Shown here piece by piece: positions 1 through 54,564 of a DNA stretch of 54,564 nucleotides. This stretch comes from a virus (lineage: Duplodnaviria; Caudoviricetes). The position numbers were made by a program, and so were the translations under genes. The DNA is taken from IMG/VR virus record IMGVR_UViG_3300045999_012682, positions 1 through 54,564 of that record. One strand, 5' to 3'. Under the pieces are notes generated by a model. It ran no database searches, was not told where the DNA came from, and was given only the letters and a program-made list of their open reading frames with translations. Within the stretch, counting starts at the first letter, position 1, and each line of letters begins with the position of its first letter.

Positions 1-127
1 TCATTGCTTTGAACTTGTCGCGTGCAGCAGCTTGCTTGTCGGTGCCAGCAGCTTTGCCCTTGGGAGGTACGGCTTTACCTTTAGGAGGAACTGCTTTGCC
101 GCCTGCAGGTTTCTTAGCGTCAGCCAT
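1..127 (-). CDS. small basic Lys/Ala/Pro-rich protein (runs off window edge)
   Basis: Read by hand: MADAKKPAGGKAVPPKGKAVPPKGKAAGTDKQAAARDKFKAM...; TATAAT upstream; not in ORF track. Confidence 0.65.
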   Translation of the reverse strand, partial: MADAKKPAGGKAVPPKGKAVPPKGKAAGTDKQAAARDKFKAM

Positions 128-157
128 AATTGTTAAGTAACTCTTTTGATTATAAAG

Positions 158-358
158 TTACTTACTCTGTTTGTAACGACGTGCAGCGCGTCCGGCTTTC
201 TTTGCACGTTCAGTGTTAGGCACAAATTGTTTACCTTCTCTGCTACCAGCTCTTTTCTTTTGGTCGGTCTCCGCACGTTCTTCTGGAGACAGTGAGGCCC
301 AGGCACTCTCTGGTAAGTAACGCTTGGTATATCCTTTTTGAATTGCTTTGTCTGCCAT
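158..358 (-). CDS. DUF5872-like protein, C-terminal half
   Basis: KRYLPESAWASLSPEERAETDQKKRAGSREGKQFVPNT resembles the C-terminal part of the widespread GQWSARKAQ family. Confidence 0.7.
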   Translation of the reverse strand: MADKAIQKGYTKRYLPESAWASLSPEERAETDQKKRAGSREGKQFVPNTERAKKAGRAARRYKQSK

Positions 359-360
359 AA

Positions 361-594
361 TTAACCCAGTGTTCCGATAGTGGCTTGCATAATAGTAAAT
401 TTAATTTCGTCTGGATATTTACTATTTGTAAGATCAGTCATTTTAAAAGGATACTGAAATTCTAAAGCGGCCTGTTTTAATACAGGATTTGTTGTTTGGC
501 TTGCATACATTTGCATCAAGCGTTGATCAGGAAACACGTCTGGTTCGTATGGTTGCCTATTGTCTTTTGCGTATTTACCGGCAAGTTCCATCAC
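361..594 (-). CDS. hypothetical protein
   Basis: 77-aa ORF tightly packed between neighbours (4-nt overlap with upstream stop). Confidence 0.65.
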   Translation of the reverse strand: MMELAGKYAKDNRQPYEPDVFPDQRLMQMYASQTTNPVLKQAALEFQYPFKMTDLTNSKYPDEIKFTIMQATIGTLG

Positions 595-875
595 TTACTC
601 TCTTTGTATTTCTTGGCTGCAGACTTTGCTTTACTTCTCTTTTCATACTCATCTTTTGTCATCCAACGTTCTTTGCCCCACTTCTCTAATGACTTTTGTT
701 TCTCACCCTTACCCCCTTTATAACCACCGCCTTCTTCTTTGTACTCACGTGCCACAATCTGAGCCTTACGCGCAGACCACTGCCCAGGCTTACCACCTTC
801 AGAGCCAGCCATTACACGATCTTTAATGCGTTCGCGTAACTCTGGCTTTGTGTACTTATTGTCCTCCTGAGCCAT
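591..875 (-). CDS. DUF5872-like protein, N-terminal half
   Basis: KYTKPELRERIK...GGKPGQWSARKAQ...YKEEGGGY...QKSLEKW motif. Confidence 0.75.
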   Translation of the reverse strand: MAQEDNKYTKPELRERIKDRVMAGSEGGKPGQWSARKAQIVAREYKEEGGGYKGGKGEKQKSLEKWGKERWMTKDEYEKRSKAKSAAKKYKESK

Positions 876-997
876 CAGGATTATTCTTACGTTCTTCTAA
901 TATTTTAGCCCACTTACACAGACGCGATAATACCTGCTCCATTTCTTTGGGAGTTGGCTCAGGTATTGGTAGTGTTGTTAAATATTTTTCGAGGCGT

Positions 998-1210
998 TCA
1001 GCCTCGGTAGGGATTCGTCTTGCCTTCATCTTTCTTAGCAAATTGCTGCATTAAATCATCAACTTGCTCCAGGGACTCCAGGCGACACAAGATGTCGGAG
1101 ATAGTAGTAATCGTAATTGGATGCTCTGTACGTGCAGCAAATGCCAATGCATCACGCATGCAATTAGCTGCGCTTTCAATGGACTCTTTAACTTGAGTAG
1201 AAAGAGACAT
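998..1210 (-). CDS. conserved cyanophage-type hypothetical protein
   Basis: Likely start MSLSTQVKES at 1210; LAFAARTEHP helical protein. Confidence 0.6.
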   Translation of the reverse strand: MSLSTQVKESIESAANCMRDALAFAARTEHPITITTISDILCRLESLEQVDDLMQQFAKKDEGKTNPYRG

Positions 1211-1307
1211 TTCGGAACTACGTGGTCCTCTTACTATAGTAAACATAACGGTTTTTTGACCTATTTATATTGTCATGCATTATATAGGTTTTGAAAAGTA
1301 CGGATAT

Positions 1308-1889
1308 CTAGATCCAAATCCATCCAATCTGATAGGAATCAAACCATGGTTCAATACCAATAGATTCCATAAGTTCGTGAACCAAACGTCCTTTGCCGTG
1401 GCGACGGCCATCAGGGGCTTTAATATTGTCATCAATCACAATTAAAGTGCCGGGAGATAGCAAAGAGTGTGCCGCAAATATCTCCTTGAGGTGATGAGCA
1501 GCTGGTGCCCAATCATTATTCCAATCCGTGATGTTATATGAATCTAAATAAAGAAGATCACATGCACCTGTAAAAGTGTCAAGGGCTTCTACGGAATCCG
1601 ATTCGATAATTTCAGCATGCTTGGTTGCTTGTTTTGCTAGTGCACAGGCACCTGGATCAATGTCAATTGAAATAAGTTTTCCTTCACCACGAATATCAAT
1701 GTAGTTATCAAACAAAAGTGTCGAACAACCATCACCTGTATAATTGTCTCTTTCTCGATATGTCCCAGTCTCAATAATCACTGGCTTTTGGCACTCATCT
1801 AAATACTTAAAGATTTTTTGAAAGGTGTGTTGGCGAGCGCCTAACTTGTTTTTAATAGGTTGAAAATAATCTTGCCAAGTACGTGTCAT
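1308..1889 (-). CDS. class I SAM-dependent methyltransferase (Methyltransf_24-like)
   Basis: IIETGT motif I, ISIDID, DSVEAL, DLLYLDS, LSPGTLIVIDD. Confidence 0.8.
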   Translation of the reverse strand: MTRTWQDYFQPIKNKLGARQHTFQKIFKYLDECQKPVIIETGTYRERDNYTGDGCSTLLFDNYIDIRGEGKLISIDIDPGACALAKQATKHAEIIESDSVEALDTFTGACDLLYLDSYNITDWNNDWAPAAHHLKEIFAAHSLLSPGTLIVIDDNIKAPDGRRHGKGRLVHELMESIGIEPWFDSYQIGWIWI

Positions 1890-1891
1890 TG

Positions 1892-2053
1892 CTATAAGTC
1901 GATTCGAGTGTAAGAAATCTCTTTGGATTGTAGCTCTATTTCATAAAGATCTGCTTCAATAGTTTCAATGTCTTCAAAAGCTAAATAATTAAGGCAGCCA
2001 GTACGACAATCTTCGTCAAAGTCAAAATAGAATCTCGTTAAGTTTGATCCCAT
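1892..2053 (-). CDS. small acidic hypothetical protein (53 aa)
   Basis: Read by hand: MGSNLTRFYFDFDEDCRTGCLNYLAFEDIETIEADLYEIELQSKEISYTRIDL; fills the gap exactly. Confidence 0.55.
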   Translation of the reverse strand: MGSNLTRFYFDFDEDCRTGCLNYLAFEDIETIEADLYEIELQSKEISYTRIDL

Positions 2054-2264
2054 GAGCTGTGCACCAAAAAAAGAAAAGGGCTACTGCCAACATGGCAAGG
2101 CGACCGTTAACACGTTCCGCATAACACAAAAAATCATCTGGATGAGTTGGTGTATTCCATAACTTAAGATCAGGGCACCGTTCCAAAATTGCTTTGTAGG
2201 TTTCCGTAAAAACCCAACCAAAACAACTAATGTACCCTTGAATCGTTAGTACAAATTTATTCAC
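2022..2264 (-). CDS. hli: high-light-inducible (Hli/CAB-like) protein
   Basis: AERVNGRLAMLAVALFF matches the HLIP chlorophyll-binding motif ExxNGRxAM followed by a TM helix. Confidence 0.8.
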   Translation of the reverse strand: MNKFVLTIQGYISCFGWVFTETYKAILERCPDLKLWNTPTHPDDFLCYAERVNGRLAMLAVALFFFWCTAHGIKLNEILF

Positions 2265-2407
2265 TTGGAAACGTAAAGAAATAAGTACAGGTCTAAAGAA
2301 ACCACTACTAGCATAGCCCCAAGGATTGAAAGGATCGCGTATTTAAAATCGTCCATCACACTTTGTTGACACATGCGGTAAACTAGCACCAATACACAAA
2401 ACCTGCA

Positions 2408-3262
2408 ATGGTTGCTAAACTGAATACATCAGATCCTTGGATCAAGGCCAAGGATGAGCAACCAGAAGTTATGCGGTCAATTAATCGGACCGCAGCCAGA
2501 ATTACGCTTAACGGAAAACGTCACTATACAACTCCGTTACCCACTGGGCCTGCACCGTCCGTAACTACTATCATTAGCGAGACAGCTTCCGAAGCAAATA
2601 AACGGAAGCTTGAAATGTGGTCTAAAGCAAACCCCGGTGTTAAAGAAGCTGCTGCTGAAAGAGGTACCGCCATCCACTATGGCATGGAATGCTACCTCAA
2701 GGGTAACAAGAATCCAGACATACCAGAAGATTATGCAAATTTTTGGGCGGGCATGCCACCAATTTTGGATCAATTTCAAGAGGTGCTTTGGGCCGAATCT
2801 CCTGTGCTGGATAAATTTAATTTTACTATCGGCGCTGATGACGTTGCTCGCGTCTGGGGTTGCGATTCCGAAGGTCGTGCTTGGGCTGGCGCTCCTGATA
2901 TTATTGCTGTTGCCAACAACAAACTAACGCTTGCAGATTTAAAAACAAGCGTCAAACCATACAGTAGAAAATGGCCAAAAGATCTAGAAAAAGGCTCCCA
3001 GGAGTGGAGAGATCTTCTTGGCGGTCATCTAAAGTTTAAAAAAACGTGCAAGCAACTCGCTGCTTATGACATTGCTATTGAGCAGACCCTGGGCATGACC
3101 GTACAACAAGCGGCAATCCTGGTATCTACGCCAGTGCGTACTCAAATTTTTAAAATTTCTAGAAAATTTCTTGACTCTTTAAGGGAAGACTGGTACCAAC
3201 TGGTCGCTGAGTACTACACTCAAATCGAAAACTGTGGAGTCTATGATCCCGATCTGATTTAG
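2408..3262 (+). CDS. PD-(D/E)XK / Cas4-like exonuclease
   Basis: PSVTTII, AAAERGTAIH, AGAPDII, LADLKTS, QLAAY motifs. Confidence 0.85.
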   Translation: MVAKLNTSDPWIKAKDEQPEVMRSINRTAARITLNGKRHYTTPLPTGPAPSVTTIISETASEANKRKLEMWSKANPGVKEAAAERGTAIHYGMECYLKGNKNPDIPEDYANFWAGMPPILDQFQEVLWAESPVLDKFNFTIGADDVARVWGCDSEGRAWAGAPDIIAVANNKLTLADLKTSVKPYSRKWPKDLEKGSQEWRDLLGGHLKFKKTCKQLAAYDIAIEQTLGMTVQQAAILVSTPVRTQIFKISRKFLDSLREDWYQLVAEYYTQIENCGVYDPDLI

Positions 3263-3278
3263 ATGCTTTGGTAAACTA

Positions 3279-3461
3279 GTGAGCTACGACCCCCAAAGCC
3301 CAATGGAATGTCGCAAGCGTCTTGCATGGACTATCGCATGTGAGCAAGCTGTTGTAACAAAAGAAGATGCTGTTGCAATTTATAACAGAGTTATGAATGA
3401 ATTTAATTCGATAGATAAGAGAAATAAATATAAACAAAATGAGTCTAATAAGTCTCAGTGA
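3279..3461 (+). CDS. hypothetical protein
   Basis: 60-aa ORF in operon context. Confidence 0.55.
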   Translation: MSYDPQSPMECRKRLAWTIACEQAVVTKEDAVAIYNRVMNEFNSIDKRNKYKQNESNKSQ

Positions 3462-3530
3462 TTTAATAAAATCTTGTGAGTTCTCCTGGATTGGTCACCG
3501 TAGGATGAAGAGACACTCAAAGCACCCTCC

Positions 3531-3722
3531 ATGGACATCCACGTTTCTGTGGGTGAGTGGATGCAGACTCTCCAAAGCCTCATGTCAAGTGCGGCTGATG
3601 GGGATTGTTTTTGCCTGCCCACCAACATGCATCTTCACGCTTTTCTAATCTTAAAGGAGGACCTTTTCCCCCAACGAGACTTTAAAGTAGCTGTAAACCA
3701 GGTAGGGATTTATGACCAGTAA
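3531..3722 (+). CDS. hypothetical protein
   Basis: 63-aa ORF overlapping the primase start. Confidence 0.55.
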   Translation: MDIHVSVGEWMQTLQSLMSSAADGDCFCLPTNMHLHAFLILKEDLFPQRDFKVAVNQVGIYDQ

Positions 3723-6345
3723 AAACCAGCAAATTGTTAAGCCTGGCGAAATCAGACTCGATTACATCCCTATTGATTGGCCTCTGACTCCACTGGGTAG
3801 CAATAAAGATCCGTATACGGCTGGCTGGCAAAACAAACCTTTTACCGTCACCGACATTGAAGAAGAAATCATCACAGGTAAATGCAAAGCTGTTGGATTG
3901 TTGTCTGGGCCTGTCTTTAATCATCCCTTCGGTTTTGTTTGGGTTGACATTGATGGGCCAACCGTCTACAACTTGGTATCCGAACTCTCTGACACCGCCG
4001 AATTTAATGCTGCACTCCCTCCAACGCTAACGATCTGCAGCGGAAAACCTGGGCGTGAGCGCAAATTATACAAGATTGCACGAGAAAAACAAAAACATTT
4101 TGTTCGTAACAAGTACGTCTGGCAAGCGGAAGGCAACCTAGAAAAACTTGAAATCTTGTGGTGTAAGCACCAAGGCGTGTTGATGGGTCTCCATCCTGAA
4201 ACCGCTGGTTACTACACCGCAGAAGGCATGGGATTCGAGTGGATTCCTGACATCCCGGAATTCCCGGACTGGCTCCTCACACTCATCATCAATAAAAACG
4301 TCAAGCAAGGTTCGCCCGCCAAGGAAGTCAGCCGTCGTGTTGGCCCAGGTTTTGCCATCAATACCGTCATCGATCTTGAGCGGGACATGAAGCTTGCAGT
4401 CGATGGTATGTGGGGCATGGGTCCCAATGCCGCCGATGATTACGACACCTGGATCACTGTTGGTCAGGTGCTGCACCAACTGGATGACTCACTCCTCGAT
4501 CAATGGGATCAATGGTCCCGGCAATCGGATAAATACAAAGAAGGTGAGTGCCACAAGCGTTGGCTCTCCTTCAGTAAAGGTGGCGGTCGTGGTCTTGGTA
4601 CCCTTCTGCATATCGCCCAAGAGCATGGCTGGAAACCACCTCTTGAACAACAAGAATACAAAGCTCTGAATGTCCCCGACGAAACCCTTGATCACGTGTC
4701 CAAACTCTTAGAAGAATTAGAAAGTGAATTAGGAATTAAACCTGAAGAAACACCGGCACCTAAAAGGGTTGAGTGGCAGGCAACCGAAATCAAAGCTCAG
4801 CTTGGTAAGAAAAAGAAACAAGAGAAGCAAGGCAATCCGTCCTATGACGTAATCACTGATGTGATGCTGCAGCTTTATAAAGATAATCTGCACTTCAGCC
4901 AGGCACACAACACCTTCTTTATCTACGAATACCAAAGCAAAGGTCTGTGGTCTCAGCTTTCGGATAACGAGATTAAAGGCGACTTAAAAGACAAGCTGGA
5001 AAAAGTGAAAGAAAACTTGTTGCCCAATGGCTACAGCATGAAAATGATCAATGATGTGCTAGAGCAGCTCAAGATCAGCACCATCTTTGATGACTGGTAC
5101 GAAGGTAATGACCTCCTCTTGTTTACCAATGGTGTACTCCATGTCAGCACTCGGGAGTTGACTGGATTCAAGAAAGAACTTTATATCACGCAACAACTGC
5201 CGTACGACTACAACCCGGCGGCAGGATGTGAACCAATCATTAAGTGGTTGAAGTCCACGCAAGATCAACACTGGGGTCGAACCCAAGTACTACGGGCTTG
5301 GTTGCGTGCCGTACTCCTTGGGCACTCGGAAATCCAGAAGTTTGTTGAGATTGTCGGCCCAGGTAAATCCGGTAAGTCCACCTACTCCAATCTGGCTCAC
5401 GCATTGGTGGGTGATGACAACGCCATGATTTCCTCGCTAGAGCACCTAGAAAAAAATCGTTTTGAAACCGCGAACCTTTATAAGAAGAAACTCTTGCTCT
5501 TCAATGATGTAGAACGTTATGGCGGATCCGTATCGGTACTAAAAGCAATCACCGGTCGTGACCTAATTCGTAACGAACGTAAATTCCAGGCTGGTAGCCA
5601 GAAGCCATTCAAGTTCAATGGACTGGTCATGATCACCGCCAACGAACCAATCCAAACCACGGATCCAACCTCTGGTTTGGCACGTCGTCGCTTAACCATT
5701 CCTTTCGACCGCCCATTTACTGGTTCATCTGCTGAGCAAAAGACGCTCATTGATATGGATGACAAGGGCAAGCCCTTTGGTGAATTTGCTTTCATGCTCC
5801 CAGGTCTCGTGAACTGGGTGCTGGATATGTCGGAAGATGAGATGCGTGAATACCTGATGGAGACCAACAAGAAAGTTGAGTTCTTTGCACGTCACCACCA
5901 GGAGCAAATCCTTAAGTCCAATCAAATTATGGATTGGATGAGTCATTGTGTTGTCTTTGATCCAGGTGTATCTAGTGCTATTGGTTTGGCAAAGACCAGT
6001 GCAGGCACTACCTACATCTATTCCCATTGGGATGAATGGTTATACGCCAGCTACTGTGAGTTTTCTCGCGGTAGTAACAGCAATATTCTTGGTCGTAGTC
6101 GTTTTGAATCACTGGTTATGGACGTATGTGTACACCAGCTTGGACTTAATGTCTACAAAATGAAGCAGGCGCGTGGCATTCGTGTAAACAATATTGCTGT
6201 CCGTGATTCCAACAAAACTAAATACAGTGATTACCCATCGATTGTTGAAGTCGGTATGGATAAAGAAAAATGGAAAGAGTTCTATGGCGATACATTGTTT
6301 AAGAAAACTGATGCAAGAATAGAAGAACTTGAATTGATCAGTTGA
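3712..6345 (+). CDS. primase-helicase (Prim-Pol + PriCT-2 + D5/P4-type SF3 helicase)
   Basis: N-terminal WPLTPL/VWVDIDG, DYDTWITVG...WDQWSRQSDKY (PriCT-2), Walker A GPGKSGKST, MITANE, RRRLTIPF. Confidence 0.92.
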   Translation: MTSKNQQIVKPGEIRLDYIPIDWPLTPLGSNKDPYTAGWQNKPFTVTDIEEEIITGKCKAVGLLSGPVFNHPFGFVWVDIDGPTVYNLVSELSDTAEFNAALPPTLTICSGKPGRERKLYKIAREKQKHFVRNKYVWQAEGNLEKLEILWCKHQGVLMGLHPETAGYYTAEGMGFEWIPDIPEFPDWLLTLIINKNVKQGSPAKEVSRRVGPGFAINTVIDLERDMKLAVDGMWGMGPNAADDYDTWITVGQVLHQLDDSLLDQWDQWSRQSDKYKEGECHKRWLSFSKGGGRGLGTLLHIAQEHGWKPPLEQQEYKALNVPDETLDHVSKLLEELESELGIKPEETPAPKRVEWQATEIKAQLGKKKKQEKQGNPSYDVITDVMLQLYKDNLHFSQAHNTFFIYEYQSKGLWSQLSDNEIKGDLKDKLEKVKENLLPNGYSMKMINDVLEQLKISTIFDDWYEGNDLLLFTNGVLHVSTRELTGFKKELYITQQLPYDYNPAAGCEPIIKWLKSTQDQHWGRTQVLRAWLRAVLLGHSEIQKFVEIVGPGKSGKSTYSNLAHALVGDDNAMISSLEHLEKNRFETANLYKKKLLLFNDVERYGGSVSVLKAITGRDLIRNERKFQAGSQKPFKFNGLVMITANEPIQTTDPTSGLARRRLTIPFDRPFTGSSAEQKTLIDMDDKGKPFGEFAFMLPGLVNWVLDMSEDEMREYLMETNKKVEFFARHHQEQILKSNQIMDWMSHCVVFDPGVSSAIGLAKTSAGTTYIYSHWDEWLYASYCEFSRGSNSNILGRSRFESLVMDVCVHQLGLNVYKMKQARGIRVNNIAVRDSNKTKYSDYPSIVEVGMDKEKWKEFYGDTLFKKTDARIEELELIS

Positions 6346-6701
6346 GTAACGGTCGCCACCTCATCCTTGATCTCTACGACTGCGACAAGCAGTTACTAGA
6401 TGACTACAACGCTCTCCAAGAGCTGATGCAGGTGGCACTGCAGATGTCTAATGCACGCATCCTGCGGATCATCGGTGAAAAGTTTGAACCGCAAGGTGTA
6501 ACACTGTTGGCATTGCTGGCAGAATCGCACTGCTCGATCCATACCTGGCCTGAGATTGGCTACGCAGCAGTTGATCTTTATACCTGTGGTGATACAACTA
6601 ATTCACATAAAGCAGCGGAATTTTTAAAATACAAACTCAAAGCACAAACAGCAGAAGAAAAAGAACTAATACGTTCAACAACTCCGACAGAATCTGTATA
6701 G
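6342..6701 (+). CDS. speD: S-adenosylmethionine decarboxylase proenzyme (SpeD family)
   Basis: GRHLILDLY, FEPQGVT, LAESHCSIHTWPE (ES self-cleavage site), VDLYTCG. Confidence 0.9.
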   Translation: MSNGRHLILDLYDCDKQLLDDYNALQELMQVALQMSNARILRIIGEKFEPQGVTLLALLAESHCSIHTWPEIGYAAVDLYTCGDTTNSHKAAEFLKYKLKAQTAEEKELIRSTTPTESV

Positions 6702-6723
6702 TATTGTCAGTCAATTAATTGAG

Positions 6724-7977
6724 ATGACTGACAACAAACCTAAGCTTTTGTGGATTGGTGATATTGTAGCCACCACTGGTTTTGCTCGTGTAACTGAAAA
6801 TGTACTGAGCAGGTTAAAAGATAAATATGAAATCCATGTGCTGGGTTGTAATTGGCATGGTGATTACACCCCGCTCCAGGAGGAATACTTCATGTATCCA
6901 GCCTCCAATCGATTCCAGCAGGCACCCTTTGGAGAAGATCGCATTCGCGAAATCGTTGAACGTATCCATCCCGATGTGATCTTTACAATCAATGACAGTT
7001 GGATCATCAATGAGCAGTGGCGACGTATCGCTGATCTTCGTGATCAACTCAAGTTCAAATTCGTGGGCTATTACCCCATGGATTCTTATGAATGGTATGG
7101 AGCATTGCTTGACACACTCAACAATTGGGATGCAGCCATCTGTTATACAGAATTTGGTGCACATGAAACAATCAAAGCGGGTGCCAAGGTCCCTATCACC
7201 GTCATTCCTCATGGCATGACACCAAATCAGTTCTATCCCATTGATAAAAACGAAGCACGCAAACAACTTGGCCTAAGCCCAGATGACTTTATTGTCTTCA
7301 ATGGCAACCGCAATCAGTTCCGCAAACGAATTGATATCACTATCAGTGCGTTTGCAAAATTTGCTGTTGATCGTCCTGATGCCAAGCTTTATCTCCACAT
7401 GGGAATGAAAGACCAGGGCTGGGATGTGATGTCGTTATTTGGACGGGAAATGATGCGCCAGGGTCTTGATCCAAATAATCGCATCATTATGACCACTCCT
7501 CATGAACAGCCGCCCTCGGTGTCGGTAGAGATGCTTAACACCATCTACAACGTCGCTGACGTAGGCGTCAACACTTGTAAAGGAGAAGGCTGGGGTCTTG
7601 TCAACTTTGAGCATGCAGCCTGTCGTGTGGCCCAGGTGGTACCCGATCACACCTCTTGCAAAGAAATTTTTGAAGGTACTGGTGAGCTGATCCGCTCCCT
7701 CCACGCCGATGTTGACACCAACTTCGGTCGCATCATGCCTTGCCCTGACGACAACCACCTTGCTGCCATCCTTGGCGACCTCTACGACAACCGTGACAAG
7801 CTCGATCAGGTGGCCCAGGCCTGCTACGACCGTGTAACCGATACCTGTTTCGATTGGGAGACAGTAGCAGGTCAGTTTGATGACACTTTCCAGGAGGTGC
7901 TGTCCAGGGAGGAGGAAGAGGTGCCGCGTATCGTGAAACCTAAAGCAAAAGCAAAGAAAAAAAGGATTGATCGATAG
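6724..7977 (+). CDS. GT4-type glycosyltransferase
   Basis: TGFARV, VIPHG, NRNQFRKRID, YNVADV, GEGWGLVNFEHAAC. Confidence 0.88.
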   Translation: MTDNKPKLLWIGDIVATTGFARVTENVLSRLKDKYEIHVLGCNWHGDYTPLQEEYFMYPASNRFQQAPFGEDRIREIVERIHPDVIFTINDSWIINEQWRRIADLRDQLKFKFVGYYPMDSYEWYGALLDTLNNWDAAICYTEFGAHETIKAGAKVPITVIPHGMTPNQFYPIDKNEARKQLGLSPDDFIVFNGNRNQFRKRIDITISAFAKFAVDRPDAKLYLHMGMKDQGWDVMSLFGREMMRQGLDPNNRIIMTTPHEQPPSVSVEMLNTIYNVADVGVNTCKGEGWGLVNFEHAACRVAQVVPDHTSCKEIFEGTGELIRSLHADVDTNFGRIMPCPDDNHLAAILGDLYDNRDKLDQVAQACYDRVTDTCFDWETVAGQFDDTFQEVLSREEEEVPRIVKPKAKAKKKRIDR

Positions 7978-7993
7978 ACAATTAAAAAATTGG

Positions 7994-8021
7994 ACCCCTG
8001 CTTCGGCGGGGGTTTTTGTTT
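7994..8021 (+). terminator. rho-independent terminator
   Basis: ACCCCTGC-TTCG-GCGGGGGT followed by TTTTGTTT just after the glycosyltransferase. Confidence 0.85.
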
Positions 8022-8250
8022 GTGGTGATACCAAGGGGCAGTGGTATTTGCAGAGATTGTGAGAATGAGATGCAGAAAAACAGAGAATAAGTGCCGTTCA
8101 TACCCTAGAGCTAGCAGATGACATTGTTGAAAAGGGTGTAATGTTGAAAAGTTGAGCAAGGAAAGTAAAGAGAAATAAAACACGTACACTGTGTGGCAAC
8201 GGCGTCATCCGCTAGAGATATAAGAAAAAACATACCTATTCTCTGTTTTT

Positions 8251-8625
8251 ATGCCACATTCTCTGTTTCTCTGCTACTCTGGCCTTCATTCGCACTTCCC
8301 CATGGGCTCACGTCACACCCCTCTACCTCCCCTCTGGAGGCTCGAAGAACTACTTGCGTTATCGGACCAGTACCCAAGCGCCCTGGCGCACAGAACCGAC
8401 CGTGGTAGGCGCAAGCAGGGGGATCAGGCGGGCCGTTTAAACCGCAGCAACTCTTTCTATCTGGTGAGCGTGGACAACCAGCGATACCTGGCACATCGCA
8501 TTGTGTATCTCATGCGACACAAAAAACCAATTGAGGGGTACGACATCGTCCATGCAGACGACAACAAAACAAAAGACAATCGCCTGGAGCTAATTGCTGT
8601 CCCCGTTAGCAACCGTTTTTCCTGA
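8251..8625 (+). CDS. HNH_3-like endonuclease, probably degenerate
   Basis: RYLAHRIVYLM...DIVHADDNKTKDNRLEL resembles HNH_3 but spacing is atypical; start may be 8302. Confidence 0.55.
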   Translation: MPHSLFLCYSGLHSHFPMGSRHTPLPPLWRLEELLALSDQYPSALAHRTDRGRRKQGDQAGRLNRSNSFYLVSVDNQRYLAHRIVYLMRHKKPIEGYDIVHADDNKTKDNRLELIAVPVSNRFS

Positions 8626-8626
8626 G

Positions 8627-9289
8627 ATGGCAAATTTCTACCGCAACATCAAACAATCCTTAGAGGACACTGGTTTCCGGTACGTTCCCAATATCGAGAC
8701 GCTTAGTGACGCAGTTCTTAAAACGCATGGCTATTACAAAGGTTTTGTTTGTCCACACAACCATTACATCCGTGACTCAAAGACGCACTGGTGTTACTTT
8801 TGCGTCAAAAAAATCCTTTCTAACGTCTGTGGATTCGATGTCAACTATCTGAATTTGGAATACAAAATTAAATATGAAAAGCTTTGGTCCAAAGTTGAGA
8901 TTAAAGATACGGATGATTGTTGGCCCTTGAGGAATGGGACTCGATACAGTCCCAAGCGGGTTTGCTTTCCTTCTTACCGCTCGTCTTATAGCCATCAAAA
9001 AGCTGAAAATGTGACTCCTCATAAGGCGATCTACCAATGCGCTTGGGGGGACATCGGTTCCATGGTTGTCACCAGACTTTGCGGCAACCCCTTGTGTTGC
9101 AATCCATTACATCTAATCTCAAGCTGGAATCGTCTCTTTCCACCCAATACTATTTCTCCTTTTGAAACACGGTTTGTAGCAGAAAAATTAATGGTGTATG
9201 GATCGAATAAAGACAACACAATCATTACTGAACGTAATTTCAAACAGACTATTAATCACCCTTTAGAGCATAAAGAAACGACGGAGTAA
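8627..9289 (+). CDS. His-Me finger / Zn-binding HNH-like protein
   Basis: DDCWP, HKAIYQCAWG...TRLCGNPLCCNPLHL; N-terminal CPHNH...CYFC; ATG at 8627. Confidence 0.65.
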   Translation: MANFYRNIKQSLEDTGFRYVPNIETLSDAVLKTHGYYKGFVCPHNHYIRDSKTHWCYFCVKKILSNVCGFDVNYLNLEYKIKYEKLWSKVEIKDTDDCWPLRNGTRYSPKRVCFPSYRSSYSHQKAENVTPHKAIYQCAWGDIGSMVVTRLCGNPLCCNPLHLISSWNRLFPPNTISPFETRFVAEKLMVYGSNKDNTIITERNFKQTINHPLEHKETTE

Positions 9290-9309
9290 AATATTAAATA
9301 AAAATCAAA

Positions 9310-9936
9310 ATGCGCGTATCTCAATCTCAAAGACAAAGAACGCATAAAGATCCACTTGTAGTTGGTACATTCTCTGAGCTTTCGTTTCGAACTTTAAAAG
9401 GTACGTTAGGCCCCAAAAACCAAGTCATTGGTAGCGCTGATACTCGCTATACATCCAATGGCGGTTTTGGTGGCGGAACTTATAATCACTGGTTTCAATT
9501 TAATATCCTTTCTCCCGGTTGGATTATTATTACCAAAGGTGGTCCAAGGCCACAATACATTCAAGTCTCTGCTTATGATCTAAACCTAATACCAATTCAA
9601 GAAAGAGCTATTTTTGATGAGGATAATGTTGTTACTGATCTTAATGGCGTAAAGACTTATCCCTATACAGGCACTGTTATGGGTGCAAGTTCGGATCTTT
9701 ATAATAATTTTGAACCAAATCGTTTTGACAAAGGTAATAATGCTTATTTTCCTTTGGAGACCGGATCTTATCTTTTATGTATATCAACAACACGAAATGA
9801 GTTATTAGACTATGAAGTAGCTGTCACAATTGAATTCCCAACACAAATCTCTGATATTTTATTCGAAGATTATTCACTCATATTATATGAAGATCTGATA
9901 GAAAGCCATGTAATTGCGGATTTAAATGAAGAGTAA
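9310..9936 (+). CDS. hypothetical protein, possible beta-sandwich structural protein
   Basis: 208-aa ORF, TAAAATA motif upstream. Confidence 0.7.
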   Translation: MRVSQSQRQRTHKDPLVVGTFSELSFRTLKGTLGPKNQVIGSADTRYTSNGGFGGGTYNHWFQFNILSPGWIIITKGGPRPQYIQVSAYDLNLIPIQERAIFDEDNVVTDLNGVKTYPYTGTVMGASSDLYNNFEPNRFDKGNNAYFPLETGSYLLCISTTRNELLDYEVAVTIEFPTQISDILFEDYSLILYEDLIESHVIADLNEE

Positions 9937-10100
9937 ATACTAAAGACAAGCTTTACTGTTTAACATTTTTGCTTAAATGCTCATGAAATTTTTAAACTTT
10001 TTTAAAGTGTTTGTTGCTACAAAAACAAAACAACAAAGCCCTGCTTCTGCTTTTGCGCTATATTGCAAAAACAATCCAAGTGCAGCTGCTTGTAAAATTT

Positions 10101-10571
10101 ATGACCTATAGATCCAAACGCAAAATCAAACGCTTTATTTTAAAAACTGATCAAGACCAATGGGTAGCCATTACAGCAAAACCTTGGGTTTATGTTAATA
10201 AAACTTGTGTTTGGCTTGTGGTATTGGGCGTTAGTAAATCAAGACGTCAGCTCAGTGATTGGTTTCACAATCGCAAAACAAAACGTGCTCGAAAATTAAA
10301 ACACTCAATGTCTGGGCATTCAGGTACTAAGCCATTGACTTGGGGTTTTTCTAAATTAAAGGAACTTCAAGACCATATTTTTTGGTATGACGGGCTTTGG
10401 TTTTGGTTTGATGCTGTAAAAAAAGATAAACAACGTCGGGTTTATATGAAATGGTTTAAACGTAAAGGAGCTGAAAACTGGCAATACATAGAATCAGCTG
10501 ACTCTTTTTATTACTTTAAAGATCCAGCGGTAGAATACAAAAAATACATGGAGCATTATGTCTCATCTTAA
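10101..10571 (+). CDS. hypothetical basic, Trp-rich protein
   Basis: ORF 10011-10571; first ATG at 10101. Confidence 0.55.
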   Translation: MTYRSKRKIKRFILKTDQDQWVAITAKPWVYVNKTCVWLVVLGVSKSRRQLSDWFHNRKTKRARKLKHSMSGHSGTKPLTWGFSKLKELQDHIFWYDGLWFWFDAVKKDKQRRVYMKWFKRKGAENWQYIESADSFYYFKDPAVEYKKYMEHYVSS

Positions 10572-10722
10572 CCAGTATCTTGAAGTTGCTCTTGCTATTC
10601 ACGCTGCAGCTTCTGCTATTTGTGCTTTAACTCCTACTCCAAAAGATGATGCTGCTGTGCGCAAGCTTTATCGTCTGATTGAAATTTGCGCATTGGTTGT
10701 TGGTCGCGCAAAACAGCGCTGA
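10558..10722 (+). CDS. small holin-like membrane protein (54 aa)
   Basis: Read by hand: MSHLNQYLEVALAIHAAASAICALTPTPKDDAAVRKLYRLIEICALVVGRAKQR; TPTPKDD turn between two hydrophobic segments; near endolysin. Confidence 0.65.
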   Translation: MSHLNQYLEVALAIHAAASAICALTPTPKDDAAVRKLYRLIEICALVVGRAKQR

Positions 10723-10884
10723 TTAATCAGGCAGTGCTTGAAACCAAAAACAGACACCACCTTCTTTTTCAACCCAATCTCTTGTTGCGTACGCTTCCGC
10801 TTTTGGAAGTGTTACGCATTTTTTTTCATTGTGAACTTCCCAGCAGATATTCACGCGTATCTGCGGTTCTTTGTATTTCTTCAC
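10723..10884 (-). CDS. hypothetical protein
   Basis: GTG start right after the endolysin stop; 53 aa. Confidence 0.5.
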   Translation of the reverse strand: MKKYKEPQIRVNICWEVHNEKKCVTLPKAEAYATRDWVEKEGGVCFWFQALPD

Positions 10885-10885
10885 C

Positions 10886-11911
10886 TTAGTAGTCCCAGCG
10901 TACTTTTGGTTTGCCTTCCCTGATGCCGACATGAACAAAACCTTTGGGCGCACCGTATCCTAGGCTGTACGGCCAGTTTTTGTCACACCATTCTTGCACC
11001 GTATAAATGCTGACGCCTTCAATATAAAAATCAATTGCCCCTTTGGATGGTGCACTGTATGTGTGCTCGCTATTTTTTGCGCCACCTACTTGAGTATTAA
11101 TAGGCTCTGGACGAGAAGCACTAGTAATAATGATTGGTTTATTCCCAAACTGCTTTCTAACACGTTCTAAAAATAAACAAATTTCTTTTGCTGTATCACA
11201 CTGATATTGTTTGGTAAAACGCCGTGCTTCTTTATTAAGTGTTAGTTCTCCATAGGTGATGTTAGGTGTTACCCGATAAGTAAACGGACTCCATGGCACA
11301 AAATTATTAACATGTGGATCTTTTGGATCTTCTTTTTCTCCAATATTTTGGAACTGTCGATCCATGATTTGAATTAATTTAGAGCTGTAATCTGGGTCTG
11401 TGGCGTATCCTTCAGCAATCAACAATCGTGCACATTCATTTCTGCTGGCAGCACGATTAACGCCTTTAAATTTTCCAAAGTCTTTATACCAACGCTCAAC
11501 TAAATAAGTAACGCAAGTGTAAAGGTCAGGAAAATCAATAAAACCAGCCTTAATTGTGACCCATTTACCATTAATAAACTCTTGGGTATTAATGTTAGAG
11601 CCAGATCCTTTAAGCCCAAAAAAATTATTTTTACCTGATGTGTGTTTTCCCCAGCCTGATTCAAGCGCCCACTGTGCAGCAACACATTCAGGAAATTTTG
11701 CACCTGCTTTTTTACTTGCAGCAAAAATACCTTCCCATGTATTAGAAAAAGATTCTTGCGCAGGTTCGTGTTTTTCTTCACTGTTACGATAAAGAACAGC
11801 AAACTCATCTAGTTGAGATGCGGTCAACTGTTTTTGCAGCCACTCCCATGCTTTTTTTTGATGTGCAAATTCTTTGTAAAATTTAGCCGCATCAACAAGT
11901 TCTATTGTCAT
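10886..11911 (-). CDS. endolysin: GH73 glucosaminidase + peptidase M15 domain
   Basis: AAQWALESGWG, NNFFGLKG, GYATDPDY (GH73/FlgJ); IITSASR, VGGAKNSEH, AIDF, FVHVGIR (M15_3). Confidence 0.88.
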   Translation of the reverse strand: MTIELVDAAKFYKEFAHQKKAWEWLQKQLTASQLDEFAVLYRNSEEKHEPAQESFSNTWEGIFAASKKAGAKFPECVAAQWALESGWGKHTSGKNNFFGLKGSGSNINTQEFINGKWVTIKAGFIDFPDLYTCVTYLVERWYKDFGKFKGVNRAASRNECARLLIAEGYATDPDYSSKLIQIMDRQFQNIGEKEDPKDPHVNNFVPWSPFTYRVTPNITYGELTLNKEARRFTKQYQCDTAKEICLFLERVRKQFGNKPIIITSASRPEPINTQVGGAKNSEHTYSAPSKGAIDFYIEGVSIYTVQEWCDKNWPYSLGYGAPKGFVHVGIREGKPKVRWDY

Positions 11912-11962
11912 TTTTTTAAAACCTATTATTTTAACTTTAAAATGACTTGTGTTTTATGCGCT

Positions 11963-12475
11963 TTAATTTATATCCGGTTTAGTTGGCCATTGGATATTCC
12001 AAGGAAAACCTGCTTGGCTTGTAATGTTACGTAGATCTTCTCGATAGACGGCCCAGGCTGTTTTAGATTCTGTACTGAGTGGGCTATCTGGTAATTGAGT
12101 CCAGTCACAAGAAGCAAGGCATTGATTACGTTCTATACGTATATTTCTAGCTTGTTCGTTGTCTTTAGCAAAACAATAAGCTTCATATTGTTCAGCTGCT
12201 GTATGGGTAATCCCTTTTGCATCGACATAATCCTTAAAAACAGGACCAGCAATGTAACGGGTAAACCATTTTCCATCAATGTTAATAACACCGTCTCTTT
12301 GGCTGTATTGATACGGCGGGATCACGGTAGCTTGTGGACCTTCTAAAACAGGATCGTAACCAAAACTGTTGATAATACTAGACGTCAATACTTCTGGAAA
12401 CGAAGTATTAGGGTTATTTAATCGGAATTGTTGATCAGTAATTACTGCACCAGTACTGCGATTTCGAAGTTCCAT
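11963..12475 (-). CDS. tail fibre assembly chaperone-like protein
   Basis: RIERNQCLASCDWTQLPDSP...AWAVYREDLRNIT...FPWNIQWPTKP, directly downstream of a fibre gene. Confidence 0.8.
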   Translation of the reverse strand: MELRNRSTGAVITDQQFRLNNPNTSFPEVLTSSIINSFGYDPVLEGPQATVIPPYQYSQRDGVINIDGKWFTRYIAGPVFKDYVDAKGITHTAAEQYEAYCFAKDNEQARNIRIERNQCLASCDWTQLPDSPLSTESKTAWAVYREDLRNITSQAGFPWNIQWPTKPDIN

Positions 12476-12477
12476 AA

Positions 12478-14478
12478 TCAGGCAATTGCAAGATAAATAA
12501 AGTTGCCACCAAGTGCGTTAATGGCGGCAGGAGCAGTGGAGCTAATCTGGAAACCAGAGCTCAACGGATCTATATAATCAGTGCTGGTAACTTCTGTTGC
12601 TGTGGAATTAAGAAGTAAATAGGGGTCATTTCCACTGATGATTCCACGTGCTGTGTCCCAGATATACCAATCACCTGTTGAAGCAGGTTCTGTACGTTTA
12701 ATCATGACAAAACGAGCGCCATTACTAAAGCCGCAATCAATATCTAAAGTAGCACCGGTTCCTGTGTAAGAGCCTACTTTAGAAACTCCGGGGCAAGAGG
12801 CAAATAAGTAAGCAACAAAAGTGTCTGTGCTACCATTAACGTCATTGTTTGTCCCCAAAGTAAACACTAATTCTGTTGGCGATGTATCGTTCCACATGGT
12901 ATTGTCATCAACACTGCCTGCTGTTGTATTTAATACTAAGTAATCAGTATTGTCATTATTAGCGTAAACAACCCAACGATCTACTACGTTACGTTTTTTA
13001 ATAAGCATTAATTCTGGAGTTACGCCAAGTCCATGATCTACTGTGCGGTTAACACCTGTTCCGGTATAACAAACAATATCAAAAAAACCAGGGGCACGGC
13101 AAAAATTCCAAGCAATAAAAGTAAATCCTGAAGAGTTGTATACACCATTTGCCGTAAACTGTCCTGTTAAAACAGTTTGTGTATTGTTAAATGAGACAGA
13201 AGCAGGTGAATAAAGCGTATTAAAATTACTTTCTTCTGATGTCGAGCTTTGATATAAAACTACGTCTTTTCCGCGAAGCTTATCAAATGATTGTTTATTT
13301 TGTGCACCATAATTTCTATCTGTAATCCAAGCCATATCAGCTGCAATATTAGTTGTTAAATTCTGTACTGTGCTGTTACTTGTGCTATTTCCTGTATAAG
13401 CAACAGGGGTAAAAACTCTTGTTGCGTCCAGGGGTTTTTTCATTGGGCCACGGCGAATAGCAATATAAATGTGCTTAGCGCTAGCAGGCCAAAACCCTGA
13501 GAAACTACAGCCAGTTGGATTTAATTTAATTGCCCCCGCTGAATAAGTGAACTCCTGATTATTAGATTCTGCGCTTAAATAAGCAAAACTAGTCTGAGAA
13601 AGTCCACGCATTGAATCGCAAAGCCACCAACTATTTATTCCGTCTGTTCTTTTAATCAGCAGCCACTGAGGTTCCCAGCCTAACGTAATAGTTGCATTAC
13701 CGCTGCCGTCCGTTGTAAACGAGCCACAGCTCACCACATTGTCATTCCCGCTATCGCCAAACCCGCCAGCGTCGTGCGCAAAGAGGTAGGCAACGTAAGT
13801 GCCTCCATTGGCGTTAACATCAGCATCACTTCCCAATGAAAAAACAGAACTTGTTGGTGTAGTTGAGTTCCATGTTGCTGTCATAAATTGTTGAACTTGT
13901 CCGGTGCTATTTAGGTAAATAACTTCCGTATTGCTTAAAGATCTATGGTAAACAGCCCACCCAACATTTGATGCCGCATCTGTTCTCTTAACAATGATGC
14001 AACCTGGTACACTTTCAAGATTATGAGCAATAGTACGGTTATTTCCATCCCCTGTATAAGTCACCACATCAAAGAACTTCGGCTCTTTGCGGAAGGTCCA
14101 GGAGGCGACTGTGTTACCTGAACCGCTCAGGGAAGGGTTTCCAGTACCAAACGAAAAACCGTCAGAGTTCCAAGAAGTAATGTAATCATTATCACTAAAC
14201 TCACCATTTAAAAGGTCGGTAGATAGTCTGTGGCTTGTTGGCATCCCGCTTTGGGGAGACCTGACGGTATCGTGCAGGTAATGAGAAATTGCCCCAGTAG
14301 TGAGATTCCTGTTTTTTCTCCAAACTAACCCACCTTTACCCGCTAGATCAATCCCATTCGTGATTGCCTGCGTGCTGCCGGTGCCGGTGTAGAGCCAAGT
14401 GCTGAAGACATCCTCAACGTAAACCTTCTCCGCACCGCCAGCAGCGCTCATTAACAATATTCTTGTATTATGATCCAT
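12478..14478 (-). CDS. tail fibre / receptor-binding protein with repeated YTG(N/T)G modules
   Basis: Repeated FFD(V/I)VxYTG, HxLxxxP, IKR, (F/Y)(V/I)AYLFA modules; ends FIYLAIA. Confidence 0.8.
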   Translation of the reverse strand: MDHNTRILLMSAAGGAEKVYVEDVFSTWLYTGTGSTQAITNGIDLAGKGGLVWRKNRNLTTGAISHYLHDTVRSPQSGMPTSHRLSTDLLNGEFSDNDYITSWNSDGFSFGTGNPSLSGSGNTVASWTFRKEPKFFDVVTYTGDGNNRTIAHNLESVPGCIIVKRTDAASNVGWAVYHRSLSNTEVIYLNSTGQVQQFMTATWNSTTPTSSVFSLGSDADVNANGGTYVAYLFAHDAGGFGDSGNDNVVSCGSFTTDGSGNATITLGWEPQWLLIKRTDGINSWWLCDSMRGLSQTSFAYLSAESNNQEFTYSAGAIKLNPTGCSFSGFWPASAKHIYIAIRRGPMKKPLDATRVFTPVAYTGNSTSNSTVQNLTTNIAADMAWITDRNYGAQNKQSFDKLRGKDVVLYQSSTSEESNFNTLYSPASVSFNNTQTVLTGQFTANGVYNSSGFTFIAWNFCRAPGFFDIVCYTGTGVNRTVDHGLGVTPELMLIKKRNVVDRWVVYANNDNTDYLVLNTTAGSVDDNTMWNDTSPTELVFTLGTNNDVNGSTDTFVAYLFASCPGVSKVGSYTGTGATLDIDCGFSNGARFVMIKRTEPASTGDWYIWDTARGIISGNDPYLLLNSTATEVTSTDYIDPLSSGFQISSTAPAAINALGGNFIYLAIA

Positions 14479-14484
14479 CTCTAC

Positions 14485-16833
14485 TTAGTTAGTGTAGTTA
14501 ATTAAACTTGATCCACGCCAGCGAGCACCTCCATCGTCAGTAACAAACATAAATAAATGAGTTTTGTTAGTAGTTAAAGTTGGTGCAGTACTGTTTGGCC
14601 ACTCTACCCCACTAAACCAAGTAACTGCACCTGATGTATGGGTCAATTCAAGAACCATTCCATAGCTTCTACCACTTGCTGGAACGCCGCTAACAGTGAA
14701 TGTACTTGAAGTTGATATTGTTTTTGTAAAATAATTACCACTACTGCAGTTAATATTTAAAGCGGAAACAGCATTTACATTATTAACATAAGTACCACTA
14801 ACGTCTAGACGTGTTCCTGTTGCTGGTGTTAATACACCAACTCCAATAACACCTGTTGTAAAAACACCGCTACTGAAAAGACCACTGGTACCTGTAACAG
14901 TACTTCCAGAAAGAGTAGCGCCTTCAATCCTGGTATTACCTGTGATGTAATTAAAGGTTCCATTTTCACCAAAGACGTTTTGGCCAGAAAGAGACGTAGT
15001 AAATAAACCACTAACGCCAGTAATGCGACTAAAAACGCCTGTTGCACCAGTAATAGTCGTGCCCGAAAGTTGTGTAGTAAAAACACCACTGACACTTGTA
15101 ATTTGAGTGAAAGAACCTGTTGCACCGGTGATAGTTGTACCTGAAAGCTGCGTGGTAAAAACACCGGAAACGCCTGTAATACTGGTAAAACTACCTGTAT
15201 TTCCTGTAATAAATACTCCGGAGATTCGATCTGTGAATCTTCCGCTTATTGCATTAATGTTGGCAAAAGAACCAGTATCACCAGTAACAAGAGCACCCGA
15301 AACGCGAGAAGTAAAAACACCGGAAACGCCAGTGATATCAGTAAAACGACTGGTATCTCCCGTAATAGTAGCGCCAGAGACTAAGTTAAAAATACCTGTA
15401 ACAAAATTACCAGTCGTTGCATTAACAGTAGTGCCCGTAATTACTGCGCCACTTAAACTGGTAGTAAAAACACCGTTGACACCGGTAATGTTAGTAAAAC
15501 TACCGGTATTTCCTGTAATAACCGCACCAGAAATACTGGTTAAACCATAAATATCGTTCCCGCTAAAGGTCGTAAAACTACCCGTTGCACCGGTAATTGT
15601 ATTGCCTGAAAGCGTACCGCTAACTGTCAAGCCAGACGAAATTATTCCGCTTCCGCTAATAACAAGGTTTCCAGAAGCAATAATATTGCCAGTCGTACTG
15701 ATTGTTGGAATTGCAAGGGTGTCAGTAAAAACACCCGTCAGTGCTTCAATCCGTTGGAATAAACCAGTTACACCTGTAATAGTTAAACCAGATAACGCAG
15801 AAGTAAAAACGCCTGTTACACCAGTGATTGACGTAAATCTTCCAGCATCTCCGCTAACAATTGCACCCGATATTGCATTTGTAAATACACCTGATACACC
15901 CGTAATTACTGTGGCGTTAACAGCTGTACCTGTAATTGCAGTGCCTGATAATTGTGTGGTAAAAGTACCAACAGAACCTGTAATGTTTGTAAAAGAACCG
16001 GTCGCGCCAGTAATTGTAGTACCTGATACTTGTGTTGTAAAAACTCCTGAGGCTCCGGTTAGTGTTGCAAATAAACCAGTAGAACCAGTAATTGTTAAAC
16101 CAGATAGCCTCGTAGTAAAAGTCCCGCTAACTCCAGTAATATTGGCGCCAAGAACGGTACTGCCTGTAATAGTCGCGCCTGATAAACGAGTTGTAAATAC
16201 GCCGCTAACGCCAGTAATATTACTAAATCTTCCAGTATCTCCCGTAATAACAACTCCTGAAAGCTGTGTAGTGAAGACACCGCTGACGCCAGTAATATTG
16301 GCACCGCTTAAGCTGGGAAAAATACCAGTCGCACTATTGACTGTTTGTCCGGTCAGTGTTCCAAACTGTCCCGTTGCTCCGGTAATTGTTGACCCGCTAA
16401 CACGAGTAAAATTACCTGTGGTGACAGTTGCTGTGCTTGTGATTAAATTGGTTACGTTACCAGTAACAGCATTGATATTAGTGCCTTGAAAAGTAGACCC
16501 TGTAAAAGTAACGCCACTTGTGGTTCCATTGAGTACAGATCCACTGTTGACTGTTAAATATGCAAATGTTCCTGTTCCAGGGATTGTAATTGTGTTTGCA
16601 GTAAAGCCGCTGTTTACAGTAAAGTTACCTTCAACAGTAAGATCACCAGACAAAGAGCCGCCTGTGACCTGTAAATAGTAATTATTTAAATATTGTTTAG
16701 TTCCAGAAAATGTAAATTTTTTATTCTTTAATCCGGGGTCAACTTCTCCAACATCAACAACCATCAAAAGATCTTCGTCGTTAATTTGCGACGAAGAAAT
16801 TGCGGGTAGTTCAGATATTCTCCTGTTAGCCAC
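14485..16833 (-). CDS. long tail fibre with Thr/Gly/Ser beta-solenoid repeats
   Basis: MANRRISELP N-terminal anchor; many ITGVSGVFTTQLSGxTITGxTGxF repeats. Confidence 0.8.
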   Translation of the reverse strand: MANRRISELPAISSSQINDEDLLMVVDVGEVDPGLKNKKFTFSGTKQYLNNYYLQVTGGSLSGDLTVEGNFTVNSGFTANTITIPGTGTFAYLTVNSGSVLNGTTSGVTFTGSTFQGTNINAVTGNVTNLITSTATVTTGNFTRVSGSTITGATGQFGTLTGQTVNSATGIFPSLSGANITGVSGVFTTQLSGVVITGDTGRFSNITGVSGVFTTRLSGATITGSTVLGANITGVSGTFTTRLSGLTITGSTGLFATLTGASGVFTTQVSGTTITGATGSFTNITGSVGTFTTQLSGTAITGTAVNATVITGVSGVFTNAISGAIVSGDAGRFTSITGVTGVFTSALSGLTITGVTGLFQRIEALTGVFTDTLAIPTISTTGNIIASGNLVISGSGIISSGLTVSGTLSGNTITGATGSFTTFSGNDIYGLTSISGAVITGNTGSFTNITGVNGVFTTSLSGAVITGTTVNATTGNFVTGIFNLVSGATITGDTSRFTDITGVSGVFTSRVSGALVTGDTGSFANINAISGRFTDRISGVFITGNTGSFTSITGVSGVFTTQLSGTTITGATGSFTQITSVSGVFTTQLSGTTITGATGVFSRITGVSGLFTTSLSGQNVFGENGTFNYITGNTRIEGATLSGSTVTGTSGLFSSGVFTTGVIGVGVLTPATGTRLDVSGTYVNNVNAVSALNINCSSGNYFTKTISTSSTFTVSGVPASGRSYGMVLELTHTSGAVTWFSGVEWPNSTAPTLTTNKTHLFMFVTDDGGARWRGSSLINYTN
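14900..16480 (-). repeat. imperfect coding tandem repeats in tail fibre
   Basis: Recurrent unit of about 26 aa (ITGVSGVFTTQLSGTTITGATGSFTQ); boundaries approximate. Confidence 0.8.
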
Positions 16834-16882
16834 CTATTAAAACACAATTCCTATAACTTAAATTATAGGAGATCTGTGTTTA

Positions 16883-17221
16883 TTACTTTACTTTGACTTC
16901 AATTTGTGGTAGCTTATCTGCCACAAATTTAATAGCGTTGGGAATGCCATAAACAATTCCACAAGAAATAGCAAATACAACAATAAGCTCTGCGACCGTT
17001 AAATTCCGGCGCAAATAAATAACACGTGGCTGCTCCACAGGAGGCGATGGTTGGGTGAATCCTGTTGGCGCTGCCTTGCTTGCCAGGAACTGTTGGATTG
17101 CAAGTTCACGAGCCTTGGCCTTCATTGCTTCCACGTCTGGATAAGCAGGCGACACGGCATTTGGCGTCTCCTGCTCTAGCTGAGGAATGGGCGGCTGGCT
17201 CATGGGCACTTCGTTTTCCAT
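16883..17221 (-). CDS. hypothetical membrane protein
   Basis: Pro-rich N-terminus, one TM segment (ELIVVFAISCGIVYGIP). Confidence 0.7.
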   Translation of the reverse strand: MENEVPMSQPPIPQLEQETPNAVSPAYPDVEAMKAKARELAIQQFLASKAAPTGFTQPSPPVEQPRVIYLRRNLTVAELIVVFAISCGIVYGIPNAIKFVADKLPQIEVKVK

Positions 17222-17275
17222 TGTCTAGCAAAAACTTTGTTTATACATTAGCATTTCTGAAAAAGAAACGCATCA

Positions 17276-17686
17276 ATGGCAACGTTTGGAATTAGAAAAG
17301 GACTAGAAGATGTTGCGCATGAACTAAAAGGTATCCGCAATATCCTTGCTTCTATGTGGCATAGCCGTTACCAAAATGATGAAACGGATTTGTTAAATCC
17401 GGAAGCATTTGCAGATGAGTATATCTCAACAGAAGAGTGTGCCAGGCGTCTTGGGGTGTCTGATCAAACCTTGCGCAACTGGATCAGCCTTGGTAGGCAT
17501 AATGCTCAAAAAGGATGGGTTGAAGGCATTCATTATGTCAACATCAATCCTGATCCAGGGAAGAAAGGAGTCATTCGCATCCCGTGGAATCATTTGATCC
17601 AGTCATTTGCAAAAAATAAAAAGCCGGAAATTTCTGATTTTTACAAAGGTCCAATGTACAAAAGTGCAAACGGGAATAATCAATAA
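17276..17686 (+). CDS. excisionase/MerR-type HTH DNA-binding protein
   Basis: YISTEECARRLGVSDQTLRNWI...WVEGIHY. Confidence 0.75.
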   Translation: MATFGIRKGLEDVAHELKGIRNILASMWHSRYQNDETDLLNPEAFADEYISTEECARRLGVSDQTLRNWISLGRHNAQKGWVEGIHYVNINPDPGKKGVIRIPWNHLIQSFAKNKKPEISDFYKGPMYKSANGNNQ

Positions 17687-18144
17687 TGGGACACCGCTTT
17701 AAAGGCATTGACATCCATGCCGTCACTCTTGAAAATTACTCAGAGCTTTTGCCTCTTTCACTGTCTGAACAGGTAAAAGATTTCTTGCCGCCCGTTGGTT
17801 CGTTTGATAGCGGATGTCTGGTTCGTTATTTAGAAAACATAAAAAACTATGAAGAAGAGGACGAAAATTCCAGTATGACATTAGCCAATCGATTACGTTT
17901 AGCGTTTAAAGACCTAAGTCCTGATACAATTTGTGGGAAATTCCCTTTAGCAGAACTGCCCCTCAAAAGACGTTTGCGTTGCGTTGCAGAATACTTAATT
18001 CGCTCTGGAGAATTCGACAAGCTTAAAGACGAACGCGGTAAGCTCATTAAAAAACGCGGCAATCTTGGTAAGATGGTGGTTATCTACCAACCTCTGCCTA
18101 AACTGCTGGAATCGTTAACACGTCAAGGATTAATCGAAAAATGA
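17686..18144 (+). CDS. hypothetical protein
   Basis: 152-aa ORF coupled to upstream gene (TAATG). Confidence 0.75.
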   Translation: MGHRFKGIDIHAVTLENYSELLPLSLSEQVKDFLPPVGSFDSGCLVRYLENIKNYEEEDENSSMTLANRLRLAFKDLSPDTICGKFPLAELPLKRRLRCVAEYLIRSGEFDKLKDERGKLIKKRGNLGKMVVIYQPLPKLLESLTRQGLIEK

Positions 18145-18530
18145 ATCGACGCGAAAAACTTATTGCTTCCGTGATTGGTCCAGAAATGGACAAGACAAGT
18201 GCCAGGATGCTCTCAGCCACGCTCAAACTCATTCTTGGTGATATGGGCCAGCACTACTGCAAGATGTGGGAAGCAGAAGGTCCTGGTGTCATGGTGTTTC
18301 AACCAGAAGATAAAGAGCGTTCAATGTTCTTCTGGACTTTGGAAGAGATTCACTCAGCACAAGAAAAATGTGAAGAGCAAAATAGTGGAGATTTAGCGGA
18401 AACTTTCAGACGCATTTTGGAGGCAGCACAGAAAATTGATCCTACAGAAAAAGCTGGATACGTCATTAATGACCAGAATGGAATCCGTTATTTAGAAATT
18501 GATTACAACAAGACAACAGAACAAAAATGA
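18141..18530 (+). CDS. hypothetical protein
   Basis: 129-aa ORF with ATGA overlaps at both ends. Confidence 0.75.
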   Translation: MNRREKLIASVIGPEMDKTSARMLSATLKLILGDMGQHYCKMWEAEGPGVMVFQPEDKERSMFFWTLEEIHSAQEKCEEQNSGDLAETFRRILEAAQKIDPTEKAGYVINDQNGIRYLEIDYNKTTEQK

Positions 18531-19114
18531 GTATCACAGCCCCTGGGTACAAAAAAGAAGATCTTGAATTAATTACTAATTACGATCTGGTATCTGCAGC
18601 ACATGCTCTTCTTGATGGCATCCAACTTGATGTTGCAAGTTCGATTACGGCAAATTCATTTGTAGAAGCAGAACATTTTTATACTCCGCTTCAAGATGGG
18701 CTAAATTCTCAACAGTGGTTTGGTCGTGTCTATCTGTTTCCTCCCAGTGGGGCTTACTTTTGGGAGGCAAAGAACCAGCGGTGGAAGATGACCAGGGCAA
18801 CATCTAAGACCTTGCGTTCATCTCACGCTGTTTGGTTTGAAAAACTTTACAAATCCTGGCTCGCTGGAGAAATTGAGCAGGGTTTGTACTTTTCAAATTG
18901 CCCGGACATGTTCCGCTACGACCAGCGGATCTTTGATTTCCCGATCTGTATCCTAAAAACGGCACCTACTTTAAAGAAAAACACTAGCAATGGGGTGTCA
19001 AGTCATAAAACTTGTACATCATTTTTAGTTTATCTGCAGCCCCAGGATCGTGTCGCCTCTGCCACAGAACGGTTCATCGACATCTACTCGGAAAAGGGTC
19101 GCATTCTCACCTGA
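18527..19114 (+). CDS. phage N6-adenine DNA methyltransferase-like protein with variant catalytic motif
   Basis: IQLDVASS, FYT, DGLNSQQWFGRVYLFPPSG, WFEKL resemble phage Dam-like MTases; NPPY position reads FPPS. Confidence 0.65.
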   Translation: MSITAPGYKKEDLELITNYDLVSAAHALLDGIQLDVASSITANSFVEAEHFYTPLQDGLNSQQWFGRVYLFPPSGAYFWEAKNQRWKMTRATSKTLRSSHAVWFEKLYKSWLAGEIEQGLYFSNCPDMFRYDQRIFDFPICILKTAPTLKKNTSNGVSSHKTCTSFLVYLQPQDRVASATERFIDIYSEKGRILT

Positions 19115-19146
19115 ATTCTGTATAGTGATATCGATTGAGTCATGTT

Positions 19147-19734
19147 ATGAGCGTATTAGCTGACTGGGAAATCCGAGAACTGGCCGAAAAAGAAGGGATG
19201 ATTGAACCCTTTGTGGATCATTTGATCAGCAAAGAAAACGGTCGGAAACTTCTCAGCTATGGTCTCAGCTCATACGGCTACGACATCAGGCTTTCTCCAG
19301 AGCAATGTCTGATTTTTGGCAAAGTCCAAGCGGGGGATTGCGATCCAAAAAACTTTGATCCTGACATTTTAAAACCTGCAGATCTCCTGGAAGACGAACG
19401 AGGACAATACTTCTTGCTACCTCCTTATGGATACTGCCTGGGCGTTGCACAAGAACGTCTTAAACTCCCTGGTGATGTAACTGTCGTTGCTGTTGGCAAA
19501 TCAACGTATGCACGTTCAGGAATCCTGGTCAATATCACGCCAGCCGAAAGTGGCTGGGAAGGTTACCTGACGCTTGAGATCAGTAACTGCACCGGGCTTT
19601 TTAATCGCATCTACGCCAATGAAGGCATTACCCAGCTGCTGTTCTATCGTGGCAACCCCTGCGAAGTGACGTACCAAGACCGCAAGGGCAAGTATCAAAA
19701 CCAAAAAAGAGAAGTTGTTTTTTCCCGTGCTTAA
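19147..19734 (+). CDS. dcd: dCTP deaminase
   Basis: SYGLSSYGYDIRL, GKSTYARSG, TPAESGWEGYLTLE, YANEGITQLLF, YQDRKGKYQ. Confidence 0.93.
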   Translation: MSVLADWEIRELAEKEGMIEPFVDHLISKENGRKLLSYGLSSYGYDIRLSPEQCLIFGKVQAGDCDPKNFDPDILKPADLLEDERGQYFLLPPYGYCLGVAQERLKLPGDVTVVAVGKSTYARSGILVNITPAESGWEGYLTLEISNCTGLFNRIYANEGITQLLFYRGNPCEVTYQDRKGKYQNQKREVVFSRA

Positions 19735-20108
19735 CCAAACGGCTTGCCAAATTGACCTTGTGGTTTATTGGCGTAATTAGTTCCGCCTCCCCGACCAAAG
19801 CGCTCGCCTAGGTTGGGGATAACAGTACCTCCCATATCAAGAGAACTACGTGGCGTTTTTCCTTTGATTTGTGGGTCTGCAATATCAGAACGTTGTTTAT
19901 ATGCTGCAGCACTTTTTGCTGCTTTCGTAAAACGAGCAACACGTTCTTGTTGATTATTTAAGGAAGAAGCAACTTCTCTTTCTTCTGGATCTAGACGACG
20001 CAAGTCTGTGTCGTACGCCTGTTCTGGACGTAAATCCGATACCTCAGCACCAGAGGTACCACCGGACCTTTGTCCTGTTTCGTATAAAGGACTGTATATA
20101 CTTGCCAT
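19731..20108 (-). CDS. hypothetical protein
   Basis: 125-aa ORF, TACAATA upstream. Confidence 0.7.
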   Translation of the reverse strand: MASIYSPLYETGQRSGGTSGAEVSDLRPEQAYDTDLRRLDPEEREVASSLNNQQERVARFTKAAKSAAAYKQRSDIADPQIKGKTPRSSLDMGGTVIPNLGERFGRGGGTNYANKPQGQFGKPFG

Positions 20109-20134
20109 GATAATATTGTAAATGAGATAACCTT

Positions 20135-20488
20135 ATGTCTATATCAATGCATACCGCAGCCGGTTTCTTAGATAGCTTTGTACAAGACGAATTGAAATGC
20201 CGTTGTTTAACGGAAGAAAGCTTTGGCGCGCCTCTCGATAATGAAGAAAATGATGTACCCTTATATGATATGTACAACCGAGGGTTGACTTTATGCGAGC
20301 AAGGGCTGGAGCGGAATCCATTGAATCTCGAGGGGCAACGTCCTGGAACGACTGGTTTGATCCCATCGATGGAGGAAGGCTTGGCAATGGGGGCATCACC
20401 AAGACCCCGGACCCTAGTCCTGGAACTGGAGGAACCGGAAGAGGAGGAGAAGATTCTGTCAGCCAAGCGCCGGGGCTTGATGCGTTAA
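20135..20488 (+). CDS. hypothetical protein
   Basis: 117-aa ORF coupled (TAATG) to the DUF3310 gene. Confidence 0.65.
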   Translation: MSISMHTAAGFLDSFVQDELKCRCLTEESFGAPLDNEENDVPLYDMYNRGLTLCEQGLERNPLNLEGQRPGTTGLIPSMEEGLAMGASPRPRTLVLELEEPEEEEKILSAKRRGLMR

Positions 20489-20778
20489 TGGAATGCAAGG
20501 ATGGTGTGTGCCCTGTGCCTTGGGCAGTCAAAGAAGAAACTCCTGTCGTTGTTCCAGATGCCGTTAACCATCCACCTCATTACACTGACGGTGGTGGAAT
20601 TGAGTGCATTGAAGCCATTGAGGCAGCTTTAACCAACGAAGAATATCGTGGTTACCTGAAAGGCAACATTACTAAATATATTTGGCGTGAGAAGCATAAA
20701 GGCGGAACCGAATCATTGAAAAAAGCACAGTGGTACTTAGATCGCCTCATTCAACTTGACGAAGCTCAAAACGGCTGA
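20488..20778 (+). CDS. DUF3310 (SaV-like) protein
   Basis: DAVNHPPHY, IECIEAI, GYLKGNITKYIWR, ESLKKAQWYL; likely start MECKDGVCPVPW at 20488. Confidence 0.85.
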   Translation: MECKDGVCPVPWAVKEETPVVVPDAVNHPPHYTDGGGIECIEAIEAALTNEEYRGYLKGNITKYIWREKHKGGTESLKKAQWYLDRLIQLDEAQNG

Positions 20779-21065
20779 AGCTCGTCATCATCGTCATCCT
20801 CGTCGTCGTATGCAAATGCGGCGGCGAGTTCTACTAATTCGAGGTCGGTTGGAATATCAAAATCAATTGAAATATTCTCATCCGCCAAAATGTCCTTGAT
20901 TGCAAACCATTCCATCAATCGCTGGTGGTAAAGGTTAAGAAGTGCGGCGTACAACTGATCCCAAGTCATCTCCTGAGCTTCCAGCTCAGCCCTCCGCATG
21001 GAGAACTGAAGCTCAAGAGGAAGCTCAAACTGCCGCGATTCCACTGATTTTTCCATGGCACTCAC
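20766..21065 (-). CDS. nblA: NblA-like phycobilisome degradation protein with acidic tail
   Basis: ELPLELQFSMRRAELEAQEMTWDQLYAALLNLYHQ fits the NblA pattern LxLEQxF...MSxEQ...LxxLYxQ. Confidence 0.65.
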   Translation of the reverse strand: MSAMEKSVESRQFELPLELQFSMRRAELEAQEMTWDQLYAALLNLYHQRLMEWFAIKDILADENISIDFDIPTDLELVELAAAFAYDDEDDDDDELQPF

Positions 21066-21083
21066 GATTTTTATTAGTTTATT

Positions 21084-21770
21084 CTACGACCAAGCATTAA
21101 TCAATCCGTCCTGCTCCAGGAGGTCATCAATCCAGCCGGAACGCTTTTGGTTAAAAGAATTCGCAAAAGCTGTAAGAACATAAGGATTGATCAGCGTTTC
21201 CAGTTCTTTAATGGCATCAATTTCTTGCTGAGATCCAGTGTAATTTCTAAATGCTCTTAACAGGATGTTAGGAGAACACTCTTGAATTGGATTGATGTCA
21301 AAAAGAAAAAGATTAATTTCTTCTTTGCGCCGGTTCAAAAGGCTCCCTGTTGCTTTGCCATCATGATCAAAGATCCATTGCAGCATGCAATTAACAACTT
21401 CTGACCACTCTTCATTTTCAATGTCATCTAAAATTTCGCTGTAACGAAAAGGCTCCCATCCAATTGAATGAATAAAAGATAAAAGTGCTTGATTCATATA
21501 GTAGTCAAGTTTTATGTTTTCTTTTTCCAGGAGACCATCAATGATTTCCAATTCATGGATCAAATAATCTAGAGCCTTGTGTTCTGTGCAGCAATGTCCT
21601 TTTAAAACAGGGCTGCCATCTGGATAATACTGACTTCCAAAACCAAAAGTAAAAGGCGCACCTCCGGTCAAAGGATCGGGGTACGCCTTTTCATTAAAGC
21701 CTTCGTACTTACAAATAAGCTCGATTGCAAGACGATGATCATTCATGGAGATATTTAACAATATCTCCAA
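21084..21770 (-). CDS. GH24 lysozyme-like protein with C-terminal extension
   Basis: ICKYEGF...AYPDP...TFGFG, ALLSFIHSIG, LLNRRKEE. Confidence 0.8.
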   Translation of the reverse strand: MEILLNISMNDHRLAIELICKYEGFNEKAYPDPLTGGAPFTFGFGSQYYPDGSPVLKGHCCTEHKALDYLIHELEIIDGLLEKENIKLDYYMNQALLSFIHSIGWEPFRYSEILDDIENEEWSEVVNCMLQWIFDHDGKATGSLLNRRKEEINLFLFDINPIQECSPNILLRAFRNYTGSQQEIDAIKELETLINPYVLTAFANSFNQKRSGWIDDLLEQDGLINAWS

Positions 21771-21781
21771 TCATACATAAA

Positions 21782-21907
21782 TTATTTGCCTTGACCACGA
21801 GACAATTTACGTCCGTGATTTGCTTTGGAGTGTTTTCCATCGCCTTGTCTTGTCATCTTAGGCTTGGACTCAATTTTGATGGATGCGCTGGATTTAGGTT
21901 TTGCCAT
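21782..21907 (-). CDS. small basic cyanophage-type protein (41 aa)
   Basis: Read by hand: MAKPKSSASIKIESKPKMTRQGDGKHSKANHGRKLSRGQGK; KPKxTRQG...RGQGK pattern. Confidence 0.75.
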   Translation of the reverse strand: MAKPKSSASIKIESKPKMTRQGDGKHSKANHGRKLSRGQGK

Positions 21908-21909
21908 GG

Positions 21910-22200
21910 TTACCAGTTGTAGTTACACGCCCACCAGCCGGGAGTCAGTTTGTCCTTCTTCTCGGAGCAGTTGTGGCGTGCTTTAAAGTTAGCACGTCTT
22001 CCCTCGTCTTTGTGTTGTAGATAATCTTCGTAACCCCTGGCTCCAAAACGGACAATTTTTTCTTGGCCTCCTTGGCACGCTTTTACAACGTACTTGTGTT
22101 TGTCTCCTTTTGGAGCACGTTGAGGTTTATTGCATTTCATATTCTCTTTTTTGTAACGATTAGCAGCAGAGGCCGCTTTTTTTCTTTGATCAGACATCAA
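21910..22200 (-). CDS. conserved basic phage protein (VRFG...RRANFKARH family)
   Basis: KIVRFGARGYEDY...HKDEGRRANFKARHNC...TPGWWA. Confidence 0.75.
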   Translation of the reverse strand: MMSDQRKKAASAANRYKKENMKCNKPQRAPKGDKHKYVVKACQGGQEKIVRFGARGYEDYLQHKDEGRRANFKARHNCSEKKDKLTPGWWACNYNW

Positions 22201-25175
22201 CTAAATCCTTTAAACATAGAAGTAAAATCTTTCAGGAAAGAAGTAGCAGCCTCGCTTTTTTGTGGCACGTCCTCTTCTTCTTCTTCATCTCCAAATATTT
22301 TAAAGTAAGAAGATCTTTGTACTGTTTCTTCTTCTTCTTCGTCTGCGGATCCTGCAGAGCCTAATGTCTCATCTTCTCCAAACAAACTACTAACACTTGT
22401 AAATGCTTGAAATGGGTTTTCCATATCACCAAATGCAAATTCCAAGCCTTTAGTTGAGCTAGCCTTGCTGACTAATTCTTGCTCAGTTCTATCTACATCT
22501 GGTAAAAAGTCTGAATAAAATTCGTCTTCTGTGCCGTTGTATCCAGCATTTTTAAATACATTGTATAAGACAGTTGTTTCTCCTTGTTCTTCTTTTACAT
22601 CAGTAGGTCTTTCAATATAACTAGCGCCAAGTGTTTTTTGATTCAGTTCTTCGTCTTTTTCATTTAGATATTTGATGCTTTCTCTAATTTGCTTTGCTTC
22701 TTCTGTTCTTAATTGATCAACTAAATACCCTTTAACTTGTTCGACCGTTGCATCGCTTCCTTCTAAACCAATTGATTTTAATACCTGCTCCCATTCAGCT
22801 TTATTTTTTTCTGGGTCAACAGAACCTAAAACTGCATCAGCAAACTCTTCTGGTGTCACAAACTGCATAAAACCGGCGCCGCCATAAAATTGCTTTCTTG
22901 CAGCAAGATCAGCGCCAAAGTTTTTAATCTTTTGCTCCAGTTCTGCGTAAGGCAAAATATCTTCGGCCGGATCCAGAAGTACTGACTTTCCTGTACTGTC
23001 TTTTACCATGCCCGTGCTTCCTTTTACCTGGTAATGAAGCTTGGCAAAAACTACTGGATCTGTTTTGTATGTTTTTTCAAAACCATAACGATAAGCTTCA
23101 TTTGCCCAATTAATTCCATCACTACCTACTTGATCTGTTTTAGCTAATTGGAAGTCTTGAGCAAAAATATTTTTTTGTAGTTGATAATTTTCTAGCTGTT
23201 TTGCTCCTACTTCTTTTGTTTTGTTTGTTATTGGATCCATGTAAAATTGCGCATCAAAATTCTTTGTCACCTTTTCAGAAGCCTGGACTAAATCCAAGAA
23301 AGTTTTTGTGCGTAAGTCAGCAATTTGCTTAAGTTTATTAATAGTTGTTTGTGATTGAAATACGTTTTGTTCTTCTTCTTTTACATCCAAATAACTAATG
23401 AATTCATCCATAGACTTAGACTGATCAAAACGAGGCTTAATAAAATCTTTAATAAAACTGTTAACAAACTCTTTCTTAGAGTCTCTATCCATATTGAACA
23501 TAATTTTTCTAAAGTCATCAATATTATTTACGTCTAAAACGCGTCCATTTTCTTTGTATTTTTCAGCTACTTCCAAATAAACAGGTTTACCAATTGATGG
23601 ATCTTTTGTATATGCCTCTATTTCTTCTTTTGCTGATGCCTGTAAACGTTTTAATTCATCTTCACCATACGTGCGCGTTTCTAGTTCATAGTTTTCATAC
23701 CGCTTCATCAATGTTTCATCAAACCATTTTTGCCAATTATAAACAGTTGTATTTGAACTCATTCCTGTAATTTTTTCTAGTTCTTTTTCAATTCCTTGTT
23801 GATATTCTTTTCCTTTTCCTGCCAGGCTTAACATGCCGCCGATCCCCGTATCACCGATAATGGAATTGGCCAGGTTTGAATTTATTTCCATAAGTTCGCT
23901 ATAGCCTGGCAAACCAGACATTAACGTAAGATTAGCTTCTTTCTGTTTAACTTTTTTTAATTCATCTATGCTTGTTTTTAATAAATCTTGCGTTAAAGCA
24001 CCTAATTGTTTTTCTTTTTGTATATCAGTTGTACCAATGTTTTCTGCTAGTGTTTTTTCTAAAATTGTATTAATTTCCTCTTGGTTAATTAGATTTCCTT
24101 TCTCATCGTATTGAGGCGCGGCTAATACAATCTTTTGTTTTCCAGAGGTATCTGTTGTAATACCTAAAACTTCATCACGATACTTTTGTTTTTCAAAGTC
24201 AGTTAATGTTTCTCTGTATTTAGTTGCTGCCATCTCCGATTCTGAAATCGGATCACTAGCTCTGAGTTTTAAAAACCTACCTCTGGTGGTGTAGTCCTGG
24301 TGAAGATATGTATCTTGGTTGTAGCGCATTGTAATATCAATGTCATCATTGGCAACCGCAGTATTGTATTCGTTAATTGCTCTTTGTACTTCTGCAGGAT
24401 TGTATTTAATGTATGCATTTAAATCAAACTTTCCGGCAGGATCTTTTGCACCTAAGCTTGGATCCCATGCTTGTACTTTTGTGCTTCCATAAAAACTTTT
24501 AAAAGTATCCCTTGCCTGGTTCAATAAAGTCTGATCATACCCACCAGGTAAAAGACCTTGTCCAATAAGATTTTGTATCTCTGCCATTGGGATAGCATCT
24601 CTACTTCTTAAATACGTTCCTCCTTGAGCATTTTGTGAATATGCAACAAACTGTTGGCTCCAGCGTTCAAGTCCCTCAGATAATCTGTTGCGTTTTTCAA
24701 TTTCTTTATTCACATTATCTGCATTTGTTTGTCTATATTTTTCTTGTTCAGTATTGTATGCTGTTGCAGTTTGAGCACGTCGCGCAGCTTGTTGATTATT
24801 GTAATCAGCTGCCGCCTGTCTTCTTTGTTGTTGAACTGTCGATAAATCACCTTGTAATGGCAAGTTTCTATTTTCGTTTTTTCCGTACACAGCCCAATGC
24901 CATTCACCCCACTGCACACGACTAACACCTTGAGGTTTAATTGTTTTTTGCCAATAGTCTTCTAAGTCGGAATTATTTAATACATAAGATTTATAGTCAG
25001 GGGCCGGATCTGGATATTGGCTTAAAAAGTCATTTTCAGTTTTATCTGGATACGTATCTATATAATCTTTTTCTGTTCGGAAAGGAAAAGTTTTTTCAAA
25101 GCTTGTTGAAGTTGCATATGGTTCGCGATCAAAACGATATACTTTCCAACCAGAGGTAGGACTCCATGTGGCCAT
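22197..25175 (-). CDS. large putative virion structural/internal protein
   Basis: 992-aa ORF in the morphogenesis region; no recognisable enzyme motif. Confidence 0.7.
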   Translation of the reverse strand: MATWSPTSGWKVYRFDREPYATSTSFEKTFPFRTEKDYIDTYPDKTENDFLSQYPDPAPDYKSYVLNNSDLEDYWQKTIKPQGVSRVQWGEWHWAVYGKNENRNLPLQGDLSTVQQQRRQAAADYNNQQAARRAQTATAYNTEQEKYRQTNADNVNKEIEKRNRLSEGLERWSQQFVAYSQNAQGGTYLRSRDAIPMAEIQNLIGQGLLPGGYDQTLLNQARDTFKSFYGSTKVQAWDPSLGAKDPAGKFDLNAYIKYNPAEVQRAINEYNTAVANDDIDITMRYNQDTYLHQDYTTRGRFLKLRASDPISESEMAATKYRETLTDFEKQKYRDEVLGITTDTSGKQKIVLAAPQYDEKGNLINQEEINTILEKTLAENIGTTDIQKEKQLGALTQDLLKTSIDELKKVKQKEANLTLMSGLPGYSELMEINSNLANSIIGDTGIGGMLSLAGKGKEYQQGIEKELEKITGMSSNTTVYNWQKWFDETLMKRYENYELETRTYGEDELKRLQASAKEEIEAYTKDPSIGKPVYLEVAEKYKENGRVLDVNNIDDFRKIMFNMDRDSKKEFVNSFIKDFIKPRFDQSKSMDEFISYLDVKEEEQNVFQSQTTINKLKQIADLRTKTFLDLVQASEKVTKNFDAQFYMDPITNKTKEVGAKQLENYQLQKNIFAQDFQLAKTDQVGSDGINWANEAYRYGFEKTYKTDPVVFAKLHYQVKGSTGMVKDSTGKSVLLDPAEDILPYAELEQKIKNFGADLAARKQFYGGAGFMQFVTPEEFADAVLGSVDPEKNKAEWEQVLKSIGLEGSDATVEQVKGYLVDQLRTEEAKQIRESIKYLNEKDEELNQKTLGASYIERPTDVKEEQGETTVLYNVFKNAGYNGTEDEFYSDFLPDVDRTEQELVSKASSTKGLEFAFGDMENPFQAFTSVSSLFGEDETLGSAGSADEEEEETVQRSSYFKIFGDEEEEEDVPQKSEAATSFLKDFTSMFKGFS

Positions 25176-25178
25176 TTA

Positions 25179-25517
25179 TTAACACTCCTTAAAAATAAAA
25201 ACAGATTCCTGTTTAATCCAGTCTTCAATCCTATCAAGAGTTTCGATAGAAAAGAAGTTTTGTTTTTTGAACCAGGTTCGCATATCTTCAGAACCTTTAT
25301 GTGCATTGCAACGACGGCAACAAGGAATTAAATTGTGACGATTAGAAGATCCTGATTTAAATCTTGGGATAATATGATCAAGACTTGTAGCCGATTCACC
25401 GCAATATCCACACTTATAATCCCATGCTTGATATATACTTTCTCTGAATCTCTTCTTGGCAAGTTTTGGTGTTAATTCAACCAGCAGGGCGAGGGGCTCG
25501 TGCTCGTTGCAAAACAT
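25179..25517 (-). CDS. HNH endonuclease (McrA/HNH_5-like)
   Basis: KCGYCG, SLDHIIPRFKSG, NLIPCCRRCNAHKG. Confidence 0.88.
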   Translation of the reverse strand: MFCNEHEPLALLVELTPKLAKKRFRESIYQAWDYKCGYCGESATSLDHIIPRFKSGSSNRHNLIPCCRRCNAHKGSEDMRTWFKKQNFFSIETLDRIEDWIKQESVFIFKEC

Positions 25518-25652
25518 GTATTTAATTGCCGTTAATTTATTTTAATTTCCCCACACACTTTCTCTGCATAAACACAAAGATAAAATTTTACTTAAGTCCG
25601 CCCACACCCTCTTGACTCAAGGTAATGTATATGAGTAACCACTGCCTCCCCA

Positions 25653-25871
25653 ATGGCTAAACACCCCGGTTGGGTCTCAGCTCAGCAAGTAGAAGAACTC
25701 CTGGGCATTGACAAAAAGACCCTCTTCAAGTACCGCGATGACGGCACCCTGAAGCTTGGGCCGCACTTTGCAGCGTTTGCTGAAACCCGCTCCAGGGACA
25801 GCTATCGCTGGAATGTAAAGGCAGTCAGGTCACACCTGCAAAAGCAGGGTATGCTGGCTTCAGCTGCTTAG
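25653..25871 (+). CDS. excisionase-like HTH protein
   Basis: WVSAQQVEELLGIDKKTLFKYR...LKLGPHF...YRWN. Confidence 0.7.
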   Translation: MAKHPGWVSAQQVEELLGIDKKTLFKYRDDGTLKLGPHFAAFAETRSRDSYRWNVKAVRSHLQKQGMLASAA

Positions 25872-26247
25872 ATTGCCTATAGTGATTTTTGCGGATTTTA
25901 TGAGCAAGGACTAAGTCAGTAATGTTGAGTTCAACATTCTGAAAAGTCATTGCTTCATAAAGGGATGAGAAAAGGGACGACGAGCAGCTCTGCAAATTGC
26001 GGGGCTGTTTTTCTTTTAAATCAAACAAATAAGCCCATTGTGGATGAAAGGGCCGTACAAGCCGTTTTTTATTGGATACAGAAATAGACATTTCTGGACC
26101 CCAAGTAAAATCAGACAGCTCTTCTGGTTTTAGACCGTAAGTAGCAACCATAGCATAAAGCCAGGCAATGTCTTTAGTTTTTCTGCTTGATGCAAGGCGG
26201 AAATACTCATCCACAATCCGCTGATCCAGGGGCGGTTGGTGAGTCAT
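25825..26247 (-). CDS. miniature/degenerate tyrosine recombinase-like protein
   Basis: WLYAMVATYGLKPEEL and RLVRPFHPQW resemble box I of cyanobacterial integrases (ATYGLRPHE), with Arg replaced by Lys; only 140 aa. Confidence 0.55.
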   Translation of the reverse strand: MTHQPPLDQRIVDEYFRLASSRKTKDIAWLYAMVATYGLKPEELSDFTWGPEMSISVSNKKRLVRPFHPQWAYLFDLKEKQPRNLQSCSSSLFSSLYEAMTFQNVELNITDLVLAHKIRKNHYRQSKQLKPAYPAFAGVT

Positions 26248-26316
26248 AGTTGGTATGAGCTATGTATCCGCACCATACTGAACGGTGGGGTTAGATCGCA
26301 AGGGATAAAAAATCCT

Positions 26317-26340
26317 TAATAAGTCTCGCGAGACTTATTA
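26317..26340. repeat. perfect 24-bp palindrome
   Basis: TAATAAGTCTCG|CGAGACTTATTA. Confidence 0.9.
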
Positions 26341-26357
26341 CAAGTATACAGTATTAA

Positions 26358-27908
26358 TTAAGGTTTGTAAGGATTTCCGTTTTTATCAAACATTGTAAAA
26401 TTCTGAATTTCAATGCGATCCGTTGCAAAGTTAAATAAACGTTGAAGCATTGGAAACATTACAGATGACTGACAATTGTATGGAGGGACATCCATTTTTG
26501 ATAGCGCATTTTTTGTGTGGTTAAAATCACTTCTGTTTTGTTTTTCTTTTTCTGATTTAGCAACAAGGTTTTGCTCCCATGCAGCCATGCTTCCAATACC
26601 TACTGGAAAATCAGAAGGTTCTGGAGGAAAAACTTGATCCTCAAATTTAAGAGCATAAATATGTTTACAGTATCGAAGCTCATCTAGCAAAGGTTGCCAT
26701 ATATCATCAACTGCTGTGATTGTAATCTGCTCAACGGCATCTTTATCTGTTATTTGCGTGACCGATGAGTAATCGTTATAACCAGGCATGCCTTCAGGCA
26801 CAGAGCCTTCAATTGAGATGTTAGATGTGCTTCTCTTATATGTTGCACCAAAGTCTCTGTAGACTCCTGGATTATCTCTCGTTGAACGTAATTCGATCAC
26901 AGCATTATCCGTGACCTGATAATCAAGTTCAAATCCTTCGGGTGAAATTACTTCTAAAGATCTATTTTGATCTGATTTTGTCATCACGCTATTGTCAAGA
27001 ATACCGTCTCTTTTTGTTAAATCAAAACGACCTGGCTTAATACTTGAGAGCCCTGAGCGTGGAAAGCGTTTTTTACTACTTTCACTAGCGGAAGATAAAA
27101 AAGCGTAATCACGTCGAGTAAAATCCTGACAAGTACAGCTATACCTTGAACCAGTAATTAAATAGCGACCGGGAGTAAAACCTACAGGCGAAGGGGTAAC
27201 AAAGACAGCATCCGGAGTTACATGTACAGATCCAGCTTTTTTAAAAGTTAAGATACCGGTTTCTTGATTAATTGCTACAACAACGGCTTGAACGTAACCG
27301 TAACGTTTTTGTGTTGCAGGATCAATCGTATCTTTATCAATAATCTCTCCATTTACAACAATAACGCGGTCTTCAAATATTTCTGTATTTGCTGGTTTTA
27401 ACCCATCAGGTTCCCCTGGAACAGAAATGTAGAAAGGAGCAGGAAGCGGATTGGCGTTACTCCAGGAGCCAGCTAGTTTTACATACCAATAATTCGTATC
27501 TTCTGATACTGATTCAATAAAAAGTTTTTGAGTACTAACTGGATCTGTTAATTTATCGCAACGCACAGAGCCAGCATATCTCCATATTGCCCAGTGCATC
27601 CCAAATTCTTTGCTTGTTGTTGGATAACCAACAAAAGCACCTTCCAGTACAGGAGGGGGGTTACCACTTGTTGTGGCATTAGGAATCTCGTAACGAAACC
27701 TATAATTGTAATTATTATCATATGTTGTTGCTGTAGCAAGCTCATAACCTCTTCTCCAGCGAGACCATGCAGATTCTCTGTTTACAGCATACAAAGAACC
27801 CTGGACTGAACCTTTGGAAAATTCAGTCCTTATTGGTTTGACTTGACGGGGGTCAAAACTAGCTCCGTGAACAAAATCACCAAAAGAGTTACCACTCTTT
27901 TTTGGCAT
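26358..27908 (-). CDS. hypothetical protein with split SWIM-like Zn finger
   Basis: YSCTCQDF and YCKHIYAL separated by about 150 aa. Confidence 0.65.
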   Translation of the reverse strand: MPKKSGNSFGDFVHGASFDPRQVKPIRTEFSKGSVQGSLYAVNRESAWSRWRRGYELATATTYDNNYNYRFRYEIPNATTSGNPPPVLEGAFVGYPTTSKEFGMHWAIWRYAGSVRCDKLTDPVSTQKLFIESVSEDTNYWYVKLAGSWSNANPLPAPFYISVPGEPDGLKPANTEIFEDRVIVVNGEIIDKDTIDPATQKRYGYVQAVVVAINQETGILTFKKAGSVHVTPDAVFVTPSPVGFTPGRYLITGSRYSCTCQDFTRRDYAFLSSASESSKKRFPRSGLSSIKPGRFDLTKRDGILDNSVMTKSDQNRSLEVISPEGFELDYQVTDNAVIELRSTRDNPGVYRDFGATYKRSTSNISIEGSVPEGMPGYNDYSSVTQITDKDAVEQITITAVDDIWQPLLDELRYCKHIYALKFEDQVFPPEPSDFPVGIGSMAAWEQNLVAKSEKEKQNRSDFNHTKNALSKMDVPPYNCQSSVMFPMLQRLFNFATDRIEIQNFTMFDKNGNPYKP

Positions 27909-27910
27909 GA

Positions 27911-28690
27911 TTAGAAGAATCCACCCTGAGCAATAACGTGTGCACCTGGGATATAACCGGAAATATTTGCACCATCTGGAAACACGCCGACATAAATACG
28001 ATCGCCTCGTTCCAAATAAACCCCTTTGTTACGTAACGGTGCGGTCGATCCAAGACCATTAGTATTCCCTGCTTGAACAACAGGAGTTGCAAGTTGGGGC
28101 ATCACATCTGAACAGTCCACTACACCGCTATTGGCCGGAACTGTTTTCGCAAAAAGAATACGGTAATCACCAGAACCCGGAATAGGTGTGGTCGTGCCAC
28201 GCGTCTGATAAAACACAAAGGTAACAGCAGGTTGCGTACCGTAAGCTACACCGTTGTAAGTAAAGCCGCTAGATGTACCACCTGAATAAACTAAAGATGT
28301 ATTAACACCTGTAAGTGTTGTAGCACCGGTATAAGTGTAATAACCGTAGCCACTCATTGCTGGGGTTCCTAAGACCCCAGTGGCAGCAACAAACACAATC
28401 TGACCACTGACAAGAGATATAACAGTGCCAGAAGTCGACGCATTAACTGTGTAATCCGGGGCGCGGTAAAAGTCATTACGTGCAATTGTAATCGAGTCAA
28501 CAACGCCACCATTATTATTGTCGTCGCCTAACTCTGCATCCATATCAACCAGGATGGAAGGTGCTTGTCCACCCTGGACGAACAAGGTATTAGAGGTAGC
28601 GCTACCGACCGTCTGCGTTGTAACTCGAACAGAGTCAAATAACGGGCGATCAACCAATAGGGGTTGCTTGTTTGTAGATGTCGAGCTCAA
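27911..28690 (-). CDS. putative virion structural (tail) protein
   Basis: 259 aa, Thr/Gly-rich, TTG start with GGGAG upstream. Confidence 0.7.
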   Translation of the reverse strand: MSSTSTNKQPLLVDRPLFDSVRVTTQTVGSATSNTLFVQGGQAPSILVDMDAELGDDNNNGGVVDSITIARNDFYRAPDYTVNASTSGTVISLVSGQIVFVAATGVLGTPAMSGYGYYTYTGATTLTGVNTSLVYSGGTSSGFTYNGVAYGTQPAVTFVFYQTRGTTTPIPGSGDYRILFAKTVPANSGVVDCSDVMPQLATPVVQAGNTNGLGSTAPLRNKGVYLERGDRIYVGVFPDGANISGYIPGAHVIAQGGFF

Positions 28691-28754
28691 GATAGACTAA
28701 ACTCCCTGCCTCTGGTATATTGACGGGAGTCCCCAAAAAACTTCCTTTATTCTA

Positions 28755-29354
28755 ATGGCCCAAACTATTTTTGTTTGTCATAATTGCTTTAATACTTTTG
28801 AACGCACTGGAAATGCAGGTGCAATTTGTAGGTCAAAACTTAAAAAAAGAGGCTATGTATTTTGTTCAAAAAATTGTGGTTCATTTAAACATGGTGGCTA
28901 CAAAAACAAAACCCCTGAATATAGCTCTTGGTGCGCAATGAAAAGTAGGTGCAATAATCCCTCTCACGAATCGTATGCTCGTTACGGCGGCCGTGGAATA
29001 ACCTATGATTCTTCTTGGGAAGACTTTACGGTGTTTCTGGCAGATATGGGCAAAAAACCAGATTCCAAAATGGAATTAGAAAGAATCGATAATAATAAAA
29101 ATTATTGCAAAGAAAACTGTCGTTGGGCTACTCACAAAGAACAGACACGTAATCGCGGAGGAAAACGTGCTACAAGAATTTACACATTTGATGGGAAAAC
29201 AATGTGCATTGCAGACTGGGCAAAAGAAGTTGGTATTAGCCCTCAGTCAATGCAAAAAAGATTAAATAATAACTGGCCATTAGAAAAAGCCTTTTCCAAA
29301 GAAAAACACGATGGAAAAGGCGGTACACATATTAAACCAAAACAAAGTTTATAA
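28755..29354 (+). CDS. free-standing HNH homing endonuclease, antisense to structural operon
   Basis: EYSSWCAMKSRC...YGGRGI...FLADMG...LERIDNNKNYCKENCRWAT; N-terminal CxxC...FCSxxC. Confidence 0.85.
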   Translation: MAQTIFVCHNCFNTFERTGNAGAICRSKLKKRGYVFCSKNCGSFKHGGYKNKTPEYSSWCAMKSRCNNPSHESYARYGGRGITYDSSWEDFTVFLADMGKKPDSKMELERIDNNKNYCKENCRWATHKEQTRNRGGKRATRIYTFDGKTMCIADWAKEVGISPQSMQKRLNNNWPLEKAFSKEKHDGKGGTHIKPKQSL

Positions 29355-30023
29355 TCCTGGCAATCGAGTAGCGCTAGTTAATGCTGATAGATAAGGAGAT
29401 ACAGGCGTTAACGTTTGTGCCGAAAAGACATCACGCTGTACAGGCGACATATCTTTCATTGCAAACTGCATGAGAGGACTTTGCAGAGAAGGTGAATTCA
29501 AAAGGAGTTCACCTGCAAAAGCTGCGAGTAAATCCTGTGGATCAATAAGGGATTTAGAGGCTGTTTGCTGAGGAGCTTGATCAAGCGTACCAAGCTTTTC
29601 ATAAATTTCTCTGGCCGCTTTTTGTCTGGCTTCCGTTTTAGGGATACCAGCACGCTCATAATCAACAACAAAACGACGTGCAGCTTCTTCTGGAGAAACG
29701 GCACCACGCAAAGACGCATCCGCTCTTTTCTCTGGGCCTTTTAATTCATGGATAAGAAAATCAGCCTGGGCGTCAATAGAACCTGGATCTAATCCTTTTT
29801 GCTTGGCAAAGTTAATTAAGTTTTTTTGTCTACCTGCAGTCCATTGACCTACACCATAACCACCAACACCCAAAGGTGCGCCAACTTTCCCGCCCTCATT
29901 AATGCGCGGATTAAAACCAGATTCAAGCTGGAAGTTACCAAGTATGCCTGCAGCCTGCTCACGGGTATAACCGTCAGCCAAAAGGCGTCTAGCAATAACA
30001 AGAGCGTTGGGATGTAATAACAT
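29349..30023 (-). CDS. virion-associated lysozyme (Phage_lysozyme2-like)
   Basis: QAAGILGNFQLESGFNP, GVGQWT, QADFLIHEL, AARRFVVDYERAG. Confidence 0.85.
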   Translation of the reverse strand: MLLHPNALVIARRLLADGYTREQAAGILGNFQLESGFNPRINEGGKVGAPLGVGGYGVGQWTAGRQKNLINFAKQKGLDPGSIDAQADFLIHELKGPEKRADASLRGAVSPEEAARRFVVDYERAGIPKTEARQKAAREIYEKLGTLDQAPQQTASKSLIDPQDLLAAFAGELLLNSPSLQSPLMQFAMKDMSPVQRDVFSAQTLTPVSPYLSALTSATRLPGL

Positions 30024-30030
30024 GGCTGCA

Positions 30031-30153
30031 TTAGTTTTGTTCTCCTACCCAATTTGAACTTGCCCTGAGACCGGGAACGAATACTGTTTGGAGTGCCAGA
30101 GTCGTGGCCAGGTACGCAAGGGTGCGTTTAACAAGATTGGGACAGAGGATCAT
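30031..30153 (-). CDS. small signal-peptide-like ORF (40 aa)
   Basis: Read by hand: MILCPNLVKRTLAYLATTLALQTVFVPGLRASSNWVGEQN; fills the gap before the lysozyme. Confidence 0.5.
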   Translation of the reverse strand: MILCPNLVKRTLAYLATTLALQTVFVPGLRASSNWVGEQN

Positions 30154-30171
30154 CGGTTTAAAGCAACTACA

Positions 30172-30235
30172 CTGGCCCCCGTGAATCAAAGATTCGTGTC
30201 CAGCTGGTTGGACTTACATGCTAAGCAATGCCAAG
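30172..30235 (-). ncRNA. candidate multi-stem structured RNA
   Basis: On - strand: TGGC/GCCA closing stem around hairpins CTTA/TAAG, GTCCA/TGGAC, GAATC/GATTC. Confidence 0.35.
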
Positions 30236-30240
30236 ATAGT

Positions 30241-30969
30241 TTACTTTCCTGCTTGTTGTAACAAGCGCTTTTTCATTTCTTCTACTAAATTAGGAGAAAG
30301 ACCATATTGAGCAGGATCATATCCTGTCTCAAGGGTTGCTCGTGTTCCCAAATCACCTTGTTGATATGGAATTGCTCCAGGGGCAACTTGTACCGGCGCT
30401 GCAGTTGCTTGCATTGCCTGCATCTCTTGCGGCGACATGCCTGACTGATAGCCAAAAGTACGATCCATTAAAGGATTGAACCTACCAACTGCACCACCGG
30501 GTTGACCCATGGGTGTATTGCCATACTTCTGTTGCCAGATCTGCATGCCGATATCTTCTGCCGACTGCACTTGCTCAGGTGTAGCACCAGCTGCAACCGC
30601 CTTAAGACGAGCATCTTCGTAACGCTTAAGCTCAGGATCTTGTGCAGTTAACTGAGCGATGCGAGAGACATCCTGTTGATAGGCACGATCTGCTGCAGCT
30701 TGTTGACCAGGGAAGCCAGCACCTGGACGAAAGGCTTCTGCGGCAGCACCTGCAGCAAGCTCAGCTTTTTTATACCCTTTTCCATAATCACGCAGGCTAC
30801 CGGCAGGTGCAGGAACACTACGTCCAGCGTAAGTACCACGGCGACCGCCCATGCCACCGCCAGCAGGTACATAAGAAGCGTTACCACCGGGTCGCCCTAA
30901 AATAAGTTGCAGTATTCCGGAAAGATCCGCAACATTAGGATTGGAGCCCGTTCTTGTACCTTGTGCCAT
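30241..30969 (-). CDS. putative internal virion protein
   Basis: Gly/Ala/Gln-rich; start MAQGTRTG at 30969 with GGAGG 5 nt upstream. Confidence 0.7.
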   Translation of the reverse strand: MAQGTRTGSNPNVADLSGILQLILGRPGGNASYVPAGGGMGGRRGTYAGRSVPAPAGSLRDYGKGYKKAELAAGAAAEAFRPGAGFPGQQAAADRAYQQDVSRIAQLTAQDPELKRYEDARLKAVAAGATPEQVQSAEDIGMQIWQQKYGNTPMGQPGGAVGRFNPLMDRTFGYQSGMSPQEMQAMQATAAPVQVAPGAIPYQQGDLGTRATLETGYDPAQYGLSPNLVEEMKKRLLQQAGK

Positions 30970-30971
30970 AA

Positions 30972-31013
30972 TTACCTCCAAACCTCATGTAAATAAAGAC
31001 GAGAACCAACTGC
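30972..31013 (-). pseudogene. orphan duplicate 3' end of gene 31580-32041
   Basis: Translates AVGSRLYLHEVWR*, versus SVGTRIYLHELWR* ending the intact gene. Confidence 0.85.
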
Positions 31014-31021
31014 TCACCTAA

Positions 31022-31537
31022 TTAAAAACATTCTAAATCAAGACACGCAAACTCCCTATAGAAAAGTTTTTGAGCGTCTTGTGCAGCTTTTTTTGCCTCT
31101 TCTTCCGTTTCAAAATTACCAACCGTAACGCGTTTGCCATCAAGAGTCACCCTGACTCTATATAAACCTGTATCTTTTCTTTGTGAATAACCTACAAAGA
31201 TCTTGTTATAGTTGTTTTCAGTTCCAGTGGCTAATCTAAGATTTACCCAGCGGTTGTCCTTTGGATTTCTATTTCTATGCTCAACCAGTGAAGAGCCTGG
31301 ATCTTTGCCGGTCATAAGAAGCCACGCAATCCGGCTGATGTAATAACTTTTTCCTTTATGTTTTACAACCCAAGTTTTTCTTCTTTCTGGACCACCCAAA
31401 GAACCTATTGTTTTGTTTAATTTTTGTTTATCAGCCTTGCATCGAGACTTAATTAAAAGCAACTCTCCCGTATCAGGCAAGTACTCATAGTATTCTTTTA
31501 ACTCTTCCAGGGGAGGCAAAGGCGCTGACGCAACCAT
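31022..31537 (-). CDS. HNH_3 + AP2-like homing endonuclease
   Basis: YYISRIAWLL, VEHRNRNPKDNRWVNLRLAT, YRVRVTLDGKRVTVGNFETEEEA. Confidence 0.85.
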   Translation of the reverse strand: MVASAPLPPLEELKEYYEYLPDTGELLLIKSRCKADKQKLNKTIGSLGGPERRKTWVVKHKGKSYYISRIAWLLMTGKDPGSSLVEHRNRNPKDNRWVNLRLATGTENNYNKIFVGYSQRKDTGLYRVRVTLDGKRVTVGNFETEEEAKKAAQDAQKLFYREFACLDLECF

Positions 31538-31579
31538 GCTTTTAATGCGTGTATCAATATTTTAACATACACTGATTAA

Positions 31580-32041
31580 TTAGCGCCATAATTCGTGCAG
31601 GTATATCCGTGTTCCCACAGAAACATCGGCGGGACCAGGTAATGCCTGGATAAATTCAGCACCAGAGCGTTCGTAACGATACCTGGCCTGGAATGGATCC
31701 TTGTAGTTCGGAACGTAAAGGATGCCAGCTAAACGGTTGGTTTCGTAGAGATAAATCTCATCCCAAACCTTGAGTGCCTCTTTGGCATTGCTAGAGCGAA
31801 TCGTACGATCCACGTCACCAGCAATACTTTCGAGGCGAGTAGAAGGTGAAGTGGCAACTTCGGTCTTCTTCTCTGCCGTATCACAACGACCAATCTGAAT
31901 AATGATCTTGTCGTAGAAATACGAGTCTGGGACCGTATTCATGGCTTCTTCCAAACGAGCATAATCGCCCGCTGGCACGGAAACCGTGAAGTAGCCCAGG
32001 TGATACCGGACCCTGCTTTTGTCAAAATCAGACAGCTGCAC
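31580..32041 (-). CDS. putative head-tail adaptor/completion protein
   Basis: LSDFDKSRVRYHLGY N-terminus; position downstream of capsid genes. Confidence 0.6.
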   Translation of the reverse strand: MQLSDFDKSRVRYHLGYFTVSVPAGDYARLEEAMNTVPDSYFYDKIIIQIGRCDTAEKKTEVATSPSTRLESIAGDVDRTIRSSNAKEALKVWDEIYLYETNRLAGILYVPNYKDPFQARYRYERSGAEFIQALPGPADVSVGTRIYLHELWR

Positions 32042-32078
32042 AGTCTATTTCCGTTATGTTATCAATTATAAACGCTAG

Positions 32079-32705
32079 TTATCCGTAGATAATTTCATCC
32101 ATTGGCCCAGAGTACATCATCTGTTGCAACATAGAAGGTGTGCGCTGTGGAGACAATGCACTGGCAAATAAAGATTCTGTTAATGTCTCTTGGATTGTTT
32201 TTTTCTTTGGTTGCAGTGCATTCAAAAGAGCACCAAATAACGATGCATTTGTAGCTGCTGTATTAACAGATCCAGGGTTTTCAGAAGATACAGGTTGTGT
32301 CGCGGTTGGCATTGCATCTGTTAACTTCCCTTCTGGTGTTTTATATCTACCAGTGGCAAGCCATTCAAGTTGCTGGTCTGTTAAATATTTCTTGCCTTCG
32401 AGCGCCAGGTGCACATGTGTATCATGCCCTGGATCTCCAGGCCCCAACGCCTCATTGAATGTTCCTAACTGTTTGGCACGCCAACTTAACTCACCTGTGC
32501 GTTGTTTCCAGGGGATCGGTTTTCCTCCTTCGTAAGCGGGAGCAACATCTGGACGCCAGTCGGTAACATCAATTGCTAACCCTTTGGGATGATAACCGGT
32601 GGGAGAATGACCTCCTCCAACACCGCCAAAGGCAGGATTTTCACCTACACGTAAACCAAAACGTTGAAGGTATTTACCTATATCAACAATCGATCTTTCG
32701 GCCAT
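32079..32705 (-). CDS. virion protein with M15-like metallopeptidase motif
   Basis: GHSPTGYHPKGLAIDV...GHDTHVHLAL; likely start MAERSIVD at 32705. Confidence 0.65.
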   Translation of the reverse strand: MAERSIVDIGKYLQRFGLRVGENPAFGGVGGGHSPTGYHPKGLAIDVTDWRPDVAPAYEGGKPIPWKQRTGELSWRAKQLGTFNEALGPGDPGHDTHVHLALEGKKYLTDQQLEWLATGRYKTPEGKLTDAMPTATQPVSSENPGSVNTAATNASLFGALLNALQPKKKTIQETLTESLFASALSPQRTPSMLQQMMYSGPMDEIIYG

Positions 32706-32732
32706 CGTATGTTTTATTTTTATTGTAAAACG

Positions 32733-32757
32733 AAAAAACCCCTGGTCTCCCAGGGGC
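32733..32757 (-). terminator. rho-independent terminator after capsid operon
   Basis: - strand GCCCCTGG-GAGA-CCAGGGGT-TTTTT. Confidence 0.85.
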
Positions 32758-32776
32758 ATTATTATAGAAGCCTTAA

Positions 32777-33187
32777 TTAAACACGGATCAAGTCTGCTGA
32801 AAAAACAGAATCCCAATCAACTCTTTTGATTTGTCGCAGCTGCTCAAGATTGTTAAATCTTTCACCCGATAGTGACATCTGAAGATCTTTAATCTCCCGC
32901 GCTGTCTTCAAACCGATACCCTTAATATGATCAGCGATCATCTGCGCAGTAGCGCCATTAACATTCAACCGGGTATCTGGTGGAAAGGTACGAGGTTCTT
33001 CCTGCGCAGCTTTATCTTTTACCTGAAGAGTTTTTACCTTTTTGGTAGCCTCTTCATCGGGCGTAAGTTCACTTTTATAAGCGGTATAAAGGCGACCGTC
33101 CTGATCTTCGACCATGAACCAATCGCCATTATCCCATTCGCTTACGATTTTGACTCGGGCTCCTGTTTTTTTGTGCTGGTAAAGCAT
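32777..33187 (-). CDS. helix-hairpin-helix (ComEA-like) DNA-binding protein
   Basis: LNVNGATAQMIADHIKGIGLKTAREI...FNNLEQLRQIKRV. Confidence 0.75.
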   Translation of the reverse strand: MLYQHKKTGARVKIVSEWDNGDWFMVEDQDGRLYTAYKSELTPDEEATKKVKTLQVKDKAAQEEPRTFPPDTRLNVNGATAQMIADHIKGIGLKTAREIKDLQMSLSGERFNNLEQLRQIKRVDWDSVFSADLIRV

Positions 33188-33226
33188 ACAGACCAGATGT
33201 AAATATCTGGTCTTAGTTTACCTTAT

Positions 33227-34024
33227 TCAGCTAACAGTGCGAGCAGGAAGGTATTCATCCATGTCTTCGTAAGAAGGTGCTTCATCAGGTTGGATGTAGC
33301 AAACCTCAACAAAGAGATAACCGGTTCTACCAGCGGCAGCATCTGCATCAGAGATGTAAATACCACCAGAAGTGCTGGTATCATTTGCAGCACCTTTAGC
33401 AAACACCTTCAGGGTTGTACCACCAGTGCTGGTGTAGTACAGGGTGCCACCTGACACACCGGCAGCGCCAGTAGCGGTGATAAAGGGGTTGGTACCAAAG
33501 GCTTGGCTACCACCAGCAAAATAAATCTTGTTAGCGGCGTCACCGGAAGTGGTGGAAGTCAGGTTGGCCTGAATAGGACCTTCGCCAACACCGGAAGCAG
33601 CAGTAGGACCGCTGGAATCACGACCGAAGGAAATTACGTTGCCAGTAGCAGCATAAACACCGCTAGCGGCACGACCATCACCCCAGCCAGAACCAACAGA
33701 GATAGCAGTACGATAAACGTACACAGGACGAGAAGCCTCACCGGAAATCAACATACCGGTGATGTCAGGACGCGTATCGTCTTGGCGATACGGCGAAGGA
33801 ACGATCACATTGCCGGTCACCAGGGGTGCGCCAGAGGTCTGGGTCACCGCCACATAACCACGCTGCTGGAAGTAACGATAGCCAGGAACGGCCAGTACTG
33901 AAGTAGGGCCGCCCTTAGACGAATCGTTGGTACCGTTGTCGTTGGTATCAATATTCTTGTACCAACCGTTCAGTGCTTCTACCCAGTTACCTGGATAGAT
34001 TTTTTTCGAAGATAAATAGGACAT
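33227..34024 (-). CDS. putative capsid decoration/minor structural protein
   Basis: Immediately downstream of the capsid gene; Gly/Ala/Thr-rich beta protein. Confidence 0.65.
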   Translation of the reverse strand: MSYLSSKKIYPGNWVEALNGWYKNIDTNDNGTNDSSKGGPTSVLAVPGYRYFQQRGYVAVTQTSGAPLVTGNVIVPSPYRQDDTRPDITGMLISGEASRPVYVYRTAISVGSGWGDGRAASGVYAATGNVISFGRDSSGPTAASGVGEGPIQANLTSTTSGDAANKIYFAGGSQAFGTNPFITATGAAGVSGGTLYYTSTGGTTLKVFAKGAANDTSTSGGIYISDADAAAGRTGYLFVEVCYIQPDEAPSYEDMDEYLPARTVS

Positions 34025-34057
34025 TTATTTTTCCCGTTGTTTTAAAACTAAGAATTA

Positions 34058-35209
34058 TCAGACAGCACCGTCATCGGCAAGGAAGCTGAATGCAGTGGTC
34101 ACGAAGTCCTTGTTAAGGATTTCAAAACCAGCATACAGTTGCCAAATCAGGATGATGAATCGGCTGAAGTCATCATTATTATTGATGAGAACTTGAGCGT
34201 TCGGACCACCGATACCCACGCCAATTGACTGAGGACCAAAGAAGTAACCTTGAGAAACTTCTTGGCTGCTGTAGGAAGGAGTGTCGGTGAAGCTTGCGCT
34301 CACGTTTTTGGTCGGGAAGTTGGTCGACTCATAGAACTTCACACCTTCAAACTGGACGCCAGTAGGCATTACAGGCTCACCAGCCAGGAAGTAACCCTGA
34401 CCAGCCTGGGGACCCATGTAGAAGCTGGCGTTGTTAGGCATCATGGGGTTGCCCATGTACATGCCTTGACCAGGATTACCAGCGTAGCGGGCAATCTCAC
34501 GGAAGTCCGGATCACGACGCAGGTGCATCATGAAAGTAGGATCGCAAATGCAGCGATACAGACCATCAGCAAAGGTCGGTACATTGCGCTTACGCAGATC
34601 CTTCACCACTTCCAGCAGGTCAGTACGCACCTGGAACTGCTGCACTTGAGCGGCATACTCAGCGGTGGTGTAGGCAATACGACCGGAAGAATCTTTGGTC
34701 TTGCCACCAGGGAAATAGTAGCCGCCCTGGGTGGTAGAAGCTGCACCATTAGCTTCGGCTTTGGCGAGTTCATCAATGAACACGCGGTCGCGCCAACGAC
34801 GGTAGTCATCGAGCAGCGTCAGGCTACCGATGGACTGGTGGAACATGTTGAGGTTGCCCGTGTCCAGCAGGAGACGCTGGGCCGTGATCAGGGTCTCACG
34901 AGCAATCTTGAAGGTCGAAGGTTGGGTCGGATCACCCGGATCTGCAGGACCAGTATATTCCTTAAGCACCACCAGGACTTTTTCTTTGGTGATGTTACGG
35001 CTGTTAGCGGTACCGATAGTTTGATCGGAAATACGCTCACGGCTGTCCTTAGTACCAGGGGTACTCCAGAACTTGTAGCGATCTAACTGAACAGTTTGAC
35101 CAGGCTGACGAGTGAAGTCGTGAACGACCACAGGCTCGACTGCCATTTCTGCGATATACGCAGGGTGGGGACGGTAAAGTTCCGCACCTAAGATTTTTGG
35201 AAAATCGTT
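34058..35209 (-). CDS. major capsid protein, exon 2
   Basis: Frame continues upstream of the listed ATG as NDFPKILGAELYRPHPAYIAEMAVEP; position between scaffold and decoration genes; N4-gp56-like features (PGQTVQLDRY, DDFSRF). Confidence 0.85.
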   Translation of the reverse strand, partial: NDFPKILGAELYRPHPAYIAEMAVEPVVVHDFTRQPGQTVQLDRYKFWSTPGTKDSRERISDQTIGTANSRNITKEKVLVVLKEYTGPADPGDPTQPSTFKIARETLITAQRLLLDTGNLNMFHQSIGSLTLLDDYRRWRDRVFIDELAKAEANGAASTTQGGYYFPGGKTKDSSGRIAYTTAEYAAQVQQFQVRTDLLEVVKDLRKRNVPTFADGLYRCICDPTFMMHLRRDPDFREIARYAGNPGQGMYMGNPMMPNNASFYMGPQAGQGYFLAGEPVMPTGVQFEGVKFYESTNFPTKNVSASFTDTPSYSSQEVSQGYFFGPQSIGVGIGGPNAQVLINNNDDFSRFIILIWQLYAGFEILNKDFVTTAFSFLADDGAV

Positions 35210-36034
35210 CTCCTGGTCTCTAGTTTCTTAGAGGGGTGGACTATCTCTTCATCCCTGTGGGATGCCGGACGCTAAATCTGGTATTACGTAACAAGATCGT
35301 GTTACACCCAGTAGTCTCTGCACCTTCCAATCACGGCTTGATTGGCTTGGCTCAGGATTACCCTCGTCTTTACGTTAGGGCTTCCCTGAATTCATCCGGT
35401 TTGCACTCATCGATTGCTCGGTGAGGTGACAACGTTGAGCGTTCAGTTGAGGCATGCTATGCTTTGGAAACTTGTTTATGAACAAAATGAATCCAAAACT
35501 TGTTCCTGGATTTGGTAATCTTTACTTGACAGAAGAAGGAAAAGCTTTTGAAAAACAACTTGATCCCGACAATCAAGAATATTTTCGAGAGATTCCTATT
35601 AGTTCAACCAGTGTTTACGACCGTATTTCAGTTCTTGTAAATGGAAAAAGAAAACGCTTTCATCTTCATGTCTTGATGGCAGTTGTTTTTTTAGGATTAG
35701 ACCTGCGTTCACATGGAACCAGTAACTTTTCCTTACAAGTTGATCACAAAGATAATGACAAGAGAAATAATCAACTTGGCAATCTTGAGATCGTTACCAA
35801 ACAAGAAAATTTAACAAGAGCCTGGAAGAGCGGTTGTTATAAAAACAATGGCTTTGCCAGTAAAGGAAAACCGAAGAAGTCTTTGAGAAAGTTTTCTTCG
35901 GATGACGTGGCTCAGATCAAAGCTTTAAAAGAAGCCGGTCTTTCTTATCGAAAGATTGCTGAAAAGTTTGACTGTAATCACGGAGCTATTTACCAAATCT
36001 TGAAGGGCTATACCTACCAGGATCTGAACTAGCT
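35210..36034 (-). ncRNA. group I intron (825 nt) in major capsid gene
   Basis: P GAATTCAGGGAA (35382-35393), Q AATCCTGAGC (35350-35359), R GTGCAGAGACTA (35312-35323), S AAGAGATAGTCC (35238-35249); P7 GACTA/TAGTC; exon 1 ends in U, intron ends in G; IGS CGTTGTCA. Confidence 0.93.
35478..36032 (+). CDS. intron-encoded HNH homing endonuclease with C-terminal HTH (antisense)
   Basis: HLHVLMAVVFLG...QVDHKDNDKRNNQLGNLEIVTKQENL; GLSYRKIAEKF; TGCTATGCT extended -10-like site at 35455 suggests start 35478. Confidence 0.88.
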   Translation: MNKMNPKLVPGFGNLYLTEEGKAFEKQLDPDNQEYFREIPISSTSVYDRISVLVNGKRKRFHLHVLMAVVFLGLDLRSHGTSNFSLQVDHKDNDKRNNQLGNLEIVTKQENLTRAWKSGCYKNNGFASKGKPKKSLRKFSSDDVAQIKALKEAGLSYRKIAEKFDCNHGAIYQILKGYTYQDLN

Positions 36035-36046
36035 ATCAATAAACAC
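36035..36046 (-). CDS. major capsid protein, exon 1 (MFID)
   Basis: GTG TTT ATT GAT with GGAGG upstream; joins in frame to exon 2 giving MFIDNDFPKILGAELYRPHP. Confidence 0.85.
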
Positions 36047-36145
36047 CTTGGTGTATCCTCCAGTGTCAGTGTTTTTATCGGGTGAAAGATAAAGACACGT
36101 GTGTCTTATCTAACACAAATTTTAGCAGACAGTAAACTTAGATGC

Positions 36146-36895
36146 TTACACGTACTGCGTGGATGCATACGGAGTTACACCGTATTTAGCGCTTGCTGTG
36201 TTGCTGGATCCAGGGGATTCTGGATCAATGGCCATACCTTGCTGGAATCCTGGGATTCCAGTCATCTGGACTACGTTGGAAACGCCTCCCCCAAGAAGAC
36301 CACCTAATCCAGCAAGAGCTGGAAGAGCGCCCATATAAAGACCTTGTGCTAAACGGTTTGCATCTACCTTGGATTGCGCGTACTTCTGTGCTTTTAGAGT
36401 TTTGTCTCCATACTCGACAGCTTTGTCGAAAGCTGCTTTTGCGGTAGATGTTGCACCTGCTTTAGCCGCTTCGGTCCCACGTTTAATGTAGGGAAGAGCA
36501 GCCTCGCCATACTTATCTGTGATGTCCTGCACGTTTGCCCTGGTTAGCTGAGAAGATTTTGCTCGAGATTGAATCCCCGATCCAACCAATCCACCAAGCG
36601 TAGCGGCGCCTGCCGCTTCAAGAAGAATACGCCCTGGATCTTTATCCTCACCTCCCATTAGGTTCCCAGCAACAGAGCCGCCTGCACTAATAAGCCCATA
36701 TGCCAAGGGAGCATATTGGGCACTATTAGAGGGACTTAAAGAGTTAGGTAGCTTACCTAAATACTTGCCGGCAAGGAGGTCTGTTTTATTGAGACCTCCT
36801 TCAATAGCACCAAGTAAACGATCTCTTTTAGATCCTTGAGGAACGGCGCCGCGTGCTTCACTAACGTATGCTGCACCACGACTTAACATTCCCAT
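36146..36895 (-). CDS. Gly/Ala-rich putative virion protein
   Basis: 249 aa with hydrophobic Gly-rich segments. Confidence 0.7.
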   Translation of the reverse strand: MGMLSRGAAYVSEARGAVPQGSKRDRLLGAIEGGLNKTDLLAGKYLGKLPNSLSPSNSAQYAPLAYGLISAGGSVAGNLMGGEDKDPGRILLEAAGAATLGGLVGSGIQSRAKSSQLTRANVQDITDKYGEAALPYIKRGTEAAKAGATSTAKAAFDKAVEYGDKTLKAQKYAQSKVDANRLAQGLYMGALPALAGLGGLLGGGVSNVVQMTGIPGFQQGMAIDPESPGSSNTASAKYGVTPYASTQYV

Positions 36896-36899
36896 GGCA

Positions 36900-37856
36900 T
36901 CACTCCATTACAAACAGTTTGTTTGCAACAACTTGAGGCTGGGCTTGATTCAGAAGACGCCAGGCTTGTGCCGGATCTACATCCATTTGCTGCTTGAAGC
37001 TACCCCAGAAGTTTTCAGGCTGTTGGGGAGCTGCGGCTGCAGGGGGTGCAGGGAAGTTGCCGTATGCGGCTTGAGCAGGAGCAGTGGGATAACCACGGGT
37101 CTCCAGCTGAGCCTCATTTTCATATACAGGATATGGACCTTCTGGACCAAAGAACTTCAGAGTGTAATCACTCAGAACATCTGGATTGGTCAGAATCTCG
37201 TTGTAAGCAAGATTCTCGGTATGCTCGTTAGTAGCAAAAACTGCATAACCTTGAATTAAATTTTGTGCTCGATGCCCCCAGGCAACAGCACTATCCAGCA
37301 TTCCTTCCAGGTTTAGTGCGTACTGGTTTAGAAGGGCTGGAGCCTCCACCCCGAACGCGTCGATCACCTGACGGCTTTCCTGACTCAGACCCAGGTAATC
37401 CGCGATTTGCTCCAAGGAGGGACTCGAGGAAGTTTGGGAAGAGCTGGGCGATGAGACCTGGTTGGTTGACCAAGTCTGCGCTACCGAGTTCGGCGTAGGC
37501 TGGACGCTGGGAAGTCCGTAATTGGCCGGGGTATACGCTGTCGTCGGAGCTGATGGTTGCCCCTGGAACGGGGATTGAACTGGAGCGCTCAGTAAGTTCA
37601 CCACCTTGTTGAACGCCGACTCCCATGGATTCCCCGTCGGGGTTTCCGGTTGGGATTGGGGGACGTACTGAGTAGGGGCGGATTGGTAACTGATATTCGG
37701 CTGAGGTGTCGTTACCTGGTAACCCTGGGTTGCTGCTTGGTACGCCACCGGAGCCGCTTGGTAATTGCTTGGTGCTGGCGCCACGTAGCTGCTCGGAGCC
37801 ACCGCCGCTGGTACGGGGCTCGTCTGTGGGATCGATTGGACGGTAGCGTCCTGCAT
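36900..37856 (-). CDS. putative capsid scaffolding protein
   Basis: AAAGGAG RBS; Pro/Gln-rich N-terminus; lies between portal and capsid genes. Confidence 0.65.
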   Translation of the reverse strand: MQDATVQSIPQTSPVPAAVAPSSYVAPAPSNYQAAPVAYQAATQGYQVTTPQPNISYQSAPTQYVPQSQPETPTGNPWESAFNKVVNLLSAPVQSPFQGQPSAPTTAYTPANYGLPSVQPTPNSVAQTWSTNQVSSPSSSQTSSSPSLEQIADYLGLSQESRQVIDAFGVEAPALLNQYALNLEGMLDSAVAWGHRAQNLIQGYAVFATNEHTENLAYNEILTNPDVLSDYTLKFFGPEGPYPVYENEAQLETRGYPTAPAQAAYGNFPAPPAAAAPQQPENFWGSFKQQMDVDPAQAWRLLNQAQPQVVANKLFVME

Positions 37857-39606
37857 AACTCATCTCCTTTTGTAAGGCTTCTAAAGTTCGATACAGATAT
37901 GGCGTTAAATCCAATCTTGGATCCGCAGCCATCGGAAGATCCGGTGCTTGCGGGTGAGGAGTCTGCATCATGCCCCCCACTAGTTTTGCAAATGCAGAGT
38001 ATGCACCCTGCAATTCGTTCACCATCCTGAATGGGAACCCAGATAACATCTCGGCTCGTTCCTCATCCGTCTTAGACGGAAAGAGGTATTTCAGTGCTTC
38101 AATGCTATCAACACCTAATTCCTGAAGGTTGCGTACCACAATGGAGTTGTTCAAGATATCCTGCGTGGAATCTTCATAGACAGGTCCAAGCCATCTCCAA
38201 AGCATGGTGACGTCACCATCAGGAATTAAACCCTGAACGCCTGGAGGAATCTGTTGTGCCTCCACACATGCAACCATAAGTTGTTTAATCTGTGCATTAT
38301 ATTGTTTTAAAGCTTCTTCATAAGCAGCAACTTCATCTTCTGGAGCCCCTTTTACTGGAGAAATAGGCTTTTCAATTTGTGCTGCTTGTGCCAAACTATC
38401 TTTAAATAGTTGTTCCTCTTGATAAACAATTAATTCAAGACAACGACAAATGCCATGGGTGTAAATAGCATTCGCTTTTTTCTTGGATGTTGCAGATACA
38501 CGGCCAAACAATGATTTATATTCAGTTGCTGTCACACCTGCTGAAATAGAAAGCTCATCAACGCCACCAAGTGCTGTGCGGATCTCTTCTCGATACTGAC
38601 GGGCAAATGCGTTTTGGTCACCAGTGATGGCATCAGGGACAATGTAACCAACTCGATCGTTCGGTTCCAGGTTTGCAATGATGCGTGGAACACGGAGTTG
38701 ACCATCCACACCGCGCATGATGGGATCTGCTTTAAACCGTGATTGGCTTAATGCACCCAGACCAGTAAAACCAGAGTTTGCTGCAATAGAGGGACGTTGG
38801 ACTGACATGTCTCCACCAGCTTCCATTAGGTCACTCTTTGGCCTTGAGGAAAGAAGAGTTGGATTACCAAAGAACTGAACATTCTTCCGCATGGTGCGAA
38901 CCATTTCGTCATGAATGACAATATGATTTGCCATCCCATCAAATTCACCAACCCCTTCATTGGAGAAACCTTTGGGATTATTAAAAATCTCTACGCAGGG
39001 AATAAAACCAAGAGTGTTTTTAAAAGTTTTAGTGCGTCCTAAAGCGGTGTAATTTGTTGTTTCAAATGAAAGTTCACCTTCTGAATGAGTTTCTTCAATA
39101 GTGTCTGATTTAATAGCTAGTCGGATGTAACGTTTAGCACCTTGTTCAAATGCTGCGCCACCTGCTCCAAGAGTGGCAAGATTAATACCGTCTGTAGCAC
39201 CAAAGCCTTTACGAACTTTGTAGCTATAGATAATTACCACTTCATCCAGCTCACCATCAACGTTATAAAACGAGCGGTACTCATGAGCACGGAAGTAGTA
39301 GAGACGATAGCTGAATTTGGTAGGACGAATGTAAAACAGGCCTTTACCGTCGCAAAGAAAATACTCCCAAATCGAATCGAGCCTGGTGTCAAGCTTGTTG
39401 TACTTCAGGACACGATCAATAAAATCTTTACGTTGATTACCAAAGTTATCTTGGGAGGGAAAAAACTCAACTCCTTGGCGAATGCCAAAAAGTTTCATCT
39501 GTGCAATATGAGATGCAATGATACCCGTATCGACGGTCATCGACCCATCTTTTTCAAGATAGGAATCAACCATCTCTTTAAGACGATACTTTGCATCCAT
39601 TGACAT
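37291..39606 (-). CDS. portal protein
   Basis: Downstream of terminase; NTLGFIPCVEIFNNP...GVGEFD, SAGVTATE; long C-terminal extension overlapping the scaffold gene. Confidence 0.75.
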   Translation of the reverse strand: MSMDAKYRLKEMVDSYLEKDGSMTVDTGIIASHIAQMKLFGIRQGVEFFPSQDNFGNQRKDFIDRVLKYNKLDTRLDSIWEYFLCDGKGLFYIRPTKFSYRLYYFRAHEYRSFYNVDGELDEVVIIYSYKVRKGFGATDGINLATLGAGGAAFEQGAKRYIRLAIKSDTIEETHSEGELSFETTNYTALGRTKTFKNTLGFIPCVEIFNNPKGFSNEGVGEFDGMANHIVIHDEMVRTMRKNVQFFGNPTLLSSRPKSDLMEAGGDMSVQRPSIAANSGFTGLGALSQSRFKADPIMRGVDGQLRVPRIIANLEPNDRVGYIVPDAITGDQNAFARQYREEIRTALGGVDELSISAGVTATEYKSLFGRVSATSKKKANAIYTHGICRCLELIVYQEEQLFKDSLAQAAQIEKPISPVKGAPEDEVAAYEEALKQYNAQIKQLMVACVEAQQIPPGVQGLIPDGDVTMLWRWLGPVYEDSTQDILNNSIVVRNLQELGVDSIEALKYLFPSKTDEERAEMLSGFPFRMVNELQGAYSAFAKLVGGMMQTPHPQAPDLPMAADPRLDLTPYLYRTLEALQKEMSYAGRYRPIDPTDEPRTSGGGSEQLRGASTKQLPSGSGGVPSSNPGLPGNDTSAEYQLPIRPYSVRPPIPTGNPDGESMGVGVQQGGELTERSSSIPVPGATISSDDSVYPGQLRTSQRPAYAELGSADLVNQPGLIAQLFPNFLESLLGANRGLPGSESGKPSGDRRVRGGGSSPSKPVRTKPGRNAG

Positions 39607-39640
39607 GAGTTATCTCTCTTTTAGTTTTATGTTAACAGCT

Positions 39641-39967
39641 TTAGAAGCGACCCATTGCATTAGCCTGGACCCCATACCCCGGTAGCATAGCGCCAATATT
39701 TTGGACTTGGGCAAGCAATCCGCCCATGTTCCCAACGGCTCCTGGAAAACCAGCAAAAGGTAGCTGTGGACCTGGTCGATTTTGTTGCTCGTAATATTTT
39801 TGTAAATCGCCGGGACGACTGTCCCATTCTTTGAGTTTATTTAATTCTTCTTGCGACATCCCTTTAAAAGGGTTGCGCGGACCAATTTGAAAACTTGGGC
39901 TGCCAGCCAATACGCCAGCGTCATTACCTAATCCAGTCGGTAATCCACCAAAGTAACGTACGGACAT
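39641..39967 (-). CDS. hypothetical Gly-rich protein
   Basis: 108-aa ORF, TAGAATA upstream. Confidence 0.65.
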   Translation of the reverse strand: MSVRYFGGLPTGLGNDAGVLAGSPSFQIGPRNPFKGMSQEELNKLKEWDSRPGDLQKYYEQQNRPGPQLPFAGFPGAVGNMGGLLAQVQNIGAMLPGYGVQANAMGRF

Positions 39968-39990
39968 CTTTGTCTTACTTTTTATTTATT

Positions 39991-40173
39991 CTACTCTTCT
40001 ATTACTTCATACCCAGATGCGTCATGTACTTTTGATAAAACAATGCCTTCACCCCTGACATCCCAATTTAAAACATCACCCTCTTGCCAGCCAAGCTCTT
40101 CAATCACTTCGTCTGGAAACGTAATATACAGTTCTCCGTTTTCATCTTCTTCGACTTCAAGAATGTAACTCAT
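39991..40173 (-). CDS. AbrB/MazE-like DNA-binding protein
   Basis: GELYITFPDEVIEELGWQEGDVLNW. Confidence 0.75.
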   Translation of the reverse strand: MSYILEVEEDENGELYITFPDEVIEELGWQEGDVLNWDVRGEGIVLSKVHDASGYEVIEE

Positions 40174-40466
40174 TTTGATTCAAGCAATTTCTCCATTAGC
40201 TTATCAAGTTTATTGTTGATTTGATTAAAATTGTCATGCATTTGTTGGATTTCTCTCAAGAAGTCAACTTTAAGAACGTACTCTAAAGGCATCCGCTTTA
40301 AATCGTCTTCCAAAACATCAATCCTACGTTTTTGGGACCCAATGTAGTTAAAAGCTTGCTGGATCTGATCGTTCTGTCTACCTAAGATTTTACCGGCGAC
40401 CCAGCTGCCACCGGTAACAGCAGATACAACGGCTGTTAAGCCGATCGCAATATACTCTGGACCCAC
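40170..40466 (-). CDS. N-terminal TM + coiled-coil protein
   Basis: TM helix then YVLKVDF...INNKLDKL. Confidence 0.7.
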   Translation of the reverse strand: MGPEYIAIGLTAVVSAVTGGSWVAGKILGRQNDQIQQAFNYIGSQKRRIDVLEDDLKRMPLEYVLKVDFLREIQQMHDNFNQINNKLDKLMEKLLESK

Positions 40467-40496
40467 TGGATTAAAATATTTTTTACTATTCTAAAT

Positions 40497-42023
40497 TCAG
40501 TAATCAAGTTGTAAATTACCTTTTTTCATCAAACCATTCACAAGCCAAACCAACGCATCTACACAGTCATCATGACCACTCACGCCAAAATTAGTCAGTT
40601 CTTCAAACATGGCAGTAAAGTTGCGATAACGATTAAAGACAATCTTTCGGTCTTCAAACATTCCCATGATTCCACGGAATCGAGCCAATTTATCAGCACG
40701 GAAGCCTTTAACAGGATGCCAAAGAATGTTATAAAGACCTTCGTTATTTAAACAAATCCTTTTAAAATCAGCCTCTAGGGACGCTTGGTACTGTACAGCT
40801 TCTGACCAAACATCACATGTTGAAAAGGTTGGGAAGTAATTTCCGTTTTGATCTTTTCCAATAATTGACCAATCATTCATCAGCTCTTTAAGAGCATCAA
40901 GTTTTTCAAGATTACCCATGACACGCATGCGTCGGTAGTCAATAATATGAATCTTGTCTTCAATGCGGCCACCAAGAACAAACACGGTGTAATCATTTTT
41001 TTCTTTTGTTCCAGCAGATAAGTCAACTCCAATTCCAAGCGTGTCAAACTCTGTTGCAATTTCTGCTTTAACAATTAATTCAGGCGCAAGCGATAACTCG
41101 TTTTGCCTGACGATTTTATTCATGTACTGAAAAGAAAAAGCAATTGGAGCCTGTCGTTTCTTTTCTTTTAAATAGTCCAAAGACCACATCTCTGGCCAAT
41201 AAGACAGTTCTTCCCCTGTCTTTGGATCAGAATTAATTGCTGACAATACAATCTGTGACCAGTTATTTTGTGAATTGAAAGTTGTTGCATGAATATCATC
41301 ATGCCGGAAGCGAGTACCAAGACAGATGGCACGTGCTCCTTCAAACATAGTGGGGGCAATCACAGCATTCCAGTTTTCCTGCATCTGTTTACGGATGTCA
41401 GGGTTGGCAATATCCGCGGCTGATTTAATAGCGTCATCAATCATCACAAGATGAGAACGCTTGGAGGTCACAGAACCTTTGAGGCCAGCAGCACAAAGCG
41501 TGAATTGTTCTTCACCTGTAGTGTCGATGCCAGCAAATTTATGGTCAATAGACCAATACTCATTACTGGTGACGTTCTTCAAAAGACGTACGGTTGGAAA
41601 GACTTCTTGATATCTTTTGCTTTCGATAATTCGTTTGATGGTTGCCGATTTGGAACGAGCAATATCAACCGTATAAGAAAGATAAAGGATCTGGAGCGGA
41701 AGCTTGGCAGCAGTGTGAATACCAATTGCCCAGGCAGTCAGTAAACCAAGGACGGTACTTTTTGCTGAGCCACGTGGGGCAAGTAGATCGATGTTGGGCC
41801 CAGCAATCTTGATTAGACAGGAACTATCTTCGTTCGTTACAAAGTGCCGATGCCAGTCTTTGTGGTGCTCGGCAGGAGGTTTATCTGCAACGTACTCACA
41901 AAAGAACGCAAAATCCTCTCTTGCTTTCTGAAGGAGTTCTAAGTTGCGTGGCTTCTTGATCTGTTGATTTTGTGCCGCCGCTTTAGCGTTACGGCGATGC
42001 GCAAGATAAAGATAAGAAGGCAC
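40497..42023 (-). CDS. terL: terminase large subunit
   Basis: LAPRGSAKST (Walker A), LVMIDD (Walker B), LGTRFRHDD, IGVDLS, HDDCVDA. Confidence 0.92.
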   Translation of the reverse strand: MPSYLYLAHRRNAKAAAQNQQIKKPRNLELLQKAREDFAFFCEYVADKPPAEHHKDWHRHFVTNEDSSCLIKIAGPNIDLLAPRGSAKSTVLGLLTAWAIGIHTAAKLPLQILYLSYTVDIARSKSATIKRIIESKRYQEVFPTVRLLKNVTSNEYWSIDHKFAGIDTTGEEQFTLCAAGLKGSVTSKRSHLVMIDDAIKSAADIANPDIRKQMQENWNAVIAPTMFEGARAICLGTRFRHDDIHATTFNSQNNWSQIVLSAINSDPKTGEELSYWPEMWSLDYLKEKKRQAPIAFSFQYMNKIVRQNELSLAPELIVKAEIATEFDTLGIGVDLSAGTKEKNDYTVFVLGGRIEDKIHIIDYRRMRVMGNLEKLDALKELMNDWSIIGKDQNGNYFPTFSTCDVWSEAVQYQASLEADFKRICLNNEGLYNILWHPVKGFRADKLARFRGIMGMFEDRKIVFNRYRNFTAMFEELTNFGVSGHDDCVDALVWLVNGLMKKGNLQLDY

Positions 42024-42052
42024 AATAAATAAGCAGTTAATTAAATACTAAC

Positions 42053-42181
42053 TTATTTTTGTTTTTTGTTTTTTTGATATTGACGTGCTTTCTCTAAAGC
42101 TTCTTTCCTTTTTTCTTTATCAGAAGTTTTATCTTCGCCTGCTTTTTTACCCTTAAAGTGTGCCAGGATTTCTGGCGGCAT
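42053..42181 (-). CDS. small basic protein (42 aa)
   Basis: Read by hand: MPPEILAHFKGKKAGEDKTSDKEKRKEALEKARQYQKNKKQK. Confidence 0.6.
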   Translation of the reverse strand: MPPEILAHFKGKKAGEDKTSDKEKRKEALEKARQYQKNKKQK

Positions 42182-42182
42182 T

Positions 42183-42365
42183 TTATTGGACATTTTGGTT
42201 TGGGTTTACAGTTTTCTTATTGAAACCTGCTAATTGAACTTCTTGTGAACCAGCAACGTTTTGAGTTGGTTGATTAATTGTACGACCCATACGATTCCGC
42301 TGGATCTCTCGAACAATTCCAGATAACTTACCAGCAAATTCGCCGGCATCTACGTTGGCGCCCAT
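42183..42365 (-). CDS. hypothetical protein
   Basis: 60-aa ORF, TAGAATA upstream. Confidence 0.6.
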   Translation of the reverse strand: MGANVDAGEFAGKLSGIVREIQRNRMGRTINQPTQNVAGSQEVQLAGFNKKTVNPNQNVQ

Positions 42366-42398
42366 TTGTACGTGGAATTTAGTTTTATTCTAAAGTGA

Positions 42399-42932
42399 TT
42401 ATTCTTCTAATTGCATACGAGCCCATACGCTCATCGAAGCTTCATGCAATGGCGCTTCAATAGGATCATCTTTGAAAATAAACATCAACTCGCGAATAGC
42501 ACGATCTGCACCAGCCATCAATAAACCTTTGCGATCTTTAGTAGAAGTGTATTGCTCAATTTGTTGAATTGTGCCACGGAGTTCTTTTTGCATAGAAGCA
42601 ATGCGAGCAACACCGGCGTCACGCTTGACAATACCTGCTTCTACATCATCGCGCAATTTTCTAATGTCCTCTTGCATCTCATCGATTTCATGCAATAAGA
42701 CCTTACGATGATCTGGCTTGGGATAATGCTTATTTACCCAAAGATCACACGCGGAAATACTGCCGCGATAATCAAGGAAACGGGCATACAGAAAACATTC
42801 AATAACAGAATAATTTTCTGAGCAGAAAGATACAAAAGCTTCTTGAGACGCAGAGTCTAAATTATCGACCCAGGTGTCAAAAAGCTCAATATCGATAAGC
42901 GCGTTGGGCCTGGCGGTAATCCCGTTCTTCAT
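42399..42932 (-). CDS. helical protein, candidate terminase small subunit
   Basis: Coiled-coil protein upstream of terL; start uncertain (ATG 42932); function inferred from position only. Confidence 0.45.
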   Translation of the reverse strand: MKNGITARPNALIDIELFDTWVDNLDSASQEAFVSFCSENYSVIECFLYARFLDYRGSISACDLWVNKHYPKPDHRKVLLHEIDEMQEDIRKLRDDVEAGIVKRDAGVARIASMQKELRGTIQQIEQYTSTKDRKGLLMAGADRAIRELMFIFKDDPIEAPLHEASMSVWARMQLEE

Positions 42933-43164
42933 CGCTTTGAGCGAACCGCTGGGCTTGTTCCGCCCCTGCACGCTGCTCTTGTGCGCCTCGGCTGATGGTT
43001 GCACGTTCTTGCTCACCAGATTCCCTCATTTTTTCTTTACTGGAGCCAACAGAAACATCCTGGAAGATCTTGACAGCAGAAGCTGCTTTACGTGCTTTGT
43101 CCTCGTCAAACAAAAACCCATATGGATCTGTTTCAGTACTGAGAAAATCGTCTTCCATTATCAA
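42886..43164 (-). CDS. hypothetical protein
   Basis: 92-aa ORF coupled to upstream gene. Confidence 0.65.
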   Translation of the reverse strand: MIMEDDFLSTETDPYGFLFDEDKARKAASAVKIFQDVSVGSSKEKMRESGEQERATISRGAQEQRAGAEQAQRFAQSDEERDYRQAQRAYRY

Positions 43165-43349
43165 AATGTTTCTTTATTTTGTGTTGGCTCTTTTTTATTA
43201 TCTCCCCCAAAAGGAGACTCTTCTTTTGACTGCTGATCTTCTGCTTTTGTTTTAGCGTAACGATAGGCTAATTCTGCAGCTTGTTTGTAGCGATTCAGAT
43301 CTGACTGTAAGCCAGAATCGTCTTGTGCTGCTGCAGAATCAGCGTTCAT
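43161..43349 (-). CDS. hypothetical protein
   Basis: 62-aa ORF in operon. Confidence 0.6.
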   Translation of the reverse strand: MNADSAAAQDDSGLQSDLNRYKQAAELAYRYAKTKAEDQQSKEESPFGGDNKKEPTQNKETF

Positions 43350-43359
43350 TTTATTGTGA

Positions 43360-43614
43360 TCAGAAATTGCTCATCATAGAAGCCAGGCCTTGACTCATGA
43401 TGTCACGACGACCTTCAACACTCTTCTGACGTTGTTGACGCGTCTTCGAACCTTCGAGCCGTCCCAGGAGATCTTCAAATTCTGTGATATCAAAAGACTT
43501 AGCACCATACTCACCTTCTGCTGCTTGTTTTTTTAGTGCAGAAGCAGTTGCCGCATCAATTTCACCACGAGCTAATGCAGAGTTGATACCTGCAATAGTG
43601 CTTTGATAGGTCAT
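43360..43614 (-). CDS. hypothetical protein
   Basis: 84-aa ORF. Confidence 0.7.
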   Translation of the reverse strand: MTYQSTIAGINSALARGEIDAATASALKKQAAEGEYGAKSFDITEFEDLLGRLEGSKTRQQRQKSVEGRRDIMSQGLASMMSNF

Positions 43615-43660
43615 GTTTCGAAACGTAATAACGTTATGAAATTATTTTAGCGTAAAAGAT

Positions 43661-44431
43661 TTAAAAACTAAATGCGCCAATCAATGCGTTACGGAAGCCA
43701 GCTTCTGATCCAATACGTGCGATGTCTTTTTGTCCGCGCTGTCGTTCAGACTCTTGCTTAACACCAAATTCACCTCTTAGTGTTTCAACATCACGCTCAG
43801 TTTGACCACGAATACCTTCGATGTCTTTTAATCCGGCATTAATAATAGATTGAAGATCAATTCTTTTTTGGCCTTCAATCTCTGCAACACGCGTATTTTT
43901 TAATAGATCTTGATCGGCAATATATTTTTTGGCTTCCAGATCACGGTCATAGCCATATTTAGTTGCAGCAGATGAAATCTCTTGTTGACGAGTAGTATAT
44001 AAACCTCTGACTTGTTCTTTCTCAATTTCAATGTCACCGGCTAATTTAGCTAAAATACCTGCTGATAGAGTGCCATATTCTTGTTCGCTGTAGCGGCCAG
44101 CGGGGATCCCGCTGCCACCAACAACATCAATATATTGCGGACTTAAATTTGTACCAGGAACGCCTGAAATAGTCTCCGTAGGATACTTGATTTCAACTGG
44201 ATCGCCTGAAATAGTCTCCGTGGGAACTGATGTATTGGATGTGTTTTTACTATCTTGGTAAAATTTCTGCGCTCTCTTGTTAAATTTAACGTTTGGAGTT
44301 TCTTTAGCATACTCCCTAGCTTGTGTTACAGCTTTAGAGCCATACTTTTCTTCAATCTTTTTTAATTCTTTGGCACCAATAACAGGACCAGCCTGCTTAA
44401 TGGCTTTTGTTATCTGCTTGGATTTAGTCAT
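43661..44431 (-). CDS. putative internal virion protein
   Basis: 256 aa; PTETISG duplicated. Confidence 0.7.
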   Translation of the reverse strand: MTKSKQITKAIKQAGPVIGAKELKKIEEKYGSKAVTQAREYAKETPNVKFNKRAQKFYQDSKNTSNTSVPTETISGDPVEIKYPTETISGVPGTNLSPQYIDVVGGSGIPAGRYSEQEYGTLSAGILAKLAGDIEIEKEQVRGLYTTRQQEISSAATKYGYDRDLEAKKYIADQDLLKNTRVAEIEGQKRIDLQSIINAGLKDIEGIRGQTERDVETLRGEFGVKQESERQRGQKDIARIGSEAGFRNALIGAFSF

Positions 44432-44455
44432 CTCTATGAATATCTTTTTATTATT

Positions 44456-45124
44456 TTATGCCATGTTAAGCATAGAAGCGTATTCTTTGACGCCTGGAGC
44501 TTTGCGTGCTGTATCCAGTGCTTTAAGACCAACCGCTACTTTTCTAGGATCAAACACAACGGCTTGGCTCTTGTATTCAGGAGTAGAAAGTAAAGTCTCT
44601 CCTAAAAACGCTTGAAAATCTGGACCTTTAGTAATACCTAATCCTTGCGCTGCACTTGTGTACTTTTGAAACTCTTGGTCACTAAGCGGACGGCCCAGTA
44701 ACTGCTCATAGGCTAAAGAAGCTGCAGGCTTATAACGATCATAGGTTTGTGCTGATACAAGACCAAGCGGTTTTTGACGTAAGATATCTGCTTGCTTGTA
44801 TGCTTGTGGGATTTTACCGCCAACTGCACGTGAAAGATTAAAGAAAGATTCAGCAGCTTCTTCTGGAGAAAAACTTCCTGTTTTAATTCGATTTAGATAA
44901 GATTCAAAGATTGAAGGTAACGCTTTTTTTGTTTGTTCTGCTTGTTTGCGACTTAATGCAATTTCTTGCCGAGCAATATCAGAAGGGTCCTTGGGAACAG
45001 GTCCACCAATATCAGCGTCCATTCCTCGAACATACTTATCTAAATTACTTACTGTTTCGCTAAGTTGCGATAAATCATCTTCTTTATTTGAGTCATCCCA
45101 AAATCTATAAGAATTATCTGCCAT
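44456..45124 (-). CDS. putative virion protein
   Basis: 222 aa; AYEQLLGRPLS motif. Confidence 0.7.
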   Translation of the reverse strand: MADNSYRFWDDSNKEDDLSQLSETVSNLDKYVRGMDADIGGPVPKDPSDIARQEIALSRKQAEQTKKALPSIFESYLNRIKTGSFSPEEAAESFFNLSRAVGGKIPQAYKQADILRQKPLGLVSAQTYDRYKPAASLAYEQLLGRPLSDQEFQKYTSAAQGLGITKGPDFQAFLGETLLSTPEYKSQAVVFDPRKVAVGLKALDTARKAPGVKEYASMLNMA

Positions 45125-45170
45125 GGATAAAATAGAGGTTATCTATTAGAAGCGTTAAACGTATTTTAGT

Positions 45171-45638
45171 TTAAACAAACCTCTGGAAAGGATCCATTTC
45201 TTTTCCGTAGTTTTGTTGTCGAATTCCGGCTAGCTCTTGTGACAAGCGAACACGTTCTTTTGCCAAGGTATTAGGACTAAACGCCAAAGCACCTGCCATC
45301 TTGGTATCTTCAAAAGCCTTGGCTCGATTCATAGGACCACCCTGGGTGAAACCATACTTGTCGCCAGCAGCTTCCATTCCAAAACCGATTAACGGAGCAT
45401 TTTCTGATGCTTTTCTAACCGCTTCAGCCTGTGCTTCAGCAGCCGCTTGCGCCTTATCTCCTGCTTTTTTAGAGCCACTGGCACCAATACCACCACTAAC
45501 TAAACTACTTCCTGCACCAATTAGTGCTGCACCTGTAATAGGATCCATGCCTGTACTGCCTATGGATGAAATGGGACTACTGACGTTTAAGTAACTCGTA
45601 TTAGGTATCGAGCTTAACGGTGTTCCATATGATGCCAT
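45171..45638 (-). CDS. putative ejection/pilot protein
   Basis: MDPITGAALIGAGSSLVSGGIGASGSKKA...AQAAAEAQA is typical of podovirus internal/pilot proteins. Confidence 0.65.
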   Translation of the reverse strand: MASYGTPLSSIPNTSYLNVSSPISSIGSTGMDPITGAALIGAGSSLVSGGIGASGSKKAGDKAQAAAEAQAEAVRKASENAPLIGFGMEAAGDKYGFTQGGPMNRAKAFEDTKMAGALAFSPNTLAKERVRLSQELAGIRQQNYGKEMDPFQRFV

Positions 45639-45653
45639 TATTCTAACCCCAAA

Positions 45654-46103
45654 TTATGAGATATATCTTTTGCCGGATCGAGCATTTTCCAAATAAATTT
45701 GAGTCAAATGACCAGGAGTTCCTCTTGCGATTTCAATAGCAGCTGCCGGATAAGACAAACGTGCAATGGATTCAAAGCCTTGTAAAATTTGTCCTGGCAA
45801 TGCACTCAACATCTTGATCTTTGCGGCTTCTTTACCTTCTTCGCTACGCATTTGCCGAGCGCGCTCCCAGTCTTCTAATGACTCTTGACGTGAAAGAGCC
45901 CTAGTTCTATCAAGGAAGTTAAAGAGAGCAGCATCTTTTGCTTCAATACCAGAAATAGTTGTGTAATCAAAGCCACCTGTGTAACCAGGTGTCATTTGGC
46001 CTGGTACACCAGCAATTAAAGTTCCAAATGGATCAGGAGAAGCAGCGCCAACAGGACTACCTGCTAAACGAATGCCCGAAGAAGAAATACCAGCCATGAT
46101 CAA
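45654..46103 (-). CDS. putative virion protein
   Basis: 149-aa ORF in operon. Confidence 0.65.
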   Translation of the reverse strand: MIMAGISSSGIRLAGSPVGAASPDPFGTLIAGVPGQMTPGYTGGFDYTTISGIEAKDAALFNFLDRTRALSRQESLEDWERARQMRSEEGKEAAKIKMLSALPGQILQGFESIARLSYPAAAIEIARGTPGHLTQIYLENARSGKRYIS

Positions 46104-46951
46104 CCGATCCCCACTGTTGGTGCAGCAAGCGCTGTTACATATGGATTAGTAGCGATTGCTTGACGCATGAATGCACCGCGTTCGCGTTGTGCATCAAGAG
46201 TCAAGTTAACAGCACCTCCAAGAACCATCTGTTGCATATAGGCATTGTTCTGTGAGTTAATCAATGCTTGGGCACGGGTCAAGTCAGCATTCTGTTCAGC
46301 TTGCATGATTGGGAACTGTGCTTGACGTGCACGCAGGTCCTCGTCATTTAGTTTCTTAGTGAGATCAATTGTGGCACCAACACGTGTCTGAAGAGCATTC
46401 CGTTCTTGCGTTAAACCAATCTCACTGAGCTGCTGCATGTACTTCAGCTGTTGCGCAGAAGAATTAAGTGGCAGATCACCAAAAGGAGTTGGGATACTCA
46501 CTGCTTGAGGAGTTTTTTCCAGTGCAGCTTTGGTGCCTCCGACAAGAGCACCGCCAGCCATGGAACCAAGCGTTGTCCCGATTGCTGCCCCAACAGGACC
46601 AAAACCTGCGCCAACGACGCCACCCAAAAGACCGCCAACCGTAGTACCAGCAGCACCTGCAACGTCACCTTGCATCAAGGCTGGGACGCCAGCAAGAACA
46701 GCACCGCCACCAATAATGCCACGTTTAGGAATATTTTTTGCAACACCTAAAACTGTTTCGCCGGCAGAAGATGCAACTTCACCAAGCTTGGCAAGTTTTG
46801 CTTTTGCAAACTCATTACCTGCAGCTGCTTGTTTTTTAAGTTGCTCAATTAGAGTTTGCTCAGCAAGAGCATTTGCCCCTGCGGTTGGGTTGGTATATAA
46901 AGGACTAGATAATGGTTGGGTTGGCGTAGACCAAGGATCTGGATATGCCAT
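46100..46951 (-). CDS. glycine-zipper putative ejection protein
   Basis: GGLLGGVVGAGFGPVGAAIGTTLGSMAGG followed by a Gln-rich coiled coil. Confidence 0.7.
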   Translation of the reverse strand: MAYPDPWSTPTQPLSSPLYTNPTAGANALAEQTLIEQLKKQAAAGNEFAKAKLAKLGEVASSAGETVLGVAKNIPKRGIIGGGAVLAGVPALMQGDVAGAAGTTVGGLLGGVVGAGFGPVGAAIGTTLGSMAGGALVGGTKAALEKTPQAVSIPTPFGDLPLNSSAQQLKYMQQLSEIGLTQERNALQTRVGATIDLTKKLNDEDLRARQAQFPIMQAEQNADLTRAQALINSQNNAYMQQMVLGGAVNLTLDAQRERGAFMRQAIATNPYVTALAAPTVGIG

Positions 46952-46971
46952 TATTAAAACGCTTTTATATT

Positions 46972-47868
46972 TTAGATTCTATCAGTACCCAACACTCCGT
47001 ATTCGCTTGTTGTTGGTAACGAAGGACGATTACCAGCGGCAATTACTTCATTAATAACATTACCCGTCAAGATACCGCCGAGGGAACCAGCAAGACCAGC
47101 GAGACCAAGACGTGTTGCTTTGGGTTGCTTACTTGCACGGGAGGCAATTCCCAATGCAGCAGCACCACCTGCCACGCCAAGTGCAGATGGTATGGTCACC
47201 GGATAACCAAGCAAACGGGCTTCTGGTACACCTTGTAGGTTCTCTGGTGTTGCTTTTAATACACCAAGGAAGCCACGGTCTTGATAGTAACTGCGCAGGA
47301 AATTACCATAACGTTCTGGTGTTAAATCAGGAATGTCTTTTTTAGCTTCTTCATACGCAAGCGGTTTGCCTGTGCGTCCTAGGAAGAAACGCTCAAATGC
47401 TTCCTGTACAGGTTGCTCAGTTTCACGGCGGTCTTCTGAACCAACTGCTGCATACGTTTGAGCAAAACCCTCTGGTCTGCCCATTTCACTAATATTTAAC
47501 AAGTCATATGCACCAGACGTTGCGGCAGCAGGCGCTAATGCAGCTGTCATGACCAAGCCAGTTTTAAGCGGTCCTAATTTTGCTGCTGTTTCTTTTCCTA
47601 ATGCGGCACTTCCAACCATATCTGCAATGGCATTTGGATGATTTGCGCGCCACCAAAGAGTACGGGTGCCGTCGTTTGTTAAATCAGTGACAACACGTGC
47701 TGTATACGCCCCAAGAAATTGAACAGGCGTCTCACGCATCGTGATGCCCTCTTGGGCAATGCCTTTTTTAAAACCAGGATCACCAACAGAAAGACTTTTG
47801 GTATCGTATTTCTTCTGTCGTTGTTCTGTTGTTTTAAATCCTTTAATAAAATCAGAAGCAAAGCTCAT
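46972..47868 (-). CDS. putative internal virion protein
   Basis: 298 aa with hydrophobic Gly/Ala segments. Confidence 0.7.
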   Translation of the reverse strand: MSFASDFIKGFKTTEQRQKKYDTKSLSVGDPGFKKGIAQEGITMRETPVQFLGAYTARVVTDLTNDGTRTLWWRANHPNAIADMVGSAALGKETAAKLGPLKTGLVMTAALAPAAATSGAYDLLNISEMGRPEGFAQTYAAVGSEDRRETEQPVQEAFERFFLGRTGKPLAYEEAKKDIPDLTPERYGNFLRSYYQDRGFLGVLKATPENLQGVPEARLLGYPVTIPSALGVAGGAAALGIASRASKQPKATRLGLAGLAGSLGGILTGNVINEVIAAGNRPSLPTTSEYGVLGTDRI

Positions 47869-48437
47869 TACATCAACCTCATGCCAGTTTGATCGAGTGC
47901 TTGCTGAGCCCTGGCTGGAACAGGTAGTTGATATTGGGTTTGTGCTAACGGATTAATGTATTGATTTAAGAATTCAATACCCGCCATCTGGAATTGAGTA
48001 CCAGGAGCCACAGCTTGTGGTACTTGTAAGTTATTAATTTGTTTACGTTGCAGCATTTCGTGATACAACGTTTGATCTTGAGAGGCGACAGTTGGTTCAA
48101 CTGGCATACCAGGCATCAAACCTGCAGATAAGCCCGCCGATAAAACAGAACCACCTAAGTTTGCAACTGTTTCGGCTTTTGAATACTCAGGAGCTGGCGT
48201 GTATTTACCGTCTGGTGTACGAATAAAATTAGTAGTGGATTCTTTGGGTGGCCGCAACTTTCTAGCAAGTGCAGTCAATGGATAAGTAACACCAAAATCA
48301 ATCAGTGCAGAGCCAAGTCCAACACCGGGGCCTCCAGCAAGAGTACCAAAAGCACCAGCAAGTGCGCTACCAGTGCCGACATTGGCAGCAATATCTTTAT
48401 TTGCTGAGAAAAAGTTTCTTAGCCCAGCTAATTTCAC
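47868..48437 (-). CDS. putative internal virion protein
   Basis: 189 aa, Gly-rich hydrophobic N-terminus. Confidence 0.7.
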   Translation of the reverse strand: MKLAGLRNFFSANKDIAANVGTGSALAGAFGTLAGGPGVGLGSALIDFGVTYPLTALARKLRPPKESTTNFIRTPDGKYTPAPEYSKAETVANLGGSVLSAGLSAGLMPGMPVEPTVASQDQTLYHEMLQRKQINNLQVPQAVAPGTQFQMAGIEFLNQYINPLAQTQYQLPVPARAQQALDQTGMRLM

Positions 48438-48476
48438 TGTATTGACTTCAACTTAACTCAATTGTACAAGAGGTTA

Positions 48477-49061
48477 TTATGCTTTATCTTCTTCTTCCCG
48501 TTTGGGAATAGAAGATCCAGCTGGTGCACCAAGGCTGCCCGTATCCTTTGATAGCAGTTGTGATACTGAAGTCTTGCCAGCCACCTCGGAATCTACTTGC
48601 CGTGTAGCTGCTGCCATTAAGAATCCTCGTGGGTCAGGATCCGATGCGCGTGGCATTGGATTTTTAATCTTTTTATCTGATGGAATAGTTGGACTGAGAC
48701 GATATGTTTCAGGCCACAATTCATTAAATCCAGGTTGAATTTCAGGGCGTTGTGAAGTTAAGGCCCTACCGTTTTTGAAGTCGTATTCAGAAACACGATC
48801 AAAATTTGGCATGCCAGCAAACACTTCGTATTGTTCTGCTGTTTCGCCAACAAAATTAAGACGTGGGTTTAATGACAACTTACGCGTCATCATCTTACGC
48901 AATAAGTCAGATTGCGTAAAACGTGAAGGATTCCAGGGGTATTGTCCTGCTGCCGCCGGCGATTGAAACAGCTCGTCAAAATTAAGCTGCTTCCTTTTTA
49001 CAAAAGGTTCTTTGGTGTAATCAATATAACGGCCTAGGTCCAAGCGTGAATCTTTAGCCAT
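48477..49061 (-). CDS. hypothetical protein
   Basis: 194-aa ORF coupled to upstream gene. Confidence 0.7.
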   Translation of the reverse strand: MAKDSRLDLGRYIDYTKEPFVKRKQLNFDELFQSPAAAGQYPWNPSRFTQSDLLRKMMTRKLSLNPRLNFVGETAEQYEVFAGMPNFDRVSEYDFKNGRALTSQRPEIQPGFNELWPETYRLSPTIPSDKKIKNPMPRASDPDPRGFLMAAATRQVDSEVAGKTSVSQLLSKDTGSLGAPAGSSIPKREEEDKA

Positions 49062-49282
49062 TAACCTTTAGACTTTTTCTTCTTATGTAATCCTACCAAC
49101 GTTTGACGAAGCCGTGCTTGTTTAACGGTTTTTTCGTCATATTTATCTGGATCAGATAAAACGTTTTCTTGGAGTTGAGCGGAAGTAATTCCTTTACGTT
49201 TTGCTTTAGCAGTGAAGGCACCCTCCTTCATCTCCATTCCTTGAATCCATTTTTTGTTTTTTTTCTTTTTTTCTTCAGCCAT
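49061..49282 (-). CDS. small basic phage protein (KWIQ...GAF...ARL family)
   Basis: KKWIQGMEMKEGAFTAKAKRKG...KQARLRQTL. Confidence 0.75.
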   Translation of the reverse strand: MAEEKKKKNKKWIQGMEMKEGAFTAKAKRKGITSAQLQENVLSDPDKYDEKTVKQARLRQTLVGLHKKKKSKG

Positions 49283-49284
49283 GA

Positions 49285-51762
49285 TTATTTGATGCGAGAA
49301 AAGGTTCCGCTTGTACCGGAAATTCCACGTTGTTTCATTATTTTATCAAGAAATGCTTGAGCTTCCCCAGGGCGACCTGACTGCTGTAATTGACGTAATT
49401 TACGAGCAACGTCAAAAGACTCTACAGATTGTGCGGTCGGTTGTTGAGTATATTTATAAGCTTGAGGATCTTCGTACGAACTTGGATAAGAAAAATACTT
49501 TGGATTGCCTTCTTTATCGTAACCAAGTTGCCTATGAACTGCCACTGTTGATTCCGTTGCAGTGGGTGGACGCATGGCCTCTTGTGTGTAGGTACCTTCT
49601 TTAGTCATTGCTGACGTACCATATTCAGCAAGTTCGGGACCATAAATACCAATTGAAGCCATAGTATCTAAACCAGCAACACCGCCTCGACCACGCACGC
49701 TTACGTCTTCACCCATACGCTTACCTGCCATCTTTTGAACAAGCGTTTCTCCGGTATTAACGTCAACATTGGGAAGAAGAATACGCTCTCCTGTATCAGG
49801 GTCAATGCCAAGGTCACCACCAATATTTACAAGAGATTTTGCACGGCCTCCGGAAAGCAAACCGCCAGGAACTACTTCAAGCTGTTCTTGAGAAATAAAC
49901 TCGCCAACGGGACGGCCGCGCTCTAAATTGGAAAGTTCACCCTCTGCAAGAGCAATGTTATCAGGAGCAGTAAGAACAGGACGTACAACAATACCTTCTT
50001 CAACTCCACTCATTAGTTTTTGAGGAACAGCAGCTTTTTGGATGTTACGTAAAGTTGCGTTTTGCGCTCCAGCAAGCCGTCGTTCACTTAATTCAAATTC
50101 ACGCAATGCTTGATTTATTTGAATATCAAGTTCGTCTTGACGCTCCAGGGCACCTTCCATGTCGCGTTTTAACTGTAAATAACGATCCCGTTGTTGGGGG
50201 GTTTTAAAAGAAGCTGGACGCTCTTCAAGCGCTGCTTGAAGTTGATAAATATTGTTCATGAGACCAGCATCTTGTGCGTTTAAATTTTCTATTTCAGCAC
50301 CTAACCGAATTTGTTTATTGGTTTCTTCTAACCGAATATTACCCAGCCAATTTTTATAATTTGCAACACGATCCGCTAAACCTTGGGCAGTATCTTCCAT
50401 AAACACCCCTTCTTTCAAAAGAGATACAGGAAACTGTTCCCCACCGACCGTAAAAGTACCCTCATTAATATTTTCAAAAAATTGTTCGTTTCCTGCTGCA
50501 CCAAGTTTTAGAGCGTTTCTGCGCCTTGTGGCTTTAGGATCTTCTCGCCAAGCTTCTGGTCCAAACGCTTCGGCTAATTTAGTTTCTAATCGTGTTGGAG
50601 TACTGGCTTCTGCATCTTTTAACAGTTTTAAACGGCGTTGCTGAAGAAAACGCGCTGCAGAAGTCTGCGCCAGATTTGCGCCAGGACCTGTTTCTAGCTC
50701 GATAGTTCCGCCAGGGCCAAGACCAGTACGAGCTGGACGATTACCACCAAAAGTAAAACGTTCTCCTGTACGAAGGTCATAACCAACTCCTTCAGCTTGA
50801 TCGATAGGAAGGCCATCAGGTAATTGACTTGCGACTTGATTAATCGGTTCGTCTGCTACATAGCCAATCATCTGAGAAGGATCTGCTTGTTCACGCATTA
50901 ATGCATTATTTTCTTGCGCAATATTTTCAAGCATTTCAACCTGGTTCATATCCAGATCTTCATTGCGTTGTAGTTGAGTTTTCATTCGACCTGTCATTTG
51001 GTCTTCACCTGACTCAAACGCATTTACTTGTTGAGTGCGTGTTTGATTTAGAAGTTGATTTTGAATAGAAGTAAGATCAGTAGTGGCTTGAGGAATTGCT
51101 GCGTTAAGCAAAGATTGAGTAGCGGCAGCGCGACGTGCTTCTTGTACTGCAGGAGATGGAGGATATTTTTTATCAAGGGCAGCAAGAACATTTGAACGAT
51201 ATCCTGGTTCTCCTTGACGCTCGCGATACCCAACACCATAAACACGGTTGGTGGCAGCAGGGAAATTTAATTCTGCTGCAGTGGGTTCTGGTAATTCTTT
51301 ACCTAAACGTGTCATGTATTGCTGCAATGCTTCTTCTGTTGTCGGCATAATGCTGCGACCAACAGATGTTGCAGGTGGAGCAGGCAGATCTACGGTTGAT
51401 TGAGGAATTGCTGCGACTTTTGACGGGGCAACAGGGGCCAGCTTACCTTCTTGCCGGATTTTTTGTACAACAGCCTCTGGAATTTTGGTTAGTTGCGTAC
51501 CAGGAGCAGCCGGAGCCTGTTTTTGCCCCCCGCCACGCAACATACGGCGGCCAGCAAGGCCTGCACCCACCAAAGTACCCAGTCCCAAGGCCGCAATACC
51601 CAGTGTTTCTAATAAATTGGAGCTTTCTTGCGGTTGACGGAGCTGATTACGCCTAAATTCTGCAACTTCAGGCGCAAGTTCCGCTCTTTCTTCCGGATCT
51701 TCTGGGTATGGAGTCCCAGTGGCGCGGCTATATGCAGCAAAATCAACGGGAGAAAGAGCCAT
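49285..51762 (-). CDS. large putative internal virion protein
   Basis: 825 aa; N-terminal TM-like segment, central coiled coil. Confidence 0.7.
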   Translation of the reverse strand: MALSPVDFAAYSRATGTPYPEDPEERAELAPEVAEFRRNQLRQPQESSNLLETLGIAALGLGTLVGAGLAGRRMLRGGGQKQAPAAPGTQLTKIPEAVVQKIRQEGKLAPVAPSKVAAIPQSTVDLPAPPATSVGRSIMPTTEEALQQYMTRLGKELPEPTAAELNFPAATNRVYGVGYRERQGEPGYRSNVLAALDKKYPPSPAVQEARRAAATQSLLNAAIPQATTDLTSIQNQLLNQTRTQQVNAFESGEDQMTGRMKTQLQRNEDLDMNQVEMLENIAQENNALMREQADPSQMIGYVADEPINQVASQLPDGLPIDQAEGVGYDLRTGERFTFGGNRPARTGLGPGGTIELETGPGANLAQTSAARFLQQRRLKLLKDAEASTPTRLETKLAEAFGPEAWREDPKATRRRNALKLGAAGNEQFFENINEGTFTVGGEQFPVSLLKEGVFMEDTAQGLADRVANYKNWLGNIRLEETNKQIRLGAEIENLNAQDAGLMNNIYQLQAALEERPASFKTPQQRDRYLQLKRDMEGALERQDELDIQINQALREFELSERRLAGAQNATLRNIQKAAVPQKLMSGVEEGIVVRPVLTAPDNIALAEGELSNLERGRPVGEFISQEQLEVVPGGLLSGGRAKSLVNIGGDLGIDPDTGERILLPNVDVNTGETLVQKMAGKRMGEDVSVRGRGGVAGLDTMASIGIYGPELAEYGTSAMTKEGTYTQEAMRPPTATESTVAVHRQLGYDKEGNPKYFSYPSSYEDPQAYKYTQQPTAQSVESFDVARKLRQLQQSGRPGEAQAFLDKIMKQRGISGTSGTFSRIK

Positions 51763-51891
51763 GGGAAATAAATATGTTTGATATTGCTTGATATTTTTAT
51801 TTTAGAGGGAATAATTTAGAAAAATAAGTGTTATAGACTTAAAGCAAGACCAAGTTTTATCCCTGGTTGGGGTAAAAATAAAATTTAAGCC

Positions 51892-52098
51892 ATGGACGTA
51901 AAAGATAGGGCGCAAAGGGTCATTGGCCTAGAAGCCATTAAGGCAAAAGCAGAAAATTTAATGGCAGAAGGGAAGGAACCTTTTGAAGTAAAGGCCTTCA
52001 TTAAAGGCGCAAGAGGTGAATTGGCACGACAAAAACCCGATTGGCAGAAGTATGAGGCTGCTGTTAAAGCATCAAAAACTGCACGAAGCACATTTTAA
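51892..52098 (+). CDS. hypothetical protein
   Basis: 68-aa ORF, TAAAAAT upstream, terminator downstream. Confidence 0.7.
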   Translation: MDVKDRAQRVIGLEAIKAKAENLMAEGKEPFEVKAFIKGARGELARQKPDWQKYEAAVKASKTARSTF

Positions 52099-52123
52099 GT
52101 AAACAACAAAAATTTTATTAATT

Positions 52124-52149
52124 ACCGGGGATAAAACCCCGGTTTTTTG
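52124..52149 (+). terminator. rho-independent terminator
   Basis: ACCGGGG-ATAAAA-CCCCGGT-TTTTT. Confidence 0.85.
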
Positions 52150-52459
52150 TTGTAATTTTTGGGGTAATTAGAGAAAATACATACAAAAATGAAGTGCAAA
52201 TTACAAAAATAGGTATTTATTACTACAAAAAGAGCCCCTATATATGGCGAATAGGGTACAAAATTACCTGACTCTTCTCCAACACCCCAACCGAATTGAA
52301 TTGTGTATAGAAAAAAAGAAAGGTGTGAGGGGTCTTAATTATATGGGTAGGGAAAGAGCATTGAGAAGCACCGAGCGAAGCTCGGGAAAACATCAATGAT
52401 CAGATTCCCGACCAATTTACCGTACAATATTCGCTATTTTCCTTATCAATTCCGCGTTT

Positions 52460-52475
52460 GATACGAATTCGTATC
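52460..52475. promoter_or_regulatory. 16-bp perfect palindrome, copy 1
   Basis: GATACGAATTCGTATC, identical copy at 54426. Confidence 0.7.
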
Positions 52476-52633
52476 GCGCGTGAGGTTGGGTAATCCCCCG
52501 CTACATCTAGTGTTTCAATTAGGACAGTAATGAATTCTAACTCTATTTAATTCCGACCTTTTAACTCGGGATTTATATACGTCAAGCTGGACGTTAAACG
52601 TAGCTTTTACGTCAACTTCACTTCACTTCAACC

Positions 52634-52813
52634 ATGGACATTTACTTCACTGTAGCAACCAAGCAAGCGACGTATCACTTCGTGGTCAACAAGGAAGTGG
52701 GCTTAGCTCGTATCACCAAGCTGGTTCGAAAGCAACAGAAGGGTTACGACTGCAGCACCACGATGTCAGTTGATCAGGCACGTAAGTTTGTACGTCAGCT
52801 TCAAGCCAGGTGA
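52634..52813 (+). CDS. early-region hypothetical protein (59 aa)
   Basis: Read by hand: MDIYFTVATKQATYHFVVNKEVGLARITKLVRKQQKGYDCSTTMSVDQARKFVRQLQAR; C/A-rich leader. Confidence 0.7.
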   Translation: MDIYFTVATKQATYHFVVNKEVGLARITKLVRKQQKGYDCSTTMSVDQARKFVRQLQAR

Positions 52814-52826
52814 GTTATAGCTCCCA

Positions 52827-52895
52827 AGCCAGGTGCAATGCCTGGCTCTGGTTATTGCCACACTCACGTGGCATCTCTGTCTACACCACAGCATC
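52827..52895 (+). repeat. structured leader element type A, copy 1
   Basis: AGCCAGG-TGCAATG-CCTGGCT then TGCCAC-N6-GTGGCA. Confidence 0.75.
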
Positions 52896-53084
52896 ATGAT
52901 CAAAGCTGAACACACGTTTGCAGCAGTCATCATCACAGCATTTGGTCTTGGCATCCTTGCAGGCCCAGTCGCTGGTTACTTCATTGATAAGGCAACTACC
53001 AAGCAATGTCTTAACCATGACTGGCCCAAGGAGGCTGATCAAATCCACCGTGACTGGTGCATTACCAACGGCTACAAGATCTAG
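52896..53084 (+). CDS. early-region membrane protein
   Basis: Start MIKAEHTF at 52896; one TM helix then QCLNHDWP...DWCITNGY. Confidence 0.7.
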   Translation: MIKAEHTFAAVIITAFGLGILAGPVAGYFIDKATTKQCLNHDWPKEADQIHRDWCITNGYKI

Positions 53085-53164
53085 CTGATTCGTTAAAGCG
53101 AGCGACCAGGTGCAAACCCTGGTCCAGCACTTGCCACAATCCCGTGGCATCTACTCAACACACC
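53084..53164 (+). repeat. structured leader element type A, copy 2
   Basis: GACCAGG-TGCAAAC-CCTGGTC then TGCCAC-AATCCC-GTGGCA. Confidence 0.8.
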
Positions 53165-53347
53165 ATGTACTACTCCGTTCAAGTCAAGCGCAATCCCTTT
53201 GCTGTTTACACTGACTACACATTTGAAGACACTTACTTCCAGGGATGTGAGAAGGTATTTGACACCGAGCAAGAAGCTCTTGAATACTTCCAATCCTTTG
53301 AGGATTGGGAGCAAGATCTTCTGGTAGTTGACTACCATCCTTTCTGA
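53165..53347 (+). CDS. early-region acidic protein
   Basis: Start MYYSVQVK at 53165, directly after leader. Confidence 0.7.
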   Translation: MYYSVQVKRNPFAVYTDYTFEDTYFQGCEKVFDTEQEALEYFQSFEDWEQDLLVVDYHPF

Positions 53348-53423
53348 TAGCTGGTGCGTAGCCGGGTTCGATTCCCGGCATCAGACTTGCCACAATCCCG
53401 TGGCATCTACTCAACACAACACC
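53343..53423 (+). repeat. structured leader element type A, copy 3
   Basis: TCTGAT...GCCGGG-TTCGATT-CCCGGC-ATCAGA then 34 nt identical to copy 2. Confidence 0.8.
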
Positions 53424-53696
53424 ATGCAAACACCTGCACTGGTTTACAAACCATCCGCTGAGATTCAGTATCGCGTCACATGGTATGGCGGCGAATCAAC
53501 AATGCTTCGATTTGAGAAGCTATGGAATACATTCGACCCAGATACCGATGCTACATACCAGGAATGGTTGGAGCGTGACGTACGTACTCTCATGGATGGT
53601 ATCCCTAGTTCCATGAAAGAGATGCTGATGGAAATGGAAGATTTCTATCATTACGGCATCGACATGGAACAAGAACGTAAGCGTCAGCTTATGTGA
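53424..53696 (+). CDS. early-region hypothetical protein
   Basis: Start MQTPALVY at 53424, directly after leader. Confidence 0.7.
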   Translation: MQTPALVYKPSAEIQYRVTWYGGESTMLRFEKLWNTFDPDTDATYQEWLERDVRTLMDGIPSSMKEMLMEMEDFYHYGIDMEQERKRQLM

Positions 53697-53700
53697 CTCT

Positions 53701-53765
53701 TGCACTAAGGGGCTACGGCCCTTTTCTGCAGGACTCTATATCCTGCCTCCATTCCATACGACATC
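53701..53765 (+). repeat. structured leader element type B, copy 1
   Basis: TGCACT-hairpin-TTTTCTGCAGG-loop-CCTGC. Confidence 0.6.
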
Positions 53766-53954
53766 ATGACCTCACTTAACATTCGCAAGAACACTGCACA
53801 ATTCCTGCTGGCAACTGCAGCAGCAGTTGAGAATGCCAAGGTACCTACCAAGGCAGGCATGGTTGGAAAGCTGAACGAGTATCGGACTCGGGCAGCGGCA
53901 CTCATCATGCCGAACGATATGGCATTCGTCATCCAACCCAAGCAAGGTAACTGA
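53766..53954 (+). CDS. early-region hypothetical protein
   Basis: 62-aa ORF after leader. Confidence 0.65.
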   Translation: MTSLNIRKNTAQFLLATAAAVENAKVPTKAGMVGKLNEYRTRAAALIMPNDMAFVIQPKQGN

Positions 53955-53957
53955 TTC

Positions 53958-54161
53958 ATGCAACGTAACTACTTCTCTGACTCTTGTGTTGCTATTGTTC
54001 TCGGCGTTGGTTGTGGCTTACTCCTATCTGTTGGAGCACAGAAAGTTCTCAACAGACACTACAAAGCAACGTGCCACAACCAACCAGGACATAACTTGAT
54101 CTACACCAAAGGATTCCTTGGTGATACGTACTACTGCATCAACAGTAAGTACATGAACTAA
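53958..54161 (+). CDS. early-region membrane protein
   Basis: TM helix then C...GFLGDTYYCI. Confidence 0.7.
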   Translation: MQRNYFSDSCVAIVLGVGCGLLLSVGAQKVLNRHYKATCHNQPGHNLIYTKGFLGDTYYCINSKYMN

Positions 54162-54367
54162 CCAAAGAGTCCACCAATTAATCCACCTGCAAGTCCACCT
54201 AGCAACTCTGGTCTATTAATACCAGGAGCAATATTGCCTCCTGGACCAATACCAGGTACACCTAGCAAGGATCCCGTAAGACCTAAAGGCATTCTGCCAA
54301 CAAGTCCCAACGGACCAATGTTTTGGTTTACATAATTTGCTAGAAACTCAGCACCAGGTGGAAACAT
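54158..54367 (-). CDS. Gly/Pro-rich hypothetical protein
   Basis: 69 aa; TAGAAT motif upstream on - strand. Confidence 0.6.
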   Translation of the reverse strand: MFPPGAEFLANYVNQNIGPLGLVGRMPLGLTGSLLGVPGIGPGGNIAPGINRPELLGGLAGGLIGGLFG

Positions 54368-54404
54368 TTGTATAACACATCAGTATATACATTCTACCGA
54401 TCTC

Positions 54405-54501
54405 TGCACTTAACCCTTCCGTCTTGATACGAATTCGTATCGGACGGTAGGTTTTCTGCAGGGCTTTCCTGCACTACACCACACGACACCAAGTTAGTTC
54501 T
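54405..54501 (+). repeat. structured leader element type B, copy 2 (contains 16-bp palindrome copy 2 at 54426-54441)
   Basis: TGCACT-long hairpin (CCGTC...GATACGAATTCGTATC...GACGG)-TTTTCTGCAGG-GCTTT-CCTGCA. Confidence 0.65.
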
Positions 54502-54564
54502 ATGAACTACCAAGCTGTTGAACAACTCCTCACGCAGGATGCTCGCCTGCTTGCCAGGAGAGAT
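54502..54564 (+). CDS. hypothetical protein (partial)
   Basis: MNYQAVEQLLTQDARLLARRD, open to window end. Confidence 0.55.
   Translation, partial: MNYQAVEQLLTQDARLLARRD

Follow-up and report, generated by a model that had tools for sequence, protein, structure and literature searches.

A probable HNH homing-endonuclease cassette that brings a spare end for its host gene in S-EIVl-like freshwater cyanophages

Phage genomes have almost no non-coding room, and the textbook niches of phage homing endonucleases are the spaces between genes, self-splicing introns or inteins, and the splitting of a gene. The 54,564-nt stretch of DNA analysed here (the window), a metagenome-derived virus record (IMGVR_UViG_3300045999_012682), raises the question of how a nuclease gene can occupy the coding end of a small gene, gene A, that nevertheless stays whole. 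The insertion point, after codon 139 and with 14 codons left before the gene A stop, lies within the conserved GPAD(T)xVG motif of a gene of S-EIVl-like freshwater cyanophages, and the inserted DNA provides the replacement end. Read along the minus strand, the 5' part of the gene is thus followed by an imported in-frame 3' end, a nuclease gene and the displaced native 3' fragment (Table 1), an order that recurs in every HNH-positive locus whose downstream sequence was searched. As argued below, the element is very probably a free-standing HNH (AP2-like) homing-endonuclease cassette of ~611 nt (~31014-31624) that sits inside the gene A 3' end and is mobile by homing.

Table 1. Features of the gene A locus, in window coordinates.
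Feature	Position	Strand	Description
Gene A	31580-32041	-	153-aa ORF; ends in VSVGTRIYLHELWR and a stop codon
Gene A, resident part	31625-32041	-	Codons 1-139, through GAT (Asp139)
Gene A, replacement end (cassette-borne)	31580-31624	-	14 codons (VSVGTRIYLHELWR) and TAA stop; continues the resident reading frame
Spacer, gene A stop to HNH start	31538-31579	-	12-pair inverted repeat, arms 31567-31579 and 31542-31554
HNH endonuclease ORF	31022-31537	-	171 aa; C-terminal AP2-like region
Cassette 3' end	31014-31021	-	8 nt (TTAGGTGA); TGA closes the relic frame upstream
Relic	30972-31013	-	AVGSRLYLHEVWR plus stop; the recipient's original last 13 codons and stop, without a start codon
GGAGG within the relic	30975-30979	-	Contained in TGG AGG; 5 nt before the ATG of the next gene
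Next gene	30241-30969	-	242 aa from the ATG at 30969; hypervariable 5' part

The first-pass annotation of this DNA had described the end of gene A as duplicated around the HNH gene, and this duplication is real and beyond chance: the relic matches the end of gene A at 42/42 nt in the HNH-free locus L012 and at all but 1 nt in L058. The last 13 codons of gene A, which read SVGTRIYLHELWR before the stop, share nine of 13 residues and 24 of 42 nt with the relic. Aligned codon by codon (gene A/relic), the two copies read TCT/GCA, GTG/GTT, GGA/GGT, ACA/TCT, CGG/CGT, ATA/CTT, TAC/TAT, CTG/TTA, CAC/CAT, GAA/GAG, TTA/GTT, TGG/TGG and CGC/AGG, each followed by TAA, so that every one of the eight identical residues other than Trp is written with a different codon. 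An in-frame TGA precedes the untranslated relic, and TT and the ATG of the next gene come directly after it.

The state of the site without a nuclease was read from 80 related IMG/VR loci, kept from 592 confirmed ones in a sampling biased towards the window's own allele; 66 of them are HNH-free, 12 contain an HNH cassette, one is cut at a contig end and one (L002) is aberrant. All 66 HNH-free loci end gene A in relic-type sequence directly before the next gene, as had been predicted, and so does the cultured relative S-EIVl, whose site is empty and which is the single relative in the annotated phage collection (74% identity over 33% of the query). In BLAST comparisons of the window with the HNH-free loci L058, L063 and L012, homology stops at position 31626, and with L058 and L012 it restarts at 31014, the 3' edge of the cassette, where the filler sequence differs from cassette to cassette. 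Between an occupied locus and an empty counterpart with the same next gene (L026 and L071), 619 nt stand in place of 3 nt. The resident part of gene A is 97% identical to L058 over 417 nt, with no mismatch in the final 57 nt before the junction; no left co-conversion tract is visible, and the left flank is uninformative on this point because these 57 nt are nearly invariant in all alleles.

The history of this small gene switches sharply at the junction, and it is the cassette that accounts for the switch. Compared with L058, the nearest empty relative, synonymous codon differences amount to 12/136 in the body of gene A and 7/8 in its tail (Fisher p = 1.7e-6), from which it follows that the tail arrived with the ~611-nt cassette; the corresponding values for L012 are 23/137 and 8/8 (p = 2e-6). 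Counted over distinct alleles, whose members are not phylogenetically independent, a VS-type tail is found in 14/14 HNH-positive and 13/54 HNH-free alleles (p = 1.6e-7). The type of the functional tail tracks the nuclease, and the type of the relic tracks the recipient lineage: a relic is present in every HNH-positive locus with downstream sequence searched, and it matches the local lineage, being S-EIVl-like in L092, ending in AYR in L093 and starting at PAD in L118-L121. Since the L092 relic differs markedly from the others, a transfer involving it would have poor right-hand homology or be old.

The two genes on either side of the junction vary to very different extents. Gene A matches a single family, phrog_29158, of unknown function, and has no Pfam match; neither PDB nor BFVD yielded a match to its AlphaFold model (pLDDT 83.1) at E <= 0.001. 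The first-pass annotation had treated it as an essential structural gene; the one hint of a possible virion role is the use of this domain as the N-terminal module of fibre-like proteins. The next gene has no family match in Pfam or PHROG, and clustering its first 150 nt from 62 distinct loci at 70% identity gives 40 clusters. Pairs reaching 80% identity make up 1% for these 150 nt vs 91% for gene A, and the right flank is non-homologous in most locus pairs. By its position and conservation, the relic end may act as the ribosome-binding site of the next gene, as the first-pass annotation had suggested: 35 of 54 distinct empty alleles have the arrangement TGG AGG TAA NN ATG and the remainder a CGN TAATG overlap, and of the window's 51 ORFs that reach 120 aa only one is preceded by a full GGAGG.

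Why the two gene ends differ so strongly at the codon level is a separate matter. The imported end had been called fully recoded, with protection against self-cleavage and against recombination between the copies as the proposed benefit. Complete recoding holds for the window (8/8), which is the extreme among 14 distinct cassettes; pooled over all of them, 80 of 107 shared codons differ vs 67 expected from random codon choice (computed from the window's codon usage), a general pattern of approximately saturation-level divergence. Nor is recombination between copies fully blocked, as HNH-free alleles with chimeric tails exist. An alternative that we regard as evenly balanced is that the divergence is passive: the last seven codons would be constrained at the nucleotide level in empty genomes, for example as part of the next gene's initiation region, and once the site is occupied the relic would take over this task, leaving the old copy to drift to synonymous saturation with no adaptation against self-cleavage or recombination. 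In empty alleles, codons 147-153 have a third-position entropy of 0.33 bits for the 41 TA-type and 0.17 bits for the 13 VS-type alleles, vs 0.93 bits in the gene body, and in the last seven codons of the 14 HNH-positive functional tails it reaches 1.20 bits vs 0.96 bits in their bodies; moreover, 80 differing codons are only a modest excess over the 67 expected. The HNH subfamilies are as low as 46% identical, making the cassette old, and the 3' block TAT TTA CAT GAG GTT TGG AGG is intact in 7 of 10 complete relics shown. A nuclease recognising only this block would therefore cut its own genome, so recognition would have to span the junction and any protection against self-cleavage would be limited to the junction-proximal codons. 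Other features sit less well with drift: TTA for Leu148 occurs in 0/14 HNH-positive tails vs 44/54 empty alleles, GTT at codon 151 in 0/14 vs 50/54, and CAC for His149 in 11/14 vs 0/54, a pattern more consistent than drift alone predicts, although common ancestry could also yield it, and at the junction-proximal codons 140-146 the amino acids differ too. Judged from these codon patterns, relaxed nucleotide-level constraint would explain much of the tail divergence and, outside the junction-proximal codons, would account for it at least as well as protection against self-cleavage.

The HNH ORF matches Pfam HNH_3 (44.2 bits, cut-off 24.8) and phrog_99 'HNH endonuclease' (8.7e-45), and contains the catalytic His and metal-binding Asn of the HNH motif, its H87 and N108 aligning with H75 and N96 of I-HmuI (1U3E, E = 0.054), a type of enzyme in which the roles of these residues are described in the accessible text of PMC12724721. 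Among 10 aligned homologues, all are full length (169-172 aa) and retain N108, and nine retain H87, the catalytic His being replaced by Tyr in one subfamily member (L016/L117). The structure model of the nuclease (pLDDT 77.4) has no Foldseek match at E <= 0.001; the best match is 1u3e (prob 0.87, E 0.1), and AP2 matches include 7et5 (prob 0.99, rmsd 1.5 over 44 columns, E 0.46) and 1gcc (prob 0.89). The AP2 assignment of the C-terminal region is accordingly a weak one, with a Pfam score (19.6 bits) below the cut-off of 33.3 and a high Foldseek probability accompanied by a poor E-value. The HNH-AP2 family was reportedly first described by Magnani et al. in 2004. The ORF is predicted to encode an active nuclease, with a cut position near the insertion point.

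Between gene A and this ORF, 93.9% of the cells of the spacer repeat pair, vs 16-51% with the partners slid, and the loop contains an invariant TGnTAnnnT that resembles an extended -10 element (T22, G23, T25, A26 and T30 are invariant in alignment A1 of 11 cassettes). The inverted repeat is conserved, but its reading as an RNA structure was not adopted, as only one pair covaries, 129 of 500 shuffles equal the observation and the fold z-score is -1.05. A consensus promoter scan of the minus strand found no sigma-70-type site with a -35 element, and no terminator; the RNA runs contained at most 0.09 of the sampled words. The extended -10-like reading of the loop comes from the invariant columns, and the spacer may have a regulatory role. 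The view of the arrangement as splicing-free stands: the Rfam matches (E <= 1, 30800-32100) include no intron family, and gene A, the HNH ORF and the relic are set apart from one another by stop codons; the element can thus be classed as neither intron nor intein.

Nuclease homologues at the gene A site were found on 26 further IMG/VR contigs, drawn from many samples, and form three subfamilies. A search with the HNH protein placed 16/16 loci directly after gene A, and one with the HNH alignment 23/25 (six newly read, 17 on contigs already examined), the other two being weak matches elsewhere (L122, L123); the window's own record holds a single nuclease copy. Presence and absence are polymorphic at this one fixed site and discordant with the phylogeny of the host gene: on a gene-A-body tree of 72 rows, the 14 HNH-positive rows need 10 changes, at least six of them forced by well-supported branches, and HNH-positive loci are spread over 10 of the 40 next-gene clusters. 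Occupied and empty alleles co-occur in all four metagenome runs examined, where some contigs span the cassette and empty-allele contigs, accepted at >=90% likeness and possibly from other strains, join 31010/31014 straight to 31626 and restore GAC ACA GCA.

The nuclease might also be kept for the benefit of the phage, through exchange of the hypervariable downstream modules or exclusion of co-infecting relatives, rather than being purely selfish. Its location precisely where a conserved block meets one with 40 sequence types is in keeping with this, as are, in the accessible parts of the respective papers, nuclease genes at genetic-exchange boundaries in ICP1-like phages (PMC10448857) and an intron endonuclease mediating phage competition (PMC11620839). 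We nevertheless consider it unlikely, as the downstream gene is equally variable in the 66 HNH-free loci, the nuclease is found in only 12/80 loci of a sample biased towards the window's own allele, and Tyr at the catalytic His of L016/L117 is expected of a decaying selfish gene. Occurrence of all homologues at one site would also fit an immobile, vertically inherited HNH gene around which the gene end was duplicated locally in tandem and then diverged in place, but this is very improbable given a body 97% identical to the empty allele yet a tail saturated with differences, occupied and empty pairs with both flanks in common, a patchy HNH-positive distribution on the gene tree, relics that match local lineages and both alleles in 4/4 runs. 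That the locus is an assembly artefact, such as a chimeric contig, as the metagenomic source of the record might suggest, can be practically dismissed, for the same architecture appears on the 26 other contigs and independent runs X2 and X3 contain contigs across both junctions with 0 differences.

How does a mobile cassette with a replacement gene end compare with known systems? The precedent that had been invoked, C-terminus-replacing endonuclease elements of fungal mitochondria, is genuine: the accessible text of PMC3630166 describes mORFs in atp6 of Allomyces macrogynus and in atp6, atp9, cox2 and nad3 of Glomus, with a foreign in-frame C-terminus, an endonuclease ORF and then a duplicate of the native C-terminus. 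There the native copy has 91-98% nt identity to relatives vs 64-81% for the inserted one, and the protein is conserved; the phage case differs from these organellar elements, whose nucleases belong to the LAGLIDADG or GIY-YIG type and whose ORF is sometimes fused in frame to the host gene, and that text mentions no function of the relic for a gene downstream of it. WHO elements at the yeast aldolase gene FBA1 (Coughlan et al. 2020, eLife, PMC7282813) similarly place a nuclease between a full-length gene with an imported 3' end and the displaced old 3' fragment, and the 5' and 3' parts of their host gene have discordant histories. According to the accessible part of that paper, their 3'-end-swap homing logic is demonstrated experimentally, including cleavage, the displaced fragment is proposed as a second homology arm, as we propose for the phage relic, and resistance results from allelic differences rather than from interruption of the site. 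The two differ in nuclease (an intein-like LAGLIDADG-zinc-finger protein vs HNH), in the length replaced (~400 bp vs 42-51 nt), in setting (a yeast chromosome with homing at meiosis vs a phage) and in the tandem clusters of old elements, present in WHO and absent from the phage locus. At gene A, too, the relic is nearer to the alleles of relatives than the imported end is and the 5' and 3' histories differ, as in mORFs and WHO elements; kinship with LAGLIDADG, GIY-YIG or WHO nucleases was rejected, the nuclease being HNH, so the cassette works like these elements without being their relative.

Among phages, MobA of T4-like phages, which splits gene 39/60 and is associated with a 50-nt bypass (preprint 10.1101/2022.08.31.505936, accessible part), is likewise an HNH cassette: part of its host gene is removed, and a diverged homologous copy (homR), which includes the nick site, is brought in. 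Its breaks relative to empty relatives are clean, and it has inserted repeatedly at one site and been lost progressively. It differs in that the two parts of the gene encode separate proteins, no relic of the deleted native segment is left and immunity needs the translational-bypass insert; polymorphisms of the replacement copy alone did not block nicking, so tail divergence need not equal immunity. The Seg and Mob free-standing endonucleases of T-even phages, whose 'intron-less homing' is reviewed in PMC2988022, resemble the cassette as phage nuclease genes inherited via break repair in a nuclease-less relative; in the accessible text, HNH members nick one strand, and hairpins and promoters often directly precede the nuclease ORFs. 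These genes lie between genes or split them, and the word stem 'duplicat' is absent from that text, so a carried replacement gene end is outside the T-even picture; the T-even intergenic type with unaltered host genes does not apply to an insertion 14 codons inside gene A that brings a replacement end. For HNH-AP2 homing endonucleases, a family noted for ICP1 phages, the accessible text of PMC10448857 describes no duplication of gene ends, and the cassette's own AP2 match is weak. In the literature outside subscription journals and supplementary files, our search for a phage description of the gene-end-swap layout returned mitochondrial, yeast or unrelated papers only.

Beside the observed anatomy, empty-site alleles, foreign tail, patchy distribution and natural co-occurrence of both alleles, we set the following homing route. 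In a mixed infection, by analogy with WHO elements and mORFs, the nuclease would nick or cut empty alleles at or near codons 139-141, and the break would be repaired from the occupied genome, with left-hand homology provided by the gene A body and right-hand homology by the ~42-nt relic together with the TAA-NN-ATG junction. The right arm would have to be inside gene A because the 5' part of the next gene is non-homologous between most phages. The relic would keep the translation-initiation region of the next gene (GGAGG) in place, and the cassette's own anciently diverged last 14 codons and stop keep gene A whole. An arm of 42 nt is short for homologous repair.

A homing cassette at this locus adds a fourth way for phage homing endonucleases, that of bringing a spare gene end, and marks the border of a hypervariable neighbour gene, which bears on how recombination and 'mosaic' boundaries in phage genomes are read and how short orphan gene-end repeats are annotated. 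Nature also supplies unusually clean controls: empty sites by the dozen, nuclease genes of three subfamilies, relics matched to their lineage and the presence of both alleles in the same water samples. The locus gives concrete predictions on the alleles that should be cut. A broader reading, which we put forward tentatively and hold to be somewhat less probable than its negation, is that the last ~42 nt of gene A are dual-use, serving both as the conserved initiation region of the next gene and as the minimal right arm by which the cassette hops between wild cyanophages with an otherwise non-homologous downstream gene. The population would then display all three stages of a homing cycle, as sensitive TA-type empty, occupied and HNH-free VS-type chimeric alleles, of which the chimeras would be traces left by loss or abortive conversion, with predicted resistance. 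If so, the 3'-end swap may be a general strategy of phage endonucleases, giving them entry into tightly packed phage coding DNA without introns or inteins.

In the window, ORF calling puts all genes of the locus on the minus strand (table below), with the HNH nuclease ORF between gene A, whose last codons we call the functional tail, and a relic of the same gene end that lacks a start codon, has an in-frame TGA immediately upstream and starts 8 bases past the stop of the HNH ORF. The figures given for the two copies in the first-pass annotation are correct (9 of 13 residues and 24 of 42 nt identical), and on recount all eight identical non-Trp residues are indeed encoded by different codons. 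An intron or intein was considered and rejected: no Rfam intron model matches in the locus region and stop codons lie between all three reading frames (gene A, HNH ORF and relic), so the element is neither.

Features of the gene A locus in the window and in selected related loci
Feature	Position	Strand	Details
Peptidase-like neighbour	32079-32816	-	
Gene A	31580-32041	-	153 aa; C-terminus ...PGPAD VSVGTRIYLHELWR, then stop
Spacer, gene A stop to HNH ORF start	31538-31579	-	42 nt
HNH ORF	31022-31537	-	171 aa
Relic	30972-31013	-	GCA GTT GGT TCT CGT CTT TAT TTA CAT GAG GTT TGG AGG TAA, reading AVGSRLYLHEVWR, then stop
Constrained gene A end	30975-30995 (window relic)		in HNH-free loci, final 21 nt of gene A (e.g. 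L012:3438-3458)
GGAGG	30975-30979	-	5 nt upstream of the next gene's ATG
Next gene	30241-30969	-	TT ATG after relic; ATG at 30969
Lysozyme-like neighbour	29349-30023	-	Phage_lysozyme2 domain, 8.2e-39
Aberrant related locus	L002:3400-4800		gene A with cassette-type tail
Nuclease with altered catalytic position	L016:1420-1935		Tyr at the His87 position

The peptidase-like neighbour (annotated as peptidase M23 family in Synechococcus phage S-EIVl, with no Pfam match in the window) and the Phage_lysozyme2 neighbour place the locus within a virion or cell-wall-degrading module. Gene A itself is assigned no function by Pfam, PHROG, PDB or BFVD structure searches and matches only 173 cluster representatives at E ≤ 0.001. 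Its domain (residues 1 to ~139) is N-terminal in some proteins of 357-514 aa (e.g. cluster representatives P0176, P0188, P0206, P0222 and P0262), which also match collagen-like, carbohydrate-binding (CBM_5_12), F5/8 type C and Laminin_G_3 domains, only Laminin_G_3 in P0262 being above the cut-off; their homology to gene A stops at about the cassette's insertion point. This composition suggests that the long proteins are tail-fibre-like and hints at a fibre-anchor role for gene A.

The window record (54.6 kb, estimated completeness 69%) has a sole annotated relative, S-EIVl (74% identical across 33% of the query). The gene A homologue there closes with ...NWR (TGG AGA TAA) and leads through TT straight into the next gene's ATG, without a nuclease. 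At least 592 homologous loci were confirmed in IMG/VR, and the best 80 in a ranking by similarity to the window's protein were analysed. As predicted for HNH-free alleles, 66 of these 80 carry a relic-type end directly before the next gene (...TAT TTA CAT GAG GTT TGG, AGG or CGN, T..), and the codons of SVGTRIYLHELWR are not found in HNH-free relatives, the cassette-type 3' half being present in none of 54 distinct HNH-free alleles. The cassette occurs in 12 of the 80, a frequency overstated by the ranking, with the relic visible in 11; the twelfth (L076) stops at the contig end. One of the remaining two loci is cut at the stop codon. The other, L002, is aberrant: gene A has the cassette-type tail TAC CTT CAC GAA CTA TGG CGT TAA with neither HNH gene nor relic after it, and the frame of the next gene is open from the gene A stop onward with no ATG, GTG or TTG near, which may reflect deletion of nuclease, relic and the neighbour's start, or an assembly problem.

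Comparison with such empty sites defines the boundaries of the element. BLAST homology between the window and HNH-free loci L058, L063 and L012 is lost at 31626 and regained at 31014, a single codon, Thr140 (ACN), being exchanged for about 611 nt. The window and L058 agree at 97% of positions in the gene A body, including all 57 nt leading up to the junction, and the 45-nt tail has more than 20 mismatches; synonymous codon differences number 12/136 in the body and 7/8 in the tail against L058 (Fisher p = 1.7e-6), and 23/137 and 8/8 against L012 (p = 2e-6). The window's relic is identical to the L012 tail across 42 nt. Likewise, occupied L026 and empty L071 share the same next gene and flanks 90.6% and 91.5% identical, with 619 nt in place of 3 nt. 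The sharp body/tail difference, the relic match and the L026/L071 pair together show that the functional tail arrived with the cassette and that the relic is the recipient's own gene end. The functional tail is VS-type in all 14 distinct cassette-bearing (HNH+) alleles versus 13 of 54 empty ones (p = 1.6e-7), and the relic type tracks the local lineage: AVGSR[IL]YLHEVWR in most HNH+ loci, S-EIVl-like ASSLRIYLNLAWR in L092, TAVGSRIYLHEAYR in L093, and, with the third nuclease subfamily (its own functional tail ending ..YLN[TLI][NH]WR), a longer PADTAVGSRIYLHEVWR.

The nuclease scores 44.2 bits with Pfam HNH_3, above the threshold of 24.8, and has a phrog_99 ('HNH endonuclease') match at 8.7e-45; its AP2 match is sub-threshold (19.6 bits against a cut-off of 33.3). 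In an alignment with I-HmuI (E = 0.054), H87 falls opposite H75 and N108 opposite N96, residues whose roles are quoted in PMC12724721. I-HmuI is also the best PDB match of an AlphaFold model (pLDDT 77.4), at only E 0.1, with AP2 domains lower in the list at high probability and poor E-value. Besides the window, 26 contigs bear the cassette, with nucleases in three subfamilies (identity to the window's protein 73-87%, about 61% and about 46%) and ORFs full length in 10 of 10 aligned. All 16 loci found by HNH-protein search directly adjoin the 3' side of gene A, as do 23 of 25 from an HNH-alignment search (6 newly read, L115 and L117-L121; 17 on contigs also in earlier searches), the other two being weak matches elsewhere. 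In a 72-row tree of gene A bodies, explaining the 14 HNH+ rows takes 10 changes, and well-supported branches make at least 6 of these unavoidable. L016 and L117, of one subfamily, have Tyr at the catalytic His87 position (VEYKNRN) in an otherwise intact ORF; this may be an endonuclease that has lost activity and is only beginning to decay. In an alignment of 11 cassette spacers (A1), a conserved 12-pair inverted repeat lies just 5' of the HNH start, its covariation not significant, with an invariant TGnTAnnnT, an extended -10-like element, in the loop; this geometry is reminiscent of the hairpin-plus-promoter control of T4 endonuclease genes.

Distant gene A homologues conserve no C-terminal motif better than GPAD(T)xVG, within which the insertion point lies, and homing endonucleases typically target conserved motifs. 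In pairwise comparisons of 62 distinct loci, 91% of pairs are at least 80% identical over the 150 nt of gene A that precede the tail; over the initial 150 nt of the next gene only 1% of pairs reach that level (median 56%; 40 clusters, over 10 of which the HNH+ loci are spread). The next gene thus looks like a module-swapping hot spot starting exactly at its start codon; its C-terminal part, including an AAERAYQ..SRVAQLTAQDPEL motif, is conserved in the window and in homologues in L002-L121. Since its 5' part is hypervariable, a cassette 3' of the gene A stop would find no right-hand homology in most potential recipients, and placement 14 codons upstream of the stop would keep the last 42 nt of gene A as a conserved right arm. 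In yeast WHO elements, that role is assigned to the displaced FBA1 fragment, and allele-specific cleavage with 3'-end replacement was shown experimentally (PMC7282813).

The functional copy had been described as fully recoded. That holds in the window, where the 8/8 differing codons (P = 0.014 under a codon-usage model) are the extreme among 14 distinct cassettes, and fails across cassettes: pooled, codons differ at 80 of the 107 residues shared, where the window's codon usage predicts 67, which argues that the copies have diverged to about saturation, with a modest excess over random among cassettes that are not independent observations. Individual codons separate the classes, TTA at Leu148 occurring in 0/14 HNH+ functional tails and 44/54 empty alleles, GTT at codon 151 in 0/14 and 50/54, and CAC at His149 in 11/14 and 0/54. 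Because the relic of an occupied genome retains an intact TAT TTA CAT GAG GTT TGG AGG block, the nuclease cannot recognise this block alone; its target must then reach across the junction around codons 139-141, broken on both sides by insertion, which leaves only the junction-proximal codons (VS.GT versus TA.GS) as candidates for immunity. Divergence alone need not protect, as the MobA precedent indicates (10.1101/2022.08.31.505936).

Recoding had also been proposed as a barrier to recombination between the copies, and here it appears incomplete. Thirteen distinct HNH-free alleles have chimeric tails, with a VSVGTR.. 5' end and a 3' end in relic-type codons. In particular, HNH-free L030, with a body 95.6% identical to that of occupied L026 over 1338 nt, has a tail made of the 5' part of the L026 functional tail and then a 32-nt perfect match to the L026 relic, and a rare ATA at position 146 is found in 9/14 HNH+, 5/13 chimeric and 0/41 TA-type alleles. 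The simplest reading is cassette loss or abortive conversion via recombination between the copies. Alternatively, the chimeric alleles could be an ancestral lineage and the source of the cassette's tail, and the S-EIVl gene A also reads VS; it is on the recombination reading that recoding would be no full barrier.

The first-pass suggestion that the relic supplies the next gene's ribosome-binding site extends to empty alleles. Of 54 distinct empty alleles, 35 have GGAGG at the same position, and the rest overlap stop and start (CGN TAATG). Few ORFs of this phage carry such a Shine-Dalgarno-like motif: GGAG or GAGG lies 5' of 6/51 and the full GGAGG 5' of 1/51. Third-position entropy over the last seven codons is 0.33 bits in TA-type and 0.17 bits in VS-type empty alleles, compared with 0.93 in the gene body and 1.20 in HNH+ functional tails, pointing to a nucleotide-level constraint on the end adjoining the next gene that is lifted in the cassette copy. 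Synonymous constraint on TAT TTA CAT GAG GTT TGG extends 21 nt beyond GGAGG, well into the sequence upstream of it, and is also present in empty alleles without GGAGG. Service in the next gene's initiation is the best available explanation for this conservation. In L074, L090, L091, L093 and L094 an in-frame ATG before the relic creates a 15-17-codon mini-ORF; the one in L093 ends in a TAATG overlap with the start of the next gene, an arrangement that resembles re-established translational coupling.

Four independent metagenome runs (lake, aquatic, estuary and drinking water; contigs accepted at ≥90% likeness) all contain cassette-covering contigs, which in runs X2 and X3 span both junctions with 0 differences, and all contain contigs joining 31010/31014 straight to 31626, restoring GAC ACA GCA. 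Empty and occupied alleles therefore co-occur within one water sample, a common genome background not being implied.

Elements that replace a gene's 3' end are already known, as WHO elements, fungal mitochondrial mORFs, whose layout (PMC3630166) the cassette matches, and partly MobA of T4-like phages, which splits the gene and, although it provides a diverged copy (homR), removes the native segment (10.1101/2022.08.31.505936). A review of T4 mobile elements (PMC2988022) describes intergenic, intron-borne and gene-splitting endonucleases and contains the stem 'duplicat' 0 times; a full-text literature search, with subscription journals and supplements outside its reach, returned no account of a phage element that brings its own replacement gene end and leaves the relic in place. 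What sets this cassette apart is the HNH (AP2-like) nuclease family, the phage host and the very short duplicated segment and, probably, the doubling of the relic as the neighbouring gene's initiation region.

What the first reader, a model, noticed from the sequence alone, without database searches (positions are those of the whole stretch)
35210..36046. Major capsid gene split after codon 4 by a group I intron with an antisense HNH gene inside the P1 loop
Seen: exon 1 is only GTG TTT ATT GAT with a GGAGG RBS. The intron ends in G and exon 2 starts AAC GAT. P/Q/R/S elements resemble the IC3 cyanobacterial tRNA-Leu intron type. The internal guide CGUUGUCA (35427-35434) pairs with exon-1 UGAU (G.U at the splice site) and with exon-2 AACG (P10). 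It lies about 600 nt from the 5' splice site because the HNH ORF fills loop L1 in the opposite orientation, closed by AGC..GUUCAG/CUGAAC.GCU pairing. Known: most described phage group I introns sit in DNA-metabolism, lysin, terminase or psbA genes. Inference: the most abundant virion protein depends on splicing (unspliced RNA stops at codon 6), and the endonuclease mRNA is antisense to the precursor and could time capsid synthesis.
Basis: partly seen in the sequence, partly recalled or inferred. Interest (0 to 1): 0.85.

Follow-up and report, generated by a model that had tools for sequence, protein, structure and literature searches.

The report
Mobile intron splitting a cyanophage capsid gene
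The major capsid gene of this freshwater cyanophage is interrupted after its fourth codon by a mobile self-splicing group I intron that carries a homing-endonuclease gene on the opposite strand, a real and widespread element of a kind already described in another phage.

Summary
On the minus strand, GGAGG is followed by GTG TTT ATT GAT (36046-36035), an 825-nt intron (36034-35210) and exon 2 (35209-34058). Rfam RF00028 scores the core at 94.3 bits. The intron-less relative Synechococcus phage S-EIVl begins MFIDTDFPK... at the same GTG. Of 80 related viral contigs, 57 lack the intron at exactly this site and 23 carry it. Of those 23, 14 have an intact antisense HNH gene, 2 have a 276-nt ORF-less form and 7 are cut. 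A DNA scan found at least 119 intron-bearing contigs. Eight base pairs show compensatory changes. The HNH gene is I-HmuI-like, lies in loop L1 and has median dN/dS 0.11. The intron is scattered over the capsid tree, with at least 15 changes. The host protein has an HK97 capsid fold. Splicing and homing are inferred, not shown. The IC3 typing is not supported: a hairpin between P7 and P3' points to subgroup IA. A spliced capsid intron with a bottom-strand endonuclease ORF is already published for mycobacteriophage LittleE (PMC3706429). This is a new member of a known kind.

The parts
36088..36110 (-). Conserved hairpin between the upstream 249-aa gene and the capsid RBS. It may be a terminator or a processing site. 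It is context, not part of the intron.
   Evidence: Read. A hairpin with different stem letters stands at the same place in S-EIVl. The scan lists an overlapping terminator-like site on the plus strand.
36057..36061 (-). Ribosome-binding site GGAGG, 10 nt before the GTG start.
   Evidence: GGAGGAT is conserved before the GTG in all loci that reach it.
36035..36046 (-). Exon 1 of the major capsid gene: GTG TTT ATT GAT (M F I D). The last U forms the U.G pair of P1.
   Evidence: The same 12 nt directly precede AAC/ACC GAY TTY in 57 of 80 intron-less viral loci and in S-EIVl.
35210..36034 (-). Group I intron, 825 nt, ending in G at 35210.
   Evidence: RF00028 at 94.3 bits. Precisely absent from the intron-less alleles. 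The intron is 824-827 nt in 14 relatives.
36024..36034 (-). Intron 5' end AGCUAGUUCAG. It forms the inner part of P1 and the 5' strand of P1a (GUUCAG). The CTAG at 36029-36032 is a palindrome that gives a stop codon on both strands.
   Evidence: Invariant in 15 of 15 HNH-bearing introns.
35487..36032 (+). Antisense HNH homing-endonuclease gene, I-HmuI-like, 181 aa from the conserved Met. The longest ORF starts at 35454. The gene fills loop L1, and its last codons are the complement of P1a/P1.
   Evidence: Pfam HNH_3 and phrog_59. PDB 1u3e at E 5.7e-5. 15 of 15 ORFs intact, median dN/dS 0.11.
35435..35463 (+). Weak candidate promoter for the HNH gene: TTGAGC, 17 nt, TATGCT (8 of 12 matches). 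The -35 part is the complement of the guide region. This is inference only.
   Evidence: Read. It falls below the threshold of the scan. TAnnnT is kept in 15 of 15 aligned introns. The -35 hexamer is altered in L077.
35427..35446 (-). 3' strand of P1a (CUGAAC, 35446-35441) and the internal guide CGUUGUCA (35434-35427). CGUU is the P10 guide and GUCA is the P1 guide.
   Evidence: The guide is invariant in 18 of 18 aligned introns.
35217..35425 (-). Ribozyme core. Helices: P2 35425-35406 (GCAA loop); P3 35399-35393 with 35271-35265; P4/P5 35388-35353; P6/P6a 35351-35322; P7 35316-35312 with 35243-35239; extra P7.1-like hairpin 35311-35278; P8 35264-35250; P9 35233-35218 (GAAA loop).
   Evidence: Rfam alignment. 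A hand-drawn structure of 68 pairs is 96.8% paired with 8 compensatory pairs, reached by 0 of 500 shuffles.
34058..35209 (-). Exon 2 of the major capsid gene (383 codons plus the stop), starting AAC GAT TTT (N D F P K).
   Evidence: 88% identical to the S-EIVl capsid ORF. phrog_1357 major head protein. HK97-fold capsid hits by Foldseek.

Best explanation
This is a mobile, self-splicing group I intron of IA-like architecture in the major capsid gene of an S-EIV1-like freshwater cyanophage.

Proposed mechanism, step by step:

1. The late transcript (minus strand) carries the RBS, four codons, the 825-nt intron and the rest of the gene.
2. The exon-1 end UGAU pairs with the guide GUCA 600 nt downstream to form P1, with U.G at the splice site.
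3. The 550-nt complement of the HNH gene is looped out as L1, closed by GUUCAG/CUGAAC.
4. The core P2-P9 folds. A guanosine cofactor attacks the 5' splice site.
5. Exon-2 AACG pairs with CGUU (P10), and the exons are joined after the terminal G.
6. The joined message encodes the 387-aa capsid protein MFID|NDFPK...
7. Unspliced RNA stops at codon 6.

The HNH gene is read from the other strand, necessarily from a promoter of its own. It makes an I-HmuI-like site-specific nuclease. In mixed infections this nuclease cuts or nicks intron-less capsid alleles near GTGTTYATTGAT|AACGA. Repair from the intron-bearing genome then copies the intron and some flanking sequence. This is homing.

Shown here: the anatomy, the exact insertion site, selection on the RNA structure, on the HNH protein and on the first 21 exon-2 codons, and the patchy distribution.

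Inferred: splicing itself, the nuclease's activity and target, and its promoter and timing.
For: Ribozyme
- RF00028 scores 94.3 bits against a gathering score of 50, E 4.5e-23, over the full model length.
- P1, P10, the U.G pair and the terminal G are all present.
- A hand-drawn structure of 68 pairs was counted on 18 introns (14 distinct). 96.8% of cells are paired. 8 pairs change on both sides (P2 x3, the P7.1-like hairpin x3, P9 x2) against a shuffled mean of 2.7, reached by 0 of 500 shuffles. Slid controls give 0-1.

Exact site
- The S-EIVl ORF starts GTG TTC ATT GAT ACC GAC and encodes MFIDTDFPK.
- 57 of 80 viral loci join the same 12 nt directly to exon 2.

The exon-2 start must be translated
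- In intron-bearing loci the first 21 codons give 62 DNA variants but only 8 peptides among 138 loci, not de-duplicated.
- No in-frame start lies between the intron's in-frame TAA and the ATG at 35146.

Host gene
- phrog_1357 major head protein, E 2.6e-15.
- AlphaFold2 model with pLDDT 79.4.
- Top Foldseek hits are phage capsids: 8i4l at E 1.4e-13, then 9vye and 8h89.

HNH gene
- Pfam HNH_3 is above its cut-off.
- I-HmuI (1u3e) matches at E 5.7e-5, with the VDHKDN..NN..NL motif aligned.
- 15 of 15 ORFs are intact, 181 aa, with no indels.
- Median dN/dS is 0.11 over the 99 of 105 pairs with dS above 0.02. Mean dS is 0.81.
- In the larger scan, 82 of 83 long introns keep an intact ORF.

Location in L1
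- ORF-less 271-281-nt introns keep P1, P1a and the core but have a short hairpin in place of the ORF.

Mobility
- Intron presence needs at least 15 changes on an 82-row capsid tree, 10 of them forced by well-supported branches.
- Near-identical capsids differ in intron state, for example L073 against L062, L066 and L069.
- On a tree of 200 nt upstream plus 60 nt downstream, only 7 changes are needed (shuffled mean 15.4, as low in 0 of 500). The flanks therefore travel with the intron.

Not an assembly artefact
- At least 119 IMG/VR stretches carry the intron/exon-2 junction.
Against: - No direct evidence of splicing. The single joined contig in an RNA library (X2: 176 nt, depth 4.5, skipping 825 nt between 35208 and 36034) differs from the window at 7 of 143 exon-2 positions. 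It could come from an intron-less phage, or from DNA in the library.
- No promoter or clear RBS for the HNH gene passed the scan. The candidate I name has only 8 of 12 matches.
- The helices P3, P4, P6, P7 and P10 never vary, so they carry no covariation evidence.
- The two trees were built on different sets of rows. Recombination within capsid genes could inflate the count of changes.
- The exon-1 start site lies within the span a starting ribosome would cover (recalled knowledge). How P1 forms efficiently for the most abundant late protein is unexplained.
- The C-terminal HTH matches are below Pfam cut-offs (HTH_23 23.6 against 24.6 bits).
Confidence: 0.88

Rival explanations
1. The intron splices, but the main role of the HNH nuclease is interference competition rather than, or as well as, homing. 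By cutting the intron-less capsid gene of co-infecting relatives it would cripple their virion production.
For: - Intron-less and intron-bearing alleles with identical target sequence coexist. In the mixed junction tally (not de-duplicated), GTGTTYATTGAT|AACGA is the commonest context in both classes.
- A paper reports such a role for an intron endonuclease of phage PhiPA3 (PMC11620839; search listing and start of abstract only).
- The target lies in the most essential late gene.
Against: - Nothing here separates this role from ordinary homing.
- The flank tree indicates that the intron is actually copied with its flanks.
- The ORF-less introns fit the classical homing cycle.
Confidence: 0.25
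2. The HNH gene is a passenger or an inactive remnant. The patchy distribution would then come from ordinary recombination and precise intron loss, not from endonuclease-driven homing.
For: - Nuclease activity is not tested.
- 14 ORF-less introns persist (2, 12), so the intron can survive without the gene.
- Capsid genes of these phages clearly recombine.
Against: - dN/dS is 0.11 with a mean dS of 0.81, and 15 of 15 reading frames are intact. 82 of 83 are intact in the larger set. This is not how a dead gene looks.
- The catalytic HNH motif aligns with that of I-HmuI.
Confidence: 0.07
3. The element is not spliced. The capsid protein starts at the internal ATG (MAVEP, 35146), and the intron plus the HNH gene is just an insertion in the leader.
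For: An ATG-started 362-aa ORF exists.
Against: - The 21 codons upstream of that ATG are conserved as protein (8 peptides from 62 DNA variants). They can only be translated after splicing.
- The family's N-terminus extends 4-7 residues before DFP in relatives down to 40% identity.
- The ribozyme shows compensatory changes.
- No Shine-Dalgarno motif stands before the ATG.
Confidence: 0.03

Closest known systems
Capsid-gene intron of mycobacteriophage LittleE (Pope et al. 2013, PMC3706429; abstract, introduction passages, Figure 10 legend and section 19 read)
   Same: - A phage major capsid gene is interrupted by an insertion of about 820 bp (819 bp there, 825 here).
- There is a U at the end of exon 1 and a G at the end of the intron.
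- A homing-endonuclease ORF lies on the bottom strand, that is, antisense.
- Related genomes lack the insertion.
- An ORF-less relative of the intron occurs elsewhere (265 bp, in a tail gene of BAKA).
   Different: - LittleE's splicing was shown by RT-PCR and N-terminal sequencing. Here splicing is inferred.
- The authors could not type that intron firmly. Here Rfam and covariation give a full group I model.
- The LittleE site is inside the gene, near the maturation cleavage. Here it follows codon 4, 12 nt after the start codon.
- The hosts and phage lineages are unrelated.
- I did not compare the two sequences.
I-HmuI family of intron-encoded HNH nicking endonucleases (SPO1/SP82 DNA polymerase introns; PDB 1u3e). 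I-PfoP3I of cyanophage Pf-WMP3 is a related case (PMC3428280; listing and start of abstract only)
   Same: - The protein is the same size: 181 aa here, 174 aa for I-HmuI.
- It has the HNH motif.
- The sequence match is E 5.7e-5 over residues 43-174.
- It is encoded inside a phage group I intron.
   Different: - Identity is low, about 30% at best to any phage HNH.
- Those genes lie in the sense orientation in DNA-polymerase introns (recalled).
- Nicking against double-strand cutting is unknown here.
Small ORF-less group I introns in terminase genes of Vibrio phages (OP793884.1, MG592553.1) and in Klebsiella/Escherichia jumbo phages
   Same: They are the nearest DNA matches of the ribozyme core: 72-77% identity over 165-200 nt. 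In the Vibrio phages they sit in late structural or packaging genes that are annotated in 4-5 pieces.
   Different: They have no endonuclease gene inside and interrupt different host genes. Their structures were not examined here.
Antisense homing-endonuclease genes in nuclear rDNA group I introns (e.g. position L2066; PMC9548176, title and start of abstract only). segD of T4 is a related case: a free-standing endonuclease gene antisense between genes 23 and 24 (PMC2988022, passages read)
   Same: The endonuclease gene is oriented against the host gene, so it needs its own transcription. For T4 the review notes that all other endonuclease genes share the orientation of their neighbours.
   Different: The rDNA cases are eukaryotic and use His-Cys box enzymes. 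segD is not inside an intron.

Membership tests
Group I intron (Rfam RF00028) | Covariance-model score above the curated gathering score | tested here: met
   94.3 bits against 50, E 4.5e-23, model positions 1-253 of 253. Repeated.
Group I intron (Rfam RF00028) | P1 formed by the exon-1 end and an internal guide, with U.G at the 5' splice site | tested here: met
   UGAU pairs with GUCA (35430-35427). The minimum-free-energy fold gives 7 bp. U at -1 is present in all 17 intron alleles that reach exon 1. C at -1 occurs only in 4 intron-less alleles.
Group I intron (Rfam RF00028) | Terminal G and a P10 pairing with exon 2 | tested here: met
   G at 35210. AACG pairs with CGUU as 4 invariant pairs. 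In the set found by protein, 23 of 23 intron alleles start exon 2 with AAC.
Group I intron (Rfam RF00028) | Conserved core helices P3-P9, including the P7 pseudoknot, supported by covariation | tested here: met
   68 pairs, 96.8% paired, 8 compensatory pairs, 0 of 500 shuffles. The compensatory pairs lie in P2, the P7.1-like hairpin and P9. P3, P4, P6 and P7 are invariant and so uninformative.
Group I intron (Rfam RF00028) | Precise absence from homologous intron-less alleles | tested here: met
   S-EIVl and 57 of 80 viral loci.
Group I intron (Rfam RF00028) | Guanosine-dependent self-splicing | not testable with these tools
   Only one joined contig was found in one RNA library, and it could come from an intron-less phage.
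   There is a 34-nt hairpin at 35311-35278 between P7 and P3'. It appears as a 38-nt insertion relative to the Rfam consensus. 3 compensatory pairs support it. That position is where P7.1/P7.2 of subgroup IA lie. No formal subgroup classifier was available.
HNH homing endonuclease, I-HmuI-like | HNH catalytic motif | tested here: met
   Pfam HNH_3 at 34.1 bits against 24.8. phrog_59 at E 1.8e-24. The motif aligns with that of 1u3e.
HNH homing endonuclease, I-HmuI-like | C-terminal helix-turn-helix DNA-binding module | tested here: inconclusive
   HTH_23 scores 23.6 bits (cut-off 24.6) and HTH_38 scores 22.7 (cut-off 27), both just below threshold. The alignment to I-HmuI runs through this region.
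HNH homing endonuclease, I-HmuI-like | Site-specific cleavage or nicking of the intron-less allele | not testable with these tools
   Indirect evidence only: the patchy distribution and the flanks that travel with the intron.
HK97-fold major capsid protein | Family profile match and HK97 fold | tested here: met
   phrog_1357 at E 2.6e-15. Model pLDDT 79.4. Foldseek top hits are phage capsid proteins with probability 1.00. There was no sequence match to PDB chains and no Pfam hit.

The most novel reading that the evidence does not exclude
The opposite-strand arrangement may be a functional circuit rather than an accident. In this reading, the HNH gene is fired early from a promoter whose -35 element is the complement of the ribozyme's guide sequence. 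Heavy late transcription of the capsid gene then collides with and silences it. Conversely, the HNH transcript is perfectly complementary to 550 nt of the capsid precursor and would delay splicing or capsid synthesis. In addition, the splice site lies 12 nt from the start codon, so a starting ribosome and P1 would exclude each other. Capsid output would then be gated by splicing. Together this would be a timing switch built from a selfish element.
Probability: 0.1. Interest if true: 0.75.

Novelty: new member of a known kind. Interest (0 to 1): 0.5.

Why it matters
**Annotation.** Automatic gene calls will give a truncated capsid protein (MAVEP...) in every intron-bearing genome of this widespread freshwater cyanophage lineage. 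At least 119 IMG/VR contigs are affected. Even the intron-less type phage S-EIVl lacks a correct capsid gene call in its GenBank record.

**Biology.** One natural population shows all three states of the homing cycle at one site: empty site, intron with endonuclease, and intron without endonuclease. The variation is enough to measure selection on the RNA, on the protein and on the target. That makes it a good field system for studying how mobile introns persist.

**Mechanism.** Two features raise a testable question about how splicing, translation start and antisense transcription are reconciled for the most highly expressed late gene. One is the antisense gene, whose last codons double as the P1 stem. 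The other is a splice site only 12 nt from the start codon.

The principle itself, a spliced capsid intron with an opposite-strand endonuclease ORF, is already published for LittleE.

Tried and rejected
**RNA evidence.** The look-up of sequencing runs listed 24 runs, all kept as contigs. I laid 4 of them (X1, X2, X8, X19).
- X2 has one 176-nt contig that joins 35208 to 36034, and other contigs that carry the intron.
- Intron-less phages are common, and contigs carry no strand information. This therefore shows neither splicing nor HNH transcription.
- X1, X8 and X19 showed no joint.

**Promoter and terminator scan of 34900-36300.** It returned one promoter-like site inside the HNH ORF and one terminator-like site. 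Both counts are at or below the shuffle expectation, so neither is used as evidence.

**Whole-molecule folding.** The fold of the 300-nt ORF-less intron (z -1.76) does not recover the pseudoknotted group I fold. I drew the structure by hand from the Rfam alignment instead. The short P1 fragments fold as proposed, but their z-scores are weak (-0.29 and -2.13).

**Searches that found nothing useful.**
- The capsid protein has no sequence match in the PDB and no Pfam hit. The fold search settled its identity.
- I looked for paralogues or free-standing copies of the HNH gene in the window and in all fetched loci. All 107 tblastn hits are the intron copy itself, at 70% identity or more.
- I looked for other group I introns in five whole records of relatives. 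Only the capsid intron was found, in 1 of 5. One further record, G001, starts inside the intron and gave no match.

**Literature.** Six searches found no paper describing an intron in S-EIV1-like phages.
- The S-EIV1 genome paper itself is not held, so I could not check its proteomics or annotation.
- Supplementary files were not consulted.
- The 2014 review of bacterial group I introns (PMC3984707, word search only) contains neither 'antisense', 'opposite' nor 'capsid'.

**Not resolved or not done.**
- I did not decide whether the ORF-less form is ancestral or a deletion derivative. It keeps both flanks of the ORF, which fits either.
- I did not compare the sequence with the LittleE or Tuc2009 introns.
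Full report
**What is there**

The window is an IMG/VR virus record of 54,564 bases, linear and estimated 69% complete. Its closest named relative is Synechococcus phage S-EIVl, KJ410740.1.

The region from about 21 to 52 kb is a block of minus-strand ORFs. It includes:
- a large terminase (PF17289);
- a 771-aa portal-like protein (phrog_20475, E 7.7e-278);
- the capsid gene.

On the minus strand I read the following features:
- GGAGG at 36061-36057;
- GTG TTT ATT GAT at 36046-36035;
- then AGC TAG, which stops the frame;
- 825 nt ending in G at 35210;
- AAC GAT TTT... from 35209, in frame with the 362-aa ORF that the ORF list starts at MAVEP.

My first attempt used 35210 as the exon start and failed on frame. 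The exon starts at 35209.

**It is a group I intron**

RF00028 matches 35459-35217 (minus strand) at 94.3 bits against a gathering score of 50, E 4.5e-23. The match covers the whole model and is the only Rfam hit in the window.

The guide CGUUGUCA lies at 35434-35427. GUCA pairs with exon-1 UGAU, giving U.G at the splice site. CGUU pairs with exon-2 AACG.

Folding the 622 nt from the start codon to the guide gives two helices:
- a 7-bp P1, UGAUAGC with GUUGUCA;
- an inner helix, GUUCAG (36029-36024) with CUGAAC (35446-35441), that closes the long loop.

The same two helices form in the short relatives.

From the Rfam alignment I drew P2, P3, P4/P5, P6/P6a, P7 (a pseudoknot), P8, P9 and P10. 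I also drew an extra hairpin between P7 and P3'. I counted this structure on 18 intron cores, of which 14 are distinct:
- 96.8% of 952 cells are paired.
- 8 pairs change on both sides: three in P2, three in the extra hairpin and two in P9.
- The shuffled mean is 2.7, and 0 of 500 shuffles reach the observed value.
- Sliding the 3' partners leaves 0-1 such pairs.
- P3, P4, P6, P7 and P10 never vary, so they say nothing either way.

**The splice site is exact**

S-EIVl has an uninterrupted 383-aa ORF that begins GTG TTC ATT GAT ACC GAC and encodes MFIDTDFPKILGAELYRPHPAYICEMAVEP. The DNA match of the window to S-EIVl comes in two pieces that flank the intron.

A protein-guided scan of IMG/VR found 596 relatives, of which the best 80 were kept. 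In these:
- 57 of 80 join GTGTTYMTTGAY directly to AAC/AAT/ACC/ACT GAY TTY;
- 23 of 80 carry ...CCAGGAG|AAC at the same point.

More distant capsid homologues, at 36-51% identity, also start 4-7 residues before the DFP motif. None starts at the MAVEP position.

Among intron-bearing loci, the 21 exon-2 codons upstream of the internal ATG give 62 DNA variants but only 8 peptides. This count covers 138 loci and is not de-duplicated between my two locus sets. There is no in-frame start between the intron's in-frame TAA and that ATG. These codons can therefore be translated only after splicing.

**The host gene is the major capsid gene**

- It matches phrog_1357, major head protein, at E 2.6e-15.
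- Pfam and PDB sequence searches found nothing.
- An AlphaFold2 model built on a 37-row alignment reached pLDDT 79.4 and pTM 0.79.
- Its best Foldseek matches are capsid proteins: cyanophage P-SCSP1u (8i4l, E 1.4e-13), Pan3, Ralstonia phage GP4 and many other HK97-fold capsids.

**The antisense gene**

The plus-strand ORF 35454-36032 matches HNH_3 (E 2.1e-8) and phrog_59 (E 1.8e-24). It also matches the solved I-HmuI (1u3e, E 5.7e-5), with the catalytic motif aligned. The best phage relatives are only about 30% identical.

In relatives the conserved start is the Met at 35487, giving 181 aa. All 15 copies (14 loci plus the window) are intact and have the same length.

Median dN/dS is 0.11 over the 99 of 105 pairs with dS above 0.02. 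Mean dS is 0.81. Nucleotide diversity is 0.148 in the ORF against 0.042 in the ribozyme core. This is an old, expressed, selected protein gene.

Several details tie the gene to the RNA structure:
- Its last codons (..YQDLN) are the complement of P1a and P1 and are invariant.
- Its stop codon ends 2 nt from the 5' splice site.
- The palindrome CTAG (36029-36032) supplies the stop on both strands.

No paralogue exists in the window or in any fetched locus.

**The gene sits in L1**

Two loci of the first set (L003, L008) have a 276-nt intron. Twelve of the 95 complete introns in the larger scan are 271-281 nt. All of these keep P1, P1a and the whole core, but have a short hairpin where the ORF would be.

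I examined the 116 new loci:
- 83 have long introns of 815-835 nt. Of these, 82 have an intact antisense ORF of 181-192 aa and one has an ORF truncated to 118 aa.
- 12 have short introns.
- 21 are cut by a contig end.

The scan for the intron-less junction also hit its limit, at 120 stretches. Both numbers are therefore lower bounds and give no frequency.

**Mobility**

I built a tree from exon 2, leaving out its first 60 nt (82 rows). On it, intron presence needs at least 15 changes, 10 of them forced by well-supported branches.

Capsids that are nearly identical differ in intron state:
- L073 against L062, L066 and L069;
- L043, L052 and L057 against L024 and L041;
- L025 against L031.

Between L073 and L069, the differences crowd into positions +2 to +53 of exon 2 and into the whole upstream flank.

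On a tree of 200 nt upstream plus 60 nt downstream (71 rows, 17 with the intron), only 7 changes are needed. The shuffled mean is 15.4, and 0 of 500 shuffles are as low. The flanks therefore travel with the intron, as expected from co-conversion during homing.

Two caveats apply. The two trees use different row sets, and recombination can inflate such counts.

The exon contexts point the same way. In the set found by protein, all 23 intron alleles start exon 2 with AAC. All 17 that reach exon 1 (window included) end it with U. Intron-less alleles also use AAT, ACC or ACT (21 of 58) and GAC (4 of 58). This fits the P1 and P10 requirements and perhaps target specificity.

**What is not shown**

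Splicing, nuclease activity and HNH transcription are all inferred.

The RNA runs available were contigs only. One 176-nt contig in a metatranscriptome joins 35208 to 36034, with a one-letter ambiguity. It differs from the window at 7 of 143 exon-2 positions and may come from an intron-less phage.

The promoter scan found nothing useful. By eye, TTGAGC-17-TATGCT (35435-35463, plus strand) is a possible promoter. Its TAnnnT is kept in 15 of 15 introns. It has only 8 of 12 matches, and its -35 hexamer overlaps the constrained guide region, so conservation there proves nothing.

**Comparison with what is known**

Group I introns in phage capsid genes are already in print. Pope et al. 2013 (PMC3706429; abstract, introduction, Figure 10 legend and section 19 read) report the following for mycobacteriophage LittleE:
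- an 819-bp insertion in the capsid gene;
- splicing shown by RT-PCR and N-terminal sequencing;
- U at the exon-1 end and G at the intron end;
- a citation of a capsid intron in lactococcal phage Tuc2009.

Antisense endonuclease genes are also known in nuclear rDNA introns (PMC9548176, title and abstract start). T4's segD lies antisense beside the capsid gene (PMC2988022, passages read).

Its IC3 typing is contradicted by the hairpin between P7 and P3'. This is the P7.1/P7.2 position typical of subgroup IA; that definition is recalled, though the names are confirmed as class-defining features in PMC3984707. The nearest DNA relatives of the core also point away from IC3. They are small introns in Vibrio phage terminase genes and in jumbo phages.

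I found no paper on an intron in S-EIV1-like phages in six searches. The S-EIV1 genome paper is not held.

**Verdict**

This is a real, functional and widespread mobile group I intron with an opposite-strand I-HmuI-like HNH gene in L1, inserted after codon 4 of an HK97-type capsid gene. It is a new member of a known kind.

Its particular points of interest are:
- the splice site 12 nt from the start codon;
- the overlap of the endonuclease's 3' end with P1;
- the coexistence of all three allelic states in nature.

The regulatory reading, that antisense RNA acts as a timer, remains open but unsupported.

Noticed in passing
L001 2911-4137 (KJ410740.1 60784-62010): The GenBank record of Synechococcus phage S-EIVl does not annotate its major capsid gene. 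It lists an antisense ORF (AHV82227.1) and a C-terminal fragment (AHV82228.1). In fact a GTG-started 383-aa ORF (L001 2986-4137) is 88% identical to the window's capsid protein.
   Followed up: yes
window 36088-36110; L001 about 2917-2940: A hairpin between the upstream 249-aa gene and the capsid RBS is kept in S-EIVl, with different stem letters. It may be a terminator, an attenuator or an RNA-processing site ahead of the capsid message.
   Followed up: partly
window 36900-37856 and 37291-39606 (minus strand): The 318-aa Pro/Gln/Ala-rich ORF and the 771-aa portal-like ORF overlap by 566 nt in different frames. The portal profile covers residues 1-740, so the 318-aa ORF probably starts at a later codon. 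Alternatively, the overlap hides something else.
   Followed up: no
window 28755-29354 (+): This 199-aa plus-strand ORF has no Pfam hit. Apart from the HNH gene it is the only sizeable non-overlapping plus-strand ORF inside the long minus-strand block.
   Followed up: partly
L083 419-2909 (OP793884.1); L084 225-2063 (MG592553.1): The terminase large-subunit genes of two Vibrio phages are annotated in 4-5 pieces. The pieces are separated by gaps of about 230 nt that match this intron's core at 72-77% identity. These look like several ORF-less group I introns in one gene.
   Followed up: partly
window 35208/36034, run X2: One metatranscriptome contig (176 nt) has exactly the exon-exon joint. Other contigs of the same run carry the intron. 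This would be worth re-examining with raw, strand-specific reads.
   Followed up: partly
L002 1-121 (contig of 80,654 b): A contig rated 100% complete begins inside the intron. Its ends therefore fall within the capsid intron, and Rfam misses the intron there.
   Followed up: no
(contig names): Intron-bearing and intron-less capsid alleles occur on contigs that share the same dataset prefix. Examples are L002 with L006, L003 with L014, L010 with L021, and L043 with L048. Both types therefore coexist in single datasets.
   Followed up: no
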